NCBI GenBank assembly: GCA_036676395.1
Contig: JAKFCY010000002.1
Location: 1,568,001-1,632,000 of the forward strand
Direction: 5' to 3'
Length of the DNA stretch: 64,000 nt
From: Bdellovibrio sp.
GTDB lineage: Bacteria; Bdellovibrionota; Bdellovibrionia; Bdellovibrionales; Bdellovibrionaceae
The notes under the pieces were generated by a model. It was given only the letters and a program-made list of their open reading frames with translations. It had not been told where the DNA came from and did no database searches. Both the position numbers and the translations under genes were made by a program. How positions within the stretch are numbered: position 1 is the first letter of the stretch; every line of letters starts with the position of its first letter. This document shows, piece by piece, positions 1 to 64,000 of this stretch.

Positions 1-224
1 TGAATTTTAGTCACAACGCCTTTGTATAACTGAACGCGTTCTTTTTCACCTTCGATAATTTTAACGTATACGTTAACAGTATCACCTGGAGCAAAAGTTG
101 CGATTTTTGCATTTTTAGTCGATTTTTGAGTCATGCGCTTAACGAAATTAGTTTCAGTTCCTTTTGCTGGAGCTGCTTTTTTCATTTTTTTAGAAGTCGC
201 TTTTTTTGCTGCTGCTTTTGCCAT
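1..224 (-). CDS. rplS: 50S ribosomal protein L19 (5' part; runs off window)
   Basis: Manual translation from ATG at 224: [71 protein letters not shown], an L19 signature. AAGGA SD upstream; canonical position downstream of trmD. Confidence 0.95.
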
Positions 225-283
225 AAATAGTCCTTATTCATTTGGACCTCAGGTCCAATTATCTTTCAAAAAGAAGTATTGTG

Positions 284-856
284 TTACCATGACCCTAGGA
301 GTCGGTCAAGACAGATACTTACAGCCGCTCTTACACAAAGATGTCTGTAATCGTCTTTAGAATCACCTTTGATTGGGTCTAAAACCGCATGGCAGTTACG
401 CATGAAATCCTGAGTTAAGCCAAAACCTGTTCCAAAAACAAGCATATAAGGGTCATCATCCTGCTCTAAAACGTTTTTAAAGCGCTCAAAGGTGAATTTC
501 TCCTGCCCAGGCAGGTTGCGTGCGTGAGTTGCAACGATACGGGCATTAGGGTGACCCCAATCTGCCATGGCCTCATGAACATTACTTGCCGTCCTTACAT
601 CTGTCAGAGCCGTCTTACGCATGGGATTTAATCTGGCCCCCTCGCCGGTTCTCCAGTGATCTAAAACTCGGCCAACAAACATTTGTTGCTCTTGCATCGG
701 GTGAACCAGGTAATACCGTTCAACACCGTACACGCGACAACTTCTGGCGATATCATGAATATCGAAATTTGTAATATTGGTCGCGCAAAGATCCCCTTGG
801 CGATCAACAATCGGATAATGAAGCAAGGCTACGGCTAAAGGTGCTTTACGTTTCAT
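284..856 (-). CDS. SPOUT-family RNA methyltransferase (DUF2168-like, TrmD-associated)
   Basis: ALLHYP..TNITNFDIHDIARSCRVYG, LVFGTGFGL and YRHLCVRAAVSICLDRL motifs; overlaps the trmD stop (ATGA). Confidence 0.85.
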   Translation of the reverse strand: MKRKAPLAVALLHYPIVDRQGDLCATNITNFDIHDIARSCRVYGVERYYLVHPMQEQQMFVGRVLDHWRTGEGARLNPMRKTALTDVRTASNVHEAMADWGHPNARIVATHARNLPGQEKFTFERFKNVLEQDDDPYMLVFGTGFGLTQDFMRNCHAVLDPIKGDSKDDYRHLCVRAAVSICLDRLLGSW

Positions 857-1677
857 AAACTTTTAACCTCGTTCAAATGCTGATCTAAATCTTGGCGAGT
901 TAAATCCACAGCTTTTAACTCTTCATCTGTGATTTCACTTAAAAATTTCAAATGATTTTTAAGCTGTGTACTTACTAATTCTTTTTCTGCTTTTAAAAAC
1001 AAATCGCGGCGTTTTTTCCATGTGATTAATAAACCCATATGGTGTTTCCAAATCGCGATTTTTTCATGATGTCCTGACAATAAAACGTCAGGCACTTTTT
1101 CATTTCCCCACAAGGCAGGCTTTGTGAATTGCGGAGCTTCTAATAAACCATTATGAAATGAATCCGCAATCACCGACTGGTCATGGCCTAATACCCCCGG
1201 AATAAAGCGAGATACACTTTCGGTAAGCGCTAGCGAGGCCAGCTCTCCACCACTTAATACGAAATCACCTAATGAGATTTCTAAATCAATATGGTGATTT
1301 ATAATTCTTTGATCAATGCCACCGTAGCGTCCACTTAATAAAACTAAATGATCATACTTAAGTAATTTATGAATAGTGGCTTGCTCTAATTTTTCTCCTT
1401 GAGGAGATAGGTAAATACGTAATGCCGATTCAGGTTTGTAATCAGCAGATACATATAACTCATTAAAACATTTATCGGCGATCTCGGGGCGTAAAATCAT
1501 GCCATCGCCGCCACCGTAAGCCGTATCGTCGACTGAGTTATGCTTATTGTCTGAATATTTTCGTAAATTAATAATGTTAAACTCTAAAAGTTTTTTATCT
1601 GCTGCTTTTTTTAAAAGCGCATCACTTAAGTAACTTTGAATAAGCTCTGGAAAAAGAGTCAGGTACGTGAATTTCAT
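853..1677 (-). CDS. trmD: tRNA (guanine37-N1)-methyltransferase
   Basis: VDDTAYGGGDGM, YLSPQG, GRYGGIDQR, SLGDFVLSGGE, SGHH motifs. Confidence 0.97.
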   Translation of the reverse strand: MKFTYLTLFPELIQSYLSDALLKKAADKKLLEFNIINLRKYSDNKHNSVDDTAYGGGDGMILRPEIADKCFNELYVSADYKPESALRIYLSPQGEKLEQATIHKLLKYDHLVLLSGRYGGIDQRIINHHIDLEISLGDFVLSGGELASLALTESVSRFIPGVLGHDQSVIADSFHNGLLEAPQFTKPALWGNEKVPDVLLSGHHEKIAIWKHHMGLLITWKKRRDLFLKAEKELVSTQLKNHLKFLSEITDEELKAVDLTRQDLDQHLNEVKSL

Positions 1678-1679
1678 AA

Positions 1680-2195
1680 CTATTGGTTCAGATCCAAAAG
1701 ACCTTCGGGTAGATCCATCTGAATAGTTTTATTTTCGTGATCGATTTCTACAATAAAGGCATCCACAAACGGAATTTCAAACACGTTACCACTTACTGAT
1801 GTCACAACTAATAAGTCTTGCGCGGTGTTTGATGAAAAGCCCGTAATGATGCCGATTTCACCTGCGGTTTTATCAACGACTTTGAATTTTTCGATTTCAG
1901 TTAGAAACATTCCTTCGTCTTCATCTTGAGAGAAGAAAAAGTCAGCGGGTAAATAAATTTGTTTTCCAATCAATGCTTCTGATTGATTACGATCAGTCAC
2001 GCCCTTGAGCTGCACTTTAAGGCCGTCTTTGTGTTCAGCAGCCTTAATGACTTCGTAAGGAGTTTCTTCGATGTAAACTTCGTCAATTAAATCCACCCAG
2101 GAATAATCTTTGGAAAAGAAAATAATAAAGACATCGCCACGTAAACCGTGGGCGTCTTTGATTTTTCCGATGAGGCGCATTTCTTGTTTTTCCAT
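1680..2195 (-). CDS. rimM: 16S rRNA processing protein RimM
   Basis: IGKIKDAHGLRG, DRNQSEAL, EIPFVDAFIVEID motifs. Start moved to ATG 2195 because the longer ORF begins inside a terminator. Confidence 0.93.
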   Translation of the reverse strand: MEKQEMRLIGKIKDAHGLRGDVFIIFFSKDYSWVDLIDEVYIEETPYEVIKAAEHKDGLKVQLKGVTDRNQSEALIGKQIYLPADFFFSQDEDEGMFLTEIEKFKVVDKTAGEIGIITGFSSNTAQDLLVVTSVSGNVFEIPFVDAFIVEIDHENKTIQMDLPEGLLDLNQ

Positions 2196-2221
2196 TGATG
2201 ATTGCTTGTAGCACTTAGGAT

Positions 2222-2251
2222 AAAAAAAAAGGAGAGTTTTCACTCTCCTTT
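2222..2251 (-). terminator. Rho-independent terminator between the KH gene and rimM
   Basis: Minus strand AAAGGAGAG-TGAAAA-CTCTCC followed by a long T run. Confidence 0.75.
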
Positions 2252-2275
2252 TTAAGTACTTTATCTATATTGAAA

Positions 2276-2515
2276 TTATTCAACGATATCTAAGTGATAG
2301 CGTTTGTTTAACTTGGTACCTGCAGCTCTGATGATTGTTCTCATCGCAGCAGCTGTTTTACCCTGTTTACCGATGACTTTTCCAAGATCTTCTTTATCCA
2401 CCTTAAGGGCTAAAAGAGTAGTTTGCTGTCCAGGAATCTCATCAACTTCAACATTTTCAGGCTTATCAACTAAAGACTTCGCCATGTGCTCAACAAGTTC
2501 TTTTAAGTTATCCAT
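2276..2515 (-). CDS. khpA: KH-domain RNA-binding protein (KhpA/YlqC family)
   Basis: DLGKVIGKQGKTAAAMRTII motif; lies between rpsP and rimM; probable start MDNLKEL at 2515. Confidence 0.92.
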   Translation of the reverse strand: MDNLKELVEHMAKSLVDKPENVEVDEIPGQQTTLLALKVDKEDLGKVIGKQGKTAAAMRTIIRAAGTKLNKRYHLDIVE

Positions 2516-2632
2516 GTTCCCCCCAGAAACCATATCCAAGTTTGACAAAATATTTAGCAGACCTCAAGGAATTTCACAGTTCTTTGACCAGAAACGCCCC
2601 ATAACGAGATCTACTCTATATTATTGTTTCAA

Positions 2633-2938
2633 TTACGCTTCTTTTTTAGCGTTCTTGTTTTTTGTTTTAGCTGGAGATTTTTTACGTGCAGGTAAAGTGA
2701 TTCCACCTAATTTAAGAACGTGTCTTGCAGTTTCAGAAGGCTGTGCACCTTTAGTTAACCACTCTTGAGCTTTAGTTGTGTTTAACACAACTTTAGTTTG
2801 CTTACCTTTTGGAGTTGGAATGTATGTTCCTAATACTTCGATAAATTTGCCAGTTACATAACGGCGAGAATCAGCCACTGTGATTCTGTATTTAGGATCA
2901 TGCTTAGCTCCAACGCGTGCTAGACGAATAACAACCAT
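2633..2938 (-). CDS. rpsP: 30S ribosomal protein S16
   Basis: MVVIRLARVG..PKYRITVADSR..GKFIEVLGTY..WLTKGAQPS. Confidence 0.97.
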   Translation of the reverse strand: MVVIRLARVGAKHDPKYRITVADSRRYVTGKFIEVLGTYIPTPKGKQTKVVLNTTKAQEWLTKGAQPSETARHVLKLGGITLPARKKSPAKTKNKNAKKEA

Positions 2939-3039
2939 TTGAAATACCTCTCATATGAAGAAAAAAAAGCTTTCTAGCTTTCTCAAAGACTAAGTTTTTA
3001 TATCTTATATCGCGCAAGATCAAGCGATTAAAACGGAAA

Positions 3040-4407
3040 TCAAAAAGGAAAGCCAGGTCCTTTGCCGCCCATTCCACCGAATGGATTGCCTTTTCCTTTA
3101 CCACCCATGCCCATTTTCATCATTCCACTCATCATTTTTTTCGCTTCTTCGAACTGTTTGACCAGTTTATTCACATCTTGAACTTGGGTTCCTGAGCCAG
3201 AAGCGATTCTTTGACGCCGCGAGCCATTGAGGATTCTGTGATCATTACGCTCCTGAATGGTCATTGAATTGATAATGGATTCGATTTTTTTGATTTCAGT
3301 ATCTGGTGGGGTCATGTTTTTCATCTGTTTAGAGATCTCGCCCATACCGGGTAGAAATTTCAACATACTTTCAAAACCGCCCAGTTTTTTTAGCTGCTGA
3401 ATCTGCGCCAGGAAGTCTTCTAACGTGAATTCATTATTCATCATACGTTTAGCAGAACGTTCAGCTTCTTTCGTATCTATCACGTCTTGAGCGCGCTCTA
3501 CCAATGATAGAACATCACCCATATCTAGAATTCTTCCAGCCAAACGATCTGGATGAAACACTTCTAATGCAGAAACCTTTTCGCCAACACCTAGAAATTT
3601 AATTGGAATACCCGTTACTTCACGAATAGATAAAGCAGCACCACCGCGCGCATCGCCGTCTACTTTTGTTAAAACTAAACCTGTTAAGTTTAATTTTTGG
3701 TGAAATGTTTCTGCAACATTCACAGATTGCTGACCTAACATCGCATCAGCGACTAATAAAATTTCAGTCGGCGTGATGACTTTCTTAAGATCAGATAATT
3801 CGTTCATCAACTCTTCGTCAATTTGTAAACGCCCCGCTGTATCGACTAATAAGACGTCGATCAGTTCATCTTCAGCCCATTTGATGGCGTTTGTTAAAAT
3901 ATCAGCAGGCTTATCGCCTACTTTAGATGGGTAACAAGAAAAGTTATTTTGTTTTGCTAAAGTTTGTAATTGGTCAATGGCTGCCGGGCGGTAAACGTCG
4001 ACAGGAACAAAACCTACTTTTTTTCCTAGTTTCTGGCGAATATACAAACCTAGTTTTGCAGTGGACGTAGTTTTACCTGCCCCTTGCAGGCCTACCATCA
4101 TAATCACTGATAGTTTTTCGCGAACGTTGATATCAACTTTTTCGCCACCTAATGTTTGCACCAATTCGTCATGGACGATTTTTGTAAACATTTGGCCTGG
4201 GTTTACGTTAGCAATAACTTCAGCACCCAAGGCTTTAGCTTTCACACGGTCGATAAAGTTTTTTACGACTTTAAAATGAACGTCAGCTTCTAATAAACTT
4301 AGACGAATTTCTTTAATTGCTTCTTCGACATTAGTCTCAGAGATCTTGTGCTGACCTTTGAGTTTTTTCATTGAACCTAAAATTTTATCTGATAAGCCTT
4401 CAAACAT
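3040..4407 (-). CDS. ffh: Signal recognition particle protein Ffh
   Basis: GLQGAGKTT, DTAGR, TKVDGDARGG, M-domain SRRQRIASGSG. Confidence 0.98.
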   Translation of the reverse strand: MFEGLSDKILGSMKKLKGQHKISETNVEEAIKEIRLSLLEADVHFKVVKNFIDRVKAKALGAEVIANVNPGQMFTKIVHDELVQTLGGEKVDINVREKLSVIMMVGLQGAGKTTSTAKLGLYIRQKLGKKVGFVPVDVYRPAAIDQLQTLAKQNNFSCYPSKVGDKPADILTNAIKWAEDELIDVLLVDTAGRLQIDEELMNELSDLKKVITPTEILLVADAMLGQQSVNVAETFHQKLNLTGLVLTKVDGDARGGAALSIREVTGIPIKFLGVGEKVSALEVFHPDRLAGRILDMGDVLSLVERAQDVIDTKEAERSAKRMMNNEFTLEDFLAQIQQLKKLGGFESMLKFLPGMGEISKQMKNMTPPDTEIKKIESIINSMTIQERNDHRILNGSRRQRIASGSGTQVQDVNKLVKQFEEAKKMMSGMMKMGMGGKGKGNPFGGMGGKGPGFPF

Positions 4408-4410
4408 AGT

Positions 4411-5205
4411 CTACCACCGTGCAAATGATCCCTTTAAAAGGGAATATATCGCCATTAAATAAGTTACGCCCGTAGCTAATAAACACACAACAACAGTTGT
4501 CATAAGATCAACATCACTTACGCCAACCATCGAATAGCGATAGCCATTTATTAAATAAAACACCGGATTTAAGTGACACACCTTTTGCCAAAATGGATGT
4601 AACCCTTGAATCGTCATGAACACTCCGCCTAAATATGTCAGCGGAATTAAAATAAACGTTGAAAATGCACTTAACTGATCGAATGTTTTTGCAATGAAGG
4701 CGATAAAAATTCCGCAGAACGAAAAGATCAATCCGCAAAGAATTGTGAACATCACAAAAAGCAAAGGATGTTTGATCGGCAATAATTCGCCGACCATAAA
4801 ATAATGGAAAATCATTCCAACAGCACCCGTTATAAAAGCAACAACCGAACCACGAATAATTCCGCCAATACCCATAGCCCAAATGATTTGATGATTAGAA
4901 ATCGGAGCTACGCGAATATCTTCAAGATCTCCTGAGAATTTTGACGTTACAATTGAAGATGATGAATTTTGGAATGAGTTATTAATTAAACCCATAATCA
5001 TCAGGCCCGGAATCAAAAATGTAATATAGGGTAAACCATTCGGAAGGTTTACTTGTGAACCCAATGACACACCAAAGATCAATAAATACAAACTAGAGCT
5101 TACGATCGGGCTTACTACAGTTTGAATCATCACTTTCATGAAACGTTTAATTTCACGGCGGATTAAAGTTAAAAATGGAATCCAGTTATTAATTGTTTTT
5201 TCCAT
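4411..5205 (-). CDS. ABC-2 type transporter permease (YadH-like)
   Basis: REIKRF, FLIPGL, LGGVF, NPVFYLINGYRY; multiple TM segments. Confidence 0.9.
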   Translation of the reverse strand: MEKTINNWIPFLTLIRREIKRFMKVMIQTVVSPIVSSSLYLLIFGVSLGSQVNLPNGLPYITFLIPGLMIMGLINNSFQNSSSSIVTSKFSGDLEDIRVAPISNHQIIWAMGIGGIIRGSVVAFITGAVGMIFHYFMVGELLPIKHPLLFVMFTILCGLIFSFCGIFIAFIAKTFDQLSAFSTFILIPLTYLGGVFMTIQGLHPFWQKVCHLNPVFYLINGYRYSMVGVSDVDLMTTVVVCLLATGVTYLMAIYSLLKGSFARW

Positions 5206-5206
5206 G

Positions 5207-6076
5207 CTATTGGTTCACTACTTTCGTAAAGGCTTCTTCTAACTTACCTTCAGTCATTTGAATATCGGCCACATCGGCTATAGAAATCTTATGTTGCACA
5301 AGCACGATATTTAAACTTTCAGCTGCAGAAGTTAGAATTTCTTTAACATCACCATTTGTCATTTTGATATGAATTTTTTTAGTCGAATATTTAGCAATGA
5401 CTTCTTTCGGGCTTCCGCAGTAGTTCACTTCGCCTTTGTTGATAATCGCAATGCGGTTACAAAGATTTTCGGCTTCTTCTAAGTAATGGGTCGTAAGCAA
5501 GATCGACATGCCAGCTTTTTGTAATTCTGCTACAAACTTCCATAATGATTCACGTAATTCAACGTCTACACCTGCTGTCGGTTCATCAAGTAGTAATAAC
5601 TTTGGTGAATGAACTAAAGCTTTTGCAATCATCAAACGGCGTTTCATTCCGCCTGAGAGTTGTTTGACTTTCTTGTGGGCATGGGGTTTTAACGCCAGAC
5701 GATCTAATAAAAATTGAATACGATCACCGTTATTCAGAATGCCGTAATAACCTGATTGAAATTCTAAAATTTCAGTCACATCGAAATAACCTGTGTTGAT
5801 CACTTCTTGGTGAACGACGCCAACGTTTTGTTTAATTGCACGGGCGTTGTGAACTACATCAAGGCCAAAAACATTTAATTCACCTGAAGTAGGTTTTTCT
5901 AAAGTTGTAATTGTAGAAATTAAAGTGGTTTTTCCTGCGCCGTTTGGCCCAAGTAAACCAAAAATCTCGCCTTCGTTAATATCAAAACTTACACCTTTTA
6001 AAGCATGCACTGATCGAGATGCATCTTTGGCATCGGTATAGGTTTTTTTAAGGTTTTTAACTTCTAAAGCTTTCAT
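5207..6076 (-). CDS. ABC transporter ATP-binding protein (YadG-like)
   Basis: GPNGAGKTT, LSGGMKRR, LLLDEPTAGVD. Confidence 0.93.
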   Translation of the reverse strand: MKALEVKNLKKTYTDAKDASRSVHALKGVSFDINEGEIFGLLGPNGAGKTTLISTITTLEKPTSGELNVFGLDVVHNARAIKQNVGVVHQEVINTGYFDVTEILEFQSGYYGILNNGDRIQFLLDRLALKPHAHKKVKQLSGGMKRRLMIAKALVHSPKLLLLDEPTAGVDVELRESLWKFVAELQKAGMSILLTTHYLEEAENLCNRIAIINKGEVNYCGSPKEVIAKYSTKKIHIKMTNGDVKEILTSAAESLNIVLVQHKISIADVADIQMTEGKLEEAFTKVVNQ

Positions 6077-7683
6077 TATCTGGCTCTCGAAATCGAAGTC
6101 GCAAATTCGACATCTGGGTTTTCTTTTTTAGCCCAGTTCAAATCCCACTCTTGGTTTAATAATAAGACCGGTTGATCAATCATGTCTCTGAATAGAGTAA
6201 AATTACCTTTTAACTCAGCAACGGGTTTACCGTCTTGAGTTCTTGGCCAACGGGCTACCGTGAATGGCAAGCGGTTCAATTTTACTTCTAAGTTGTATTC
6301 ATCCATTAATCTGTGCACTAAAACTTCAAACTGTAACTCACCGACCGCGCCGATTAAATATTCTTGCGGGCCGTAAACTGGATCAATAAATAATTGAATC
6401 GCGCCTTCTTCAGATAAATGATTTAAGGCTTGTTGTAGTTTTGTTCTGCGAAGTGCATCTTTTACAGTTAATTTTGCAAATAACTCTGGCGCAAATTTTG
6501 GAATATCCTCAAAACGAACTTTACCGTTTGCTGAAATGCTATCGCCGATCGCAAAGTTTCCGGTATCGCCGACACCCACGATATCACCAGCATAAGCGAC
6601 ATCGACAGTTTCTTTATCAGCAGCTACGAACTGGCTTGAATAAGACAAACGTAATTCACGCTGTAAGCGCGCGTGGTTTACTTTCATACCACGTTCAAAT
6701 TTGCCTGAGCAAATGCGAACGAAGGCAATACGGTCGCGGTGGCGCTTATCCATGTTGGCTTGAATTTTAAATACAAAGCCTGAAAAATTGTCTGACAATG
6801 GATCAACTTCACCCACTGATTTGGACGGACGTGCTTTTGGACCGGGTGCAAATTCTGTAAAGAATTTTAAGAAAGTATCCACACCGAAGTTTTGCTTTGC
6901 CGAACCAAATGTAACCGGAGAAATTTTTCCGGTTAAAAATTCATTCACATCAAATGGTGGAAGAGCTGATTCAATTAATTCTAATTCATCACGCACTTGT
7001 GCCGCAGTTTCTGCATCTAAGTATTTATCTAAGATTGGGTCTTGCGGGCCAGATAGGTCATGCTCAGTGTATTCATCACCTTCACGGCGCTGATCGTAGA
7101 AATACACTTTTTTATTTAAACGATTGTAAATCCCTTTAAAACGCTGGCCGATGCCTAACGGCCAAGTCACTGGGTAACATTGCATATTTAGCGTACGTTC
7201 GATTTCGTCGATCAAAGTAAGTGGATCTTTTCCTTCACGATCTAGTTTGTTTACGAAGGTAAAAATTGGAATATCACGCAGACGACAAACATCATAAAGT
7301 TTTTTCGTACGATCTTCGACCCCTTTGGCTACGTCAATTAACATACATGCAGATTCAACGGCCATTAATACACGGTAGGTATCTTCAGAGAAATCTTTAT
7401 GGCCGGGAGTATCTAAAAGGTTAACTCGTAAATCAGCGTAATCAAAAGTCATTACCGATGAAGTAATCGAAATACCTTTTTGTTTTTCTAGCTCCATCCA
7501 ATCTGATGTGGCTGACTTTGTTCCAGACTTACCTTTTACCTCGCCAGTTTCGTGGATTACCCCACCGTGGTATAAAAGTTTTTCGGTCAACGTGGTTTTA
7601 CCCGCATCTGGATGTGAAATAATGGCAAACGTACGACGACGTAGAATCTCTTTTTGGTCTTGAACTGATAATGACATAAGCAA
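6076..7683 (-). CDS. prfC: Peptide chain release factor 3
   Basis: RRTFAIISHPDAGKTTLTEK, SDWM, DTPGH, NKLDR, FKIQANMD. Confidence 0.98.
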   Translation of the reverse strand: MLMSLSVQDQKEILRRRTFAIISHPDAGKTTLTEKLLYHGGVIHETGEVKGKSGTKSATSDWMELEKQKGISITSSVMTFDYADLRVNLLDTPGHKDFSEDTYRVLMAVESACMLIDVAKGVEDRTKKLYDVCRLRDIPIFTFVNKLDREGKDPLTLIDEIERTLNMQCYPVTWPLGIGQRFKGIYNRLNKKVYFYDQRREGDEYTEHDLSGPQDPILDKYLDAETAAQVRDELELIESALPPFDVNEFLTGKISPVTFGSAKQNFGVDTFLKFFTEFAPGPKARPSKSVGEVDPLSDNFSGFVFKIQANMDKRHRDRIAFVRICSGKFERGMKVNHARLQRELRLSYSSQFVAADKETVDVAYAGDIVGVGDTGNFAIGDSISANGKVRFEDIPKFAPELFAKLTVKDALRRTKLQQALNHLSEEGAIQLFIDPVYGPQEYLIGAVGELQFEVLVHRLMDEYNLEVKLNRLPFTVARWPRTQDGKPVAELKGNFTLFRDMIDQPVLLLNQEWDLNWAKKENPDVEFATSISRAR

Positions 7684-7826
7684 ATAGTTATAGACATTTT
7701 TTAGGGTTGATTCAAACAGTTTGACCCTTCAAGGCAGGTGCATTAGAAGTAAAAGTCTGATTTTGATGACCTAAAATCAACTCATGGTGGTTTGGAGCCA
7801 CCGTCTGACAACTGAAAGAGGTTCAT

Positions 7827-8768
7827 ATGACTATTAATGCGGCAAACAGCAGCACAAACGCAGCTCAATATTTTATCACTACATTCTATAAATTTATCCC
7901 GATTTCTAATGTTGAAAACACGAAAACTTGGTTCAATAATTTGGCAGAAAAGCACAATATCAAAGGCCTAATTATTTTAGCGCCTGAAGGCTTTAATTCT
8001 ACGGTGTCAGCTCAATCAAAAGAGAATTTAGAAAATTTTAAAAAAGACCTATTAGCTCATTTTAATTTAACCGCACTTAATTTTAAAGATTCCGAATCGC
8101 ACAAATCGCCATTTCGCCGCTTCGTTGTAAAATTAAGACCAGAAATCGTGACATTAGGAACTCCTGATCTAGTGCCGCCAGAAGGGGTAAATCGTCATTT
8201 AACGCCCACCGAATGGAATGAAGTTTTAAAAAAAGAAAAACCAATCATTATCGATACGCGCAATTGGTATGAATATAAAATCGGTACATTCAAGGGGTCA
8301 TTAAACCCAAACACCGAGAAATTCACTGAGTTTCCGCAGTACATGGATTCACAAAATATTTCTAAAGATCAAAAAGTTTTAATTTTTTGCACTGGCGGAA
8401 TTCGCTGCGAAAAAGGAATTCTAGAATTAACTGAAAAAGGTTACAGCAATGTTTATCAACTTGGTGGCGGAATTTTAAATTACTTAAAAGAATACCCGAA
8501 CGATGAATTTGATGGTGAATGTTTTGTTTTCGATCACCGCGTGTCTGTAACTCAAGATCTAAAACCAACTGACAAATATTATCTTTGCCCTCATTGTGGC
8601 CAACCTGGAAATACGGCGATTGATTGCAAACGTTGCGACACGCACGATCATATTTGCGAAGACTGTGCTAAAATTGAATGGAAGAAAGACACCTGCTCGA
8701 AAGACTGTGCTTACCATTACAAACTTCATCCAGATCGCAAAGCGCCGCGCCAACCGCGCTCGTATTAA
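7827..8768 (+). CDS. trhO: Rhodanese-domain tRNA uridine(34) hydroxylase (TrhO/YceA family)
   Basis: DTRNWYEYKIGTF, FCTGGIRCEK, YQLGGGILNY, CFVFDHR; Cys-rich C-terminus. Confidence 0.9.
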   Translation: MTINAANSSTNAAQYFITTFYKFIPISNVENTKTWFNNLAEKHNIKGLIILAPEGFNSTVSAQSKENLENFKKDLLAHFNLTALNFKDSESHKSPFRRFVVKLRPEIVTLGTPDLVPPEGVNRHLTPTEWNEVLKKEKPIIIDTRNWYEYKIGTFKGSLNPNTEKFTEFPQYMDSQNISKDQKVLIFCTGGIRCEKGILELTEKGYSNVYQLGGGILNYLKEYPNDEFDGECFVFDHRVSVTQDLKPTDKYYLCPHCGQPGNTAIDCKRCDTHDHICEDCAKIEWKKDTCSKDCAYHYKLHPDRKAPRQPRSY

Positions 8769-8792
8769 TTATTTTATTTCTTCGAAGAAGAA

Positions 8793-9359
8793 TTATTTTT
8801 CAGATTCGAAGCGCACTTTAAATAAAATGGCGCTCGCTACTGGTTTGTTATCAACCATTGCAGGTTTGAATTTAGATTCACGTGCAAGATTTAGCGCAAC
8901 TTCATCTAAACCATAAGGTAAAGAATTTCTAAGCTTTGCACTTCTGACTTGCCCGTCTGAGCCAACAACAAGTTCAACTTGCGCAACTCCTGAATAATCG
9001 GCTCTTCGCGCAGCTTCTGTGCGATTTGCTTTTATCTTTGTCAGCAGCACCGCTGGCGTCGTAATCGCCGAATCACTGGCCAACTCTTCAGCGATCTGTT
9101 CGTGACTTGTACCGCCGATAGGGGTTTTAGTTTCGTTTGACAGCTCTTTTGATTTATCCGCAAGTTCATTTACTCTTTCGGATTTTGTTTTTTCAAGCTT
9201 ACTATCGTTGGGCTTCACAATAGGCGTCACATAAGAAGTCACTTCAATATTTTCGTATATTTGATCTGTTGGATTTGCCAATAACATGATAATAGCTGCG
9301 GCAAGCATATGAAAGCCTCCGGATAGTATTAAAAATTTATATTTGCGCGATCCCGACAT
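8793..9359 (-). CDS. Energy transducer TonB-like protein
   Basis: N-terminal TM with SxxxH (SGGFH); C-terminal TonB domain (GVAQVELVVGSDGQV..GLDEVAL..FKPA). Confidence 0.8.
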   Translation of the reverse strand: MSGSRKYKFLILSGGFHMLAAAIIMLLANPTDQIYENIEVTSYVTPIVKPNDSKLEKTKSERVNELADKSKELSNETKTPIGGTSHEQIAEELASDSAITTPAVLLTKIKANRTEAARRADYSGVAQVELVVGSDGQVRSAKLRNSLPYGLDEVALNLARESKFKPAMVDNKPVASAILFKVRFESEK

Positions 9360-9395
9360 AATTTAACTTATATCGAAAAACACACCGAATAACAA

Positions 9396-9959
9396 CTACT
9401 GCATAAGGTTTGAAGGCCGATAATCGCGATTACGTTCTTCTTCGATCGCTTCTTCTTCTTCAAGGGTAAGGTTTTCTTCACGGCGAAAGTGATCTTTTAA
9501 TTCTAAGTACTGCTTACCGATCATTACACGATCTTCAACATCGCTCTCTTTTTTAAATGCAGGAAATATATCAGACTCTTCTTCTTTAAGATGATGTTCA
9601 ACTAGCTCGGCTAAAACTTTAGCTCGTGCCGACCATAACTCTGCGCCTTCTGACATTTTTACTTCTTCCACCATATGTTCGGCTAATTCGTGCTCTACGT
9701 CGCCTTCCAAGCCATCGATGCGAAGCTCTTTGTTTTCGTCTTTTAAAAAAGTGTACAGGCTTTCTTGTTCTGATCTTGCATGCACTAATAATAACGGTAC
9801 GAATTGATCAAAGATTCTTCTGCGGGTGCGAATTGGCGTGTCTAAGTCTTTTAAAATACCAATAAATCTTTTCAAGGGCTCGTGATCCGCTAAAATTAAT
9901 TTAATGATATCCTCTTTAGAACTATTAGTAGAGGCTTTTTTTGCAGTTGATTTTCGCAT
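9396..9959 (-). CDS. Hemerythrin/HHE cation-binding domain protein
   Basis: DH..., HARSEQESLY, EH, HHLKEEESDIFP motifs. Confidence 0.85.
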   Translation of the reverse strand: MRKSTAKKASTNSSKEDIIKLILADHEPLKRFIGILKDLDTPIRTRRRIFDQFVPLLLVHARSEQESLYTFLKDENKELRIDGLEGDVEHELAEHMVEEVKMSEGAELWSARAKVLAELVEHHLKEEESDIFPAFKKESDVEDRVMIGKQYLELKDHFRREENLTLEEEEAIEEERNRDYRPSNLMQ

Positions 9960-9983
9960 AAGTACTCCTTTTTTTAAAGTCGA

Positions 9984-10394
9984 CTATGATTTTAAAGCAA
10001 CTCCAGTGCCACTGGGATGCGGGTATTTTTGTCTGAGTTGGTGACATTCTTGGATACGCTGAATGATCGTATTCGATAAATCGTCGTGATAAAACCCGTA
10101 AGATTCAATGTATAATCCTTTAACGTCATCTTCGATCAGTGATCTGATCGCGTACATGATCGCTTGATCATCAGGATCAGAAGTGTTTTCAAAACGTAAG
10201 ACTTCGTCGAAAAAAATATCGTTGGGATAAAGTTCTAATTTACCTTCTTCACAAGTGAAATGATCAAAACGTGCCACAAGATTATACGTATAACCTTGTT
10301 TCTGCAAACGTTCGATGGCTTCTCGAAGCCCGTACATTTCGCCCGTGCCAGCGCGAATCATATCTTTCGGCAAGACTGTGGTGACATGTTCCAT
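9984..10394 (-). CDS. Conserved hypothetical protein
   Basis: LREAIERLQKQGY and RFENTSDPDDQAIMYAI resemble a recalled uncharacterised family; function unknown. Confidence 0.7.
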   Translation of the reverse strand: MEHVTTVLPKDMIRAGTGEMYGLREAIERLQKQGYTYNLVARFDHFTCEEGKLELYPNDIFFDEVLRFENTSDPDDQAIMYAIRSLIEDDVKGLYIESYGFYHDDLSNTIIQRIQECHQLRQKYPHPSGTGVALKS

Positions 10395-10412
10395 TTTATG
10401 ATTTCCGTTCGT

Positions 10413-10450
10413 AAAAAAAGAGCCTTATCTTACGATAAGACTCTTCCAAC
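10413..10450 (-). terminator. Rho-independent terminator, copy 1 of a 38-bp repeat
   Basis: Minus strand GTTGG-AAGAGTCTTATC-GTAA-GATAAGGCTCTT-TTTTT. Confidence 0.85.
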
Positions 10451-10526
10451 TCGTTACTTTTTCAGAGCAACGAATTTGATTCGGATGTATGTGTGTGTGC
10501 CTGTCTTTTACTTTTACAAGTAAAAA

Positions 10527-10718
10527 CTATTTATTAGATTTTTGAGATTGGCTTGTGTCTGATTGTCTTTCACCGTATTGCGAATCGCGTGAAGTTTGAC
10601 CCGTGCTAGAGCTTCTGTCTGCATTTGGAGTTTGGTTCGATTTATTTGTCTGACCAGATTGTCCACCTTGTTGATTTTGATTTGCGTTTTGATTTGACAT
10701 GTTATTATTTTGTGCCAT
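10527..10718 (-). CDS. Small N/Q/S/G-rich hydrophilic protein (63 aa)
   Basis: AAGGAG SD, own promoter-like element and terminator; almost no hydrophobic residues; paralog at 10973-11176. Confidence 0.75.
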   Translation of the reverse strand: MAQNNNMSNQNANQNQQGGQSGQTNKSNQTPNADRSSSTGQTSRDSQYGERQSDTSQSQKSNK

Positions 10719-10771
10719 TTTTATTCTCCTTGGTTTAATTCGATTTTATCGAAAGTTACTTTAAGGTCATT

Positions 10772-10787
10772 TACAAGTTCTGTTCCA
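10772..10787 (-). promoter_or_regulatory. Sigma54-like -24/-12 element
   Basis: TGGAAC-AGAAC-TTGTA; identical 16-mer at 11215-11230. Confidence 0.6.
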
Positions 10788-10896
10788 AACTCTAATGTTG
10801 TTATTTTTGAGATGAAATAAAATGCTGCACCTAGTTCCCATAATTTTGACCCATAAAGGTTCACAATAAAAATTTTATGTTTCGCGAAATCAAATA

Positions 10897-10934
10897 AAAA
10901 AAAGAGCCTTATCTTGCGATAAGACTCTTCCAAC
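10897..10934 (-). terminator. Rho-independent terminator, copy 2 of a 38-bp repeat
   Basis: Identical to 10413-10450 except one loop base. Confidence 0.85.
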
Positions 10935-10972
10935 CATTGTCTTTTTAATTACAATGATTTGATTTAAAAAAT

Positions 10973-11176
10973 TTATTTACCTGATCTCTGTTGTTGGCTA
11001 CCGCCAGATTGCCCTTGATTAAAACTTGAATCACGCGTCGTGCTGCCAGTACCGGTGCTTGGGTTTGTCGTAGAGCCTTTATCTAAATTTGGATCTTGGC
11101 CGCCCGATCGATTAGCTTGATCACCCTGTTGACGCTGATTTACATTTTGATTTTGGTTGTTAATATTTTCTTTCAT
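10973..11176 (-). CDS. Small N/Q/S/G-rich hydrophilic protein (67 aa)
   Basis: GAGGAG SD, same promoter/terminator frame as 10527-10718; shared NQN.NQ.QQG.Q and T.RDS segments. Confidence 0.75.
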   Translation of the reverse strand: MKENINNQNQNVNQRQQGDQANRSGGQDPNLDKGSTTNPSTGTGSTTRDSSFNQGQSGGSQQQRSGK

Positions 11177-11214
11177 TTTAAATCTCCTCGTAAAAGAAAC
11201 TGTTAAGCCTTAAA

Positions 11215-11230
11215 TACAAGTTCTGTTCCA
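11215..11230 (-). promoter_or_regulatory. Sigma54-like -24/-12 element
   Basis: TGGAAC-AGAAC-TTGTA. Confidence 0.6.
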
Positions 11231-11339
11231 GCACTCAAAGCTGCTAATTTTGAACTGAAGCACCTTTGCTGCGGCTAGTTTCACAAACTTGTCCCAAGAA
11301 AGGATTCGAAAAATTTCAGACAAGGTGTATAATTAAACC

Positions 11340-11777
11340 ATGAAGACTTTAAATGACTGGCTTTCGGCTTATGGCGAAACACATAAAAATAAAATCAATA
11401 GAACAATTCATTTAATATGTGTTCCGCTAATTTTATTCAGCGTTATCGGAATTTTATGGTGCATCCCCAAAGGATTTTTATTTCCAGATATTAAATATGT
11501 AAACTGGTCACACTTAGCGATGTTGTTAGCCTTGGTTTTTTATGCACGTTTAGGCGTTAGACCTTTTTTATTAATGTTTAGTACATTTGCAGCAATTCAT
11601 TTAGTGCTGATGCTTCTTGATTCAAACACAACGCAACTTCTGACATTGAATATCACAATATTTGTTTTAGCTTGGATCGGCCAATTTTATGGTCATCATA
11701 TAGAGGGCAAAAAGCCCTCGTTCTTTCAAGATCTACAATTTTTATTGATCGGCCCGCTGTGGGTCTACTATCACTAA
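11340..11777 (+). CDS. DUF962 / Mpo1-like membrane protein
   Basis: YGETHKNKINRTIHLICVPLI, WIGQFYGHHIEGKKPSF, QFLLIGPLW. Confidence 0.9.
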   Translation: MKTLNDWLSAYGETHKNKINRTIHLICVPLILFSVIGILWCIPKGFLFPDIKYVNWSHLAMLLALVFYARLGVRPFLLMFSTFAAIHLVLMLLDSNTTQLLTLNITIFVLAWIGQFYGHHIEGKKPSFFQDLQFLLIGPLWVYYH

Positions 11778-11835
11778 AATCGATTTATACCGTTGCATCA
11801 GGCCTTTAATTAGGCAGATTTATTAAAACTAATGC

Positions 11836-11864
11836 GTGACTTTAAAAGGCCCTCGCCTTATCTT
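11836..11864 (+). promoter_or_regulatory. Putative sigma70 promoter of tRNA-fMet
   Basis: GTGACT-N17-TATCTT just upstream of the tRNA. Confidence 0.4.
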
Positions 11865-11882
11865 AACGTCACATCAGTCAGT

Positions 11883-11959
<77 letters not shown>

Positions 11960-12378
11960 ATTTTTTCTCAAAGTCTTTTGAGAATTATTAAATCCACAGA
12001 CATACAAGATCAGATTAGAAGAACCCCATTATTAAAAAATACATTACCGAATCAACGATCACTCAGGTGATTTGCAGCCATTTTTTTTGGAGCATCGTTA
12101 TTTCTGCTGCTTTAATTTATACGTAGCCAATCAATCTACTTATCTAATGCATAATGACCTTCGTAACATTCTTTCCTTTTGAAGATTCAAATTCAACTAA
12201 TGCTAGCTCGCTCGATTTGATTTTTAAGGTAATCTTTCTTAAGGACGGATGAAGTCTCTTTTTTTTAAGCTAAGTTGTTTGGTTTTTGACAAGCATTCAA
12301 GTAAAAAATCCTCAATTTTTTTTCATTTGTTTTTTTTGGTTTGATTCTTCAGCAAATAAAATGCTATTTACGTCCATT

Positions 12379-13356
12379 ATGAATAAACAAATCTTAATAG
12401 CGGCGTCTACTATTCTTTTATCTATTAATACTCTAGCTAGTAATTGTGATGGCGATCCATTACTAGGTATATGGAAATCTGAACTTATTACGAAAACTGA
12501 AGATAAATATGACCCTTGCGGTAATAGAGAAGTAATCAATACATCGGAGTATGATTTTATCAGCATCGATGGAAAAATAACCGGCTCTGGTTTCCAAAAT
12601 AATAGAATGAATTACAGTAATCCTTCTTGTCCTTCGAAAGAGCGTCGATGGATTTTCAAGCTTATAACACCTAAGAATGGCAATCTAATTATGACCGCAG
12701 ACACGGGCCAGAGTGCTGAATTTAAATGTGATCTAAAAGGCGCAACTATGACTATAGAAGGAAAAGTATTTAATAAAACAAGTGATTCAAATATTCCTAC
12801 AACTCCTAATGATCCAAACGCACCTTTTGTTCCAGAAGTATGCTGGAACTGCCCTGTTTTAGTTAATCACCATCCACTTCAATATCCTCCACCTGGAACG
12901 TCTGAAATTTGCAATCCAGAAAACTTACAAGGAACCTGGAAAGAGACAAAAGATTTTACCGACGCTGAAGGAGAATATTGTCAATGGAAGCATAAAACTG
13001 TAGAAGTCATCACTTTTGACATGAGTGGAAACAACCCCTACATTCAGGGCCCACAGCTAAATGGTCGTGGTTACATCAAGGGCGAACACACTTTGTTGAA
13101 GAAAGCCGACGGTTGGAATTGTAAAACAGTTATCGAAGACCGTGAATATACAAAGATCGAGATGGGTAAGTTAAATAGTGGACATACGACAGGAGATTTA
13201 ACAATCCATGATATACGGCCTAACCCTAATTATCCTATGAGCACTAAAATAACGGGTATGGATCTTTTTCCAGCTTGCACTGTTTATGGCGGCAAGTTTT
13301 TGGTTTTTGGTTTTTGGTCGCGCCGAAAAGAGAAGATTAGAAAAACAATAGCTTAA
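12379..13356 (+). CDS. Secreted Cys-rich hypothetical protein with two similar beta domains
   Basis: Signal peptide MNKQILIAASTILLSINTLA from ATG 12379; repeated C...L.G.WK motif; Pro-rich linker. Confidence 0.75.
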   Translation: MNKQILIAASTILLSINTLASNCDGDPLLGIWKSELITKTEDKYDPCGNREVINTSEYDFISIDGKITGSGFQNNRMNYSNPSCPSKERRWIFKLITPKNGNLIMTADTGQSAEFKCDLKGATMTIEGKVFNKTSDSNIPTTPNDPNAPFVPEVCWNCPVLVNHHPLQYPPPGTSEICNPENLQGTWKETKDFTDAEGEYCQWKHKTVEVITFDMSGNNPYIQGPQLNGRGYIKGEHTLLKKADGWNCKTVIEDREYTKIEMGKLNSGHTTGDLTIHDIRPNPNYPMSTKITGMDLFPACTVYGGKFLVFGFWSRRKEKIRKTIA

Positions 13357-13380
13357 GCTAGCAAAGCTCTTGCATCCTAC

Positions 13381-13412
13381 AAAGCCCCGGTGATGTACCG
13401 GGGCTTTTTTTT
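13381..13412 (+). terminator. Rho-independent terminator
   Basis: AAAGCCCCGGT-GATGT-ACCGGGGCTTT followed by a T run. Confidence 0.85.
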
Positions 13413-13540
13413 ATTTAAATCCTGCTTCACGCGAGTGAACAATCAAAGCCCATCGGGAGTTTTTGAACTTTTCTGAAAACATTGCTGTTTTATTCAAGCA
13501 TCTAAAATTAGCTTATGACAAAGCGACTACAATCAATTAC

Positions 13541-14194
13541 TTAATTATTTTCTATTTTTTTTATTTCATATTGTCTACAGCCCTTCGAACCCTCTCGCTG
13601 CTTGGCGATTAATTCAAATAATCTTTTACTTTCAATCACAGAAGATGCTCTGTACATGTAGTAATGGGGAAGCGCCGGGTGATTTTCCCACTTTGCTTTC
13701 GGATAAACACCCCCCAGCAATTCAGCTCCTCCCGCAGCATCACAATAATCCCAATTAGCACCGGCGCTCTGGTCAGGTGAAGTGATATAAAAAGTAATCG
13801 CCTGCTCATTAGGTTTCGTGCAAGTAAAGTTGTCGTTGTTCATTAAACTTAAGTCAGCGTGTCCAAAACAGCCCAAGTTACAAGATTTTTCTAAAATCGG
13901 CTCAATTGTTTCTGTTCTAAAATAGTAAGGAAGTTCTTCCTCAACAGTTTTTGAGAATTCATAAACGATGTGCTTTTGAGAGTTATTTTTCCAGTCTTTT
14001 AGAAACGTCGCGTCTGGCTTGAATCCGCCACTACATACATAAGTCGTCGAATGAGTATTACACTTACTCTTCCAAACGAAGGTAACAGATGGATCATTTT
14101 TATGATCATCGAGGGAACAACCTTCTTTGAAACTATTTGCTTTGAGAGTAAAAAACGAAAGTAACGCAATTACAAACGTGACTTTGTAAGCCAT
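13541..14194 (-). CDS. Secreted Cys-rich hypothetical protein
   Basis: 217-aa ORF, signal peptide, GGGGGA SD, 8 Cys. Confidence 0.75.
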   Translation of the reverse strand: MAYKVTFVIALLSFFTLKANSFKEGCSLDDHKNDPSVTFVWKSKCNTHSTTYVCSGGFKPDATFLKDWKNNSQKHIVYEFSKTVEEELPYYFRTETIEPILEKSCNLGCFGHADLSLMNNDNFTCTKPNEQAITFYITSPDQSAGANWDYCDAAGGAELLGGVYPKAKWENHPALPHYYMYRASSVIESKRLFELIAKQREGSKGCRQYEIKKIENN

Positions 14195-14422
14195 GCTTAT
14201 CCCCCCATTTAATAGAGTATCTGTTATTGTTATTGAACTATAGTTTAAAAAAAGAATTACCAGATTGAGACGCCGAAAAAGGCCTGATCAAAGGCATACT
14301 GACCCTTCTGTTTCAATCACGCCTTCAATCTATTGATCTCGAGCTTATTCGCCTACAACAGTTTCTAGGTTCTGTTGATTTGACCCCGTACCAAATTTTT
14401 TTCTGATGAGTTTTAAAAAATT

Positions 14423-15823
14423 TTATTCAGACTGCGTTAAAACACAGCCAAATTTTTGCCCGCGGTATACAGCTTTTGCCTTTTTAAATAAACCTAAGCC
14501 CAACGTTGCCGTCACAATACCATCATCTTTAATTTTCAAACGCGGAAGCACTGGAAAAGATGTTTTCATATCTTCTTTACAAGCTTTCTCGCTACGGCCG
14601 ACAACCAAACGACATGAACAGTATTCCTTAACGATATAAGCACGTAATAAGTGTGGCACAACTAATAGCGACTCCATTGTGCCGCGATCTTCTGGATCTT
14701 CATACTCTTGGTCATCGGGCTGATAATTAGTTTTAGCTAGAACCCGATTAGAACTACCCACAGTTTCAAAAGCTAAGTTTTTTGAACGCACAAGTTTTGC
14801 AACAGCTTTATAAAAAGCTTTCCGATCCAAAGCTTTTTTATCACGCGCAAGCCTTACAACAACGAATTGCTGTGAAGGACTGGCCGCCACAATTTGCCCC
14901 TGATGGCCGTACATAATTAAAGTATCTAGAGGTAAATCATTATACGCAGATGGCAGGTTACGCCCTTCGATAGCGCGATTCGTCGTTAACTGAATTGAAT
15001 AGGCTTTGTTCACTTCGTTAAATTCTTGAATCTTGTTATGCACCCCGGGTGCCACCGTATTCATAAGTTCAAAATAACTTGGTGAAAATAATTGCTGACC
15101 GTTCCAGACACCTTTATTCATTAGAAGCTGACCTAATTTTAAATAGTCTGAAGGCTTCATGTAAATATATGATGAGCCAACAAAATTACCCTTCATATCT
15201 TGCTCAAATGTTGCATCAATTCCCATCGGGTTAAATAACTTCTGCCACGGGTAATTATTATATTTAGCCTGATTGCCGATCGCTTTTTGCAGGATACCCA
15301 TCAGTAGATTAGTGTCGCCACTTGAATAGTTAAAATATTCACCCGGCTCGCCCACTTTTGATAAAGGCATCTTTAACATAAAATCAGTGAACCCCATTTT
15401 TTGCCCGTCAAGATACAGCATATTTGTTAGATCTAAATGTGACGGAAATCCCTTAAAGGCTTCTTTAAAATGAAGGCCCGAAGACATTTGTAAGACATCA
15501 ACGATGCGGGCATCATTTTTAAATTCAGGAAAATATTTTTTTACAGGGTCATCAATTGAAAGTAACCCTTCTTTAGCAGCGATTCCGATCAACATCGCTG
15601 TCATTGTTTTAGCCGTCGACCACGATAAATGTTTTGTATTCGGCGTGTATTCACGCGCGTAATATTCATAAATGACTTTGCCATCTTTATACACCAGCAC
15701 AACATCTGTATTGGCTTTTTCTGTATCACGCAGAAGTTCGGTTAATTCTTGTTGCGCGGTTTTTGCTTGCCCCAGAATTGAAAACAAAAAAGTTACGATA
15801 AACAATGTGCTGATGGTTTTCAT
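14423..15823 (-). CDS. Secreted serine hydrolase (beta-lactamase/class C-like family) with extra C-terminal Cys domain
   Basis: SWSTAK (SxxK), LQMSSGL, FNYSSGDTNLL, YGHQGQ, VVVRL; signal peptide from ATG 15823. Confidence 0.88.
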   Translation of the reverse strand: MKTISTLFIVTFLFSILGQAKTAQQELTELLRDTEKANTDVVLVYKDGKVIYEYYAREYTPNTKHLSWSTAKTMTAMLIGIAAKEGLLSIDDPVKKYFPEFKNDARIVDVLQMSSGLHFKEAFKGFPSHLDLTNMLYLDGQKMGFTDFMLKMPLSKVGEPGEYFNYSSGDTNLLMGILQKAIGNQAKYNNYPWQKLFNPMGIDATFEQDMKGNFVGSSYIYMKPSDYLKLGQLLMNKGVWNGQQLFSPSYFELMNTVAPGVHNKIQEFNEVNKAYSIQLTTNRAIEGRNLPSAYNDLPLDTLIMYGHQGQIVAASPSQQFVVVRLARDKKALDRKAFYKAVAKLVRSKNLAFETVGSSNRVLAKTNYQPDDQEYEDPEDRGTMESLLVVPHLLRAYIVKEYCSCRLVVGRSEKACKEDMKTSFPVLPRLKIKDDGIVTATLGLGLFKKAKAVYRGQKFGCVLTQSE

Positions 15824-15901
15824 ATTAATTTTTTCGGGACTTTCTAGATCTGAATCGAGTCCAGTAGTCGAGAAAACATGTATCGAACTGAGAATTAACA
15901 T

Positions 15902-15938
15902 AAAAAAAGGGTTATGAATTTCTTCATAACCCTTTTTT
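15902..15938. terminator. Bidirectional-type terminator
   Basis: AAAAAAAGGGTTATGAA-TTTC-TTCATAACCCTTTTTT. Confidence 0.85.
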
Positions 15939-15964
15939 GTTTTTAGTATTGTAGGCCGTTTCTA

Positions 15965-16528
15965 CTATTCAACAGTGCATTCCATGCTTTCGTGCAATTC
16001 AACACTTTGTCCGGTTTTTGCGTTGGTAATCAAACCAGTCAACAAAATGCTTCGTTTTTTAGAATCAATAATTTTGATTTTAGCATCAAGTTCAACATCA
16101 ACTTTTAAACGAAGTTTTTTGCTGATGGATTCAGAGCTAACGATACTTGCGTCTGAAACTGTTTGAAAATCTTTTCCAGTGACATCGATTTCGCCTTGCT
16201 TAACTGAACATGAGAAATCTTCGCTCAATGAATCATTGTTGTTTGTGCAAGATCCTTTTGGCGAAAGGTATAATCCTAAAGCAATGGGTGCCAGGTTCTC
16301 ATCAGACGCGCGGCCAGTTAACTGATTTACACTATTAAAACCAGCTTGAAAAAACCATGAGGCGTCTATGGTGATATAGGTGCCATTAAAGCCGATAGCT
16401 CCATCGCGGTTGATAAACATATCAGCTTGGCGAAATGATATGACTTCTGTACATTTCAGGCTTTCAGCTAAAGCGCTAAAAGATATAAGACTTGTTAATG
16501 CGGCTACTGTTAATGATTTAATTTTCAT
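15965..16528 (-). CDS. Secreted hypothetical protein
   Basis: Signal peptide ending SALA; GGAG SD; beta-rich with 4 Cys. Confidence 0.75.
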   Translation of the reverse strand: MKIKSLTVAALTSLISFSALAESLKCTEVISFRQADMFINRDGAIGFNGTYITIDASWFFQAGFNSVNQLTGRASDENLAPIALGLYLSPKGSCTNNNDSLSEDFSCSVKQGEIDVTGKDFQTVSDASIVSSESISKKLRLKVDVELDAKIKIIDSKKRSILLTGLITNAKTGQSVELHESMECTVE

Positions 16529-16632
16529 AAGGGAATCTCCATTTCTTAGAGATAACCTAACTTAGGTTTAATAATTAAAGTAATGAATAGTACTGCTGAT
16601 TATCATTAATCATTTTAATGATGCGCTAACTC

Positions 16633-17148
16633 CTATAGAGCGAGACGCTTAGTCTTAACTAAAATCTTTAACAGCAACAGAGCAACCATCGGCCCCACTA
16701 AAAGCATGTAATACCAGTTTCCGGCGACTCGGCCAGCGTAGCTTGCAAAAAAGATGAACCACAAATAGTACATGCCAAACGTGTGTAAAGTTCTCCAGCG
16801 CTTGATTCCTAATTTTTGAACTGAAAAATCATTCGAGGTCATCGTCATGGCAAAAATAAACACATAACCAAGTCCGCCAAAAATAATGGTCGTTGGCTGC
16901 GCCACTTGATAAAACAATTCAGGATCAATTTTGTATAGCATGGCAAACAGGATTCCGTGACAAAGATGTGAAAAAGCAAAACTTAAGCCGACAGCGCGTC
17001 TGTTCTTCATCCAAAAGCCAAATTTATTTTTTAGAAGAAATCGTAAAGACGATGTCATGAAGGCGAGCAGAAATAACAACATAGATATGCGAGCTGTTAC
17101 TTGTATACCTAAACGTACCCCTTCTTGCAGAGTCAGATCCGTCATCAC
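16633..17148 (-). CDS. Ferric-reductase-like transmembrane protein (MsrQ-like)
   Basis: RRAVGLSFAFSHLCH, TSNDFS..LG..RWRTLH..Y heme-His pattern. Confidence 0.8.
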   Translation of the reverse strand: MMTDLTLQEGVRLGIQVTARISMLLFLLAFMTSSLRFLLKNKFGFWMKNRRAVGLSFAFSHLCHGILFAMLYKIDPELFYQVAQPTTIIFGGLGYVFIFAMTMTSNDFSVQKLGIKRWRTLHTFGMYYLWFIFFASYAGRVAGNWYYMLLVGPMVALLLLKILVKTKRLAL

Positions 17149-17168
17149 TTTAGTCTCTCCTTATACGA

Positions 17169-18314
17169 TCAGCGTAACAACGCTTCGATTCGTTCGCAAG
17201 CTTTACCATCCCCAAAAGGATTCTTCGCTTTCGACATCTTGTCGTAAACTGCTTTATCGTCAAGAAGCTCGTTCACTGTCGCAATGAAGGCCCCTTTTTC
17301 AAGCGGAGCTAAGCGCGAAGTGCCTGCCGCAATGGCTTCAGGACGTTCGGTATTTTCTCGAGCGATAAGCACTGGTTTTCCAAGCGATGGAGCCTCTTCT
17401 TGAACCCCGCCCGAGTCTGTGATGATGAAATGGCTGCGATTCATTAGATAAACAAAGGGAATATAATCGACCGGATCAGAAAGCCAGATTTGACTGGTTT
17501 TACCACTAGCCTCTTTAATCCAGGTGGCATGACTTTCTAAAATTTCACAGGCGTTCTTTCTGACTTCAGGATTTAGATGCAGAGGGATTAAAAATTCAAC
17601 GTCTGAACGTTTAGACAATTCTAGGATGGCCTGCATAACTGTTTTAATATTTTTTTCAAATGATTCACGTCGATGAAGTGTCACTAAAATAAGTTTTTTG
17701 TTTTTATTTAAAAACTTAAACTGAGATTCAAACTCTTGCGTAAGAACCGGTGTATTTTCGATCGTACTTTTAACTTCAAAAAGCGTATCGATTCCGGTAT
17801 TTCCGGTCACATGAATAGTTTTAACATCGACGTGTTCAGCCAGAAGATTTTTTTTAGCTTCTTCAGTAGGTGCCAAATGAATGTTACCGATAACTGATAG
17901 GGCTTTGCGATTAAATTCTTCAGGAAATGGTGAATAGATATTATTTGATCTTAAACCAGCTTCTAAGTGAATCACTTCGATTTTATTATAGAAAGCCACA
18001 AGCCCACCAGTAAAGCTACTGGTGGTGTCGCCTTGAACAATAATGCTATCAATCTTGTTGTTATCAATTATTTCTTGCAGGCCTAACATCACACGCGAAG
18101 AAAGCGCTGTGAGTGTCTGGCCTGGCTTCATTAAATCTAAGTCAAAGTCTGGGGTAATTTTAAAAAAACTTAATAAGGGTTTAAGCATTTCTCGATGTTG
18201 ACCCGTTGAACAAACCAGCACCTTAAATTTTGAATTTTTTTTAAGTTTCAAAATGAGCGGTGCTACTTTAATTGTTTCAGGCCGGGTTCCAAATACAAAG
18301 AGAAGTGTTTTCAT
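17169..18314 (-). CDS. wecB: UDP-N-acetylglucosamine 2-epimerase (non-hydrolysing)
   Basis: FGTRPE, TGQHREML, QGDT, HLEAGLRS, PFPEEFNR, TDSGGVQEEAPSLGKP, TERPE, NPFGDG. Confidence 0.97.
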   Translation of the reverse strand: MKTLLFVFGTRPETIKVAPLILKLKKNSKFKVLVCSTGQHREMLKPLLSFFKITPDFDLDLMKPGQTLTALSSRVMLGLQEIIDNNKIDSIIVQGDTTSSFTGGLVAFYNKIEVIHLEAGLRSNNIYSPFPEEFNRKALSVIGNIHLAPTEEAKKNLLAEHVDVKTIHVTGNTGIDTLFEVKSTIENTPVLTQEFESQFKFLNKNKKLILVTLHRRESFEKNIKTVMQAILELSKRSDVEFLIPLHLNPEVRKNACEILESHATWIKEASGKTSQIWLSDPVDYIPFVYLMNRSHFIITDSGGVQEEAPSLGKPVLIARENTERPEAIAAGTSRLAPLEKGAFIATVNELLDDKAVYDKMSKAKNPFGDGKACERIEALLR

Positions 18315-18325
18315 TAAAATTACGA

Positions 18326-19600
18326 CTAGTTCTTAAAGTAGTGGTCTTTAACAATGTCTTCGGTTTGTTGTTTTCCAACCGGAGAAAAACCATTATCATT
18401 TGAACCAATTTTAGTCGGATCTACAGCGATATCCCAGAAATTAATACCTTTAAACCAAGGCCATTGCGGTGTCCAAAACGAATCAAAGATCGCCTGAAAA
18501 GCGGCTGCTTGATGGGGAACATTAACGGTACCTGTACCTGCATAAGCAAACGGATCAATAAAACCTGAATCTACCGAGCGAAAGCCGATCTCTTTGATAA
18601 TCGCTTCTTTATGATGATCTAAAGTTAATTCGATTTGCATAAAGCCATTATCTAATTGTGTAGCGTAAGAATCTGAACGCGATTTCAAAACACTAACTAA
18701 AGCACTATAATCAACTGGTAATGTCTGATTTTTAGAAGCTAATGAACGGTAAATATCAAGACCTACAGAATCCAATTCTTTCCAGAAACTAACCAGATCA
18801 TTCCAGATTTTTAATTCTTCAGGATTTGTGGGATTAGCAAGGTCAACTAAACGGTAACGCCATCTTTCAAATTCACCACCAGAAGCGGCAAAACCATCGG
18901 AATTCACAGTATCGTCAGTAAAGTTAATATCATACATCAAACGAGCCGCCGGAAGTTTAGCGCGCACATAACGAAGAAGTTCTAACCAACGACCCGGAAA
19001 GCCGTAAGGAAACTCTAGCCACTGATCTTCAATACCCACTGTCATAGAATAAAGCTCGGCACCGATTGTGAATTCATCAACTTTAGCTAATCTAGCCACA
19101 GTAAGGTACACATCTAAGTACACACGAAATGATTCAAACCAGCGATTAGGATCTTGTGGTTGAATATTACCGTGCCACCAAGTCTTGATAGAACCATCTG
19201 GTTGTTTTTCAAAATAAGGAAATTCGCCGTTGGGGCCGATCACGAAAAATATCGGACGTAATCCCACAGTCATACCTTGTGATTGAATGTACTTAATTAA
19301 ACGAAGCATGCGTTTAGCTTCAGCAGCGCGTTCTGCTGGCGGCGTTACCGGCACGATTTCAGAAGAAAAAGGCCCTTTCATAATCGCACGCACATTTAAA
19401 ATAATATGGTTTGAACCCAAACGTTTTGCGTGATCAACGGCATTTTGAGCCAAAGTTTTTGGTTCAACAGAAGTTGCCGTTGCATCATAAGCAAAGCCTT
19501 CAGATTCGGTTAAATTAAAACCGGCAACATAACTGCCCCAGGCCACACTATGAAGTGCAGCAACTATTAAACTTGTAAAAATAAATCGCGAAAATTTCAT
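18326..19600 (-). CDS. Secreted TIM-barrel glycoside hydrolase (GH113-like, clan GH-A)
   Basis: GMTVGLRP, WHGNIQP..WFESF, IGAEL (acid/base), FWKELDSVGLDIY, IIKEIGFRS (nucleophile), QAAAFQA, WFKGINFW. Confidence 0.75.
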   Translation of the reverse strand: MKFSRFIFTSLIVAALHSVAWGSYVAGFNLTESEGFAYDATATSVEPKTLAQNAVDHAKRLGSNHIILNVRAIMKGPFSSEIVPVTPPAERAAEAKRMLRLIKYIQSQGMTVGLRPIFFVIGPNGEFPYFEKQPDGSIKTWWHGNIQPQDPNRWFESFRVYLDVYLTVARLAKVDEFTIGAELYSMTVGIEDQWLEFPYGFPGRWLELLRYVRAKLPAARLMYDINFTDDTVNSDGFAASGGEFERWRYRLVDLANPTNPEELKIWNDLVSFWKELDSVGLDIYRSLASKNQTLPVDYSALVSVLKSRSDSYATQLDNGFMQIELTLDHHKEAIIKEIGFRSVDSGFIDPFAYAGTGTVNVPHQAAAFQAIFDSFWTPQWPWFKGINFWDIAVDPTKIGSNDNGFSPVGKQQTEDIVKDHYFKN

Positions 19601-19613
19601 GATATTCCTTTAA

Positions 19614-21332
19614 TTATTTACGTTTTAAAAAACTGACTTTAGGTGACTGGGCTTTACCGCCGATAACAACATGAGCGTTTAGACCCTCTGGTGTTAAGTG
19701 ACCGCGCAATTGAAACCACGTTCCACCTTTTGAATTACGGCCCGAAGTTAAAATCAGAACCCCATCAGTGCCTTTTGTTCCGATGTTAAATTCAATTGTT
19801 AAGCCGTCAGGACTATCTAAGCGACCTAATGTGTAGCCACCGAAACTAGTCACGATAACTTTCACGCGCATTGGGCCAGAGGCTAAATGCAATGTGCCCT
19901 CATACGTGCCATCCACTTCGCCGCCCGGGCCTTGGAAGGTCTCCCACATATCAGGAAAACTTTGAACTTTCTGACCTGTAAATACTTGTGAACCAATACG
20001 AATATACGGATCAATTAATTTAATCTGACCTTTGTCGTTCACCATAAACTTAATTGGCGGATTCATCTGATCGTCAGAATCAGGCTCACGCTCTGAAGCT
20101 ACGAAACTTGCGATTTCACCACTGTAAGTAATGTTATAAAATGTTTTATAGATGGCGCCTGATTCAGAACCGATCGCTGCTACTAACATGTTTTCACGCG
20201 CATAAGAAATTGTGAAAAACCATTTTTCGCCTAATTCATTTGTTAGCTGGTAGTTACCTTGTAGGTTTAATTTTTTAGCCATAACAGGAACTGCAGCACG
20301 CGCTAACCATTTTGACATTTCGTCAGCATCTTTAGTCATTCCGATTTTACGGGCATGCGCTACAATAGCTGTTGAATAATTCATGTAGTTATCAGCATAA
20401 ACATGCGTTGGTACTTTTTCTTGCACTGTCCATTGCTGAATTAAATTTAAAGTCGAACGAATTTTTAATGTGCTAAGAGCTTGAGAAAATTGCTGCTGAT
20501 TTAAAACAACTTCTAAACGAACCGATCTTAGTAAAAGTTCTACAATCGCATCACCTACGGCGTTTGTTAACCAGCCCGGCGCTGTGTCTTGAAAAGACTC
20601 AACCTGGGCATTTAGTAACAATAAACGGTGTAAATATTCATGAGAGTTGTCTTTATTATCAGTGTTCAAAGCATAAATATCTTGATTTAAAATCTCTAAA
20701 TATTCTGAAACTGAAGCCGGCATCATTAATTTACCGATCCAAAAAGTGACTTCGTGTGCCGGTAAATTTTTATTACGTAAAATTAAAATCGCAACATCTG
20801 TGATTAGACGGCGGTATCCTAATAAAATGTGCACTTGATTTTCTGAACGTGCATCAATTAATGGTAAGGCTGCTTCAATGTTTTTGGCCATTACAGCTAA
20901 TTTCATCTGATCTTTAACAAATGAAATCTGGTAATTTAAGTTATCTAAGAAACGGCTTAATGTGTTCGCATCCATCCACTTAACATAGTACTGAATTTTT
21001 TCAGTAGAATCTTTCGTGATATCTAACCAACGCATTCCAACACCCGTCATTTTCAGACCTAGGCGTTCAGTCATTTTTGGGTAGATTTCGTCTAATTTAA
21101 GACTTACCGAAAGACTTGTTAAGTCATCTAACATATAGAAATACTTTTCAAACGTGGGTTGATCACGCATTTCTGAAAGATTCATTTCAATATCAAGCAT
21201 GACTTCACGTAATGCGATTCTGTTTTGTTGGGCTTTTTGCATTAACTCAGCAGGTTCAGCTAAGTTAATTGCAGCCATTGCCCAGACAGGTAAAAGCAAG
21301 GCGATTGCTATTCTCGAAATTAATTGTTTCAT
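19614..21332 (-). CDS. Secreted hypothetical protein (helical N-terminal region, beta-rich C-terminal region)
   Basis: 572-aa ORF, signal peptide, translationally coupled within the operon. Confidence 0.8.
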   Translation of the reverse strand: MKQLISRIAIALLLPVWAMAAINLAEPAELMQKAQQNRIALREVMLDIEMNLSEMRDQPTFEKYFYMLDDLTSLSVSLKLDEIYPKMTERLGLKMTGVGMRWLDITKDSTEKIQYYVKWMDANTLSRFLDNLNYQISFVKDQMKLAVMAKNIEAALPLIDARSENQVHILLGYRRLITDVAILILRNKNLPAHEVTFWIGKLMMPASVSEYLEILNQDIYALNTDNKDNSHEYLHRLLLLNAQVESFQDTAPGWLTNAVGDAIVELLLRSVRLEVVLNQQQFSQALSTLKIRSTLNLIQQWTVQEKVPTHVYADNYMNYSTAIVAHARKIGMTKDADEMSKWLARAAVPVMAKKLNLQGNYQLTNELGEKWFFTISYARENMLVAAIGSESGAIYKTFYNITYSGEIASFVASEREPDSDDQMNPPIKFMVNDKGQIKLIDPYIRIGSQVFTGQKVQSFPDMWETFQGPGGEVDGTYEGTLHLASGPMRVKVIVTSFGGYTLGRLDSPDGLTIEFNIGTKGTDGVLILTSGRNSKGGTWFQLRGHLTPEGLNAHVVIGGKAQSPKVSFLKRK

Positions 21333-23101
21333 GGGTTTTGTTCCTTATAGACCGGTTCAGGTCGTTTTGATTTTGTGTTCGTTTTTAAAAATTCTTCTAA
21401 ACTAATAAATTTATAACCAAGTTTTTTGATCTCGCGCAGAATGTATTCAAGTTCTGCCGGATCACCCGGAAACTCACCGCGGCCACCATCTTCGTAAGTT
21501 GTTAACAAAAAGGGATGGTAGAAAAACGAAGCCCAGACATCACGTAAGACTAAATTACGTTTTGCATCGATGATGATTTCTTCTTTAGAACGAGGAACCA
21601 CAACATGGGCGTTCACAAAAGGCTGTGAATTGCCTAAATTTTCTGGAATCAATCTTTGACCATGAACATCGCCGTAAATTTCATATGGAAACATCTGCCC
21701 GCTCCAGCGTTCAGATTCATAAACGACTTCTAAGTTTTTAAAATATTCAGTACGTAAATTATAACCGTTAGTTAGCGCACTTAAAAACTGAACGTCTTTA
21801 TTTTCATTTGGTGTCGAGAAACCTTTAACCGAATGATTATAATAAATCACGCGCCCAACATTCCAGGTAAATACATTAGCAAAAATAATATAATCTAGAG
21901 GGCTTGCCTGATAGTGAGGGGTCAGCCACATTTGCGGGGTGATGCCTGTTTTTTGCAGGGTGTAGAAGCCATCTTCTAAACGATCAACAACATATTTAAC
22001 ACTGTCTTCTGCGATCGGACGGTTATTCACAGCATCGAAAAATTCGAAATCGCTGCCGCTTACGCCATCGTGCGGGTTTTTTTGTGCATTGTACTGGTGG
22101 GTAACACCATGCCAGATAAAAAAAGCCTGATCACGTTTTACTTCTTCGATGAAATTCATGAATGGCACTTTACGATCCATTGTGATGAATTCACCCTGTG
22201 GATCTGTTTCACCACGGTGTAACGGGTCAAAATAAATTGGAATCAGCGAAATATGAATCGGCACTTTTTCGTTTTTTAAAACATTCATTGTTTTATAAAG
22301 CTCGCCCAAAGGCATTAACGGATGAACATCTTCAATTCGAACCAATGCATACTTGCCGTTATGACGGGGTTTTTCATCTAAAATATCGAATAACAGATCA
22401 GCAAATACAAAATAGCGGTCAGCTTCATGCATAAAACTAAATGGCACATCAGCCACATAAAAATGATTTTTAGCCTGAAGCGCATAAGGCAGAATTTCTT
22501 TAGTCACATTGTGTTCTGCATGCGCTAAAATCTGAGATTTCTTGGTGTCAGTAGCTAACAAAGCTGCTTGTTCAAACGGAGCTAAAAAAATCGACCGATC
22601 AGTTTTGCTCCAGTCGCCGTACTTAAAAAACACTTCACCTTTATAAAGTACATTTTTAAAATAACTTGGTCGGCCTGTTGAGTCTAATTTTTCGCGGTTT
22701 AGCGTTGTTAAATGTGAATACTTATAGCCAAAAATTTCTTCAAAATTTGCACCTAATTGCCAAATGCTATAACCCAGCCAGGCCACACGTTTTTTTGTGG
22801 CCGTAAAATCTTGTAAAAAATCAGCCGGAATCTGATTGTTAAAATAACTGCCGATATAAAAACTGGCATGACATGTTTCGATATCGCCCTTTTTATACAT
22901 TTCAATCGGGCTTACGATTTGTTGATATTTCGGAAAATGACCCAGAATATTTTGCAATAATGTAGCGTAGGTTTTTCCCATCCAATAATTAGGTTCTTGT
23001 GAGCGATCAAAATAAACGTTCACGCAAGGAGTAGCGACGGCTTTGGCCTGAACCTGCCAGCTAGATAATACTAACATCACAGAAATAATAAAAATCTTCA
23101 C
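21329..23101 (-). CDS. DUF2334 / polysaccharide-deacetylase-like periplasmic protein
   Basis: VRIEDVHP, WHGVTHQY, DFEF, WLTPHYQAS, FPYEIYGDVHGQRLIPENLGN, ASFFYHPF; signal peptide. Confidence 0.85.
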   Translation of the reverse strand: MKIFIISVMLVLSSWQVQAKAVATPCVNVYFDRSQEPNYWMGKTYATLLQNILGHFPKYQQIVSPIEMYKKGDIETCHASFYIGSYFNNQIPADFLQDFTATKKRVAWLGYSIWQLGANFEEIFGYKYSHLTTLNREKLDSTGRPSYFKNVLYKGEVFFKYGDWSKTDRSIFLAPFEQAALLATDTKKSQILAHAEHNVTKEILPYALQAKNHFYVADVPFSFMHEADRYFVFADLLFDILDEKPRHNGKYALVRIEDVHPLMPLGELYKTMNVLKNEKVPIHISLIPIYFDPLHRGETDPQGEFITMDRKVPFMNFIEEVKRDQAFFIWHGVTHQYNAQKNPHDGVSGSDFEFFDAVNNRPIAEDSVKYVVDRLEDGFYTLQKTGITPQMWLTPHYQASPLDYIIFANVFTWNVGRVIYYNHSVKGFSTPNENKDVQFLSALTNGYNLRTEYFKNLEVVYESERWSGQMFPYEIYGDVHGQRLIPENLGNSQPFVNAHVVVPRSKEEIIIDAKRNLVLRDVWASFFYHPFLLTTYEDGGRGEFPGDPAELEYILREIKKLGYKFISLEEFLKTNTKSKRPEPVYKEQNP

Positions 23102-24483
23102 GGTTGCACCTGAGCCTTAATATCGAGACCAAAATGTTCTGGCATACGATGTTCTGTTTTAATCCAAACAGGTCTTTGACCTGTTTTTTTACTTTCACTA
23201 AATTGTTGGTAGGCCTTCAATGCAGCGCCCACGTTGATCACGTTAGCCACCAGCCAACGCAGCGGCACTAACAGCACATGCTGTCTGGCGTTTGTTAAAG
23301 CGACAGCACGCATTCTTTGCCCCATACGCAAAACCATATTGAACATGTTCAGCGCCAGTAACGATTGAAATAAACCATGCTGTAATGCACTTTGGCCTAA
23401 CTGCAGCTGATTTAAGACAACAAAGCCAATCAGCAATAAAACTGACAATACAATAAGAAGGCTATTATAAGGGCTACGGCGATCACGCCACATAAAGTAT
23501 TTATCGACTAGGCTACCCTGCCATTGCAGGTTTTCTGTACCTTGAAAAGCAATACCCAAAGTCCAGCGAGATTTCTGGCGCATAGATGCTGACAGTGCAT
23601 CAGGAAAATATTCGCGGGTGGCAATAAATTCAGTCTGGCCGTTTTCTTTTTCGTACTGCACGCAGGCAAATTTAGATTTAAAACCCAATTTTTTAGCCAT
23701 CATTCCTAAGTGATAATCTTCGGTCAAAGTGTCTTCTTTTAAAAAACAACCATCTTGGGCCTGCATCATGCCTAACATCAGATTACGGCTTAACAAAGTA
23801 CCCACGCCGGCTGAAGGAATAGCTGCACCCATGGCTTCGCGAACCAGTAAATCTTTTGTGTGAGCTTCGGCAAATTCATCAATATAAATGCCACCGACAA
23901 ATGAAGATTTTGGAACATCAAATGAAAATACCGGAATTTGCACAAAGTCTGCATCATGGCTGACTTCGTTTAATAGTGAAAGTGAATGCGGGTGCAAAAC
24001 ATCTTCAGAATCTTGCATTAAAAATAAATCAAACTTTTTTCCGAGTTTAATTTCGTAGCTAAAAATCTTGCGAGCCACTTCATTTAACATCTGGCCTTTA
24101 GAGGTTGGTCCTTCGTGCGAATTTAAGACCACCTGAACTTGTTTTGGGTAAGCAGCTTGAAGATTTTGTGCTGCAACAACAGTGCCTATATCATTGGGGT
24201 ATACACCCAAGAAAAAAACATAGTTCTTATATTCAAGGCCACGTAGATTACCCCGAATCATGGGCGTGATAATTTCAGCTTCTTTCCAGTTAGCAATTAA
24301 AATAGCAATTTGTTTTTCAGGGGTTCTTTTGATCTGCGCAATGTAATCGACCGTCACTCGTTGGGGCTTTAAGCCACGCATTAATGCCTGTAGATCAATA
24401 AACATATCATCCACAGCAAATACCAGTGCGCCAATAACAGCAATACATACCAACGCTACAAATAACATTTCAAAATTACCCAT
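23098..24483 (-). CDS. nfrB: NfrB-like GT2 processive glycosyltransferase (no C-terminal MshEN region)
   Basis: GVYPND, GPTSK...LN, DSEDV, PSAGVGT, LTEDY, REYFPD...RQKSRW..GIAFQG, WRDR, W.KT.H..P: collinear with the N-terminal GT part of E. coli NfrB. Confidence 0.85.
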   Translation of the reverse strand: MGNFEMLFVALVCIAVIGALVFAVDDMFIDLQALMRGLKPQRVTVDYIAQIKRTPEKQIAILIANWKEAEIITPMIRGNLRGLEYKNYVFFLGVYPNDIGTVVAAQNLQAAYPKQVQVVLNSHEGPTSKGQMLNEVARKIFSYEIKLGKKFDLFLMQDSEDVLHPHSLSLLNEVSHDADFVQIPVFSFDVPKSSFVGGIYIDEFAEAHTKDLLVREAMGAAIPSAGVGTLLSRNLMLGMMQAQDGCFLKEDTLTEDYHLGMMAKKLGFKSKFACVQYEKENGQTEFIATREYFPDALSASMRQKSRWTLGIAFQGTENLQWQGSLVDKYFMWRDRRSPYNSLLIVLSVLLLIGFVVLNQLQLGQSALQHGLFQSLLALNMFNMVLRMGQRMRAVALTNARQHVLLVPLRWLVANVINVGAALKAYQQFSESKKTGQRPVWIKTEHRMPEHFGLDIKAQVQP

Positions 24484-25256
24484 TAAAATTCTCCGCCGAC
24501 AACAAAGAGAACTTCTTCATGCGCACGTTCATGTTTTACAAAACTTTCATAAACTAAAATTTGCGCTGACCACAAATTAAATAGGTAAATACCGCGCACT
24601 CCGACACGCGCTTGCTCGGTGTCGCGCCCAAGATCTGCTTTGGGGCTGCGACGTGTGTAAATTTCTACATACGGATCTATGATAACTGCCGTTTGCTCAA
24701 GGCGATAACGTAGCCCTTGCTTAAACCAAGCCGATGTTACGGGGTTGTGATGAAACAAAGGCAGCGCGATGGCTTCAATATAAAATTCAGAAAACAGCGG
24801 AGCATTTTTAAACCGGTATTCAAAAATTTCACCCAAGAACAGACCATAACGACTTCTTCTTTCAGTGCGGTATTCGGCCAAGGCTGTTAGAGATTTCCAT
24901 AAAACAATGCGACCACCAATAACCGCCATAGTGCGATTTTTCGAATAAAGATCGTCATCATCGCCTGAAATTTTATCTTGGCGCTGCAAAACTGCACCGA
25001 TGTAGAAAACATTTCTTTCGGCCTGAAAAAGTTTGACGCGCAGTTGGGTTTCAGACAGCAATCCGTATTGCGGAACAAAAGTTGTTTCAGAGTAAATTTC
25101 AGCGACCGTATTTGCATTCGCAGGCATGCTGACGATATAAGTTGCAGCCATAAATACGCAAATTCGTAAAAACAATAAATATAAAAACGAACTTCGTTGG
25201 CTGCGCATATAAGAGCGACGATAACTACAGGAAAATAATGTCATCAGCAATGCCAT
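24483..25256 (-). CDS. Putative small outer-membrane beta-barrel protein
   Basis: Signal-like segment ending ANA, alternating amphipathic strands, C-terminal Phe (VVGGEF); true start probably downstream of 25256. Confidence 0.65.
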   Translation of the reverse strand: MALLMTLFSCSYRRSYMRSQRSSFLYLLFLRICVFMAATYIVSMPANANTVAEIYSETTFVPQYGLLSETQLRVKLFQAERNVFYIGAVLQRQDKISGDDDDLYSKNRTMAVIGGRIVLWKSLTALAEYRTERRSRYGLFLGEIFEYRFKNAPLFSEFYIEAIALPLFHHNPVTSAWFKQGLRYRLEQTAVIIDPYVEIYTRRSPKADLGRDTEQARVGVRGIYLFNLWSAQILVYESFVKHERAHEEVLFVVGGEF

Positions 25257-25359
25257 AAATATGATAAGTAAAAAGCTACATAAGTAGTCTTATATTGGCA
25301 CTAGCTTGGCGCACCCAAACTTAAACAAATAGCCTTTTGTTTTAAAGACAACTCAGCAT

Positions 25360-26214
25360 TCAGAGCCGCTTAGGAAAATACCCAAACGGAGCCTGAACAC
25401 TTTCATCATGCGAAGGCAGAATGATCACCTTAGGATTGGCTTCTTGAAAAGAATGAAGCTTTTGAATTTGTTCGAGCACTTTATCAGCATCAAGATCAAC
25501 TAACTTTTTTGACAACCAGAATTTGCCTAACTTTAAATCAATACCTTTTTTCTTCCATACCGTGTCGCCGATAAGAAAAAATTTATTTCCACGGTCTGTG
25601 TTTACAAATATTCCGACTGAGCCTGGCGTATGACCTCTTAATGGAACGACCACAATAGATTGATCATTATATATATCTAAACTTTCAGAAAAACCCATGT
25701 ACGGTGTCTTAGTAAACGTGTAAGGCCGCCATTTAATATTTGGGTTTGAGACTTGTGACTTTAAGACTGCCGGCGGTGTGCCTACATCTTTAAAGGCGAT
25801 CTCTTCTGAAAGAGCCCAGATATCTTTATCTAAAAAATCAACTAACCCACTGACATGATCAAAATGAAGATGAGTGATAAGGATGAAGCTAAAATCTATT
25901 TTTTCTTTGGCTAATTGCGCTTTTGCCGTTTCAGATTTTTTATAAGCAAAAGCCGGCCTGTGAAAAAAAGAAATATCCTGGAATTGGTCATCAATTTTTT
26001 CGCCAAGTCCTGTGTCGACTAAGATATTTCCTTTAGGATGTTCGACAAGAAAAGCTGAATGATTTACTTCAATTTTTTTCCATGCCCCACCTTCAAGAGC
26101 CAAGCTTTCATAAGTATGGGCCGTACCCGTTTTGATAATGCTGAGTTTGACTTTGTCTGCAGCATGCACGATAGAAGCAAAACTTAAAATCAAACCTAAG
26201 GTCATAATCTTCAT
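25360..26214 (-). CDS. Secreted MBL-fold hydrolase (AHL-lactonase-like family)
   Basis: THLHFDH, GHTPG, LIGD, PSHD; signal peptide from ATG 26214. Confidence 0.88.
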   Translation of the reverse strand: MKIMTLGLILSFASIVHAADKVKLSIIKTGTAHTYESLALEGGAWKKIEVNHSAFLVEHPKGNILVDTGLGEKIDDQFQDISFFHRPAFAYKKSETAKAQLAKEKIDFSFILITHLHFDHVSGLVDFLDKDIWALSEEIAFKDVGTPPAVLKSQVSNPNIKWRPYTFTKTPYMGFSESLDIYNDQSIVVVPLRGHTPGSVGIFVNTDRGNKFFLIGDTVWKKKGIDLKLGKFWLSKKLVDLDADKVLEQIQKLHSFQEANPKVIILPSHDESVQAPFGYFPKRL

Positions 26215-26236
26215 AAAACCATCCTTTGTTATAGAA

Positions 26237-26268
26237 ATTGTAAACCGTTGGGTATACAACATGGTCAA
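26237..26268 (-). promoter_or_regulatory. MerR-type promoter/operator for the MBL hydrolase
   Basis: TTGACC-N20-TACAAT with an imperfect dyad (GTTG...CAAC) in the long spacer, typical of MerR-activated promoters. Confidence 0.7.
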
Positions 26269-26277
26269 GGGGTTAAT

Positions 26278-26652
26278 ATGTTAATCGGAGAATTAGTCAA
26301 AAAAACGCAGCTAAGCAAAGAGACCATACGTCATTATGAAGACATTGGCTTAATTCGCGGTATTAAAACTCAAACAAATGGCTATAAAAACTATCCTGAG
26401 CGACTGGTAGAGGACCTGAAACTGATTGGCCTTGCGAAAGATTTAGGTTTCACCTTAAAAGAAATCAAGTCACTTCTAAGCCTGCTGCAAAAAGGACAAC
26501 TTGGCAGAAGCAATCTGAACCAAGTGATTCAAAAAAAGATAAGCGAGATTGATCAGAAAATAAGTGCTCTTAATCAGCTTAAAGAAAGATTAAACCAAGA
26601 ACTTGCCCGAACATGTTCGCCGCAAGAAACTTTGAAAATTATGACTACTTAG
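26278..26652 (+). CDS. MerR-family transcriptional regulator
   Basis: MLIGELVKKT..TIRHYEDIGLI..NGYKNY..AKDLGFTLKEIK. Confidence 0.92.
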   Translation: MLIGELVKKTQLSKETIRHYEDIGLIRGIKTQTNGYKNYPERLVEDLKLIGLAKDLGFTLKEIKSLLSLLQKGQLGRSNLNQVIQKKISEIDQKISALNQLKERLNQELARTCSPQETLKIMTT

Positions 26653-27304
26653 CACTGCCGCGGGCAATACCCAGGCGGTCTTCATACGCATTAAGAACTT
26701 TTACGAACGCCGGCCGCGCTTCGCAATTAAGACGGTACTTCTCAAGATTCGGGTACTTACCCAAAATCTCTGTTTTACGAATTTCACGCAGCACGCACGT
26801 AAGAATAATATCAGCTACAGTGAAATCAGTTCCCGTAATAAATGGCTGCGCTTTTAACATTTGATCGATCGTCGGAAAAAAGCGTTCAAGAATTTCAACA
26901 TGCCAAGAACGCAGTTTACCGTGGTGGCTTGCTTCACCCTGAAGATCAGCAAAAAAAACCGGTAGCGCAAATGGCTCGATGTTATTAAGAGCCGTAATTA
27001 ACCAGCGATAAACTTGTGCGCGCCCCTGCAGGTCAGCAGGAATCAATTTTTGCGATTTTTCGGCTAGGTAAAGAAGAATCGCCCCCGACTCCGTTAGAAT
27101 ATATCCATTATCATCGATGACCGGAACTTGTTTGAACGGAGAAACCACATCAAACGAAAATTCATCTTGAAGACCATTCGGCCCGCAATCAAGCCCGATA
27201 GTCTCATAGGCGATGCTACACTCTTCAAGTGCCCACATCACACGTATATCGCGCGTATAGCCCCATAGAAATGGCGGCAGCGACTTGAAGACGTAAACTT
27301 TCAC
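26645..27304 (-). CDS. Glutathione S-transferase family protein
   Basis: RDIRVMWALEE, PFKQVP, ESGAILLYLAE, FTVADI, RPAF. Confidence 0.93.
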   Translation of the reverse strand: MKVYVFKSLPPFLWGYTRDIRVMWALEECSIAYETIGLDCGPNGLQDEFSFDVVSPFKQVPVIDDNGYILTESGAILLYLAEKSQKLIPADLQGRAQVYRWLITALNNIEPFALPVFFADLQGEASHHGKLRSWHVEILERFFPTIDQMLKAQPFITGTDFTVADIILTCVLREIRKTEILGKYPNLEKYRLNCEARPAFVKVLNAYEDRLGIARGSAK

Positions 27305-27307
27305 AGT

Positions 27308-27502
27308 TTAGTTGCCTTTACGTGGCCCCCAAGATGGGCCTACATTAGAATTGTTCTCATTGCGTGGTTTGTCTTTTTGAAACTTACCAAAAGTACCAGT
27401 GGTACCGCCAGATTTTTGCACTTCGTTTTTACGCTTCAACAATTCAACAAGAGGATTGGCTTTTGAAGCGGGAGTTTTCTTTTTCGTGGTCTTCTTTTTC
27501 AT
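27308..27502 (-). CDS. Small basic hypothetical protein
   Basis: 64-aa Lys-rich ORF ending 3 bp before the GST start. Confidence 0.55.
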   Translation of the reverse strand: MKKKTTKKKTPASKANPLVELLKRKNEVQKSGGTTGTFGKFQKDKPRNENNSNVGPSWGPRKGN

Positions 27503-27598
27503 AAGTGTATAATTAACATAAAAATGAAATTACGGAACCAGTATTTGGTTCCGCGACCTCTTTTAGGCAGAAATTGGTCATTTTTTATAGTCCACCCC

Positions 27599-27925
27599 TT
27601 ATTGTGTCACTCTATTTTCGGCGGCTTTATTTTTGATAAGCACACCTTCTGGGGTTTCGGCCGTTGCCGGATCAATCATTCTTCGAACTCGAGTTACGTT
27701 ATCAACTGGAAACTCAGCTCTTTTGCCATGCTCACGAACAAGATCTTCATTTTCAGCGTAATAGACGCAGTAAACTTTATCGTCGGTGACATAACTTTCA
27801 AGCCACTGAACTTGTGGACCCATTTCACGTAATACATCGCAAGATTTAACACTTCCTTGTTGCCATTCGCTGTCAGACATTTGACCGGCCCCAGGCATGT
27901 TTCTTTCAATAATAAATTTAGGCAT
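27599..27925 (-). CDS. DUF4242 domain protein
   Basis: MPKFIIERNMPGAG, QWLESYVTDDKVYCVYYA..EH...FP; AAGGAG SD. Confidence 0.88.
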   Translation of the reverse strand: MPKFIIERNMPGAGQMSDSEWQQGSVKSCDVLREMGPQVQWLESYVTDDKVYCVYYAENEDLVREHGKRAEFPVDNVTRVRRMIDPATAETPEGVLIKNKAAENRVTQ

Positions 27926-27958
27926 TAAAGTCTCCTTTTTCTGTAAAAAGAAATAGAT

Positions 27959-27974
27959 TACAAATCATATGCCA
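27959..27974 (-). promoter_or_regulatory. Sigma54-like -24/-12 element
   Basis: TGGCAT-ATGAT-TTGTA upstream of the DUF4242 gene. Confidence 0.6.
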
Positions 27975-28154
27975 TTGATATTGGGGCAATTTAGTCGGCC
28001 TCTCGATTTCAAGAAAAATTTAAAACTTTCTCGATCTAATACGTGTCAACTTAACGCCAGCGTTTCATTTGTAAATAAATTGTTCTTTATATTTACATAA
28101 ATACCCGTTTTAAATAACCTAAACGGGCGAATCAAACGCTAAAGGGGTTATGGC

Positions 28155-28904
28155 ATGTTTAATGAGACCGTGGATCTACAGCTCGTACTTTGTCCCGTTC
28201 GCGAACCAGAATCGAAATATATTGAATTATATAACAAAATCTATAAGTGCTGGAATAGCGTATGGACTTCGGCTTATACCGAAGTGAATTATCAGTCAGA
28301 CCACGAATCTTTGAAGTCTGATAGCTTTACCCGTCAGGATTTTGTGGCGGCTATTTTTCATAAACAGGAGTGCATTGCTTTTATTTTATTTCGTCAGGTG
28401 GATGCGAATTTAATATCTACTAAAGATGATTCGTTTTTTGCCCAATGGAGTGAAATTCATCTTAAGTCTGTTGCAAAAATAGGTCAGCAGTTGTTGATTT
28501 GTGGAAACTTGGGAATTCATCCGACGTTTCGTCAAAAGACTCTGGGAGTTTCTCTAAAAGAAATTATGGGAGGCTTAATTTCAGAAATCACATTACAATC
28601 AAATGTCAATGCAACCCTTGCGACCCCCCGCCGCGATCGTAACGTACACGGCGCCGCCTATCAATGGGGAGCTGCTCCGATAGCCCAGGATATTTCTTGG
28701 GGCTGCGGAATTCAAATCGACTTAATATCTTTTCATAAGGCAAATCTATTAAAACACCGCAATCACGCATTACGTCCGCTCATAGATAAGCTATGGCAAA
28801 ATAAAATTGTTGTAGAAAACAAAGCTCAAGAGACGCTTCAACAATTCAAGCACACTAGCCCTTATAGTCTGCAAAATTTAAAGCCAAACAAAAAGACAGG
28901 TTAA
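28155..28904 (+). CDS. Hypothetical protein, probable GNAT-like fold
   Basis: 249 aa; LICGNLGIHPTFRQKTLG resembles GNAT motif A; co-oriented with the desaturase (7-bp gap). Confidence 0.6.
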   Translation: MFNETVDLQLVLCPVREPESKYIELYNKIYKCWNSVWTSAYTEVNYQSDHESLKSDSFTRQDFVAAIFHKQECIAFILFRQVDANLISTKDDSFFAQWSEIHLKSVAKIGQQLLICGNLGIHPTFRQKTLGVSLKEIMGGLISEITLQSNVNATLATPRRDRNVHGAAYQWGAAPIAQDISWGCGIQIDLISFHKANLLKHRNHALRPLIDKLWQNKIVVENKAQETLQQFKHTSPYSLQNLKPNKKTG

Positions 28905-28911
28905 AAATTTT

Positions 28912-29847
28912 GTGACAAAGATTACTTATAAACATATTCGAAAAAGCCTAAACTTTGATTTTCAGCCACAATTTTTTATAAGACAGGTTGGAACTGACTT
29001 ACTTTTACTTGCAACGATGTTTGCGTTGTTTCAAACAACATTTGCCGTGATTAATGTTTTTCTAATTCCGGCGTTTATGTTTCGCCAATTTTCGATTTTA
29101 CATGAAGCCGTGCACGGCTTAGCACATCCAAATTCTAAAATTAATGATGCGCTTGGCGTAATTTCTGGTGCTTTTTGCCTAACACCTTATGCCACCTGGA
29201 AAGCAGCTCATCTAAAACACCACTACTGGACAGGCAATCTTAATCAGGATCCAACTTTTGCCATTTTGAAACAATATGAACAATTCTCGGCACTTAAAAA
29301 AAATCTTATCGAATTTACTTGGCGTAAAGGCCTTCCGTTACTTGGTTTTTTACAGCATTTAGGTTTTTGGGTTTTTACATTTAAAAATACGGCGACGTTT
29401 AAAAATGTTTTTAGCTCAGTGATGGTTATAGCTTTATATGCTGCAGTTTTGTCTCAAACCAATCTAGCAAACGCAGTTATTAGTATTATTGGAATCTGCC
29501 TTTATTTTCGTGCTTATGAAGAAATGATCGTGCCCCAACATGTAGGAATGTATTCAGATGATGAAATAGAACACCACCCATCAGCCTGGGATCAGCAAGA
29601 GATTACCCGTTCATGGCCTTTAGCCTCGGGATTAGAAAGATATGTCGTCTTAAATATGAATTATCATACCGAACATCATCTATTTCCAGACCTGCCATGG
29701 CACCAACTGGATAATGCCCATCAACTTTTGTTGCAAGAAAATGAACCCTTAAATTTGATTTCGTTAAAATGGATGAGCGAACAACGCCAAAGACCTTTTG
29801 CCGAAGTTATTATCCCGATACCTAGCCGCAAGAAAAATGCAGCTTAA
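28912..29847 (+). CDS. Membrane fatty-acid desaturase family protein
   Basis: His boxes HEAVH, HLKHH, HTEHHLFP; TM segments. Confidence 0.9.
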   Translation: MTKITYKHIRKSLNFDFQPQFFIRQVGTDLLLLATMFALFQTTFAVINVFLIPAFMFRQFSILHEAVHGLAHPNSKINDALGVISGAFCLTPYATWKAAHLKHHYWTGNLNQDPTFAILKQYEQFSALKKNLIEFTWRKGLPLLGFLQHLGFWVFTFKNTATFKNVFSSVMVIALYAAVLSQTNLANAVISIIGICLYFRAYEEMIVPQHVGMYSDDEIEHHPSAWDQQEITRSWPLASGLERYVVLNMNYHTEHHLFPDLPWHQLDNAHQLLLQENEPLNLISLKWMSEQRQRPFAEVIIPIPSRKKNAA

Positions 29848-29849
29848 TA

Positions 29850-30590
29850 CTAAATCATAGCCAGCTTATCCACTTCGGCATCGTAACCTAATACTGTGCC
29901 ACGTAATGAGAATACAAAGCCTTTAACTTCGTTAGAGCCTTCTTCAAAAAGTGGACAGGCAAAACCTGGTTCTACAAGAACTGATGAACATTTAAAACCG
30001 ATAGAATCATCGTTATAAATTTCTTTAAGAATATGACGAGATGAATTAATTTGGGTTGCTGTTTTCATTCTACCCTCCATCATCTGCTGAGCCGCTTCTA
30101 TTAAAGCGTTCATCACAAAAGAAGGTCGCTCCCAAAGCAGGTACCATTCAAGAGTCAGTAAATCTAAAAGCGAATAAGATGAAATTTTAAAGAAATTAAA
30201 CGTTCTAAAAAGCTGAATGCTTTCTGAACTGTATATTTCAATAACGTCATCTTTTTGCACCTTATTCCAAAACTCAGTATCGCGCAGCTCTAAGCCATAC
30301 ATTTTGATGGCTGGCTCGATATAACAGCGTTCACGGTGTTCTGACGAAGGCTGTTCAACTTGTGTAGACATTAATACAACGCTTAAAGCATTTTGCAGCT
30401 GTTTAGCTATGAATTCTTTTTTTTCAAGAGGCATAGTTCTGAAAGCGGCTATAGATTTTGGTGAATATGGTCTGCAAGCATAACCTTGAAGTCTGACAAT
30501 TTGGGCTAATCTTTGTAGGTCTGCTATCAACGACAGTTCTAAGGGAGTAAGGCGCGTGTCTAATGCAAGATTCGAAGCATCAATACTCAT
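29850..30590 (-). CDS. Hypothetical protein, possible PAS-like domain
   Basis: DVIEIYSSESIQLFRTFNFFKISSYSLLDLL..W resembles a PAS N-terminal pattern; coupled to the XRE gene (ATGA overlap). Confidence 0.6.
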   Translation of the reverse strand: MSIDASNLALDTRLTPLELSLIADLQRLAQIVRLQGYACRPYSPKSIAAFRTMPLEKKEFIAKQLQNALSVVLMSTQVEQPSSEHRERCYIEPAIKMYGLELRDTEFWNKVQKDDVIEIYSSESIQLFRTFNFFKISSYSLLDLLTLEWYLLWERPSFVMNALIEAAQQMMEGRMKTATQINSSRHILKEIYNDDSIGFKCSSVLVEPGFACPLFEEGSNEVKGFVFSLRGTVLGYDAEVDKLAMI

Positions 30591-30883
30591 ACTGACCTTT
30601 TAACCGACTTAGATTTCTTATAAACTTTGGCGGTGATTATATTTTTTGAATCTTCAACCATGACCTTAACCAGCTTGTCGCGGCTTAGATTCAGCACGTC
30701 AATGAGTTTTTCAAAACAGTGATTTGGGGGGGCGCATAGACCGCGCTCCCAGTTAGAGATAAATTGCACGTGAACATTGCCTAGCATATCTGCGAGTTCA
30801 CTTTGGGTTAAATCTAACCCGAGACGTTTTTGCTTCAAATATTGGCCTAAATTTAAAAATTCTGACATACTTACCTTATACAA
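30587..30883 (-). CDS. XRE/Cro-family HTH regulator
   Basis: LGQYLKQKR..LTQSELADMLG..QFISNWERG..P; start may be 30868. Confidence 0.92.
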   Translation of the reverse strand: MYKVSMSEFLNLGQYLKQKRLGLDLTQSELADMLGNVHVQFISNWERGLCAPPNHCFEKLIDVLNLSRDKLVKVMVEDSKNIITAKVYKKSKSVKRSV

Positions 30884-31021
30884 TAATTTTTTATTTAGTT
30901 CAATAGGGTTAGTAATTAATACCGTAACCAGTCAACCTGTCAAATTTCGATACACTTTTAGGCTATGACTGCTCCTATAAACGAATCTGGCGCGGCATAT
31001 TCTTCGCTAACTTGAACAGCT

Positions 31022-31735
31022 ATGAAATTAAAATTCCAAATTCTAGCTATAATCCTTTTAGCGACCCAAGTGGCCGCAGCTTATCAGGAAGTGCCGTGGA
31101 CTTGGCAAAAAAGTGACTGTAAAGATTGTGGAATTAATTTTAGGATGTCGACGCAAGATTATAAAGATAATCCTAAAATGGTCGAATTTTTAAAAGCCCT
31201 ATCAACTGAAAAGCACAACATCTTAAAACTCTATAATTCAGATCCCCAAGAATATAATTTACTAGCGCATATGGCGGTTGGAATTTTAGGAAACGAATCT
31301 ACTTACTTTAATAGCATGCGATACAAAGTTAAAAGAAATACGCAGCTACCTATTCAATGGGCCAAGGATCTTAAAGCCTGGTTTGGTGACTACGAAGCAT
31401 CACCTAATAGCAAAGGCCCGACTCAAATTAAAAAAGTGCCTGACCGTATTGAACAGTTTTATAATATTACAGAAAATAACTTATGGCATCCTAAATATGC
31501 TGCTGTTTCTACGATGGCTTTTTTGATCGAAGCCTTAGTTGAACTAAAACAACGCGCGAAAAATAATAATTTAGAAATGATAACGCCAGAAACTTATGTT
31601 GATTATTTACCGTATCTTTACTTTGGTGGCAGCAAAAAGCTTGTGAATCGCACGGCAACACCCGATACAAATATTTATGTTAAAAACATGAAAAAGAACA
31701 TGAAAAAAGTCTCGGTTTTAGAGATCATTCCTTAA
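31022..31735 (+). CDS. Secreted protein, possible lysozyme/lytic-transglycosylase-like fold
   Basis: Signal peptide; GILGNES, SKGPTQIK and NLWHP..AA pattern. Confidence 0.55.
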   Translation: MKLKFQILAIILLATQVAAAYQEVPWTWQKSDCKDCGINFRMSTQDYKDNPKMVEFLKALSTEKHNILKLYNSDPQEYNLLAHMAVGILGNESTYFNSMRYKVKRNTQLPIQWAKDLKAWFGDYEASPNSKGPTQIKKVPDRIEQFYNITENNLWHPKYAAVSTMAFLIEALVELKQRAKNNNLEMITPETYVDYLPYLYFGGSKKLVNRTATPDTNIYVKNMKKNMKKVSVLEIIP

Positions 31736-31736
31736 T

Positions 31737-32306
31737 ATGAAGACAATATTGATTATAAATGGCAGCCCCGCAGGCTCTAACGGCAACTGTAATAAACTGA
31801 TTAAGATGATTCAGAATGATTTGCCTAAATCATTCAAAACTCGAATTGTACACTTAGCCGAAGTTAAGAAGTCTGCAACTCTATATAAAGATATTAAAAA
31901 AGCTTCGGGCTTCATTTTTGTAACCGGCACCTACTGGGATTCATGGGGAAGCCCGTTACAAGAATTTCTAGAAGAAATGACTGATCTTGAAGGCACACCC
32001 GCCTTTGTTGGAAAACCATGCGCTGTCTTCGTTCTTAATCATTCTGTCGGCGGCAAGGCTGTGTTATCAAGACTTCAAGGAGTGCTATCAACTTTTGGAT
32101 GCTTGATTCCACCGATGAGTGGAATGGTTTATTCACTCGTGACCAAATTGGCATTGAAAAATTCAAAATCGGCTCACAAAGATGATTTGTGGACTCCGGA
32201 TGATATTCCGATGATTTTAGAAAATTTCAAATTAGCTTTGGATATCAAAACAAAATGGCAGACCTGGCCAGTTGATCGTAAAAATTTTCGTAAGAGCTGG
32301 GTTTAA
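31737..32306 (+). CDS. Flavodoxin / NAD(P)H-dependent FMN reductase family
   Basis: ILIINGSP..NGNC, FIFVTGTYW, GKPCAV, GG. Confidence 0.8.
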   Translation: MKTILIINGSPAGSNGNCNKLIKMIQNDLPKSFKTRIVHLAEVKKSATLYKDIKKASGFIFVTGTYWDSWGSPLQEFLEEMTDLEGTPAFVGKPCAVFVLNHSVGGKAVLSRLQGVLSTFGCLIPPMSGMVYSLVTKLALKNSKSAHKDDLWTPDDIPMILENFKLALDIKTKWQTWPVDRKNFRKSWV

Positions 32307-32575
32307 ACAGGACAGATTTTTTTAAACTCTTGAAGAGTCACTAATGTTGGCGTCGCTGTTTCAAAATCAAAAACAATTTTGATCAGCTCTTTATCGAGCT
32401 GCCTACGCACTTGCTCTTTTTTCTTATCAAGGCTGATTTCTTGCGAACCGTAGTCAGTGCCTTCGCGAAGTACGAACTCTTCTATCAGGGCATCAATAAC
32501 CTCAGTAGACAGTTTTTCAATTGGAACTTCAATGGGTGGTCGCACTTCGTTTTTCGTCTGATTAAATTTATCCAT
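32303..32575 (-). CDS. YheU family protein
   Basis: VP..LS...DALIEEFVLREGTDYG..EISL..K..QV..QL....IVFD. Confidence 0.9.
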   Translation of the reverse strand: MDKFNQTKNEVRPPIEVPIEKLSTEVIDALIEEFVLREGTDYGSQEISLDKKKEQVRRQLDKELIKIVFDFETATPTLVTLQEFKKICPV

Positions 32576-32773
32576 TGCCAGTAGTTTTTAATTTTTACGG
32601 GTGAATAGCAACCAGTGATTCGTGAAATTAGTTCATAAGCGTTTTGTGACCGATACCCCTGCACAGGTTGTGTTGCTGGCTTCATTGCGTGTGTCATTTT
32701 TGTCAGATGCATTTAATCTGTGATCGGCGCTTTTCATGTAAAAACTTTCTAGTGTCACAATAGCCTAATATTG

Positions 32774-32789
32774 CGGCACGTCAGTTGCT
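32774..32789 (+). promoter_or_regulatory. Sigma54-like -24/-12 element
   Basis: CGGCAC-GTCAG-TTGCT about 50 bp upstream of the lipoprotein ATG 32840. Confidence 0.65.
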
Positions 32790-32839
32790 TTATAGAAACC
32801 CGAACGACAAATAAAACCAAACCATTAGGGGAAAAAATC

Positions 32840-33517
32840 ATGAAAAAGCTATTATTACCGATCGTATCAAGCGCGTTATTATTACTAGTATCATGTAAAC
32901 AGGAGTTTTCAGGAACTGTAGACATCCTATCTCAAATTCAATTGAGATCTACTAAGGGTGAAAATGTTCTCATCAATCCTGGTTATAAAAACTCAAAAAT
33001 CAAATTCACCGGCAAAAAGAAATTTGAATTACACTTAGACGGAAAAAAATTCGAATTCAGAACTGAACAAAACCTTAAAAAAATCAATGCAGGCGATTCT
33101 TTAAATTTACCTGCTGGATCAAACGGCCAATCCTATCATCTTAATGCTAAGTATGACGTTTCAACTCAAAGCTCTGGCTTAATTCGTTCTGTTGAAAGCT
33201 GTTCATACAATGTAACTGAACAACGTTGTCAAAACATCCAACAGCCAAAAGGTTGCCAACAAGTTAAAGAGTGCGCACCAAACGGTGGATCTTGCAAAGT
33301 TCGCGAAGTATGTACTGATGGCCAAACAGTCACTAAATGCGGCCCAGTATCAGTAACTCGTTACGGTAACCAAGAAGTTGAATACTATAACAGAACAACA
33401 ACTGACCACATGAATGGACAATTGATCCATCCAGCTAACGGCGCCGTCGTAGCTAAACTTAATGTTGCTGACAGTGAAAACGAAAAAATCTACCAATACA
33501 GAGCTGTTTGTAGATAG
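32840..33517 (+). CDS. Cys-rich lipoprotein
   Basis: MKKLLLPIVSSALLLLVSC lipobox; AGGGG SD. Confidence 0.8.
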   Translation: MKKLLLPIVSSALLLLVSCKQEFSGTVDILSQIQLRSTKGENVLINPGYKNSKIKFTGKKKFELHLDGKKFEFRTEQNLKKINAGDSLNLPAGSNGQSYHLNAKYDVSTQSSGLIRSVESCSYNVTEQRCQNIQQPKGCQQVKECAPNGGSCKVREVCTDGQTVTKCGPVSVTRYGNQEVEYYNRTTTDHMNGQLIHPANGAVVAKLNVADSENEKIYQYRAVCR

Positions 33518-33548
33518 TTTCGAAATTAAAAATTTTAAGTTTCATTAT

Positions 33549-33573
33549 AGGGCACCTAGTTAGGTGCCCTTTT
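33549..33573 (+). terminator. Rho-independent terminator
   Basis: AGGGCACCTA-GT-TAGGTGCCCT-TTT. Confidence 0.8.
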
Positions 33574-33669
33574 CATTTTGAAACATCTTTAATCACTTGA
33601 ATTATTAAGCATTTATGAAATACACGGCCCCTTCATTTTAACCAGCAAGTTATCCGCCGACAAGAAATT

Positions 33670-35664
33670 ATGGCAATACTTGATCAATTATCTTTAAAGA
33701 AAAAAACCACCAGTCCCTTAATTTTAATGGCCTTCGGGTTGTTAATGGCTGGGGCAATCTTAATTACAAATTCATGGTACAGATTAAACCAGGCAAAAGG
33801 TTTAACTTATTCAAACGAGGCCCTTTCACTTATTTCAAATGTTATCCATGAAACACAAATAGAAAGAGGCATTTCTTCATTGTATCTGACCGGAAAAGCA
33901 ACGTTAGATGAAGTTCGCCAACAGCGAAAAAAAGTAGATGAAAATCTAAAAACAGCTGCAGCCTATACCCAAGAAGAAAAGTCGGTTGAATTACTTAAGA
34001 TAAAAGAGCAGGCTCTGGGTCGTTTAAATGAAATTCGTAGCGGTGTAGACAAACAAGCCGTAGCTACTGAAATGGCAAAAGGTTTTGGTCAAGTGATCGA
34101 CATCTGGATGAATTTACAAATCGGATACGCACGCCTTTATCAGATGGATGGACTTGAATCGAACTTGCTAAGCATCGTAATTTTTGAAAAATCAAAAGAA
34201 AATATGGGGCGGCTGCGTGCCTTACTTAACGTATCTTTAGGCGCAGACAAACCAATTCCGCCACAGACTGTTTCGCTATTATCAAATTTTAAAGCTGGGA
34301 TCATGTCTAATTTAGATTCGCCGGGTCTTTCAATTACTGCCGACAGCCGCAAAGCCGTCGCGAACATACTCGCCTCAGAAGATTGGAAGTCAGTACAAAC
34401 TACTTTCGATACAGTTATTGAACATTCGGCAACTGGCTCTTATGGTGTTGATGCAAAAAATTTTTCGGCCACAATTACCCGTGTTATCAACGGCGTCAAA
34501 GAAGTCATCGATCCTGAAATTGACCACACTCGCCAAACATTACAGGCAGCACAAACTTCTGCAAGTATTCATTTCTGGGTCAGTTTAAGTTCACTTCTGG
34601 TTTTATTGCTGGCCAGTTTTTCTTTGGCTTTTGTTGTTATTCGGTCGATGACTGAGTCTTTATCAAATATTTCTGACCAGCTTTCAAACGGAGCCGATCT
34701 GGTTTCAAGAATTGTAACGCAAATAGATTCAGCCAGCCAAAATCTTTCTGCGAGCACCTTGCAACAAGCGGCCGCCCTGCAACAAACAGCAACAGCCGTT
34801 GAAGAAACCTCGATGATGGTTAAACGCAATGCTGAAAATGCCGTCGCATCGACAGAACTTTCTGAACAAAGCAGGCACACAGCGACCGAAGGGCAAAAAA
34901 CAGTTGAAGCCATGAAAACAACTATTAAAGAAATCTCGCAATGTACAGAAGCCATCGCCAATCAAATTCATGAAAACGACCGCGAGATGAGTGTTATTTT
35001 ACAAATCATCAGCGAAGTCGGCTCTAAAACAAAAATTATTAACGATATCGTTTTTCAAACTCGTCTTCTTTCTTTTAATGCTTCAGTTGAAGCCGCCAGA
35101 GCCGGAGAAGCCGGAAAAGGCTTTGCTGTTGTCGCCGAAGAAGTCGGAAACCTTGCAAAATCCAGTGGCGCGGCCGCTCAAGAAATTTCGCAATTACTTG
35201 AAAAAAGCATTCAGCAAGTCAATGGCATCGTTGTTACAACAAAAACGCGTATCGAAGGTTTAGTCGGCAGCGCAAAAAATAAAGTCGAAGCTGGAACTAC
35301 TGGAGCCGAAGAATGTGGAAATGTTCTGGGTCAAATTGTACTTCACGCCTCTGATGTCGGATCACGACTTAATCAAATATCAATAGGAAGCACAGAACAG
35401 TCTCGCGGCATTGATGAAATTTCTAATGCAGTTCGTGAACTTGATAAAGTCGCTCAAATCAATTCGACAAGTGCACAGCAATCAACGGCTTCAGCTCTTG
35501 AATTAAGCGATCAGGTTACCGAATTAAACAATATGATCCAACGATTGCATATGGTTGTTCATGGTCTTGGTGAAAGTAACCAGCACAAGCCTCATAATTT
35601 AACTCCTCTTTCTGCGGCAAAACGCCCACAGAAAGTAGCGCCTCAGAAAAAGATCGCCAGTTAA
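33670..35664 (+). CDS. Methyl-accepting chemotaxis protein with NIT-like (nitrate/nitrite) sensor domain
   Basis: IHETQIERGISSLYL and KENMGRLRA NIT-type motifs; two TMs; QTRLLSFNASVEAARAGEAGKGFAVVAEEV hairpin. Confidence 0.92.
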   Translation: MAILDQLSLKKKTTSPLILMAFGLLMAGAILITNSWYRLNQAKGLTYSNEALSLISNVIHETQIERGISSLYLTGKATLDEVRQQRKKVDENLKTAAAYTQEEKSVELLKIKEQALGRLNEIRSGVDKQAVATEMAKGFGQVIDIWMNLQIGYARLYQMDGLESNLLSIVIFEKSKENMGRLRALLNVSLGADKPIPPQTVSLLSNFKAGIMSNLDSPGLSITADSRKAVANILASEDWKSVQTTFDTVIEHSATGSYGVDAKNFSATITRVINGVKEVIDPEIDHTRQTLQAAQTSASIHFWVSLSSLLVLLLASFSLAFVVIRSMTESLSNISDQLSNGADLVSRIVTQIDSASQNLSASTLQQAAALQQTATAVEETSMMVKRNAENAVASTELSEQSRHTATEGQKTVEAMKTTIKEISQCTEAIANQIHENDREMSVILQIISEVGSKTKIINDIVFQTRLLSFNASVEAARAGEAGKGFAVVAEEVGNLAKSSGAAAQEISQLLEKSIQQVNGIVVTTKTRIEGLVGSAKNKVEAGTTGAEECGNVLGQIVLHASDVGSRLNQISIGSTEQSRGIDEISNAVRELDKVAQINSTSAQQSTASALELSDQVTELNNMIQRLHMVVHGLGESNQHKPHNLTPLSAAKRPQKVAPQKKIAS

Positions 35665-35778
35665 GCAAACATCTGCGCATCTGGCCTTACAATGTAATGC
35701 ACAATTAATAGAAATTGCCGTAAAATGAGTGCACTGCTCTTGGATTTTCGCTAAATTATAACCTTTAGAGGTTTAATT

Positions 35779-37722
35779 ATGTCAGATGCACAAAAACCAC
35801 AGTTTACGCAGCCAACTGATGTTAAGTCAGTTTTAGCCATGCACAAAAAACCTAAAAAAGTTGTCGTGACCGCGGGTATGCCCTACGCGAATGGTCCACT
35901 GCATTTAGGTCATTTAGCCGGAGCCCACGTTCCAGCCGATATTTACGCGCGCTGGATGCGAATGCTTATTGGTGCAGAAAATGTTTTGTTCGTTAACGGT
36001 AACGATGACCACGGTTCAACTTCTGAAGTTGCAGCTAATAAAGCTGGTAAAACCATTCGTGAATTTATCGACGCGATTCATGAACAGCAAAAAGACACTT
36101 TAAAAAAATATTCTGTTCAAACCGATGTGTTCACAGGAACTTCACGCCCTGAGACCTACCCGCTTCACGAAAAGTATTCGCAAGATTTCTTACGTCGTTT
36201 ATACAAAAACGATATGCTAGAAAAACGCATTACCAAACAATGGTTTGATCCGAAAGCTAATCGCTTTTTACAAGATCGTTTTGTTCGTGGCACCTGCCCG
36301 AATTGCCAAAGTACTGAAGCTTACTCTGATGAGTGCGACGCTTGTGGGGCTAAGTTTGATCCCAATGAATTAAAAGAACCACGCAGTCAGTTAACTGATG
36401 CTACTCCTGAACTACGTGACACCGCTCACTGGTGGCTGAACATGTGGAAAGTGGCTGATCCGTTAAAGGCCTGGATTGATACCAAACAAAAAGCTTGGCG
36501 CACTGGCGTTGTTCAAGAAGTGACAAACACGGTATTAATCGGTTGCCGTTTTGAAAACTCGCATGAGCCTGCGTACAAAATTATTAAAGATACTTTACCA
36601 AAACACAAATCTCGTTACGTGCCTGGTAAAAAAGTTGAATGTTTATTTGATAACAAAGCCGATCTTGCTTCAGCACAAGCTACACTAGAAGCTGCGGGCA
36701 TTCCGTCGACGATCACTGACAAATGGGGCTTTCGCCCGATCACTCGTGATGTGTCGAATGGTATTCCGGTTCCACCAGAGTTAGATCCAGAGATGAAAGG
36801 TAAAACACTTTACGTCTGGCCTGATTCATTAATTGCTCCGATTGTGTTTTCGCAAGTTGCACTTAAACAATCAGGTCGTGATCCTGAATCTTACAAAGAT
36901 TTCTGGTGTGATCCAGAAGCCACTGTTGTGCAGTTCTTAGGGCAAGATAACGTTTTTTTCTATGTGATCATGCAAGGCTCTATGTGGTTAGGCCAACAAG
37001 CTAATACACAAATTCAACCAACCAAGGGTGAATTACAGATGACAGAAATCTTAAGCGTTTTTCATTTAATGGTGAATGGCGAAAAGATGAGTAAATCAAC
37101 TGGCAATTTTTATTCTGGCGACCAACTATTAGACATGGGTTACGGCGCTGATCAAATTCGTTATTACTTGGCGATGTTGTCTTTACCTGTAAAAGCATCG
37201 AACTTTGATTTTGCGCACTTTGCTGAACGTAATAAATTTTTAGCGGGTCCGTTAAACGCAGCTTTAGAAAAGCCAATTTCTGCTTGTAATAACAAATTCG
37301 GCGGAGTTGTGCCCGAAGGAAAATTAATCGGTAAAGCAGAAGCCGAAACTGTGAAACTTGTGCAAATGTATTTACGGTCGATGCAAAAAGGTGATTATTC
37401 GACCTTGTTAGGACAAATTGAAAACTACGCGCGGCAAATTAATTCACTCTTCACTCAGTTTAAACCGCACGATGATCGTGGAGTTGAAGCTGATCGTAAG
37501 GACGCTTTGTTTACCTGCTTTTATGTTTTAAAGAATTTAATGATAATGCTAGCGCCATTTGCGCCGAGCACGATGAATGAACTTCGTCTGTCGTTGAATT
37601 TACCTGAAAGTGTAATGATGGCTTCAGAGCTTGGCACTGGCATTCCTGCAGGGCACAAGATCAATGAAAAGCGCACTTACTTTCCTGCTGTCGCTGGTGA
37701 AGCTACTGAAGAACAAGCTTGA
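35779..37722 (+). CDS. metG: Methionine--tRNA ligase
   Basis: PYANGPLHLGH, DDHG, CPNC/CDAC zinc knuckle, LYVW, KMSKS. Confidence 0.96.
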   Translation: MSDAQKPQFTQPTDVKSVLAMHKKPKKVVVTAGMPYANGPLHLGHLAGAHVPADIYARWMRMLIGAENVLFVNGNDDHGSTSEVAANKAGKTIREFIDAIHEQQKDTLKKYSVQTDVFTGTSRPETYPLHEKYSQDFLRRLYKNDMLEKRITKQWFDPKANRFLQDRFVRGTCPNCQSTEAYSDECDACGAKFDPNELKEPRSQLTDATPELRDTAHWWLNMWKVADPLKAWIDTKQKAWRTGVVQEVTNTVLIGCRFENSHEPAYKIIKDTLPKHKSRYVPGKKVECLFDNKADLASAQATLEAAGIPSTITDKWGFRPITRDVSNGIPVPPELDPEMKGKTLYVWPDSLIAPIVFSQVALKQSGRDPESYKDFWCDPEATVVQFLGQDNVFFYVIMQGSMWLGQQANTQIQPTKGELQMTEILSVFHLMVNGEKMSKSTGNFYSGDQLLDMGYGADQIRYYLAMLSLPVKASNFDFAHFAERNKFLAGPLNAALEKPISACNNKFGGVVPEGKLIGKAEAETVKLVQMYLRSMQKGDYSTLLGQIENYARQINSLFTQFKPHDDRGVEADRKDALFTCFYVLKNLMIMLAPFAPSTMNELRLSLNLPESVMMASELGTGIPAGHKINEKRTYFPAVAGEATEEQA

Positions 37723-37725
37723 GTT

Positions 37726-38094
37726 CTACTTAGGCTTAATTTTCGTAAGTTCAGTTTCTTGATGATAAACTTTAACATCATAAAAACCGTTATTGTACTT
37801 TTTGATTTCGACTAATTCAGCTGTGCCGATATATGAAAATACGCTTTTATCCAGTTTAATGATGGCTACAACCTTATGATTGTCTTTGAATTTTAAACCT
37901 TCGACGAGCTTTCCGCTTAATTTAAAATTCGTTTCATTGTCGGTATCGCGATTAACCGTTAAAAAGACATCCGTCTTATTCTGTACTGTTAGATACCCTT
38001 CTAATTCGTAGGTTCCAATATCAAACCGTAAAAGCGCCTGCGCCTGAAAAAAGAATAGGCATACTGTTGCGAAGAGAAATATTTTTTTACTCAT
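37726..38094 (-). CDS. Secreted hypothetical protein
   Basis: Signal peptide ending AQA; TAATG-coupled to the upstream peptidase. Confidence 0.75.
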   Translation of the reverse strand: MSKKIFLFATVCLFFFQAQALLRFDIGTYELEGYLTVQNKTDVFLTVNRDTDNETNFKLSGKLVEGLKFKDNHKVVAIIKLDKSVFSYIGTAELVEIKKYNNGFYDVKVYHQETELTKIKPK

Positions 38095-39428
38095 TAGATA
38101 CTTCTTTCCATACAGGCTTTGAGTTTGCGGTATTTTTCAAGTTGCTCTGGGCTTGCTGATTGTAAGAATGTAATTTGCTTTTGATAATTAAGAATATATT
38201 CGTTTAAATTTTTTATTTTCGTTTCATAGATCTTTTTGGTTTCTTCTAGGGCGTCAGCTTTTTTATTAAATGCCGCATAGGCTAAATCCTTTTCAGGGCC
38301 TTCTTTCATATTAAATAATTTCTGATGTACACTGCTCATCTCATTTCGGGTGCGGCGGTATTCATTGTCTACAAAGTCTGCCTGTTTAAATTTTAACGAC
38401 TTTAGATTTTTCTGCGTTTGTTCGATCTGCGCTTTTACCGCTAATACTTCAGCTTCAGCAGCTAAAGGCTGGGCCACATTTTTTGCTGCATTGGCTGAAC
38501 CTGCGGGATTAACCGAAGTACAAACCGGTTTTGCACTTTTTGCTTTTTTTAATTCATTGCCGACAAAATAATCCAAACTATTCATAGATCCGACATTTTC
38601 TGGAAATATATCAACGGCCCTGGCATCTTGATAGCTTTCGTAAAAACTTTTCTTACCCAAACTACTTGCATAAGCTCCGGCAAAAGGACTTGTATCTAAT
38701 TTTGATTTACTGAAGTGCTTTGAATCAACTTGCGAAACTACACAAGTATTTAAATCGGGATCAGTTAATTCGACAAGCTTTCCGCCATAACAGATATTAT
38801 TAGCGATTTGCACCGTCACTCCTGGCGGAAGCAACTTAATCATTTCTTTGAGCTGATCGACACTCATCGTTTTTGAACGCATCGCTGTAACGCCGTGTTG
38901 TTTTTCGTAAGCGCGATCTTCAGCAGTTTTTTCAGCCTCAGGCTTAGGCTCATGCCCCCACATCACCACATTGCCTTTAGTGCTACCGTGATCAGTGACA
39001 TAAAGACTAACAATGTCGCCTGGCTCAGCTTTAGCGGCGATGCTTAAAAAAGCTTTTTTTACATCTTCAACATTTGCAGGCCCGTTAACATCAATATTTT
39101 CATTTTTTTTAAAAGAACTGGCGGCATTAAACGTAAGATCTTTTTTTCCACGCGTAAAATCCTTATCTAAGACGCCGATTTTTCTGGTGTCATTGGTTTT
39201 CGAGTTACCACTGGCAAAAAAAGTATAAATATCTGTTCGATCAACACCGTTATTGATAAAAGCTTTGTGCATTTTAGTCGTTGTTTCGTAATAACGAAAG
39301 TGATTGCTCTCTTGAGCCGCACCACCACTCAGAATAATACCGTAGGTTTTTGAAGGCGAGCTTTGCTGTTGCGCCCACGCTATGTGAAATAAAAATATAA
39401 TAGATGCCAATCCTAGAGCGCTTTTCAT
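38094..39428 (-). CDS. Secreted C13/legumain-like (clan CD) cysteine peptidase with C-terminal coiled coil
   Basis: YGIILSGG..NHFRY, LYVTDHG (His), NICYGG (Cys); signal peptide from ATG 39428. Confidence 0.72.
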   Translation of the reverse strand: MKSALGLASIIFLFHIAWAQQQSSPSKTYGIILSGGAAQESNHFRYYETTTKMHKAFINNGVDRTDIYTFFASGNSKTNDTRKIGVLDKDFTRGKKDLTFNAASSFKKNENIDVNGPANVEDVKKAFLSIAAKAEPGDIVSLYVTDHGSTKGNVVMWGHEPKPEAEKTAEDRAYEKQHGVTAMRSKTMSVDQLKEMIKLLPPGVTVQIANNICYGGKLVELTDPDLNTCVVSQVDSKHFSKSKLDTSPFAGAYASSLGKKSFYESYQDARAVDIFPENVGSMNSLDYFVGNELKKAKSAKPVCTSVNPAGSANAAKNVAQPLAAEAEVLAVKAQIEQTQKNLKSLKFKQADFVDNEYRRTRNEMSSVHQKLFNMKEGPEKDLAYAAFNKKADALEETKKIYETKIKNLNEYILNYQKQITFLQSASPEQLEKYRKLKACMERSI

Positions 39429-39488
39429 TCTGCTAGTATACAACGAAGTCATACAAAACTCGCTAGACCTTGGACTCGAAATACTTAA

Positions 39489-39935
39489 TTAAGTATTAAA
39501 ATGCGCAGCTAATTTTGCGTGACGATGCTCAAAGAATTTTTGAATAACAAACCTAGTGATATTTTTAAACTGTCGCGGTTCAAAAGTCAGCTCGTCGATG
39601 ACCGAAGTCTCGGTCGAACTCACAGCAACGATCTTACGTTCGTGACGCCAGTATTTCATTGAAGCCATATTCGACTCTTCTACAAAACCTTTAAGCGGCA
39701 CTAAACTTGTCAATTGCAGATCTGTATGATCAATCGGAAAAACCCCGAATAACAACACCCAACTGCGAAAATTACTTTTTCTTGGATAGATATCACTCAG
39801 GGTTTTAAAACCCTTCGGTGCAGTTAAGCGCATCAATGGCATCATCTCGCGGGTTAAGCCCTCTAAAGAGGTGATACTACTCCACACTTGTTCTGGCGTG
39901 GCTTTGAGGTGGGCTTCGAATCTTAAATTAATCAT
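39489..39935 (-). CDS. SRPBCC/START-like protein
   Basis: ATPEQVW..EMMPLMRLTAP, WVLLFGVFPID, WRHER, FEHRH. Confidence 0.75.
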   Translation of the reverse strand: MINLRFEAHLKATPEQVWSSITSLEGLTREMMPLMRLTAPKGFKTLSDIYPRKSNFRSWVLLFGVFPIDHTDLQLTSLVPLKGFVEESNMASMKYWRHERKIVAVSSTETSVIDELTFEPRQFKNITRFVIQKFFEHRHAKLAAHFNT

Positions 39936-39996
39936 CTTTAGTAATTATACACGTCAAACCTTGAATCTGCACTCTATTAAGCTTTAAACTAAACCA

Positions 39997-40485
39997 ATGC
40001 ATATTTTGAACATCTACAAAGAGTCTTTAAAAGCCGCTGGTCGCACAAATTACAAAGGCGGAGTCCTTGAGTTAGCCGAAACTTTTGGAGCTAAAAACCT
40101 TGGTTTTCATGTCGAGACTTTAGATCCGAAAAATTTCTCGTGCCCGTATCATTATCATGAACAAGAAGAAGAACTTTTTTTAGTTTTAGAGGGTGAAGCC
40201 ATCGTTCGCAAAAATAATGAATTTCGTAAAGTTAGCGCTGGCGATATTATTTTTTATGAAGTTGGCGAAAGCTCTGCGCACAATATGTATAACTTTACTG
40301 ACAAACCATTTAAATTTTTAGCGATTTCAAACAATAGCGACACAGATGTTTGCTACTACCCTGATTCGAAAAAAAGAAATGAATCAGGCCAAGTTACGCA
40401 AAACGGATCTGTTGTTGATTACTTTCATGATGAAGAAGATCCTGCGAAGTACTGGCCTGAACATGCACTACGTGGTAAAGTTTGA
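39997..40485 (+). CDS. Cupin domain protein
   Basis: PYHYHEQEEELFLVLEG, AGDI, AHNMYN, YYPDS. Confidence 0.9.
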   Translation: MHILNIYKESLKAAGRTNYKGGVLELAETFGAKNLGFHVETLDPKNFSCPYHYHEQEEELFLVLEGEAIVRKNNEFRKVSAGDIIFYEVGESSAHNMYNFTDKPFKFLAISNNSDTDVCYYPDSKKRNESGQVTQNGSVVDYFHDEEDPAKYWPEHALRGKV

Positions 40486-40571
40486 GAAGTTTGTGCTAGT
40501 CAAACTCCATTCCTTGCCTATAACCCCGTCTACCCCACTGTTATACTAAAGCCATCCACATGGAGGGTTAT

Positions 40572-40766
40572 ATGAACGATGCTGTATTCACTGTTTTTAC
40601 TGGCGGCATTGCCGTGTTCTTTGCAGCAAGCCTTGTGTATGTTTGTTTTCTTATCTTTTTACCTGAATGGGTTGGCGTAACTGGTAAAGTCGCCCTTGAT
40701 GCCGAAAAAAGTCATACCAAAGGTTCAGCTGACGAAGAAGCTGGGTTTGGAAAAAATATTAGTTAA
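40572..40766 (+). CDS. Small membrane protein
   Basis: GGAGG SD before ATG 40572; one TM then PEWVGVTGK. Confidence 0.65.
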   Translation: MNDAVFTVFTGGIAVFFAASLVYVCFLIFLPEWVGVTGKVALDAEKSHTKGSADEEAGFGKNIS

Positions 40767-41616
40767 CTAATTTTACCTTGGCGCGAAACTTTGCCGGCGA
40801 TGCTTTTACTGCCTTGGTGAAAAAACGCGTAAAGTAATTCGCATCATCAAAACCTAAGGCATAGCCGACTTCGGCCACACTCAGCTCTGAATACGATAAC
40901 AATCTTTTAGCTTCTAAAATAAAACGCTCTTGAATCACAGCTTTTGGCGATTTCTTTAACGCCCGACTGACCTGCATGGTTAAGGCTTTCGGAGTCATAT
41001 GCATTTTCTTAGCGTAAAATCCCACAAGGTGTTCGGTCTGATAATTTTCATCAACTAACTTTTGAAAACGTTCAATCACGCTTGAAGTATTATGTTGCGC
41101 AACGCTCGTTGAAACGCGAACCAATTGCACTAATAAATTTTGCAGCAGACCTTCTAAGCATGCTTCAAATTGCGGTTTCTGCGCATTAAATTCTTTAAGC
41201 ATCAGTTCACAGACGTCTAAAAAATCACTCCACTGGCTTTCTGCTTTAAACTTGATGGCATCTTCGATGGCTGGCACTTGTTTTAATAAAAATAAGGACT
41301 TAGCAGAAATAGCTGGTAGCGATTCTCGGGTAAATTCGATCACGATGCCTTCAGCGCCTTTAGCAAAAGCCCACGCGTGCACCTGGCTTGGCTTCATAAA
41401 AAAGATCTGGCGTCCGTTAATTTTATGCTTAGTAAAATCAATGTCGTGCCAGCCTTTACCCTTGATCACGAACGTTAACTGGTAGAAATCATGGCGATGC
41501 GGAAAATCAACTTTTGGTTTTAATCTGTCGATGAGTTTTTCGACGCGGATTTCACCAGCTGTGGCTTTTATAACGCCTAACGCTTCGATGGGATGAAGAA
41601 TATTAATTGATTTCAT
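40759..41616 (-). CDS. AraC-family transcriptional regulator
   Basis: FPHRHDFY cupin domain; EAKRLL..SVAEVGYALGFDDANYFTRFF HTH. Confidence 0.93.
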   Translation of the reverse strand: MKSINILHPIEALGVIKATAGEIRVEKLIDRLKPKVDFPHRHDFYQLTFVIKGKGWHDIDFTKHKINGRQIFFMKPSQVHAWAFAKGAEGIVIEFTRESLPAISAKSLFLLKQVPAIEDAIKFKAESQWSDFLDVCELMLKEFNAQKPQFEACLEGLLQNLLVQLVRVSTSVAQHNTSSVIERFQKLVDENYQTEHLVGFYAKKMHMTPKALTMQVSRALKKSPKAVIQERFILEAKRLLSYSELSVAEVGYALGFDDANYFTRFFTKAVKASPAKFRAKVKLVN

Positions 41617-41684
41617 GATGGCACAATCATGCCCGATGCGGCCTTGATTGACCACACTTGTTACTACCCGTTATGATTTTATCT

Positions 41685-41969
41685 ATGGGTGATATTGCTG
41701 AAATCGAAATTGGGATTTGTTCAAGTTGTATGGCTAAATGGGCTGATGCCAAGACTCCCCCTGAATTTGATAAATTCGTCGCTAAAGTAAGAGCCGAGCT
41801 TCAAGCAAAGCGTCCTGATCGGGCTTGGAATATCAAAATGCAATCGTGTTTTCGCTTATGCCCCGAAGAGCGAATTACGATATCTGTAGCTCAGAAAATG
41901 ACGATGACTCGCAATGCTACTGTGGATAGCGTTGTGCAAGAGATTTTAAGTTTTCTAAAACCTGTATAA
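41685..41969 (+). CDS. Small Cys-containing protein, thioredoxin-like [2Fe-2S] ferredoxin-like
   Basis: ICSSC...SCFRLCP pattern. Confidence 0.5.
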   Translation: MGDIAEIEIGICSSCMAKWADAKTPPEFDKFVAKVRAELQAKRPDRAWNIKMQSCFRLCPEERITISVAQKMTMTRNATVDSVVQEILSFLKPV

Positions 41970-42051
41970 ACTGCCGAAATTTCTATTTTTTGCCCAAAAA
42001 ATCAACTCCTTGATAGTTGTTAAACGCTGATTTCACGTCTACATTATACAG

Positions 42052-43053
42052 ATGGCAAAAAAGACTATTTTAAGCGGAAGTACAGTAACTGGTGATTTAA
42101 CTCTTGGTAATTATATCGGAGCCATCAACACCTGGACGCAGTTACAAGATGAATATGACTGTCTTTATTTTTTAGCCGATCTGCATGCGCTTACAGTTCA
42201 TCAAGACCCCGAAGTTTTACGTAATCGCACGTACAGTTTTTTTGCACAGTACGTGGCTTTAGGACTTGATCCGAAAAAAAATATTATCTTTGCCCAGTCA
42301 CAAGTTTCACAACACACAGAGCTTTCATGGATTTTAACTTGTCTGACGCCGATGGGTAATTTAAATCGCATGACTCAGTTTAAAGAAAAAGCTGAAAAAC
42401 ATACGAAAAATATTAACGCCGGGTTATTTACTTACCCCGTCTTAATGGCCGCAGATATTTTAATGTATCAAGCTGATTTTGTTCCGGTAGGTGATGATCA
42501 AAAACAACATTTAGAATTATGCCGTGATCTTGTGACCTTTTTTGAAAATCGTTATGGTAAAGGTATTTTCAAAATGCCAGAGCCAATGATTGGAAAAACT
42601 GGCGCTCGTATTATGTCGCTACAAGACCCGACTAAAAAAATGTCGAAGTCTGATGAAAATGATAAAAACTTTGTTTCTATCATTGATGACGCTAAAAAAA
42701 TTGAAAAGAAAATTAAATCTGCTGCGACTGATTCAGGCACTGAAATTAAATTTGATCCTGAAAATAAAGCCGGCGTTGCAAACTTATTGACGATCTATTC
42801 TGTGTTAAGTGGTAAAACTATCGAGCAATTAGAAAATGATTACGCCGGTAAAATGTATGGTCATTTAAAAGTAGACCTTGCAGATGTTGTTATTCAAAAA
42901 CTAGCTCCGGTTCGCACTAAATATGATGAACTTATGAAAAACAGGGATTACCTGGATCAGTTATTAAAAGAAGGCGCAGAGCGAGCTTCAGAGCGCGCCG
43001 AAGCGACCACTAAAAAAGTCTACGATGCTGTCGGTTTAATTAAGCGCCGATAA
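42052..43053 (+). CDS. trpS: Tryptophan--tRNA ligase
   Basis: TLGNYIGA, ADLHALT, YPVLMAADIL, VPVGDDQKQHLE, KMSKS. Confidence 0.97.
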   Translation: MAKKTILSGSTVTGDLTLGNYIGAINTWTQLQDEYDCLYFLADLHALTVHQDPEVLRNRTYSFFAQYVALGLDPKKNIIFAQSQVSQHTELSWILTCLTPMGNLNRMTQFKEKAEKHTKNINAGLFTYPVLMAADILMYQADFVPVGDDQKQHLELCRDLVTFFENRYGKGIFKMPEPMIGKTGARIMSLQDPTKKMSKSDENDKNFVSIIDDAKKIEKKIKSAATDSGTEIKFDPENKAGVANLLTIYSVLSGKTIEQLENDYAGKMYGHLKVDLADVVIQKLAPVRTKYDELMKNRDYLDQLLKEGAERASERAEATTKKVYDAVGLIKRR

Positions 43054-43057
43054 TATT

Positions 43058-44371
43058 ATGGCTATAAAGATTTCGCGAATTTTGCATGCGGGATATTTAA
43101 TTCAAACAGAGCATACACAAATCTTGATAGACCCCATTTTTGAAAACCCGTTTAGCCGTAATTGTTATGCTTACCCTAATGTTGAATTTGATCTTGCGCA
43201 GATTAAGACCCTAAAGCTAGACGCTATCTTCATTTCGCATCATCATGACGATCACTGTTCATTCGACAGTTTAAAATTATTAAACCGTGATATTGCGATT
43301 TACATGTACTGTGTGCATGCAGAAATGTTTTCGCTTATTCGCGAATTAGGATTTAAAAACGTTTTTTCTATAAAATTAAATGAAATCATCAAAGTAGCAG
43401 ATTTGGAAGTTATCGCCCATAGAGCTTTAGATGCGAATGTTGATTCGCTTTTTCAAATTAAATCGCAAGGTTTAAATATATTAAATGTTGTTGATTCATG
43501 GATAGATGAAGAAACTCTTGTCTTACTTTTAAATGAGCCTGCTTGGGATTTAATAATGTGGCCATTTCAAACCATGCGTGAAGTCGAAGTCTTATCACCT
43601 AACCGCTATAAAACCGAACCACAGACCTTGCCAGAAGAATGGCTTTCGCAATTAGCAAAACTTAAACCTAAAAACTTAATTCCAAGTTCTTGCCAGTTTC
43701 GCATGGAAGATTGGTCTTGGTATAACCAAGCATTTTTTCCGATCAGTTATCAGCAGTTTGATCACGAAATTAAAGCGATTCTACCGGATACCAAAATTGC
43801 CCGTCTTAACCCTGGCAAAACACTTTCATTAAATCAAAATGAAATTGCTGAAGATCAACCCCTTTCGTGGATTAAACCCATTGGCGATCAGAATGTTGAT
43901 TATCATTATAATCTGTCCGTGATTCCACAAAGTACCAGCGAAATCGCAAAACATTTTCCAGCACTCAATACTGTTAATAAAAACAGCGTACGTAATTACT
44001 GCGAAGAAAAGCTTTTACAAAAATTCACCTCTTTGGGGCCAGCAGAAGATTCGTACTTTATTAAAATTAGATTTTGGCAGCTTTCACTTTTTGATCACAC
44101 AGGTCTTGTGAAAAATTATTATTACCAATTAAAAGAAGAAAATATCACCTTATTAACTAAAACACCCGCTGTGATAAATTGGACCACTGAGGTTTCTGAA
44201 AATAAATTATATGCGGCTCTTAAGCTGGGCGAATCTTTAACTTCGATGTATGTGCGAATAAATTGCGACGATGACGACGTTGATATTATCCAAGACCCGC
44301 TTATTCGCTGCTTATTTAGCGAAGGTTTTGCAAAGTATCAAAAAGCTCAGCTTAAACAAATTTTATCTTAG
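43058..44371 (+). CDS. MBL-fold metallo-hydrolase (UlaG-like) with C-terminal extension
   Basis: HAGYLI..ILIDP, ISHHHDDH. Confidence 0.82.
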   Translation: MAIKISRILHAGYLIQTEHTQILIDPIFENPFSRNCYAYPNVEFDLAQIKTLKLDAIFISHHHDDHCSFDSLKLLNRDIAIYMYCVHAEMFSLIRELGFKNVFSIKLNEIIKVADLEVIAHRALDANVDSLFQIKSQGLNILNVVDSWIDEETLVLLLNEPAWDLIMWPFQTMREVEVLSPNRYKTEPQTLPEEWLSQLAKLKPKNLIPSSCQFRMEDWSWYNQAFFPISYQQFDHEIKAILPDTKIARLNPGKTLSLNQNEIAEDQPLSWIKPIGDQNVDYHYNLSVIPQSTSEIAKHFPALNTVNKNSVRNYCEEKLLQKFTSLGPAEDSYFIKIRFWQLSLFDHTGLVKNYYYQLKEENITLLTKTPAVINWTTEVSENKLYAALKLGESLTSMYVRINCDDDDVDIIQDPLIRCLFSEGFAKYQKAQLKQILS

Positions 44372-44574
44372 TAATGTGGTGGCTTTTCGTGGGGACGAAT
44401 TTCGTTATCACCACTTTGAACTGAGTGCACCTGACTTTTAAATAGTGCAAATGCTTTTTCGAGCTGATCGATTTGTTTTTGCTGTCCAATCACAACGGCA
44501 TTCAAATCTTCAATAACTTGATCTTGAAAAGCAATTTTGGTCTCTAAATCTATCAGGCGAAATTCTAATTCCAT
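44368..44574 (-). CDS. slyX: SlyX family protein
   Basis: RLIDLETKIAFQDQVIEDLN..QQKQID..EKPPHY. Confidence 0.92.
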   Translation of the reverse strand: MELEFRLIDLETKIAFQDQVIEDLNAVVIGQQKQIDQLEKAFALFKSQVHSVQSGDNEIRPHEKPPHY

Positions 44575-44592
44575 GGCCGAAATAAACCAATA

Positions 44593-44629
44593 ATGCGGCA
44601 AAAGATCAATCATTAATCTTTTGCCGCAT
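44593..44629. terminator. Inverted repeat, probable terminator of the DUF4142 operon
   Basis: ATGCGGCAAAAGAT...ATCTTTTGCCGCAT, 14-bp perfect stem. Confidence 0.55.
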
Positions 44630-44645
44630 CAAAATTACTGCATTT

Positions 44646-44975
44646 CTAATAACCTTGTGTATCGCTAGGCACTACCGTTCCTGATGCCGGAGGTGCCATC
44701 GCTCTACGGCGTGCCTCTGACATATCGGATTCTGTGCCTCTGCGGGAATCAGTGGCTGGATCCATTGGATTCACCGTGGTGATTTCGCTTGGTGCTGTTT
44801 GTCCGGGAACTGCAGGTGCCGTATTCGTAGTTGTCTGAGTCGGACTGACCACACCGGCTCCGGCGTTAGTTCCAACGCCATTTGCTTGCGGTTGCGACTG
44901 TGCCCCACTGAAAGCGCCGTAGCTTATCGTTAAAAACAAAGTAAGAATTTTAATTTTACGTCTAAGTTGAATCAT
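44646..44975 (-). CDS. Secreted low-complexity (T/P/A-rich) protein
   Basis: GGAGG SD overlapping the DUF4142 stop; signal-like N-terminus. Confidence 0.65.
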   Translation of the reverse strand: MIQLRRKIKILTLFLTISYGAFSGAQSQPQANGVGTNAGAGVVSPTQTTTNTAPAVPGQTAPSEITTVNPMDPATDSRRGTESDMSEARRRAMAPPASGTVVPSDTQGY

Positions 44976-44983
44976 AGTACCTC

Positions 44984-45529
44984 CTACTGAATCACTGATT
45001 TGATTTCTTTAGCGTGTGCGAGATGCACGGTGATCGCATCACGAGTTTTTTCTAAGTGAGCCTTATAGGCCGCATTTTGCGCCCCAGAAATTAACGTGTT
45101 CACAGTGTCTAAAGCTTTTTCGTGCATGCCCACCTGCTGATCCATATACGCACGATCGAAGTCTTCTTTAGCTGTTTTTTTCAAAGTTTTTTCCATATCT
45201 TGGGCTTCGGCTTCTAATGATTTACTCATGTCTGTTTTTTTGAAGTCTAAGTCTTGTTTACGTGCTATTTTTTTTGTGTCTTTTTCATTTTTCTTGTGTT
45301 GATCGACCATCATTTTAGCGTAGTCTTTGACTTGTTTGTTGCTGGCTTTACGTTTGGCTAATTGACCTAAATCAATTTCACCTTCGTTTAGAGTCACCAT
45401 GACCTCTGCACTTTCTCCGTCAGAAAGCGTTGTGGGCATAGCCTTAGCCATGTCTTCAGCTGTAGCATAAGGAATATTGCTTAAAGTGAATAACACGAGT
45501 GTTACCATTGATATTAAAAGTTTTCTCAT
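44984..45529 (-). CDS. DUF4142 domain protein (ferritin-like, exported)
   Basis: NEGEIDLGQLA..VKDYAKMMVDQH, FDRAYMDQQVGMH, HLAHAK. Confidence 0.9.
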   Translation of the reverse strand: MRKLLISMVTLVLFTLSNIPYATAEDMAKAMPTTLSDGESAEVMVTLNEGEIDLGQLAKRKASNKQVKDYAKMMVDQHKKNEKDTKKIARKQDLDFKKTDMSKSLEAEAQDMEKTLKKTAKEDFDRAYMDQQVGMHEKALDTVNTLISGAQNAAYKAHLEKTRDAITVHLAHAKEIKSVIQ

Positions 45530-45594
45530 TTCTAAGTCTCCTTTTTAAGATTGTTTATTTTGCTGCGTGATCCAACAGCGATTAACAATAATAT

Positions 45595-45610
45595 TGCAAG
45601 CGACCCGCCA
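45595..45610 (-). promoter_or_regulatory. Sigma54-like -24/-12 element
   Basis: TGGCGG-GTCGC-TTGCA upstream of the DUF4142 gene. Confidence 0.6.
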
Positions 45611-45687
45611 GAATTGGCGGGGTGATATTCCTCGAAATTGAAAATTTAATTTGGTTTACGACACGTAACGGTGCTAATCTTTTGGCT

Positions 45688-46137
45688 ATGAATACATGGG
45701 TTAGTTTTCTTCCGGCAATCTTAGGTGTGGTCGTTGTTTTACAAGCAGGCCTTAATAAAAAAATCTCTGCAAATTGGGGAATAACTTCAGCCGTTTTATT
45801 AAACGCTATCGTCTTCTTTGTGATTGCGGCTGTATTCTTTGCTGTCGCTTTATGGCGCGGTGATTTGTTCTCAGCGAACATGAAACCCAGTTTAGACCTG
45901 AAAACTTTTTCCCTCTGGTATTTAATTCCAGGCGCTCTAGGTTGTGTTTTAGTTTTTGGTGGCCCGCTGGCGATTATGCGCTGGGGCGCTGTTCACACCT
46001 TTATTTTAATTATTTCAGCACAGTTGTTAGCAAGTCTTATCTGGGATTGGAAAATCGAAGCCCTACCGGTTTCGCCGATGCGTATTGCCGGAATTTCTTT
46101 AGCTTGGATAGGTGCCGTGCTGGTATGCAAGGCCTAA
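45688..46137 (+). CDS. DMT family transporter (YdcZ-like)
   Basis: GVVVVLQAGLN, WYLIPGALG, AQLLASLIWD. Confidence 0.82.
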   Translation: MNTWVSFLPAILGVVVVLQAGLNKKISANWGITSAVLLNAIVFFVIAAVFFAVALWRGDLFSANMKPSLDLKTFSLWYLIPGALGCVLVFGGPLAIMRWGAVHTFILIISAQLLASLIWDWKIEALPVSPMRIAGISLAWIGAVLVCKA

Positions 46138-47033
46138 TCAGCTACTATGCCACGTTACAATCATTGGTTGAAGTGGGCTTAGGAAGTTTTTTACACGCGA
46201 TGCATATTCCTTTCTCAGGGCATGCCTTATCGTTAAACCAAGGATTGATCTTAACTCAAGCTTGTCAAAAAACTGAAAACCGTAAAGAGGCGATCACAGC
46301 AACCAATGGCATTTCAATTATCACAGCCATTCTCAAATCACTTTCGCCAATGGGAAAACGCCTGACGCCGATGCTTGCGATCAGCATGCAGGGGTTTTTA
46401 TTTTCAATCGGTGTGTTTATTTTCGGAAATAATATTCTAGGCATGATTTTAGGTATTAGCCTTTTATCACTCTGGAGTTTTGCGCAACCGCTGCTGTTTG
46501 CTTATTTGTTTTTTGGTGAGAAATTATTTTTTGCTGTTGAAAAGCTTTGGCTAGATACCGCTGAAAAATTATCGCTATCTGCTGAGTATGGTCTAAATAT
46601 CTTAATCGCTTTTGTTGGCTTAAAAATTATCTTAGCATGGATTGTAGCTCTGATTGGCTGGAAGTACCCCACTTGGATTACCGAAAAGTATTTCACTAAA
46701 ATCATGAAGTACAAAGACTTCACGACGAATAAAATTAAAAATAGAAAAACTCAAAGCGCTACTAGCGGCGCTTTTAAAGATTTATTAAACCCCTGGATGA
46801 TCATTTCATTAGTCTTAACGATTGGGTTTATGATTTTAACCGAGAAATCAGATTATTTTCAGATTTTTGTTTATAGTCTGCGAGTCATCGCCATTGCCTA
46901 CGTGGTGTTTTTTATTTTACGGGCTTTTCCGCAAAGCTGGATCAAAAAAGCTCTTAAGTCGTTTCCCACTTTAGCAAAGACTGTGGATCAAGTTTACGAT
47001 CGCGCTCCTGAATCAACTGAGCCGAAACACTAA
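46125..47033 (+). CDS. Integral membrane hypothetical protein
   Basis: EVGLGSFLHAMHIPFSG, LKSLSP.G.RLTPMLAISMQG; multiple TMs; start set at ATG 46125. Confidence 0.7.
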   Translation: MQGLISYYATLQSLVEVGLGSFLHAMHIPFSGHALSLNQGLILTQACQKTENRKEAITATNGISIITAILKSLSPMGKRLTPMLAISMQGFLFSIGVFIFGNNILGMILGISLLSLWSFAQPLLFAYLFFGEKLFFAVEKLWLDTAEKLSLSAEYGLNILIAFVGLKIILAWIVALIGWKYPTWITEKYFTKIMKYKDFTTNKIKNRKTQSATSGAFKDLLNPWMIISLVLTIGFMILTEKSDYFQIFVYSLRVIAIAYVVFFILRAFPQSWIKKALKSFPTLAKTVDQVYDRAPESTEPKH

Positions 47034-47781
47034 CTGCAATCTCATAAGGATGATTTTGTCCGATGGGAAAGCCAATTGGGCAATGAAAGTCTTTAAGCGC
47101 TTCTGCACGAATACCGAATTCTTGTAATTCTTTACGCAGTCTTAACCCTTTAACTTTGCTGCCGATGTTTCCAATAAATGGAGCTTCAGCAAAATGCGTG
47201 TAGAGTTGTTTTAAAATTGGTAAATCCATGGCATGACCTTGAGTCATGATTACAAAAAAAGAATCTTTATTTAGCGTTTCAACCATCGCTGATGGATCTT
47301 CGGCATGAATTTTTTTAAGATTAAAGCTTTCAGGAAGTTTATCTAACCATTCGGTGCGATTATCTATGCAAGTGACCTGACAATTTAAATTAATCAATAA
47401 CCGAATCAAGGCTTGCGAAACATGTCCCGCACCGAAGACCACAATCGGCCAGGTGCTATAACGATGCACTTCAAATAGATATGTGATCTCGCCGCCACAG
47501 CTCATACCGATATCACGCTGTAAGTTCCACGTGATAAGTTCAGGTTCTGATTTATTCTGGTTGATCATTTCTTTACTGTGTAAAATCGCACGCGCTTCAA
47601 CCCGACCACCACCAATAGTACCCCAGTGAAGTCCGTTATCGGTGATAATAGCTTTAGCTCCTGCATCTTGCGGCGCTGAACCGCGCGAACCAATCACTGT
47701 TACGACAACAAAAGACCGTGCCCTATTTTGTAATTCGAAAGCTACATCCCAATATGTTTTCATTAATGCAGCTTCGACCAT
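46954..47781 (-). CDS. xdhC: Xanthine dehydrogenase accessory protein XdhC
   Basis: GSAPQDAGAK, GTIGGG, GMSCGG, FGAGHV, MTQGH, IGS, CPIG. Confidence 0.93.
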   Translation of the reverse strand: MVEAALMKTYWDVAFELQNRARSFVVVTVIGSRGSAPQDAGAKAIITDNGLHWGTIGGGRVEARAILHSKEMINQNKSEPELITWNLQRDIGMSCGGEITYLFEVHRYSTWPIVVFGAGHVSQALIRLLINLNCQVTCIDNRTEWLDKLPESFNLKKIHAEDPSAMVETLNKDSFFVIMTQGHAMDLPILKQLYTHFAEAPFIGNIGSKVKGLRLRKELQEFGIRAEALKDFHCPIGFPIGQNHPYEIAVSVSAQLIQERDRKLDPQSLLKWETT

Positions 47782-50195
47782 TTTTTGAAACGTTCAGGAT
47801 TAATGGCTTTTAAAATTTCTTCGTTCGTCGCTGGCAACTCCATCAAAGGATATTTTCCTTTATACGGTGTTAACGTCTTAAGTGCATCGTGAATCGCTGT
47901 CCATACACTTAAACAAAGCAATAATGGCGGCTCGCCTGCCGCTTTGGTGCCGCGAACGTTGGGTTTGTTTTCATTATTATTTAACAAGCGCACATTAAAA
48001 ATTCTTGGCGTATCTTGAATATTCGGAATTTTATACGTACTTGGTGCATGTGATAATAAATAGCCGTTTTTATAAAATAGTTTTTCAGTCGTAACCCAGC
48101 CCATGCCTTGAATAAATGCGCCAGTTACTTGGCCTAAATCAAGCGCTTCATTAATTGGTCGGCCCAGATCCATAATAATATCAACACGAGTCACTTTAGC
48201 TTCGCCGGTGTCTCGATCAATACTGACTTCAGAGCAAGCGGCACCTTGGGTGAAATATAAAAAGGCTACACCTTTGCCCGTTAACTTATTAAAAAGTAAA
48301 CCTGGAAATCTATAATGCGCGTATTCGCTTAGTGAAATTCGATTATGATAGGCTTCAACGATTAACGAATGAAAGCTCATGCGCTTTTCTGGATTTTTTG
48401 TCGAGAAAACTTGGCCATCTTTAAAACTTACCCCGAAGTACTCAGCAATTCCCGAGCTCCATTCAGCGCCTTCGTTAGGATCATTCGTAAGTTTTGCTTC
48501 ATTCACTTCGACTTCGGGCTGAGTACCAAGACCTGCCGTGTGCCTTGCCCAGTGGCTTTCTGGAATATCAAAAAGTTTCAGGGCTAATTCACTCAAGCGC
48601 TGTTTAATTCTGCGAATTCCAATAAGTGCTGCTGCTCCGTTTAGATCTGTACCACTAGAAGCGGCCGTTGGTGAAGTGTTGGCATTTTTATCAGTTGATG
48701 TTGGCATCATGCGAACATCACTGCGCTGCAACCCTAATTCAGAAGCAACTAGTTCAGAAATGCGCGCGTTCACACCTTGGCCCATTTCAGTGGCCCCAGT
48801 TGAAACTTGCAATGTGCCATCACGGTGAATAATGACTAAAGCATTGGCTTGATTCAAAAATCTGGTCGTAAATGAAATACCAAATTTTACTGGCGTTAAT
48901 GACAACCCCTTCATCGGAAGTGATAAATCAGTTATAGCTTTTCGATTATGATCTTCGATTTCTTTACGACGTTTTAAATAATCACTTTCTTTTTCAAGAT
49001 CACTTAATAATCTAGGTAGGCAATTATTTTCAACGACTTGATCGTAGTGAGTCATGTTTCTGCCGTCACGGTCTTCGTAACAATTTAATTTTCTAATCTC
49101 TAAAGAGTCTTTTCCTAAGTAATGCGCGATTTCTTCGATGATTTTTTCAATCATCGCGACACCTTTGGGCCCGCCGAAACCACGAAATGCTGTGTGGGGA
49201 TGGTAATTCGTGCGGCAAACTTGGCCTACAACTCGCATATGCGGAATAAAATAAGCATTATCTGAATGAAGCATCGCGCGCTCCATAATTGATGTCGATA
49301 GATCAGCGTAAGCGCCGCCATCAGAATAAAGTTTGGCATCAAGAGCTGTGATGATACCCTCGTTATCAAAACCGACATTATAAAACACTTCAAACGGATT
49401 GCGTTTACCCGTCATGATCATGTCGTCATCTTTTGTCAGATTAATACGAGCGGCACAATTTAGTTTTTGCGCCACTAACGCTGCGTAGGCCGCAATCGGA
49501 GCAGCTTGGGATTCTTTACCACCAAAACCTCCGCCCATACGTTTTACAATGACGCTCACATCTTTAGAAGTAAGCCCAAGACCGTGCGAAACAACATGCT
49601 GACATTCAGTTGGATGTTGCGATGAAGAATGAATTTCAATCTGCCCGTCTTCTTTAGGGTATGCAACGGCCACATTACTTTCTAAATAGAAATGATCTGC
49701 TCCGCGGATAACTAGTGAATTTTCTAATTTATTGGGTGCAAGTTTTAATGCTTGTTCGACATCACCGCGTTCAATTTTTCTAGACCCTGCGATCCAAGAT
49801 TCTAATGAGATCGCATCTTGAATAGAAAGTACAGCAGGCTTTATTTCATAACTAATTTCAATTAAGGCTTTTGCCTCACAGGCAGCATCAATACTAGTTG
49901 CTGCGATAAGTGCGATCGCTTCGCCAACAAAATTCACTTCAACGTCAGCCAATAACGGCTGATCGCGAAAAATAGTTCCCCAAAGGTTTTCATGAAAGTC
50001 TTTACCTAAGAATATACCCTTTACGCCAGGATGTTTTAAAGCTTTATCAATATTGATCTTTTTAATTTTAGCTTTGGCGTGCGGACTAAATAACACTTCA
50101 ACATGTAATTCATTGGATAACTTTGGGCGATCATCAACGAATTCACTTTGGCCGGTTACATGGGTATGTGCCGAATCGTGAGGAAGATTACTCAT
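47763..50195 (-). CDS. xdhB: Xanthine dehydrogenase molybdopterin-binding subunit
   Basis: PHDSAHTHVTG, SSQHP, RMGGGFGGKESQ, AFRGFGGP, KFGISFT, TAASSGTDLNG, KAAGEPP. Confidence 0.96.
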   Translation of the reverse strand: MSNLPHDSAHTHVTGQSEFVDDRPKLSNELHVEVLFSPHAKAKIKKINIDKALKHPGVKGIFLGKDFHENLWGTIFRDQPLLADVEVNFVGEAIALIAATSIDAACEAKALIEISYEIKPAVLSIQDAISLESWIAGSRKIERGDVEQALKLAPNKLENSLVIRGADHFYLESNVAVAYPKEDGQIEIHSSSQHPTECQHVVSHGLGLTSKDVSVIVKRMGGGFGGKESQAAPIAAYAALVAQKLNCAARINLTKDDDMIMTGKRNPFEVFYNVGFDNEGIITALDAKLYSDGGAYADLSTSIMERAMLHSDNAYFIPHMRVVGQVCRTNYHPHTAFRGFGGPKGVAMIEKIIEEIAHYLGKDSLEIRKLNCYEDRDGRNMTHYDQVVENNCLPRLLSDLEKESDYLKRRKEIEDHNRKAITDLSLPMKGLSLTPVKFGISFTTRFLNQANALVIIHRDGTLQVSTGATEMGQGVNARISELVASELGLQRSDVRMMPTSTDKNANTSPTAASSGTDLNGAAALIGIRRIKQRLSELALKLFDIPESHWARHTAGLGTQPEVEVNEAKLTNDPNEGAEWSSGIAEYFGVSFKDGQVFSTKNPEKRMSFHSLIVEAYHNRISLSEYAHYRFPGLLFNKLTGKGVAFLYFTQGAACSEVSIDRDTGEAKVTRVDIIMDLGRPINEALDLGQVTGAFIQGMGWVTTEKLFYKNGYLLSHAPSTYKIPNIQDTPRIFNVRLLNNNENKPNVRGTKAAGEPPLLLCLSVWTAIHDALKTLTPYKGKYPLMELPATNEEILKAINPERFKKWSKLH

Positions 50196-51654
50196 GACTT
50201 GCCCCATTTTCGCGAAAGAATTTATTAAATAGATTTTCGGTCACGATATGGCGAAATGTATCCGATGCACGTAAATCACTTAATGGCGTAATTTCAGCAT
50301 GCAAATGATCTAAAGCTTTTTCTAACAAGGCTTGGTCGATTGTTGTGTTCGTTAAGCTTTTTTCAGTTTTATATAAACGTAGTGTCGTCGCAGCTACGCC
50401 GCCAACGGCGATTTTAATATCTTTGATTTTAGTTTTTTCTTTATCAGCCCATAATACACGAGCTGCAAAGTTAACCGCTGAAATATCTAAATCTTTACGC
50501 TGAGATATTTTATAAAGCGCTAAAGATTCATGTTTTTGCGGAATATCAAAATGCAAAGCTACGATGATCTCTTTCGAAGTCAGTGCGATTTTGCGATAAT
50601 CTAAAAAAAACGATTCTAATTTCACGAAACGTTTTTTAGTAGGACCATGAATTTCGACTTCAGTGTTCATCGTTAGCAAAAATGGCGGTGTATCAGCAAT
50701 TGGCGAAGCATTTGCCACGTTTCCGACTAAGGTAGCTAAGTTTTTAATTTGTGGCGATGCGAATAAATCTAAAAATCTGGCAAATTCAGGAATCAGATCT
50801 TTCACGTACAAACGCAAATCACTTAACGTAACACGGGCCCCAACCGACAAGCGCGTTTTCGATGTTTTTTCGATGTCATATAATTCGGGCACTAAATGTA
50901 AGCTTAGAGTCTGCGATAAACGCATTTTGCGTTTATTATGCACAACTCCCAGATCTGTGGCCGCAGCTACAATTTTAGCCGATTTGTTTTTACCTAAGAA
51001 ATTAACAGCATCTTTAATTTTAACAGGGGCAAAGAACGAAAATTTATCGCTAGTTAACACAATTGGTACTTTTAAATGAGCTGCCACATCTTTTTGCGAA
51101 GCAAGGCTTGAAAATCTTTTACTCACCGATTCAGATTCGCTCAAAGAAATGTTTTTCGCAGCATCAATAATGGGTTGATAACCGGTGCAGCGGCAAAGAT
51201 TACCTGTGGTCGCATTTTTAGCATCACAAGAAGTAATTTCTGTTTGTTTTTGGCAAAGTTTTTTCTCGACTAAACCAGTCAACGCCATCACAAAACCCGG
51301 AGTACAAAAGCCACACTGACTGCCATGGCAAGTCATCATCGCCTTTTGCACTGGCGTATGCTCTGGATTCGCCAAGGCATCAACTGTGACTAAATGTGAG
51401 CCATCCATCTGTGCAACTGTCGTCACACATGAATTAATCGGCAGAAAAATGTTTTTCTTTTTTCCAGACTGATAAGGGTAAAAACGCAGCACCGAGCAGG
51501 CGCCACAGTCGCCCTCAGCACAGACGATTTTTGTCCCCGTAAGATTCTTATGATAACGAAGATAATCTGAAAGCATCACGCCGGCCTGTTCGCCCGAAAT
51601 TTGATGTCTTTCACCATTAAGATAAAATAGGATGTAATTGCGTGTCTTCATCAA
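50188..51654 (-). CDS. xdhA: Xanthine dehydrogenase small (2Fe-2S/FAD) subunit
   Basis: GTKIVCAEGDCGAC, QCGFCTPG, GNLCRCTGY, ASPQIKNLATLVGNVANASP. Confidence 0.96.
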   Translation of the reverse strand: MMKTRNYILFYLNGERHQISGEQAGVMLSDYLRYHKNLTGTKIVCAEGDCGACSVLRFYPYQSGKKKNIFLPINSCVTTVAQMDGSHLVTVDALANPEHTPVQKAMMTCHGSQCGFCTPGFVMALTGLVEKKLCQKQTEITSCDAKNATTGNLCRCTGYQPIIDAAKNISLSESESVSKRFSSLASQKDVAAHLKVPIVLTSDKFSFFAPVKIKDAVNFLGKNKSAKIVAAATDLGVVHNKRKMRLSQTLSLHLVPELYDIEKTSKTRLSVGARVTLSDLRLYVKDLIPEFARFLDLFASPQIKNLATLVGNVANASPIADTPPFLLTMNTEVEIHGPTKKRFVKLESFFLDYRKIALTSKEIIVALHFDIPQKHESLALYKISQRKDLDISAVNFAARVLWADKEKTKIKDIKIAVGGVAATTLRLYKTEKSLTNTTIDQALLEKALDHLHAEITPLSDLRASDTFRHIVTENLFNKFFRENGASHE

Positions 51655-51716
51655 TCTTCATTGTTCCCTTAAAACGCTCTTGATCTAAAGATTTTTCTTT
51701 TGTAACGTAGTTCGTC

Positions 51717-52181
51717 ATGAACAATCAATATATGAAAAGAGCCATTGAGCTTTCAAAAAATAATATCGCCCACGGCGGCGGTCCCTTTGGCGCTGTCATT
51801 GTAAAAGATGGTAAAATTATCGGTGAAGGTTTTAACAAGGTCACCGCTAACAACGACCCCACAGCTCATGCTGAGGTTGAAGCCATCCGCGAAGCTTGTA
51901 AGAACATCAGCAACTTTGATTTAAACGGTGCCGAAATTTACACCAGCTGCGAACCCTGCCCGATGTGCTTATCGGCTATTTACTGGGCGCGCCTATCGAA
52001 AGTTTATTACGCCAATACAAAAAAAGATGCTGCAGATATCGAATTTGATGATGCTTTCATCTACACTGAAATTCCAAAACCGATTGAACAACGAAAAATT
52101 TCAATGGTTCAGATGATGCGCCCCGAAGCTTTAGAAGTTTTTAAAGCCTGGCAAACTTCAACAGTAAAAATTAAGTACTAG
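51717..52181 (+). CDS. guaD: Guanine deaminase (cytidine-deaminase-like nucleoside deaminase family)
   Basis: GGPFGA, NDPTAHAE, YTSCEPCPMC, FDDAFIY; divergent from xdhABC. Confidence 0.9.
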   Translation: MNNQYMKRAIELSKNNIAHGGGPFGAVIVKDGKIIGEGFNKVTANNDPTAHAEVEAIREACKNISNFDLNGAEIYTSCEPCPMCLSAIYWARLSKVYYANTKKDAADIEFDDAFIYTEIPKPIEQRKISMVQMMRPEALEVFKAWQTSTVKIKY

Positions 52182-52195
52182 GCATACGAATTGTA
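52180..52195 (+). promoter_or_regulatory. Sigma54-like -24/-12 element
   Basis: AGGCAT-ACGAA-TTGTA upstream of ATG 52234. Confidence 0.5.
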
Positions 52196-52233
52196 ACTTT
52201 GTTTTGGAACACGATTCCAATCGAGGTAAAACA

Positions 52234-52644
52234 ATGCACAATGCCCCAACTTTTAAACGACGCCTATTTTTGCAAAACATTTTCGGTTTTTCGATCCTTC
52301 TATCAGCTACGAGTCTGTCTGTTTTTACTGGCTGCTCAGGCAGCGGCAGTAGTTCTGATGACCCAAATTCAGCCTTAGACGATGGCGGAAGCTGTATCGT
52401 TAGCGGCACGCAAATCGAAATTCAAATGGTGCATACACCTAACCACACGTTACTCATTTCAAAAGATGACGTTAATGCTGGAGTTCAAAAAACATTTATT
52501 TTAGAAGACAACGGCTCTGGACACATTCACGCCGTAACACTTTCTTCAGCCGACTTTGCCACCTTACGAACTAATAGCGCCATTCAACTTATAAGCACAA
52601 CCGATGATGCCCATGCGCATGTTGTTGCCGTTGGCTGCGCCTAA
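52234..52644 (+). CDS. Tat-signal lipoprotein with His motifs
   Basis: FKRRLFL twin-Arg, FTGC lipobox, HTPNH, HIH, HAH motifs; GAGG SD. Confidence 0.75.
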   Translation: MHNAPTFKRRLFLQNIFGFSILLSATSLSVFTGCSGSGSSSDDPNSALDDGGSCIVSGTQIEIQMVHTPNHTLLISKDDVNAGVQKTFILEDNGSGHIHAVTLSSADFATLRTNSAIQLISTTDDAHAHVVAVGCA

Positions 52645-52650
52645 ATCTTG

Positions 52651-52666
52651 TGGCCGCCCACTTGCA
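52651..52666 (+). promoter_or_regulatory. Sigma54-like -24/-12 element
   Basis: TGGCCG-CCCAC-TTGCA upstream of ATG 52700. Confidence 0.65.
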
Positions 52667-52699
52667 TTTTTATTCACCGCTTAAGTCAAAGGAGGCTTT

Positions 52700-53278
52700 A
52701 TGGAACAAAACAAACCAAGTAACGCTACTACCGAAATAGATACCGCTGCAGAGCGTGCACGCGCCGCCGCAACAAACATCGCCACGACTGCGCCGGTCAC
52801 AGTGACCAACACCCCGAGTGTCGTTGTCGAAGGTGAAATTCGTCAGCTTTTAGAAGAATTTGCAGATTCAGTTCGCAGCGGAAAAATAGAAGATATTATG
52901 TCGTTTTATGATCCAAGTTTAGTCGCCTTCGATGTCGCCCCACCCCTACGCTTTACCAGTGCTACTGAATATAAAAAGAATTGGGAAACCATGTTCACAT
53001 CGGCCATGGAATTTCCAGTCACTTACGAATGGAGTGAAGAAAGAATTTTTGCTAGTGGTGAGATTGGTATTTTTCATTGTCTGATTCACACGGCAGGAAC
53101 ATTTAAAAATCCGCCAGAAGGCCAAGATAAAAATATGGACTGCTGGGGTCGCTACACGTGCGCCTTGAAAAAAACGAATAATCGCTGGCGCATTGTGCAC
53201 GAACACTTTTCAGTGCCCGTGGGTGAAGATGGCAAAGGTTTAATGAATTTGAAACCTGGCTTTCAGGCTTCTCATTAG
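52700..53278 (+). CDS. NTF2/SnoaL-like (YybH/DUF4440) protein
   Basis: IMSFY..VAFDVAPPL, RYTCAL...WRIVHEHFSVP. Confidence 0.9.
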   Translation: MEQNKPSNATTEIDTAAERARAAATNIATTAPVTVTNTPSVVVEGEIRQLLEEFADSVRSGKIEDIMSFYDPSLVAFDVAPPLRFTSATEYKKNWETMFTSAMEFPVTYEWSEERIFASGEIGIFHCLIHTAGTFKNPPEGQDKNMDCWGRYTCALKKTNNRWRIVHEHFSVPVGEDGKGLMNLKPGFQASH

Positions 53279-54711
53279 ATCGGTGAATTATTAGAGCATT
53301 GCATTTTACGAAACTGATCCATTTTTGAATAAATGAGGTCAGCCCATAATTCATTAATTCTAGAATTTAAGGCATCGCCTTTTAAACCCGTTTGTTTTTC
53401 AACAAGCTTTTTAAAAGGCATGTCGACATCGTGAAAATTTGAAACTTGCAAGATCGTCATTAAATCCTGACGAGAAACTAAATCTAAACGAGCTACGAAA
53501 TCACGGCGAGCTTGCTCTGTAACAGTTTTTAATCCAGGTAAGTCTTTATTAGGACCTTTTCCCGGCTGCGCTGTCAGGGTACAGTTATTATCAGCAAACA
53601 TATTTAAAGCTCTGTAAGCATTGTAGTCACCACGCGGATGATTTTTATTTTTAACAAACTTCAAATCGCGATTTCCAAATGCAGAACCTAAATCGTGGGT
53701 TCCGGCAATCGGTGAATTACAAAGTTTTTTAAGACCATCAGCAGATTTCACAACATTCGCCTCTTCACATAATAATACGTGCTGCGAACCACGTTCTTCC
53801 ACCGTATGAACCAGATTGATAAATAACGCTAACACCTGAATTTCGTGCTGCTGCAGAACTGATAATTTTTTGAAATTCGTAATGTATTCATCCCAGCGCC
53901 AAGGTGTGTTTACAAAACTTTTTCCAAGTTTTGGATTTGAAGTAAAAGCCTTCATGATACGTTTACCTTCAAACTTTCTCTCGATACTTGCACCCGGAAA
54001 AATATTTGTTTTAGCCACCGGAACTAGCTGCGGTTCTAAACCGTTCTTCCAAGGGTCGGTATCACAGCCAAAGCACACCACTTCATTCACCGGGTAATAA
54101 TTTTCAGACGGAAAGCCCATCATCCAAGCTAAGCGAGTAGCTACGCTACTGGTGTAAGCTTCGCGGTGACGCCATTCATTTAATTCTGATTGGTTTTTCA
54201 TGCCCTCTTCAGACACTTTAAAACGAACTTTTAAAACATCACCGATCATTGGTTTTACTTCGCCTTTTTTAGTCGTATAGGTGATCACGCTGCCATCCTT
54301 ACGAATCATAACATCTTCTTCAAGTTTTCCAGAAATCAATACATCTTTAATCATCGCAGCTTCTGGTGAAAGCTGGCCTTTATCAGACATCATTACATTT
54401 TTATCATCAGTTCTGACACAGCGAAATTTATTGCTTGAGCCATTTTGGTAGCGATAAAAATAGCGGCAAAACAAACGGCTTTGCGCCGTGATTTGAGGCT
54501 CACTGCTCTTAGCACCGGCAATGATTTCATCTGGTGTTTTTTTAGCTGGAGCAGGTAATAAAAAACGAGACTCACGCAAACAATTAATACGGTTAGCGTC
54601 TTTATTGCTGATAGGCTTTTCTAGATCGGCAAAAATTTCGCAGGCGGCAAAGCTAGTTTGAGCAAAGGCCGACGTCATTAATACCATAGCCAAAATACGA
54701 GATAATTTCAT
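53275..54711 (-). CDS. Secreted protein, atypical-kinase-like fold, possibly a pseudokinase
   Basis: Signal peptide from ATG 54711 (GGAG SD); GSSNKFRC, LKVR, REAYTSSVATRLAWMMGF, HDLGSAFG. Confidence 0.6.
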   Translation of the reverse strand: MKLSRILAMVLMTSAFAQTSFAACEIFADLEKPISNKDANRINCLRESRFLLPAPAKKTPDEIIAGAKSSEPQITAQSRLFCRYFYRYQNGSSNKFRCVRTDDKNVMMSDKGQLSPEAAMIKDVLISGKLEEDVMIRKDGSVITYTTKKGEVKPMIGDVLKVRFKVSEEGMKNQSELNEWRHREAYTSSVATRLAWMMGFPSENYYPVNEVVCFGCDTDPWKNGLEPQLVPVAKTNIFPGASIERKFEGKRIMKAFTSNPKLGKSFVNTPWRWDEYITNFKKLSVLQQHEIQVLALFINLVHTVEERGSQHVLLCEEANVVKSADGLKKLCNSPIAGTHDLGSAFGNRDLKFVKNKNHPRGDYNAYRALNMFADNNCTLTAQPGKGPNKDLPGLKTVTEQARRDFVARLDLVSRQDLMTILQVSNFHDVDMPFKKLVEKQTGLKGDALNSRINELWADLIYSKMDQFRKMQCSNNSPI

Positions 54712-54736
54712 AAGATTCTCCAACATGAATTAACCC

Positions 54737-54752
54737 AGCAACCAAGGTGCCA
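54737..54752 (-). promoter_or_regulatory. Sigma54 -24/-12 element (consensus match)
   Basis: TGGCAC-CTTGG-TTGCT. Confidence 0.75.
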
Positions 54753-54875
54753 CTTCAGCTGGTGTTTATTTGCCTTAGAGACCGCAAAAAATGCAAATAG
54801 GCTCCAGATATTGACAGCTTGTCGAATTTCTAAACAGCGAAAGTCGTCTCAAAATGACTATAACGAAAGCCTTCT

Positions 54876-54891
54876 TGGCACCTAGCTTGAA
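54876..54891 (+). promoter_or_regulatory. Sigma54-like -24/-12 element
   Basis: TGGCAC-CTAGC-TTGAA; first 8 nt identical to the divergent element. Confidence 0.6.
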
Positions 54892-54935
54892 GTTGTAACT
54901 CTCGGTTAAAAAGCCCTTTTTTTTGGAGATACAAA

Positions 54936-56414
54936 ATGACCCTACGTCAAACTTCGCTATTTTTTGTGGTTTTACCATCGTTTTTGGCAACACCTGTCTT
55001 TGCCTTGATGGATTTAAAAACTCCGCGCGGAAGCCAAACGATCAGCTATACGAAAAACGAAGTTTGCGTGATTCCCAGAAAATTTCCGAATATCGATGCT
55101 AAAAAGCAGAATCAATCAAATTATTCGAATAAGGATTTAGAGAGCGAATTAGAATTATGCCGCATGGATTTTTACGCTCAATCCCCGTTTACCAAAAACA
55201 CCGCTACGAGTTACGCGACAGGTTTATGCCCGAAATTACATAACACCAACCCAGGTCTTGAAATTTACGAAATTCAACAAGGTGATAATAAACAAGCTTT
55301 AGAAAATAGAATTTGCGATATGCCCTCAGACATGCGCGACGGCACTAAGCTTGCAAAATATAAATTAAGCACCAGCTGCAGTTACACGCCGTCAATTTTA
55401 GCTTATTATCATGTGTCTCGCATCATGGGAGACCTGTTGAAAGTTCCGCCCGTGGTGTTACGTACCATGGATGTTGAAACTTATAAAGCTGTGCCGGTAA
55501 AAGGTAAAAAAACTTTATCTAAAGGCGGCGTTATCGCTGCTACGTGGAAAAACGTGATCAACCAGTTAAATAACCCAACAACAGATAAACGTGGCCCTTA
55601 TTTATTTACTCATGATTACCAACAAACTTTCGGCGGCCTAATGAAAAATGCCAAAGGTGAAGCCGACTGGTCAGAAATTTCTAATCATGCCGGTGGCGAT
55701 CAAATGGCGCGCGGCAAAGCCTTTATGCAGGAACAAGTGTATTTAGATTTAATTAATCCAAATTTAACGTCTGAATTTATTGGCCAAAACTGGGATCAAA
55801 ACAATGCGCAACGCATGCGTTTAATGGGTGATGCCGCAGATATGTTAGTTTTAGATTTTATTTTACGCCAAGAAGATCGTTTTAATAATATCGCTTACAA
55901 ACTTGAAGTGTCAGGGCTTGTGAAAAATGCGCAAGGCCTGCTTGATATTAAATCTATCGATGTAAAAAAAGCTGATTCAGCTGAAGAGTTAGCCAAAGCC
56001 AATTTAGAGTTTAAAAATAAATATAATACAGACAGTTTCGCCATTCGCCGAATTATGCTTAAAGATAATGACTGTGGCGTGGCCGTCGAAGGCCCTGTAG
56101 CTCGCACAGGTATTGCTGAAAAATTAAAAATGTTAGAAAACATTCGTCATTTGAAAAAATCAACTTACAACCAGCTCTTACGTTTTAATTTATATTTATC
56201 AAGCGCAAGTTCTGCCAGTTACGCCAAAGATTTTTTCATTAAAGAAACGATGATGACAGATAAAGATTATAGTCAGTTTGTTTTAAACACGAAACGTTTA
56301 GCTGAGGGCTTAAAATCATTATGTAACGCAGGCCAATTACATTTAGATCTGCAATTAGAAACCCATTTCGGCGCAAGTTATAAAGCTGGCGCTCAAAACT
56401 GCTCCGTCGATTAA
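54936..56414 (+). CDS. Secreted atypical kinase-like protein (Fam20C/Four-jointed/PI4K-type motifs)
   Basis: Signal peptide; AKYK, [53 protein letters not shown]. Confidence 0.7.
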   Translation: [492 protein letters not shown]

Positions 56415-57181
56415 GCTGATTTTTTATTTTTTAATTCGTCGATATTAAGTCTGCGGCCCGAGCCTTCACCCGGATATTTTTTATGATTGGCTCCGGGATA
56501 AGCATAGCCGTTGATCAGCACCCTGCGCGGCGTAGCCGAAACATTCTTCGTGCTGGCATGAATAACATAAGGGTGAAATAAAACAATATCACCTGGTTGC
56601 ATTAATAATTCTTCAGCCCGCGAAATATCGACCACAGAATTAATATCTGCAATATTATTTAAACCCATATGATTTAATTTATTGCTGCCAGCAATGAACT
56701 TTACCGGGCCTTTATCAGCTGTCACTTCGTCAATGGCAATGAGAGTTTGCACATAACTTCCAAGTCCATTCACATCCGTCCAATCGCTGGTTCCATAACC
56801 GCGATGCTGGCTATCTTGGTGCCATTCAAATTCGATATCATCACCTGGCATTTTAAAATGTATTTGATTGATCAATTGATCCATCTCGATTGTGCCTAAA
56901 AGCTGGCTCACGGGTTCTAAAATACGAAGATCAGCACCAAAATCTAAAAGATCTTTTTCATGCGCCCCTGCCCACACCACTCGGTGCAACGCCTGGTTTT
57001 CGAAAACAAATTGCGAACCGTTAAAGACTTGAGATGTTGAATTTAATTTTTTACTAGATTGCAGCAGTCCTTCGGTCGCCGAAATCATTTGCGCTAAATC
57101 CTGCCTGCTAAATACTTTGGGTATTACAATAAAGCCACGTTCATAGAATTCTGCTATCTGTAGTTTCGAAAGTGTTACCAT
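56411..57181 (-). CDS. Phytanoyl-CoA dioxygenase (PhyH) family Fe/2OG oxygenase
   Basis: FYERGF, WHQD, IAIDEVT..GP, PGDIVLFH..HAS..N....RR. Confidence 0.92.
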   Translation of the reverse strand: MVTLSKLQIAEFYERGFIVIPKVFSRQDLAQMISATEGLLQSSKKLNSTSQVFNGSQFVFENQALHRVVWAGAHEKDLLDFGADLRILEPVSQLLGTIEMDQLINQIHFKMPGDDIEFEWHQDSQHRGYGTSDWTDVNGLGSYVQTLIAIDEVTADKGPVKFIAGSNKLNHMGLNNIADINSVVDISRAEELLMQPGDIVLFHPYVIHASTKNVSATPRRVLINGYAYPGANHKKYPGEGSGRRLNIDELKNKKSA

Positions 57182-57315
57182 GACATTATTTTCGCAAGTC
57201 TACAGATTTACAGAAAGTCTTGATTCATAAAACCTAGACAAAAGACTTTTAACTTAACCAGCAAAACGTTGGCCCACATCCATGTTAGCCAACATCCTTT
57301 CTCTTAATGTTCAAT

Positions 57316-57765
57316 TCACTGCATATTGCGGCCGGATCGTGATGCAGGAGCACTTTGCGATATTCGGCTCACCGCAGCTTCAAACTGCTCTGGTGAAAAT
57401 TCAGAAAGAGAAATATCTCCTAATGATAAAACTCCAACTAATCTTTTATCCCGGTTCAATACCGGAAGACGACGAACTTGATTGTCACCTAAATTGCGTG
57501 TGACTTCTTCAAGCGTTTGATCTTCAAAACAGTACAACACTTTTTTAGACATCACCTCATGTACTTTTGTTGTGTCTGGCGACAGACCCGAAGCCACACC
57601 GCGAATGGCGATGTCACGGTCAGTGACTGTACCGATTAATTTATCGTTTTCTTGAATTGGTAAAAATCCAAAATCCCCGTCGCGCATCAGACAAGCCACT
57701 TCTTTGAGTGACATGTCGGGGCGCCCAAGCTCTACATAATTTGACATGCATTCTTTGACTAACAT
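57316..57765 (-). CDS. CBS-domain pair protein
   Basis: MLVKECMS, GTVTDRDI, QVRRLPV, LVGVLSLGDI. Confidence 0.93.
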   Translation of the reverse strand: MLVKECMSNYVELGRPDMSLKEVACLMRDGDFGFLPIQENDKLIGTVTDRDIAIRGVASGLSPDTTKVHEVMSKKVLYCFEDQTLEEVTRNLGDNQVRRLPVLNRDKRLVGVLSLGDISLSEFSPEQFEAAVSRISQSAPASRSGRNMQ

Positions 57766-57782
57766 AAAAATTCTCCTTTACT

Positions 57783-58265
57783 TTATGGTGTTGTTACTTC
57801 TAACTGCTCTTGCTCTGGTGATAAATCCACACCAACATGGTCTTTAGCAACAAGAGTATACCCGTGATAAGCGGCAACCACCGTTAAGCCAAAACCTAAT
57901 CCTGTAATCATGGTATTGATTATATTCGGAAGAACGCTTGCATTGAAGGTACCCCAAATTAGATACAGATTTATCGAAAATAAAATTAATGATGTTACAT
58001 TTAAGGCTGCATGAATATAGCCCCGCTTTTTTGCTGGCGAGCTTTTTGGCACGCCTGCATACAAATCAATGGCCCCTGGCAGTGCGGCAACAACTGCAGC
58101 GCACACACCGGCAAGATTTGTCATAAATGCCACACGATACCAAAAAAGATTTTCTGTTCCTTGAAATAAACAAAAACAAACAAAAGCGCCAGTATAAAAC
58201 ACGATGGGAAAACTGACCAACATTGGGTGAACGGCCCGCCCCAAAATTTTGACTTTGCTATACAT
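57783..58265 (-). CDS. DUF2231 membrane protein
   Basis: HPMLVSFPI, AALPGAID, HAALN, YHGYTLV..HVGV; start ATG 58265 with AAGGA SD. Confidence 0.88.
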   Translation of the reverse strand: MYSKVKILGRAVHPMLVSFPIVFYTGAFVCFCLFQGTENLFWYRVAFMTNLAGVCAAVVAALPGAIDLYAGVPKSSPAKKRGYIHAALNVTSLILFSINLYLIWGTFNASVLPNIINTMITGLGFGLTVVAAYHGYTLVAKDHVGVDLSPEQEQLEVTTP

Positions 58266-58305
58266 AATAATTTCCTTTCGTTTAAGGTTTAATACAGTCT
58301 TAATG

Positions 58306-58321
58306 AGCAAGTTAAAGGCCC
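58306..58321 (-). promoter_or_regulatory. Sigma54-like -24/-12 element
   Basis: GGGCCT-TTAAC-TTGCT upstream of the DUF2231-CBS pair. Confidence 0.55.
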
Positions 58322-58379
58322 GCGTTAAAAAACATATGCTGCCTTATCCCAATTTGAGACACGAAACTTTAGAATACTT

Positions 58380-58407
58380 TAAAGATCGCAGGCCTTAGGT
58401 CCGATAC
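58380..58407 (+). promoter_or_regulatory. Sigma28 (FliA)-like promoter
   Basis: TAAA-N16-TCCGATAC, 9 bp before ATG 58417. Confidence 0.45.
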
Positions 58408-58416
58408 CTAGACTAT

Positions 58417-59328
58417 ATGCCAGATCAATACCTGCACCGCATTTTACCTCATATTAAAGATACTTTTTCTGATGCAGAAATTTCTATTCAGGCAAATCAT
58501 GCTGTCGTTGAAAAATTAAATCACAATTTTACTTTAATTTTAGAAGACAACAAAATTCACAACGATGATTCGTTTGGTTTTGTTAAACTGAAAGTACCGA
58601 TTGATAGCCAAGGTTTAAACTACGAACAGCTGAATCTATTTGTCGCGCAAATGAATCATTGTCATCGCGGTTGCCACTGGGCCATAGACACCGTCACAGA
58701 CACGATCTCATCAGATGATGTGCAACTTTATCTCTACGCTACGATGATCACAGAACTTGGCCGAAGAATTGATGATAAAGATCAGATCGTGATGGAAATT
58801 TTAAATCTGCAAAAAATGAAATATTACACCGATCAATATTTAACCGAGATGAAATCAAATCCATTGTGGTTAACTAGTTTTTCGTTAACTTACGGTAAAA
58901 ATATTATTCCGTGCTTAGCGCCTGAGAATTTTCTAAATCCAGAAGACAACTCGATTTACAAGCGGACGATAAAGCACATGGAAAAGCTGAATTATCGCAT
59001 CGAACAGATCAATGGCTCATGTTTTAAAGTGACTAACGAAAAGCTGACGGTTTCGGTTCTGACTTTTCTTGGGCCAGAACTTATGAGTATTTATTCAGTC
59101 GTCACAGAAGAAAATAAAACCTTTCTTAACTTAAAAAAACTGCTGAATGAACGTAATCAAGACTTAATCATGGGACATTATGAAATATCGCCTATTGCGC
59201 AAATTGTAGGATACACTAACTACCTGCGTTTAGCTGATGGCATGCGTGATATTAAGCTACGTTTGTTCTTAGACTCGCCAGACATTGCAAAAATGATTTA
59301 TTTTGACAATCAATCTGTGGCCGCCTAA
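58417..59328 (+). CDS. Hypothetical protein, possibly tandem YbjN/type-III-chaperone-like domains
   Basis: 303-aa ORF; two similar segments (QMNHCHRGCHWAI / ERNQDLIMGHYEI). Confidence 0.6.
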   Translation: MPDQYLHRILPHIKDTFSDAEISIQANHAVVEKLNHNFTLILEDNKIHNDDSFGFVKLKVPIDSQGLNYEQLNLFVAQMNHCHRGCHWAIDTVTDTISSDDVQLYLYATMITELGRRIDDKDQIVMEILNLQKMKYYTDQYLTEMKSNPLWLTSFSLTYGKNIIPCLAPENFLNPEDNSIYKRTIKHMEKLNYRIEQINGSCFKVTNEKLTVSVLTFLGPELMSIYSVVTEENKTFLNLKKLLNERNQDLIMGHYEISPIAQIVGYTNYLRLADGMRDIKLRLFLDSPDIAKMIYFDNQSVAA

Positions 59329-59340
59329 AAAAACTATCCC

Positions 59341-59994
59341 ATGAATAAAAAATCAAAATATTTTAAGCATTATAAAAACAAGCCCTATCGTTATGTGGGC
59401 GTAGCCAAACACTCTGAAGAATTAAAAGACTATGTGATCTATGAATGCTTATACCCAAACGATTTAGCGACCTTATGGATTCGTCCGAAAGATATGTTTT
59501 TTGAAGTGAGTGAGTTTCAGGGAAAGACGACTCCCCGTTTTGCACAAGTTCCCTTTGAAATCAAAAAATTCTCTGGCCTTGTTTCTGAAATTCAAGCACC
59601 GCTATTACAGCTTTGCCAAGACGCTTTCACAGATTTTGAAGAAGAAAAATTTAAACTGCGCTTTAAGAATCAAAAGAACATGATGATATTTTGTTTTTAC
59701 TACGAGCAAGAACTTGTGGGTTTTAAAGCAGGTTATGAATTAGATGAAACAAAATATTACAGCTGGATCGGCGCGGTTGCAAAAAATCATCGCCAACTAG
59801 GCGTGGCCCACGCGTTAATGCAAGAGCAACATGCCTGGGCCAAAACAAACAATTATACATTAATACAAACCAAATCCGATAATCGCCATAAAGAAATGAT
59901 GCAGCTAAATCTAAAAGCCGGTTTTAATATCGTTGGAACAGAATTTACAACTCTGAGCCCTGTATTAAAAATACTTTTTGAAAAAAAGTTATAG
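59341..59994 (+). CDS. DUF1653-GNAT fusion protein
   Basis: FKHYKNKPY..GVAKHSE..VIYECLY..WIRPKDMF..PRF then GFKAGY..YSWIGAV..HRQLGVA..NLKAGF. Confidence 0.85.
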   Translation: MNKKSKYFKHYKNKPYRYVGVAKHSEELKDYVIYECLYPNDLATLWIRPKDMFFEVSEFQGKTTPRFAQVPFEIKKFSGLVSEIQAPLLQLCQDAFTDFEEEKFKLRFKNQKNMMIFCFYYEQELVGFKAGYELDETKYYSWIGAVAKNHRQLGVAHALMQEQHAWAKTNNYTLIQTKSDNRHKEMMQLNLKAGFNIVGTEFTTLSPVLKILFEKKL

Positions 59995-59996
59995 CC

Positions 59997-60815
59997 TTAT
60001 TTCAAGACAACAAATTGCGCTAAAACTTCACCAGAAACAGACAGAAATTTAATAAGTCCATTTTCAAAAGTCGCTTTAAAAAATGGAACCGAAGAACCGC
60101 TGTGCTTGTAACGGTCCACAACAAAATATTCTGAATCAGTGTATTTTTTGATGTCATCCACTGAAGTTTGAATCACTTTTCGAAAACTGTAAAAAGTCAT
60201 TTGTTCATTGCAAAAATTAAAAGTCAGCATGTTTTTATCGTTGTTTTCAAAATCACAACAATTAACCCACATAGAATCGACTTGGCTCAAAAAACGATCG
60301 TCATTGTTACACTCTACCAGCAACAACGGCACCCGGTGTTGACGAACCCGAAGGCCAATACTAAGCACGCCCTGTGAAGTTTTAAAATTTAAATGCAGCT
60401 TACTTCGACAAAGGTTCTGATCAAGAACTTCAATGGCCACTTGATCAGAAAAATAAGCTTTAAATAACTCTCCTAAACCTGAATTTCCACCAGAAAGATG
60501 TAACCCTGCATTCAACATTTGTTCATTTCTAATTTCCGTCTCGGCAATTAAAATATCTGCCGACAACGAAAGACCCGAATACATAAAATTATCTATCAAG
60601 CTCAACGAAATTCCGAAACAGTGTGTTTTGGGGCTATAAACATGCCCGCCGATTGCCGCATCCAAAATGGCGACGACATCAGCCTTAGTTTTTATTGCCG
60701 ATAACTTTTCGCTCCAATTTAAAATTTGCGAATCATTAACAGGTTCTGAATTTTTATTGAGTAGATTCGAAAGTCTTTCGAATAATTTCTTCGTCATGGC
60801 TATAAATTTTATCAC
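59997..60815 (-). CDS. Hypothetical protein
   Basis: 272-aa ORF filling the gap; no motif recognised. Confidence 0.6.
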   Translation of the reverse strand: MIKFIAMTKKLFERLSNLLNKNSEPVNDSQILNWSEKLSAIKTKADVVAILDAAIGGHVYSPKTHCFGISLSLIDNFMYSGLSLSADILIAETEIRNEQMLNAGLHLSGGNSGLGELFKAYFSDQVAIEVLDQNLCRSKLHLNFKTSQGVLSIGLRVRQHRVPLLLVECNNDDRFLSQVDSMWVNCCDFENNDKNMLTFNFCNEQMTFYSFRKVIQTSVDDIKKYTDSEYFVVDRYKHSGSSVPFFKATFENGLIKFLSVSGEVLAQFVVLK

Positions 60816-60896
60816 TCTGAATACAAAGTGATACTTTACCTGGCCTAGATGATTCTATGAAATGCAAATATTCGCTCTCAAAACTTGGAGCAAATA

Positions 60897-61811
60897 TTAA
60901 TTTTGCCCGCAGCGATCAAGACTGACCGTTGGAGTCTGAACTACACCATTTTCAGTGTAAGTAAGATCGGCTATACCACAACCGGTGATAGTCATCGTAA
61001 AATTACCCAGCGAAGTGCATGTACCTGTCCAATGTCCTTGTGTAGCACAGTTACAGTTTGCAGTACCCCAGGCCACCGAAACCGGTTGAAACGTGCAAGT
61101 TTCTCCCGAAGTCGCATTCACGATCTCTAGGGCTCCCGCACCACTTGATAACACACGGTTACCACGCGTATTACCAGTGATTGTAAGTGGCGTCACCGTT
61201 CTGGTATTAAGACTTAATAACACTGTGCCATTAGAATTTAATGAGCGATTAATGCCATCATTCACATAAGAAAATACTCTGGTTGTGCCTGAACCTGTAG
61301 CCCAAGTCAGAATCGACCCGTAAGTACCAGTTTTAGTTGCAGATAATGACATGTTATTACTAGCGATTGTGTAATTCGGCGCAATTCGAATAGCTTGGCC
61401 AGCTGCAGACATCGTGCAATTTGTGCCACCAGTCCAAGTCATGCCGACTGAGCCAGTTAAAACATATCCGCCAATCGTACAGCTATTGAAGTTTCTTAAA
61501 ACAGAATTTGCAGAGCACGTGCTAAATTCGGCCGTGTTGCAAGTCGCCGCTTGCGCTTGCGGAAATAAAGCGAACATTAAATTATCGACAGAGACATTTT
61601 TTGAAGAAGAGTTATTAAAAGTCGGCGCAAAATGTGCGATCGCAGTTGTACCGCGTCCCGCTTCATCAATCGTTGCCATGACATCACCAAGTTGATTTGC
61701 GACTTCGAGAGCGGTGTTGGCTTCGCCGAATGAAACCTGCTCTGAAGCGCCACAACCTAAAATCAGGTTACAAACTGCAGCCATTAAAACTAGCAAAAGT
61801 GTCTTGTTCAT
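60897..61811 (-). CDS. Cys/Thr/Gly-rich lipoprotein
   Basis: ILGC lipobox; beta-rich, many Cys; GGAG SD. Confidence 0.8.
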   Translation of the reverse strand: MNKTLLLVLMAAVCNLILGCGASEQVSFGEANTALEVANQLGDVMATIDEAGRGTTAIAHFAPTFNNSSSKNVSVDNLMFALFPQAQAATCNTAEFSTCSANSVLRNFNSCTIGGYVLTGSVGMTWTGGTNCTMSAAGQAIRIAPNYTIASNNMSLSATKTGTYGSILTWATGSGTTRVFSYVNDGINRSLNSNGTVLLSLNTRTVTPLTITGNTRGNRVLSSGAGALEIVNATSGETCTFQPVSVAWGTANCNCATQGHWTGTCTSLGNFTMTITGCGIADLTYTENGVVQTPTVSLDRCGQN

Positions 61812-61974
61812 GTTTACTCCAAGTGCTCTATAGAGCTAATTATTGGGCAAAATACCCCGATGTCATCAAGATTGTGTTATTACGCACAGAGTGCATTAAT
61901 TTTTTTTTGCAACTTCTGTATTTTCATAGCGAAATAGGCCCACAACTTAGATTATCCAGTGGAGGGGTTCCATT

Positions 61975-63048
61975 ATGTTAATGCGTTTAATAATTATTAC
62001 TTTATTTTTTAGTTTATCTGCCCAAGCCTATTCACCAAAAGTGGCTTGGTTATCACAGTTAAAATCAATCGATGATTTAGAATTAGTGGCAACTCCAGAA
62101 CAAAATCACACGCCTCTGTTTGAGGCTTTCGCTAAAGCGCAAAAAACTATTCGCATCGGAATTTTTGGAATCTCGTCCCAAGAGATGGCTGATCAAATTG
62201 AAAAACAAGTTAAACGCGGGATCAATGTTACAATTATATGTGATAAATACTGTACGAATAATGAAAAACGCAAAGCCATTTTCGAGCAATTAAAAAAAGC
62301 GGGCGCTAACATCATGGTGGCCACTAGTGGCTTTACAATCACTCACTGGAAAATGTTTGTCATTGATGAATCCTTAGCTTTTGTTTCAACGATGAATTTT
62401 ATTAGCCGATCAAATCAAATGCGCGATTTGGGCGTATTTACTGCGGATAAATCAGTGATCTCTGAAATTATCTCTGTGTTTGACCAAGATGTTAAAAATT
62501 CTGTGAATCAAACTAACATTACACCAGAGTTAGTAAGCACTAATTTAGTATGGAGCCCAAATAATTCCGAAGCTAAACTTGTGGACCTGATTAATTCAGC
62601 TGATAAAACCATCGAAATTTGGATCGAAAACATGGGACATGTAAAAATACATGCAGCGTTACAAGAGGCCGTTAAACGTAAAGTCAATGTGCGCGTGTTA
62701 ACCAGCGTCTGTGGTTTAGGTATGTCAGGTGCACAAGCTTATAAAAATCTAAAAGACTTAAAATCACGTGGTGTGATCGTTAAAGGAACCCCCTACCCTG
62801 CGACTGAAGGCATCCCGTATATCCACGCAAAAACAATCAATGTTGATCATCAGGCCGTATTTTTAGGGTCTGAGAATTTTTCTGGAAATTCGATCAATAA
62901 AGCTCGTGAATTAGGAATTGTATTTAGAGATGTCGCTGTTGAACAGAAGATGGCAGCCCTTTATGAAAAAGATTGGGCCCAATCTGTCGAAATTCCGGAT
63001 TCTCACCCAGAAAAATGTAGCCCATTGACTGCAAATACGGAAGAATAG
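61975..63048 (+). CDS. Secreted phospholipase D-superfamily protein
   Basis: Two HKD motifs (HWKMFVID, HAKTINVD..GSEN); signal peptide. Confidence 0.92.
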   Translation: MLMRLIIITLFFSLSAQAYSPKVAWLSQLKSIDDLELVATPEQNHTPLFEAFAKAQKTIRIGIFGISSQEMADQIEKQVKRGINVTIICDKYCTNNEKRKAIFEQLKKAGANIMVATSGFTITHWKMFVIDESLAFVSTMNFISRSNQMRDLGVFTADKSVISEIISVFDQDVKNSVNQTNITPELVSTNLVWSPNNSEAKLVDLINSADKTIEIWIENMGHVKIHAALQEAVKRKVNVRVLTSVCGLGMSGAQAYKNLKDLKSRGVIVKGTPYPATEGIPYIHAKTINVDHQAVFLGSENFSGNSINKARELGIVFRDVAVEQKMAALYEKDWAQSVEIPDSHPEKCSPLTANTEE

Positions 63049-63052
63049 TCAT

Positions 63053-64000
63053 GTGACTATTCTTCATCTATTGTCTCAAAATCAACTTACTGGTGCAGAA
63101 GTCTATGCCAGTCAGCTTATCGATACCCAAGTGGCCGCAGGCCATAAAGTCTATCAAGTCTCTAATGGGTTTTATTACCCGACAAAAGCTGAAAAAATTG
63201 AACTTAAAGTCGAAACTAAATCTATTTTCGAAACTTATAATAGCGTAAAAAAACTTCGCGACATCATCAAGAAACACAATATCCAGGTGATCCACGCCCA
63301 TTCGCGTGCTGCTTCAAAGCTAGCCGACAAGGCGGCTTGCGGAATGCCTGTGGGTTACGTAAGTACGATTCATGGCCGTCAGCACTTATCTTTTTCAAAA
63401 CGCTGGAAAAACATCTACGGCACGCACCAGATCGCCGTTTGTGAAAACATCAAATCGCAGTTAGCCATCGAATTTAATTACAACCCTAAGCACATTAAAG
63501 TGATCAGAAACGGAATCAGCACAGAATTGTTTTTTCCAAAACGTGTGAATTCTGCGAAAAGCAAAACTGAAACGTTAAAAATAGCCATCATCGGCCGCGC
63601 TACAGGCCCTAAAAAAGTCAGAACTGAAAATACGATTAAATATTTCACCGAGATTTTAACAAAACAAAATATCGTCTGCGAAATTCATATCATCGGCACA
63701 AGTGAAATAGATATTGATCCAGCACTTCATTCTAAAAACATACACTTTCACACAGCTCAAAATCTGCACCAGGGTATTTACGCTCAGTTTGATCTGATCG
63801 TGGGCGCAGGCCGTGTCTGTATGGAAAGCTTAATGAGCGGCGTGCCAACAATTGCCTTCGGCGAAGCCAAGTACTTAGGTTTAGTAAAAAAAGAAAATAT
63901 CACTGAATTTATGCAGTCTAATTTCGGCGACATTGAAAAATCATCTTGGGGAGCTCCTGAAGTAAACGTCGAACAATTAAAAATCGATATCGAAAATTAT
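63053..64000 (+). CDS. Glycosyltransferase family 4 (GT-B) protein, partial
   Basis: Manual translation from GTG 63053: (M)TILHLLSQNQLTGAEVYA..IHAHSRAA..STIHG..IRNGI..GAGRVCMESLMSGVP; runs off the window, so it is absent from the ORF track. Confidence 0.85.
   Translation, partial: MTILHLLSQNQLTGAEVYASQLIDTQVAAGHKVYQVSNGFYYPTKAEKIELKVETKSIFETYNSVKKLRDIIKKHNIQVIHAHSRAASKLADKAACGMPVGYVSTIHGRQHLSFSKRWKNIYGTHQIAVCENIKSQLAIEFNYNPKHIKVIRNGISTELFFPKRVNSAKSKTETLKIAIIGRATGPKKVRTENTIKYFTEILTKQNIVCEIHIIGTSEIDIDPALHSKNIHFHTAQNLHQGIYAQFDLIVGAGRVCMESLMSGVPTIAFGEAKYLGLVKKENITEFMQSNFGDIEKSSWGAPEVNVEQLKIDIENY

Follow-up and report, generated by a model that had tools for sequence, protein, structure and literature searches.

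Do four adjoining genes in a Bdellovibrio sp. genome form a single unit that makes and senses a small molecule? They lie in a window of 64,000 nucleotides, the whole stretch of DNA that was analysed, and an earlier note, written from the sequence alone, had proposed an analogue of LuxI/LuxR in which a GNAT-like synthase and a desaturase produce an unsaturated N-acyl molecule that is sensed by a PAS-like protein and an XRE protein encoded on the opposite strand. The ORF listing of the window contains the four ORFs described there, here called A to D. The genes and their features are as follows.

28071-28096, + strand: inverted repeat GTAAATA-N12-TATTTAC, candidate operator, ending 58 bases 5' of the ATG of A
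28155-28904, + strand: gene A, 249 aa; predicted GNAT fold with LuxI/FeeM-like architecture; putative N-acyl (signal) synthase
28509-28547, + strand: motif-A-like loop LGIHPTFRQKTLG, residues 119-131 of A
28912-29847, + strand: gene B, 311 aa; membrane fatty-acid-desaturase-family di-iron enzyme; putative tailoring oxidase
29848-29849, no strand: convergent gap, 2 bases between the TAA of B and the stop of C (CTA on the + strand)
29850-30590, - strand: gene C, 246 aa; N-terminal helical part and C-terminal PAS-like domain; putative ligand sensor
29886-30257, - strand: PAS-like domain of C, about residues 112-235, from a predicted model
30587-30883, - strand: gene D, 98 aa; XRE-family HTH protein

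The layout of two convergent bicistrons with 2 bp between their stops is confirmed, and all four ORFs are real. The GTG start of B follows the stop of A at a distance of 7 bases, and D overlaps the start of C by 4 bases (ATGA). The terminator scan found none at the B/C junction (29840-29860), and base composition is flat over the region.

The same gene families adjoin one another in dozens of genomes, so the arrangement is not a chance one. Matches to the A family are present in 118 of 401 genomes of the Bdellovibrionota and matches to C in 133 of 401. Our linkage census covered 127 A-family loci of this phylum with an ORF for A: C is found in 89 of them, spread over many families within the phylum, a D-type XRE in 65, and all four genes in 60, which bears out the co-occurrence that the note had named as a check. 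Counted by place, C lies within 1.9 kb in at least 60 of 129 A places, 40 of these being convergent. The linkage of the cassette genes is far beyond chance; C is absent within 3 kb of A in 38 of the 127 loci, and in one clade seven copies of A have no partner whatsoever. Every named relative whose contig is long enough has the order A>B>C<D<, a RefSeq Bdellovibrio chromosome among them; the pattern search of genome contigs for related loci reached eight close relatives only.

Paralogous cassettes number two to several per genome. The window's own genome carries a second one (HDO, A', C', XRE') on contig C3, and one MAG has two cassettes in tandem. Distances among A proteins and among C proteins are correlated (Mantel r 0.56, a value reached in 0 of 2000 permutations), a correlation that could arise from shared descent alone. 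Six flanking genes were tested, encoding an MBL hydrolase, a MerR protein, a GST, an SCO4226-like protein, a secreted 237-aa protein and an FMN reductase, and none recurs beside A with the exception of the FMN reductase, which is beside A in 2 loci. The flanks of A likewise hold no recurrent mobile-element, O-acyltransferase or other lipid gene.

What A might do is suggested by its fold. In the structure model of A, LGIHPTFRQKTLG sits between a strand (112-121) and a helix (134-148), the position of motif A in a GNAT, and the model as a whole is a mixed alpha/beta GNAT core with strand 4 and helix 3 on either side of the motif-A loop, which places A in the GNAT superfamily and upholds the motif-A-like stretch that had been noticed in the left-hand protein. 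R126 and G131 of this loop are at least 90% conserved, R126 being nearly invariant family-wide, and W33, W37, D56, R60, D62, D92, R159 and D161 are invariant in the A family. In the N-terminal half of AHL synthases, the SAM-binding and catalytic residues are an Arg, a Phe, a Trp, two Asp, an Arg and a Glu. When the A model is used as a Foldseek query, LuxI-type AHL synthases and FeeM rank first. These also give the longest aligned spans with VIA, 175-192 residues extending to model residue about 224, and the spans of ordinary GNATs end near residue 195. As modelled, A has both the fold of LuxI-type AHL synthases, which is GNAT-derived with extended N- and C-terminal elements, and that of FeeM and N-acyl amino acid synthases.

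The identification of A as a LuxI/FeeM-type synthase therefore stands for the fold, as seen with Foldseek and VIA, but not for sequence membership, as judged from Pfam, NCBIfam and PDB profiles. In Pfam, A does not match PF00765 (Autoind_synth) at E<=1 and none of 25 A-family members does so at E<=10, so A is not a member of the LuxI family by sequence; the PF00765 profile also found no match in 21 relatives, but control genomes were equally without one. PF21926 (FeeM) and PF13444 (Acetyltransf_5) were each matched by one of the 25 family members (E 0.19, a faint match, and E 0.11, respectively) and by the window's A not at all. Searches of Pfam, NCBIfam and PDB profiles were empty or returned noise, the PDB sequence and profile searches with the A1, A2 and A7 queries giving noise matches only, and use of the broad A alignment (A7) as a homologue query gained little over the initial homologue search. 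The A family comprises 893 representative clusters, and the RefSeq orthologue of A is labelled 'hypothetical protein'.

B, as had been claimed, is a His-box desaturase encoded by the left operon. It matches PF00487 (FA_desaturase) at 1.2e-30 (107.6 bits, cut-off 29.7) and has three His boxes, HEAVH at residue 64, HLKHH at 100 and HTEHH at 252; in a RefSeq genome, the B orthologue is annotated as 'fatty acid desaturase family protein'. NCBIfam gives B no equivalog-level assignment, every score being far under its cut-off, including the best, GntB arginine hydroxylase (7.6e-15) and DesA (2.1e-12). Among the A loci of the Bdellovibrionota, 116 of 127 have a di-iron partner beside A, heme-oxygenase-like in 100 and a desaturase in 29, and two "Rosetta-stone" proteins (P0157 and P0160) are fusions of A with PF14518. 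The two oxidase types swap beside A; well-supported branches require at least eight such switches. Among solved structures, the uncharacterised TENA/THI-4-like 3dde (6.8e-11) is the nearest to the heme-oxygenase-like protein of the cassette. As the heme-oxygenase-like partner is commoner than the desaturase, an unsaturated N-acyl product, as originally suggested, is only one possibility for the chemistry.

C belongs to no family in Pfam or NCBIfam, and no Pfam PAS model is matched at E<=10 by C or by 28 members of its family. In the AF2 model of C (pLDDT 88.0), the C-terminal half is predicted to be PAS-like, with matches by three methods that are uniform but of weak Z, so the PAS-like pattern attributed to this 246-aa protein has support from the predicted fold of its C-terminal half but not from Pfam. 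The fold matches include the quorum-sensing receptors VqmA and RpfR; most are PAS domains of the oxygen, redox or light type. The conserved residues of C are unchanged across copies paired with different oxidases. D matches PF01381 (HTH_3) with 38.1 bits (cut-off 23) over residues 16-71 and is indeed a stand-alone XRE HTH protein. Its XRE subfamily (consensus ...QFISNWERG..PP) adjoins C in 52 pairs. Whichever of the two genes comes first, they are tightly coupled, and they often overlap by 4 bases. C is not strictly dependent on D or A, since in 28 A loci C is present but no D-type XRE was detected, and of 20 further copies of C that were examined, 14 stand alone, without A or an XRE. Signal receptors often have extra copies without a synthase.

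To judge from its sequence, the inverted repeat at 28071-28096 may be an operator. It has a single match in the window against 0.01 expected, and is kept upstream of the A orthologue in genome G379; L022 retains its left half and a portion of the right. This conservation is limited to close relatives, and a search for inverted repeats upstream of D and of the paralogous XRE found none. Palindromes are also present at 28009-28034 and, in L029, at 4973-5032. The promoter scan returned 8 promoter-like sites, fewer than the 10.1 expected from shuffles.

On the basis of these patterns, we propose that the locus encodes an undescribed small-molecule synthase and tailoring pair together with a cognate PAS-like sensor and an XRE regulator, a reading to which we give a probability of about 0.5. 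The interpretation offered in the note is supported in part, its computational checks having turned out as predicted. The four genes are probably one functional module making and sensing a small molecule. A would probably acylate an amine substrate with a carrier thioester (acyl-ACP or acyl-CoA) as the donor, and B, as a membrane di-iron oxidase, would modify the product of A or its precursor by desaturation or hydroxylation, a role that in most relatives would fall to a di-iron oxidase that is soluble and heme-oxygenase-like. Recognition of the molecule may take place in the PAS-like pocket of C, and C may contact the translationally coupled D, bind DNA with it and jointly control transcription. 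Regulated targets would probably include the A-B promoter with its conserved inverted repeat, in which case the module may be autoregulated. Gene structure, modelled folds, family spread, gene linkage and the A-oxidase fusions are what the analysis shows; from these we infer acyl-transfer chemistry and a product that may be a diffusible signal.

The same genes could also be read as a regulated biosynthetic cassette, in which the product of A and the di-iron oxidase is a membrane aminolipid or other secondary metabolite, and C and D sense some other cue (oxygen, redox, prey or nutrient) and switch the operon on. FeeM is a top fold match of A, GNAT-fold N-acyltransferases of A's shape also make N-acyl amino acids and aminolipids, and OlsB/OlsE are a precedent for the coupling of an N-acyltransferase to a hydroxylase of the desaturase family. 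Oxygen, redox state and light are common cues for PAS domains, most fold matches of C are of this type, and the constancy of residues of C across oxidase types fits a common cue better than diverse ligands. This reading is possible but doubtful, as it does not sit well with several paralogous cassettes per genome and their tandem duplication, with the co-diversification of A and C, or with solo copies of C, which one would meet more often in signal/receptor families than in lipid housekeeping. Nor does any O-acyltransferase or other lipid gene recur beside A, the only flanking recurrence being the two FMN-reductase matches.

It is unlikely that A modifies a macromolecule or common metabolite (a protein, tRNA, polyamine or, by N-acetylation, an antibiotic) beside functionally unrelated neighbours: the A-oxidase fusions, together with the di-iron partner seen at 116 of 127 loci, connect A with an oxidative pathway for small molecules, 89 of these 127 loci also have C, and the aligned span of A reaches the C-terminal helices for AHL synthases only. 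It is very improbable that D and C are a separate unit of two genes, a regulator pair of the toxin-antitoxin-like or mobile-element kind that lies beside a biosynthetic operon by chance. XRE proteins of D's size are common among antitoxins and among regulators of phages or defence, and the 4-base overlap of D and C would suit such a pair, as would the sub-threshold matches of D to the RstR, DicA, HipB and MqsA models and, in PADLOC, to generic HTH-bearing models only (RmrA/HTH). However, C is modelled as PAS-like and not toxin-like, has no PADLOC match and is linked to A across many families; the flanks lack recurrent mobile-element genes, and base composition is flat. Defence-system and toxin-antitoxin readings were set aside, since A, B and C have no match in PADLOC and D has only the generic HTH ones; the components fit no known anti-phage defence system there.

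Our preferred reading, that of a synthase and tailoring pair with its own sensor and regulator, can be tentatively extended to the whole phylum. Under this extension, which we consider possible as a whole, the Bdellovibrionota would have a chemical communication family of their own, with a LuxI-fold synthase and an interchangeable di-iron oxidase making a distinct oxidised acyl-amide signal in each paralogous cassette, to be perceived by a cognate PAS-like receptor and XRE. Solo receptors would eavesdrop on kin, and the systems would coordinate the predatory cycle, for example attack, growth inside prey and exit.

No description of the four-gene module was found in the literature. To our knowledge, no signal made by predatory Bdellovibrio-type bacteria themselves has been described, and the cassette is a concrete, testable candidate for one. 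Predicted acyl-HSL synthases are missing from the phylum according to a comparative-genomics preprint (10.1101/2020.11.01.364414). A represents a large unannotated enzyme family with the architecture of a signal synthase, genetically tied to an oxidase and to a sensor with its regulator; duplication and diversification have involved the unit as a whole. If our reading is correct, the module would provide a new synthase-receptor pairing for bacterial signalling, a new chemistry combining a GNAT with a heme-oxygenase-like or desaturase-type di-iron oxidase, and a handle on regulation of the predator life cycle. Experiments are feasible, since a Bdellovibrio strain that is in culture and fully sequenced has the same gene arrangement.

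Unlike the synthases of LuxI/LuxR systems (EsaI, LasI and TofI, and the CoA-dependent RpaI and BjaI), A lacks PF00765 and has no sequence membership; its linked regulators are a PAS-like protein and a separate XRE HTH_3 protein instead of a LuxR-type protein with autoinducer-binding and GerE HTH domains, and LuxI systems have no counterpart of the obligatory di-iron oxidase partner, which is sometimes fused to A. From FeeM-type N-acyl amino acid synthases the A family is set apart by its only faint matches to PF21926 and PF13444 (one of 25 members each), and no FeeM-type gene is known to us that has either a PAS-like/XRE unit or an oxidase of the heme-oxygenase-like type as its partner. In the VqmA-DPO system of Vibrio, the PAS ligand domain is fused to the HTH, whereas the cassette encodes them in separate genes that occur in either order, the HTH is of the XRE type, C is extended at its N-terminus by a helical part, and the synthase has no relation to the DPO pathway. 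The closest parallel for the oxidases is with the terminal-olefin enzymes UndA and UndB, soluble heme-oxygenase-like and membrane desaturase-family di-iron enzymes, respectively, that can carry out equivalent oxidation of acyl substrates, and with other heme-oxygenase-like di-iron oxidases: the same two types of di-iron enzyme replace each other beside A, a likeness of enzyme type.

The four neighbouring genes considered here encode a putative signal-synthase-like enzyme (A), a desaturase-family oxidase (B), a PAS-like protein (C) and an XRE regulator (D), and form two convergent pairs.

Features of the A-B-C-D region of the window (genes from the ORF list)
28071-28096: inverted repeat GTAAATA-N12-TATTTAC, 26 bases, ending 58 bases upstream of A
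28155-28904, + strand: gene A, 249 aa
28912-29847, + strand: gene B, 311 aa
29850-30590, - strand: gene C, 246 aa
30587-30883, - strand: gene D, 98 aa

The ORF list and the raw-sequence junctions bear out the coordinates and description of the four genes in the earlier note: 7 bases separate A from B, 2 bases lie between the stops of B and C, which converge, and D and C overlap by 4 bases (ATGA). Base composition is flat over the region, and a terminator scan found no terminator-like site between the convergent A-B and D-C operons. The inverted repeat upstream of A is the sole match to its pattern in the window, where 0.01 matches are expected. Conserved upstream of the A orthologue in a relative (G379) and partly in a Pseudobdellovibrio MAG contig (L022), it is common to close relatives only and may be regarded as a candidate operator. 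Between it and the A start lies a hairpin-like repeat, CCCGTTT-N10-AAACGGG (28103-28126), part-conserved in G379.

Neither A nor C matches a Pfam or NCBIfam family, and in the RefSeq genome that carries both, each is labelled "hypothetical protein". The AlphaFold2 model of A, built with an alignment of 25 relatives, is confident (pLDDT 85.9, pTM 0.82), and with it the predicted GNAT fold is secure. As the earlier note had anticipated, LuxI-type synthases and FeeM lead or nearly lead the Foldseek search against the PDB (EsaI, FeeM, RpaI and LasI, E 3.5e-6 to 2.5e-4), and the GNAT motif-A-like stretch that it had singled out, residues 119-131 with the nearly invariant R126, maps to the strand-4/helix-3 loop of the model. 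When Foldseek's best 1000 matches were re-ranked, BjaI joined these at 13.3, level with ordinary N-acetyltransferases (SbzI 13.7, ElaA 13.1, arylalkylamine N-acetyltransferases 12.6-12.9). Aligned spans cover 175-192 residues, to about model residue 224, for the LuxI/FeeM type, versus 135-172 residues for generic GNATs, whose spans stop near 195. The model thus hints at a LuxI/FeeM subclass because of the Foldseek order and the longer spans, and goes no further than a hint because the re-rank scores tie with those of ordinary N-acetyltransferases. By sequence A does not belong to the LuxI, FeeM or OlsB-type families, with just faint matches in one or two of 25 members; PDB profile searches with A found nothing.

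B and D match the families named in the earlier note. B matches PF00487 (1.2e-30; 107.6 bits versus a cut-off of 29.7) and has three histidine boxes, at residues 64, 100 and 252, which mark it by sequence as a predicted fatty-acid-desaturase-family membrane protein; no NCBIfam equivalog came near its cut-off, the best being arginine hydroxylase GntB and desaturase DesA. D is an XRE HTH protein (PF01381, 38.1 bits versus 23). The PAS-like character claimed for C is supported at the level of fold, but not as membership of a named family. Its confident model (pLDDT 88.0) has an N-terminal helical part followed by a PAS-like domain at residues 112-235. The Foldseek matches listed are PAS/LOV-containing entries at probability 0.89-1.0, with TM 0.58-0.65 to isolated PAS domains, and its language-model neighbours outside its own family carry PAS families at 0.92-0.93. 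The invariant residues of C are concentrated in this domain (E118, Y120, Q126, R129, N132, Y139, S140, D143, E148, W149, W153, R155, H186, K189, E190).

Run against 1.84 billion representatives, the A profile gave 893 relatives, 700 of them at E<=1e-10. Within Bdellovibrionota, 118 of 401 sampled genomes (64 of 203 genera) match the A profile and 133 (69 genera) the C profile. Among the matches listed, a C place lies no more than 1.9 kb from at least 60 of the 129 A places, in at least 56 genomes (40 convergent, 11 co-directional, 9 divergent); this is a lower bound, as 94 C matches lie outside those listed and scoring was limited to six candidates per genome. We then scored ORFs with profiles of A, B, C, D and a heme-oxygenase-like protein (a PF14518-type di-iron enzyme) in 129 loci, comprising about 4.5 kb either side of 127 A places in other genomes, 13 kb spanning the second such place in the window's own genome, and the window; partners were counted within 3 kb of A, and the counts rest on 127 loci, two having no A ORF with the caller used. 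A, a di-iron partner, C and a D-type XRE occur together in 60 of these, co-occurrence of the four families in Bdellovibrionota being a check that the earlier note had proposed; C is found in 89, a D-type XRE in 65, and both in 61. A di-iron partner is present in 116. The desaturase proposed as partner of the synthase is found in 29 of the 127 loci, the window among them, but the heme-oxygenase-like type is more frequent (100; both in 13). Five of the profile-scored loci have the exact window order, A>B>C<D<, and so do, by pattern search, the named relatives whose contigs are long enough, a complete Bdellovibrio chromosome in RefSeq among them. The six genes that flank the module in the window do not recur next to A elsewhere, bar an FMN reductase in two loci, and therefore the module is A, B, C and D. 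One non-recurrent neighbour, 1.9 kb from A (25360-26268, - strand), encodes a protein of 302 aa with a metallo-beta-lactamase fold and what looks like a hydrophobic, signal-like stretch at its N-terminus; in NCBIfam it comes closest to quorum-quenching AHL lactonases (AttM 1.5e-14, AiiA 3.1e-11, AidB, YtnP), every match being far under its cut-off (54 bits versus 390).

Several observations are signs that these genes act as one functional unit. Two-domain proteins occur among the 893 relatives: P0157 (452 aa) and P0160 (442 aa) each have an N-terminal A domain fused to a C-terminal PF14518 heme-oxygenase-like domain. The window's genome has a second cassette on another contig (C3, 19044-21528; L029 5045-7529), with a heme-oxygenase-like protein (PF14518, 8.8e-11), an A paralogue of 244 aa, an XRE of 93 aa 60% identical to D, and a C paralogue of 269 aa that is convergent with the A paralogue and overlaps its end. 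In the Pseudobdellovibrio contig (L022 1478-7449), two complete A-B-C-D cassettes stand in tandem, and an additional XRE lies to their left. Between A and linked C, pairwise distances are correlated (Mantel r 0.56, n=89, a value that none of 2000 permutations reached), similarly to those of A and the oxidase (r 0.52), which shows joint inheritance, not necessarily co-adaptation. Coupling of C with the XRE is tight in either order (D upstream 27, downstream 15, divergent 7, convergent 3), with 4-base overlaps in several pairs. The A tree does not track taxonomy, and the oxidase type switches repeatedly on it, well-supported branches forcing at least eight changes of desaturase label; thus the oxidase is an exchangeable tailoring slot. 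Elsewhere, P0206 (408 aa) carries some 160 unassigned residues ahead of its A domain, and the C3 cassette adjoins a DAO-family FAD oxidoreductase and a conventional GNAT.

The association is not universal. Thirty-eight of the 127 loci have no C within 3 kb, and seven A copies that form a clade within one genus lack both oxidase and C. In 28 loci C is present without a D-type XRE; in some of them an HTH-like ORF of another kind adjoins C, in others none does; in three (L045 6938-7687, L088 2246-3016, L090 6623-7372) the ORF of about 250 aa adjoining C has an N-terminus that looks like another HTH type. In one genus (g3; L157-L176), 20 further C copies were examined across five complete genomes: three lie by another A and oxidase pair, three by an XRE only, and 14 alone, with no A, oxidase, D-type XRE or recurrent neighbour within 3 kb. 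The C family is therefore diversified, multi-copy and not strictly dependent on A or D, which resembles receptor "solos" and also leaves room for a role not tied to DNA binding. In L024, a C homologue is broken into two ORFs (6696-7049 and 7130-7441), which may reflect a frameshift, breakage of the gene or a fault in the assembly.

The analysis shows how the genes are arranged, how their products fold in the models, how far the families spread, and that the genes are linked, fused in places and duplicated together; from this we infer each biochemical step of a module that makes and senses a small molecule, a reading to which we give a probability of about one half. A would acylate an amine from a carrier thioester, B (in other loci the heme-oxygenase-like enzyme) would oxidize the product of A or its precursor, C would bind the molecule in its PAS-like pocket, and C and D would jointly control transcription. 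The main rival, which we consider rather unlikely, holds that the genes are a regulated biosynthetic cassette and that the ligand of C is something other than the product. The remaining weight is shared by two readings that we hold improbable. A might act in macromolecule or generic acetylation, the longer LuxI/FeeM-type spans standing on the other side; or the XRE-C pair might be unrelated to A-B, against which the linkage of C to A in 89 of 127 loci speaks.

Full-text literature searches found no description of an A-B-C-D module. According to a preprint (10.1101/2020.11.01.364414), Bdellovibrionota genomes lack predicted acyl-HSL synthases. That predatory bacteria should have a widespread but unannotated family shaped like signal synthases, and firmly tied to a putative sensor/regulator pair, is unexpected and open to direct test. 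The LuxI/R-analogous system first proposed for these genes is upheld in part, by the GNAT fold of A, the PAS-like C and their linkage, but A lies outside the LuxI and FeeM families by sequence. The cassette would work most like a LuxI/LuxR or FeeM-type system, with a VqmA-like receptor logic (PAS plus HTH). However, it belongs to none of them, their family models being unmatched; its receptor is split and of another type, and the obligatory di-iron oxidase in the unit sets it apart from them all.

Follow-up and report, generated by a model that had tools for sequence, protein, structure and literature searches.

The 64,000-nucleotide stretch of Bdellovibrio sp. DNA analyzed here (the window) contains an open reading frame whose product had been described, in an initial annotation made from the letters alone, as a secreted protein with collinear catalytic motifs resembling those of Fam20C and Four-jointed. 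The locus raises the question of whether this predatory soil bacterium encodes an exported kinase of the Fam20 type. Such secretory kinases are mainly regarded as belonging to animals. For bacteria, phosphorylation past the inner membrane is, to our knowledge, not generally assumed, because ATP is lacking there. A 2022 kinome survey places FAM20 among the eukaryote- or Metazoa-specific clusters (PMC9758233).

The gene itself appears beyond doubt. The annotated reading frame is exact, from its ATG to the stop codon (Table 1), and the combination of this frame and its Shine–Dalgarno-like motif with 333 cluster representatives at E ≤ 1e-3 (122 at ≤ 1e-30) and a dN/dS of 0.066–0.173 against six orthologues shows that it is a genuine gene under purifying selection. 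Its transcription is weakly hinted at by a soil metatranscriptome, which contains only four small contigs at 90–99% identity, of which two (95–99%) lie on the gene studied here; DNA carry-over or a near relative could also account for these contigs. A promoter and terminator consensus scan of positions 54600–56700 gave nothing above shuffles (for sigma-70, 6 sites vs. 5.9 expected), and an Rfam scan of the whole window returned one tRNA and nothing else.

Table 1. Positions in the window of the target gene, its predicted functional elements, and the adjoining gene.
Feature	Coordinates	Strand	Description and basis
Whole target ORF	54936..56414	+	ATG start, 492 aa plus stop; predicted exported Fam20-like kinase-fold protein
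Shine–Dalgarno-like GGAG	54925..54928	+	7 nt 5' of the ATG; read from the sequence
Divergent intergenic region between target and neighbor gene	54727..54935	.	209 nt; ORF coordinates
Predicted Sec signal peptide, residues 1–23	54936..55004	+	MTLRQ, hydrophobic core, VFA before L at the cleavage site; inferred from sequence
K141-Y-K143	55356..55364	+	End of strand 138–143 (AF2); K141 aligned by hhalign to the conserved Lys of PF06702 'fKP.Q'
Helix 151–163 plus VPPVVLR segment, residues 151–176	55386..55463	+	hhalign: AAyhLdR.LG..vPP..GR block of PF06702 proteins
Catalytic-loop block D307–N318	55854..55889	+	hhalign to PF06702 'FDyLi.N.DRwsGgN'; D314 and N318 are the predicted catalytic Asp and Asn
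Family-variable insert, residues 320–367	55893..56036	+	AF2: beta-hairpin 320–342, helix 349–363; between catalytic loop and DN motif
K376-D-N-D-C-G381	56061..56078	+	Putative DFG/DNG equivalent, after strand 368–374; D377 is the predicted metal-binding Asp
H405..T410-Y411 block (RHLKKSTY), fourth motif	56148..56168	+	Opposite PF06702 'qrFrrstv' in a low-confidence extended alignment only
Neighbor gene	53275..54726	-	483 aa; predicted second exported kinase-fold protein; AF2 and VIA-align

The sequence also supports the description of the product as secreted. The predicted signal peptide ends in an AXA-type cleavage site that is aligned in 12 homologues, and a hydrophobic N-terminal 10-mer is found in 88 of the 94 family members of alignment A1 (25–61% identity), on which all column counts given here for the target family are based. 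In addition, the protein has exactly eight cysteines, each at a conserved column (85–93 of 94). The presence of both a signal peptide and conserved cysteines suggests, as far as sequence can tell, that the protein resides in a secretory or oxidizing compartment.

Of 401 Bdellovibrionota genomes sampled, 65 carry the family, and a related-locus search with a 12-row alignment (A2) also found it in records of Bradyrhizobium, Methylococcales, Nitrosospira, Acidobacteriota, and Myxococcota. It is not covered by the domain databases: the target matches no Pfam family at E ≤ 1 and no NCBIfam model, and searches of PDB sequences with phmmer and with the family profile yielded noise (best E 1.1 for a pseudoazurin and 0.21 for HMGB3). 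Concerning the Fam20C domain in particular, the PF06702 model has no match at E ≤ 10 in the genome of the target, none in two other genomes that carry the family, and a single one among the 94 family members (E 0.041, below significance); the target thus does not reach the gathering score of 26.8 bits. The model does work on bacteria, with matches at E ≤ 0.001 in 24 of 201 Myxococcota genomes, 22 of them above the cut-off. PF06702 clusters account for seven of the 30 feature matches listed by the ESM Atlas (score 0.91), and the score for FJX1 is 0.87. A survey of the literature on bacterial Fam20-like kinases and Bdellovibrio secreted atypical kinases found no paper on this family. The target is best filed, on present sequence comparisons, under a new exported bacterial Fam20-like family that lies beyond Pfam coverage, and not as a member of PF06702.

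A relationship to Fam20C-domain proteins was nevertheless detected by profile–profile comparison. When A1 was aligned with 20 Myxococcota PF06702 proteins, hhalign gave a probability of 96.7% (E 3.6e-10, 144 columns, query residues 141–329), compared with 0.1–0.4% (E 0.16–0.51) for three unrelated control alignments, which bears out the earlier view that four motifs in the same order are unlikely to arise by chance. The match spans the lysine strand, the following helix and VPP segment, and the catalytic loop, and shows, at the level of sequence profiles, that the target is remotely homologous to proteins carrying the Fam20C domain. The alignment could not be made to bridge the insert that follows the loop; extending it past this point gave only a low-confidence extension.

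The four strings on which the motif assignment had been built are all present in the translation, at residues 156–176, 302–318, 375–381 (LKDNDCG), and 403–414, and the quoted motif strings correspond to the most conserved stretches of the family. Six residues (G233, D307, Q312, D314, R315, and H405) are invariant in the 94 sequences. Slightly behind come N318 and D377 (93/94 each), D379 and K143 (92/94 each), K141 (90/94), and Y411 (88/94), as well as N378, G381, and C380 (89, 87, and 86 of 94, respectively). K141 occupies the position of the ion-pair lysine and is a candidate ATP-binding residue; its counterpart in the 'fKP.Q' motif is, we presume, K285 of human Fam20C. The catalytic D-R loop aspartate and the downstream asparagine have their counterparts in D314 and N318. 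For the metal-binding aspartate, which in the D-N-G motif of human Fam20C is D478, the candidate is D377: the D377-N378 pair would be the DNG equivalent, judging from the motif itself and the strand preceding it, in a region that the profile alignment stops short of. The catalytic aspartate of the human enzyme is D458, according to a study that also describes the Fam20A pseudokinase (PMC4421793). An insert between the DR and DN motifs is indeed present, as the initial annotation had noted, but it measures about 41–43 residues and not about 55. D314 and D377 are 63 residues apart in the target, compared with a family median of 54 (range 28–90) and with 20–22 in PF06702 proteins.

A departure from Fam20C concerns the acidic partner of the lysine. 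In human Fam20C, E311 pairs with the ATP-binding lysine and E306 is likewise essential for activity, as stated in that study (PMC4421793). No counterpart of E306 could be identified in the target. An ion-pair glutamate was not found either, a loss already suspected from the letters: the column of the conserved glutamate of PF06702 proteins ('sEiAAy') is filled by Ser153, with S in 72, A in 16, and G in 6 of the 94 sequences, and Glu or Asp in none. The active site is therefore not canonical. A residue that might take over this role in space is E242, whose column is largely acidic (E in 75 and D in 10 of 94).

Structure prediction led to the same group of proteins. The AF2 model of the target is of high quality (pLDDT 93.5, pTM 0.92), with values of 50–57 over residues 1–20. 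Foldseek returned 21 matches at E ≤ 1e-3, led by Fam20C and Fam20A (5yh3_C, hFam20C, E 1.3e-5) with PI4KIIalpha next, and the top TM-scores were moderate (0.39–0.49). In VIA-align, the best match was Hydra Fam20 (Z 18.4, 278 aligned residues, rmsd 3.8), followed by the Hydra Fam20 structure deposited 'with sugar' (5xoo, Z 18.2), DrFam20C1 (Z 17.1, 294 aligned), hFam20C (Z 16.8, 295 aligned), PI4KIIalpha (Z 16.0, 250 aligned), C. elegans Fam20 (Z 15.0), and Fam20A (Z 13.9). Lower scores were obtained for CtkA (11.8), CotH (10.3), HipA (about 8), and PI3K (about 7). A search of 48,161 chains, independent of Foldseek, left this ranking unchanged, and the 12 chains that reached Z ≥ 8 were kinase-like without exception. 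The modeled protein thus has a Fam20-type atypical kinase fold and is shown, as a model, to be nearest to the solved Fam20 kinases. The initial annotation had made its case depend on a profile or structural match to kinase-like proteins, and both were found, with Fam20 structures first. In place of the human Fam20C strings quoted in that annotation, the comparison made here took PF06702 proteins from bacteria and the solved structures of Fam20 kinases as its reference.

Compared with the Fam20 kinases of PF06702 (the Golgi casein kinase Fam20C, the xylosylkinase Fam20B, and the pseudokinase Fam20A) and with their bacterial homologues, the target shares a predicted signal peptide and a probable disulfide-rich character, the same predicted atypical fold (Z 15–18.4, with 278–298 residues aligned), and the D-R..N catalytic loop, along with a D-N motif that is the putative counterpart of D-N-G. 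The reaction of the animal enzymes is an Mn/Mg-dependent transfer of phosphate, to Ser in S-x-E by Fam20C and to xylose by Fam20B. However, identity in the structural alignments is 12–15%, the PF06702 model does not match, Q-x-D-R replaces N-x-D-R, and K-D-N-D-C-G stands in place of L-D-N-G. To these differences are added the serine at the ion-pair column, the longer distance between the Asp motifs, an eight-cysteine pattern of its own, and a location in the periplasm or outside the cell of a prokaryote, where no supply of ATP is known. The evidence therefore supports a Fam20-like kinase fold in which the catalytic-loop motifs are retained; it does not support membership in the Fam20C/Four-jointed family.

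From sequence and model together, we infer kinase activity. It is probable, though well short of certain, that the target is a Sec-exported, disulfide-stabilized enzyme with an atypical kinase-like fold of the group formed by Fam20, type II PI4-kinase, CtkA, and CotH, and that it carries out phosphotransfer. After export, up to four disulfides would form by oxidation of the eight conserved cysteines, and the two lobes would bind nucleotide, with K141 and/or K143 contacting the phosphates. N318 and D377 would hold one or more divalent metals, and D314 may act as the catalytic base in the transfer of the gamma-phosphate to a substrate hydroxyl. The substrate would be located in the periplasm, on the surface of the cell, or on or inside the prey, and candidates are a protein, a glycan, or a lipid head group.

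The nature of this substrate leads to the alternative that survives best, namely that the target is a kinase of small molecules, glycans, or lipids: either a Fam20B-like sugar kinase acting on the envelope or exopolysaccharide, or a PI4KII-like kinase acting on lipid head groups of cell or prey membranes. It is suggested by the two Hydra Fam20 structures at the top of the VIA-align ranking, one of them with sugar, and by the type II PI4-kinases (PI4KIIalpha and PI4KIIbeta), which lie within about 2 Z units of the best match and form the second structural group (Z 15.1–16.0, 234–263 aligned residues) with a D-R..N type loop. The resemblance to this group, whose PI3_PI4_kinase profile the initial annotation had named as a check, is one of structure and has no counterpart in Pfam: PF00454 does not match the target at E ≤ 1, nor is it one of the 25 families listed at E ≤ 0.1 for the 94 members. 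PI4KII enzymes are eukaryotic and work in the cytosol, in contrast to the target, which is predicted to be exported and disulfide-rich and aligns with them over fewer residues than with Fam20C. The kinome survey proposes that bacterial families clustering with FAM20 and CotH may phosphorylate phosphoinositides or other lipids (PMC9758233). However, the Fam20C protein kinases are within about 1.5 Z units of the best match, so that the ranking cannot discriminate between these substrates; moreover, no glycosyltransferase or lipid-metabolism genes recur within 4 kb of the family, and the PTP-like gene that does recur (see below) would suit protein or phosphoinositide substrates equally well. On balance, we regard a glycan or lipid kinase as unlikely, but as the most serious of the competing readings.

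A still less likely possibility is that the same fold performs another chemistry, a nucleotide-dependent transfer such as AMPylation or glutamylation, by analogy with SelO and SidJ. One paper (PMC10870513) and, likewise, works cited in another (PMC7948968) indicate that kinase folds are capable of it. In the target family, the absence of an acidic residue at the ion-pair column throughout the 94 sequences would be consistent with such a function, as would the adjacent conserved D377 and D379, together with Q312 and H405, both invariant, which differ from the canonical Fam20 set. Nevertheless, the D-R..N and D-N motifs, the most diagnostic of phosphotransfer, are intact, the structures closest to the model are those of genuine kinases, and neither SelO nor SidJ appeared among the 50 VIA-align entries listed or in the search of 48,161 chains. 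Finally, the least credible reading is that of a dead pseudokinase, a scaffold or allosteric subunit whose sole function would be to bind a partner or ligand. In its favor, the ion-pair glutamate is missing, and the loss of one active-site glutamate is enough to make Fam20A a pseudokinase (PMC4421793). However, D314, R315, Q312, and D307 are invariant and N318, D377, and K141 nearly so across sequences of 25–61% identity, a pattern expected of an active site and not of a scaffold.

The same broad fold group also includes CtkA of Helicobacter (Z 11.8–11.9), the Bacillus spore coat protein CotH (Z 9.4–10.3), HipT (Z 10.7), and HipA (about 8–9). Their Z-scores are clearly below those of Fam20 and PI4KII, and comparison of sequences and profiles detected no similarity to the target. 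Of these proteins, CtkA and CotH act outside the producer's cytoplasm.

The product of the divergent neighbor gene (AF2 model, pLDDT 88.2) gave nothing at E ≤ 1e-3 with Foldseek alone (best 1.3e-3), and in VIA-align it matched CtkA (Z 11.4), Hydra Fam20 (11.1), CotH (10.5), and PI4KIIalpha (10.3), with all 13 chains at Z ≥ 8 being atypical kinases. It is predicted to have a kinase-like fold with the expected lysine (K166, 30/31), glutamate (E189, 29/31), and D-x-G motif (D345 and G347, 31/31 each) and an altered catalytic loop, in which T308-V-E310...Q315 replaces the H-x-D...N of its wider family (D to E and N to Q). The two proteins were also considered as paralogues. BLASTP similarity was marginal (E 0.004 and 0.033) and hhalign gave 0.2% with both shallow and 31-row alignments, and the relationship was rejected at the sequence level; they share the kinase fold through predicted structure only. 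The alignment of the neighbor family with PF06702 proteins was in register and not significant (hhalign 1.9%, E 0.025). A heterodimer prediction for residues 24–492 of the target and 29–483 of the neighbor gave ipSAE values of 0.00 and 0.00, which counts neither for nor against binding.

The same adjacency is found in genomes G606, G529, G393, and G481, and among the 87 loci of the family whose gene contexts were compared, 10 have a neighbor-type kinase-fold gene next to the target-family gene, one of them as a diverged paralogous pair. More frequent partners are a PTP-like protein gene (32/87 loci) and a gene for the kinase-like DUF2252 (PF10009, E 8e-9; 17/87 loci), both of which are absent from the target's own locus. 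The second exported kinase-fold gene, placed back to back with the target, is a hint that phosphorylation may take place beyond the cytoplasm of the bacterium. The conserved divergent pair in this lineage, taken with the PTP-like and DUF2252 neighbors in others, points to a module devoted to such extracytoplasmic phosphorylation. The periplasm is not expected to contain ATP; a TLC-type ATP/ADP transporter (PF03219) was not found at E ≤ 1e-3 in the genome of the target, a weak negative given that control genomes were likewise silent.

This arrangement recalls the Fam20A–Fam20C pair, in that the gene of an exported kinase-fold protein with an intact loop is paired with the gene of an exported one whose loop is altered. 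Unlike the animal pair, however, target and neighbor are not detectably paralogous, and the neighbor differs by the D to E and N to Q changes and not by the loss of an active-site glutamate. It is conceivable, although we consider it quite doubtful, that the two proteins are an exported kinase and its altered-loop partner that cooperate outside the predator cytoplasm as a prokaryotic counterpart of Fam20C–Fam20A, and that, with the PTP-like and DUF2252 partners found elsewhere, they belong to a widespread and as yet undescribed system that reversibly phosphorylates targets outside the cytoplasm, perhaps fueled by nucleotides that the prey releases or that the cell itself exports.

Should its members prove active, this family would make bacterial extracytoplasmic phosphorylation directly testable. 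It would then also be relevant to how the eukaryotic secretory-pathway kinases arose, a subject on which a 2026 preprint lists FAM20B among the possible myxobacterial contributions (10.64898/2026.05.08.723234).

Three independent lines of evidence, from profile–profile comparison, predicted structure and protein-language-model features, point to a place for the exported 492-aa protein within the kinase-like superfamily, on its Fam20 branch. For the profile comparison, 20 Myxococcota loci matching PF06702, the Pfam model of the Fam20C domain, were used, with ORFs extracted on the stated strand (201 sampled Myxococcota genomes gave 24 matches at E ≤ 0.001, 22 over the cut-off). Aligned by hhalign with these 20 proteins, A1, the 94-sequence alignment of the protein's own family, reached a probability of 96.7% (E 3.6e-10; 144 columns, query 141-329). 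The family motifs KfKqS, YYHlSR.LG..VP.aV.RT and SDMilLD.LLsQqDR.GN lay opposite fKP.Qt, AAyhLdR.LG..vPP..GR and SDmivFDyLi.N.DRwsGgN, respectively. Three unrelated alignments (the family of the divergently encoded neighbour, DUF2252 and a PTP-like family), used as controls against A1, yielded probabilities of 0.1-0.4%.

The AF2 model built from A1 (mean pLDDT 93.5, pTM 0.92) had 21 Foldseek matches in the PDB at E ≤ 1e-3, headed by hFam20C (5yh3_C, E 1.3e-5), with zebrafish Fam20C, Fam20A, PI4KIIalpha and the C. elegans Golgi casein kinase among the other leading ones. In VIA-align, Hydra Fam20 came first (Z 18.4, 278 aligned, rmsd 3.8), followed by DrFam20C1 (Z 17.1, 294 aligned), hFam20C (16.8, 295), PI4KIIalpha (16.0, 250), C. 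elegans Fam20 (15.0, 298), Fam20A (13.9, 280), CtkA (11.8, 230), CotH (10.3, 240), HipA (about 8, 225-230) and PI3K (about 7, about 195-225). A structure search over 48,161 chains, independent of Foldseek, gave the same ranking, and all 12 chains with Z ≥ 8 were kinase-like. Among the 30 nearest ESM Atlas clusters, seven were bacterial PF06702 (score 0.91); Four-jointed box kinase 1 also appeared, at 0.87. We treat these ties as a lead only.

The PF06702 model itself has no match to the protein, nor to anything in its whole genome at E ≤ 10, and it matches one of the 94 family members (E 0.041). This places the protein among the remote homologues of PF06702 proteins, outside the family by Pfam's definition. 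The initial annotation had likened four motifs to Fam20C/Four-jointed, and all four quoted strings are present in the translation (residues 156-176, 302-318, 375-381 and 403-414). Its Fam20-like reading is borne out by the hhalign result and by the first rank of Fam20 structures, while PF06702 membership does not hold.

No Pfam or NCBIfam model matches the protein, and PDB sequences searched by phmmer and by family profile returned noise only. Among 1.84 billion cluster representatives, HMMER found 333 related proteins at E ≤ 1e-3, 259 at ≤ 1e-10 and 122 at ≤ 1e-30, mostly of 430-500 aa and aligned end to end. At identities to the protein of 25-61%, A1 keeps G233, D307, Q312, D314, R315 and H405 in 94/94 sequences, N318 and D377 in 93, D379 and K143 in 92, K141 in 90, N378 in 89 and Y411 in 88. 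These data establish the fold (as a predicted structure), the homology and the residue conservation of the protein.

We take the motifs of bacterial PF06702 proteins to correspond to the numbered residues of human Fam20C. In human Fam20C, D458 is the catalytic Asp, D478 binds metal, K285 and E311 form an ion pair, and E306 is a Fam20-specific Glu; a Gln in its place is what renders Fam20A a pseudokinase (PMC4421793; Cui et al., 2015). In the protein from the window, the catalytic-loop residues D314 and N318 are aligned with their PF06702 counterparts, and K141 with the fKP Lys. Opposite the Glu conserved in the PF06702 'sEiAAy' block stands Ser153, in a column with Ser in 72, Ala in 16 and Gly in 6 of the 94 sequences and never an acidic residue, so the earlier caveat that the alphaC Glu was not evidently retained was correct. 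E242 (Glu in 75 and Asp in 10 of 94) is a candidate example of an acidic residue that might reach the Lys. The DR and DN aspartates are 63 residues apart (family median 54, range 28-90, in the 83/94 sequences with both motifs by regular expression), against 20-22 in 15/20 PF06702 proteins, which revises the insert of about 55 aa first proposed. In the AF2 model, the extra segment forms a beta-hairpin (320-342) and a helix (349-363), and D377-N378, then D379-C-G, directly follow strand 368-374. Because the hhalign alignment with PF06702 proteins does not bridge this insert, D377 is the putative DNG Asp.

The N-terminal sequence of the protein, MTLRQ followed by a hydrophobic stretch and VFA|L, fits a Sec signal peptide; AXA-type sites are aligned in its homologues, and a crude Kyte-Doolittle test finds a hydrophobic N-terminal 10-mer in 88/94 family members. 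Its exactly eight Cys (44, 75, 98, 127, 148, 380, 463, 489) all fall in A1 columns with Cys in 85-93/94 sequences, as would be typical of a protein that is exported and oxidised. Compared pairwise with six orthologues, the gene has dN/dS values of 0.066-0.173, and GC at the locus (0.406) is similar to the rest of the window (0.37-0.43). Window DNA is present in soil and groundwater metagenomes, and two small contigs from a soil metatranscriptome (run X14) map to the gene (55739-55935 and 56116-56292; 95-99% identity), which only weakly suggests that a near relative transcribes it. An X14 contig also covers the neighbour gene (53812-54083, 94-98% identity).

Records titled Pseudobdellovibrio or Bdellovibrionota contain the loci nearest to this one, at 77-85% identity. 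The family profile has matches in 65/401 sampled Bdellovibrionota genomes, including 37/52 of the window's own family, 11/13 of its genus and 21/26 of genus g17; the single protein as query found matches in 19/41 relatives, all within the genus. Outside the phylum, relatives at ~30-36% identity occur in Bradyrhizobium, Methylococcales/Methylococcaceae, Nitrosospira, Acidoferrales/Acidobacteriaceae, Labilithrix, Binataceae and Thermodesulfobacteriota records. The search for related loci confirmed 114 of 180 candidate stretches, of which 80 were kept. Several genomes (e.g., G389, G567, G249, G455, G003) have profile matches containing one in-frame TAA or TAG, where the match probably overruns the gene end or start. 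The window's own genome has three paralogues; the third keeps Q-Q-D-R..N and has V-D-N-D-A-A in place of K-D-N-D-C-G, lacking the Cys of that motif.

Features of the locus and of related loci
Feature	Coordinates	Strand	Remarks
Fam20-like protein gene	54936..56414	+	ATG start, 492 aa
GGAG	54925-54928	+	7 nt upstream of the ATG
Neighbour gene	53275..54726	-	483 aa, divergent
PhyH-family dioxygenase gene	56411-57181	-	downstream, convergent, overlaps last 4 nt of the 492-aa ORF
Xanthine-dehydrogenase-type cluster	46954-51654	-	Fer2_2/FAD_binding_5/CO_deh_flav_C subunit, molybdopterin-binding subunit, XdhC
Cytidine/deoxycytidylate-deaminase-family gene	51717-52181		adjoins xanthine-dehydrogenase-type cluster
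303-aa ORF	58417-59328	+	syntenic in L009-L012
Paralogue 1	L089 5033..6463	-	own genome
Paralogue 1 run	L089:3155-10221	-	region G000:C2:1176000-1188000
Third paralogue	L090:4671-6107	+	G000:C2:1711671-1713107
PTP-like gene	L089:4297-5010	-	own genome
PTP-like genes, other examples	L060:5341-6060, L018:1386-2129, L025:6560-7237		28 other loci also
Four-gene cassette	L040 3989-5368, 5396-6463, 6465-7115, 7131-8630		similar in L031, L032, L049, L068-L070, L072

Because the PhyH gene overlaps the 492-aa ORF, no terminator could fit between the two. Besides the deaminase and the xanthine-dehydrogenase-type cluster, the surroundings encode a SnoaL-like protein, a CBS-pair protein and DUF2231, with synteny in close relatives only (4-7/87 loci). 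The 303-aa ORF has sub-threshold Pfam matches to the secretion-chaperone-like folds CesT_Tir_1 (E 0.018) and YbjN (E 0.054).

The divergent neighbour, which has a signal-peptide-like N-terminus, 10 Cys and no Pfam match, adjoins a family gene in 10/87 loci: nine orthologous ones (identity of the Fam20-like protein down to 55%) and a diverged paralogous pair, L052 (neighbour 41%, family protein 34% identical). Adjacent divergent pairs also occur in genomes G606, G529, G393 and G481; in G003 and G012, where the relative is only 32-35% identical, there is no adjacency. In a midpoint-rooted FastTree phylogeny of 99 family ORFs of at least 380 aa plus the window's protein, the pair-bearing genes form one clade within the Bdellovibrionota sequences, together with L085, which has no neighbour. 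Relatives of the neighbour were found in 20/401 Bdellovibrionota genomes, and its dN/dS is 0.056-0.158. By sequence, no homology between the two proteins is detectable. The neighbour's AF2 model (31-row alignment, pLDDT 88.2) had marginal Foldseek matches (best CtkA, 1.3e-3); a wide VIA-align comparison gave CtkA (Z 11.4), Hydra Fam20 (11.1), CotH (10.5), PI4KIIalpha (10.3) and DrFam20C1 (10.2), and the 13 chains with Z ≥ 8 were without exception atypical kinases. Its family keeps K166 (30/31), E189 (29/31) and D345-x-G347 (31/31). The catalytic loop of the wider family is H-x-D-x4-N (H 17, D 19, N 16 of 31); the window's copy and its seven closest relatives have T308-V-E310...Q315 (H->T, D->E, N->Q). 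The neighbour may be either an enzyme in altered form or a partner of the pseudokinase kind.

When ORFs of the 87 family loci were clustered by BLASTP (single linkage, E ≤ 1e-8, coverage ≥ 50%), the commonest neighbour was an exported PTP-like protein of about 190-275 aa (32/87 loci, mostly on the same strand, 2-230 nt away), followed by a 350-390-aa DUF2252 protein (PF10009, E 8e-9) directly downstream in 17/87. The PTP-like protein has no Pfam match; in the ESM Atlas, every one of the named clusters nearest to it is from the tyrosine/dual-specificity phosphatase clan (0.88-0.95). Its loop, H-C-x-x-G-x-H-A-[ST]-G, is a Cys-phosphatase P-loop with Ala at the CX5R Arg position in all 30 rows reaching it (the 31st is cut short before it); the protein may be an atypical or pseudo-phosphatase. 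Several proteobacterial and acidobacterial loci have a cassette of a family member, DUF2252 (PF10009), the PTP-like protein and a second, deep-branching family member. The locus in the window has neither partner; paralogue 1 of the same genome is followed by a PTP-like gene. Paralogue 1 lies in a same-strand run of signal-peptide-bearing proteins of 292, 432, 476, 476 (paralogue 1 itself), 237 (the PTP-like protein), 234 and 107 aa, none with a significant Pfam match; the run may be an operon of exported unknowns.

The best-supported reading is that the protein, once exported, would act as a Fam20-type phosphotransferase that depends on metal and nucleotide and whose Lys has a non-canonical partner; catalysis, donor and substrate are what we infer. 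That it works like a Fam20-type exported kinase is, in our estimation, somewhat more likely than not, the main weaknesses being the missing ion-pair Glu and the absence of any known supply of ATP beyond the cytoplasm. PF03219, the TLC-type nucleotide transporter, has no match in the genome, a weak result given that control genomes have none either, and no transporter is among the recurrent family neighbours within 4 kb. It is conceivable, as speculation, that prey nucleotides serve the predator as a source. Other nucleotide-dependent chemistry on the kinase scaffold is a rival that shares the fold; a glycan or lipid substrate is another, favoured by the Fam20B-like nature of the top structural match, the Hydra enzyme, and by PI4KII ranking little lower. 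The invariance of the catalytic loop makes a dead scaffold unlikely.

Literature searches on bacterial Fam20-like kinases and on Bdellovibrio Fam20 or secreted atypical kinases found no publication on this family. The network of PMC9758233 has FAM20 down as eukaryote- or Metazoa-specific, and that study describes novel Legionella families that cluster with FAM20/CotH; the available part of 10.64898/2026.09.18.752743 does not mention Fam20. As far as these searches show, bacterial PF06702 proteins are in databases and unstudied. What is new here is an exported bacterial Fam20-like family outside Pfam, with its own active-site and disulfide signature and, in the window's lineage, a paired gene for another exported protein of kinase fold.
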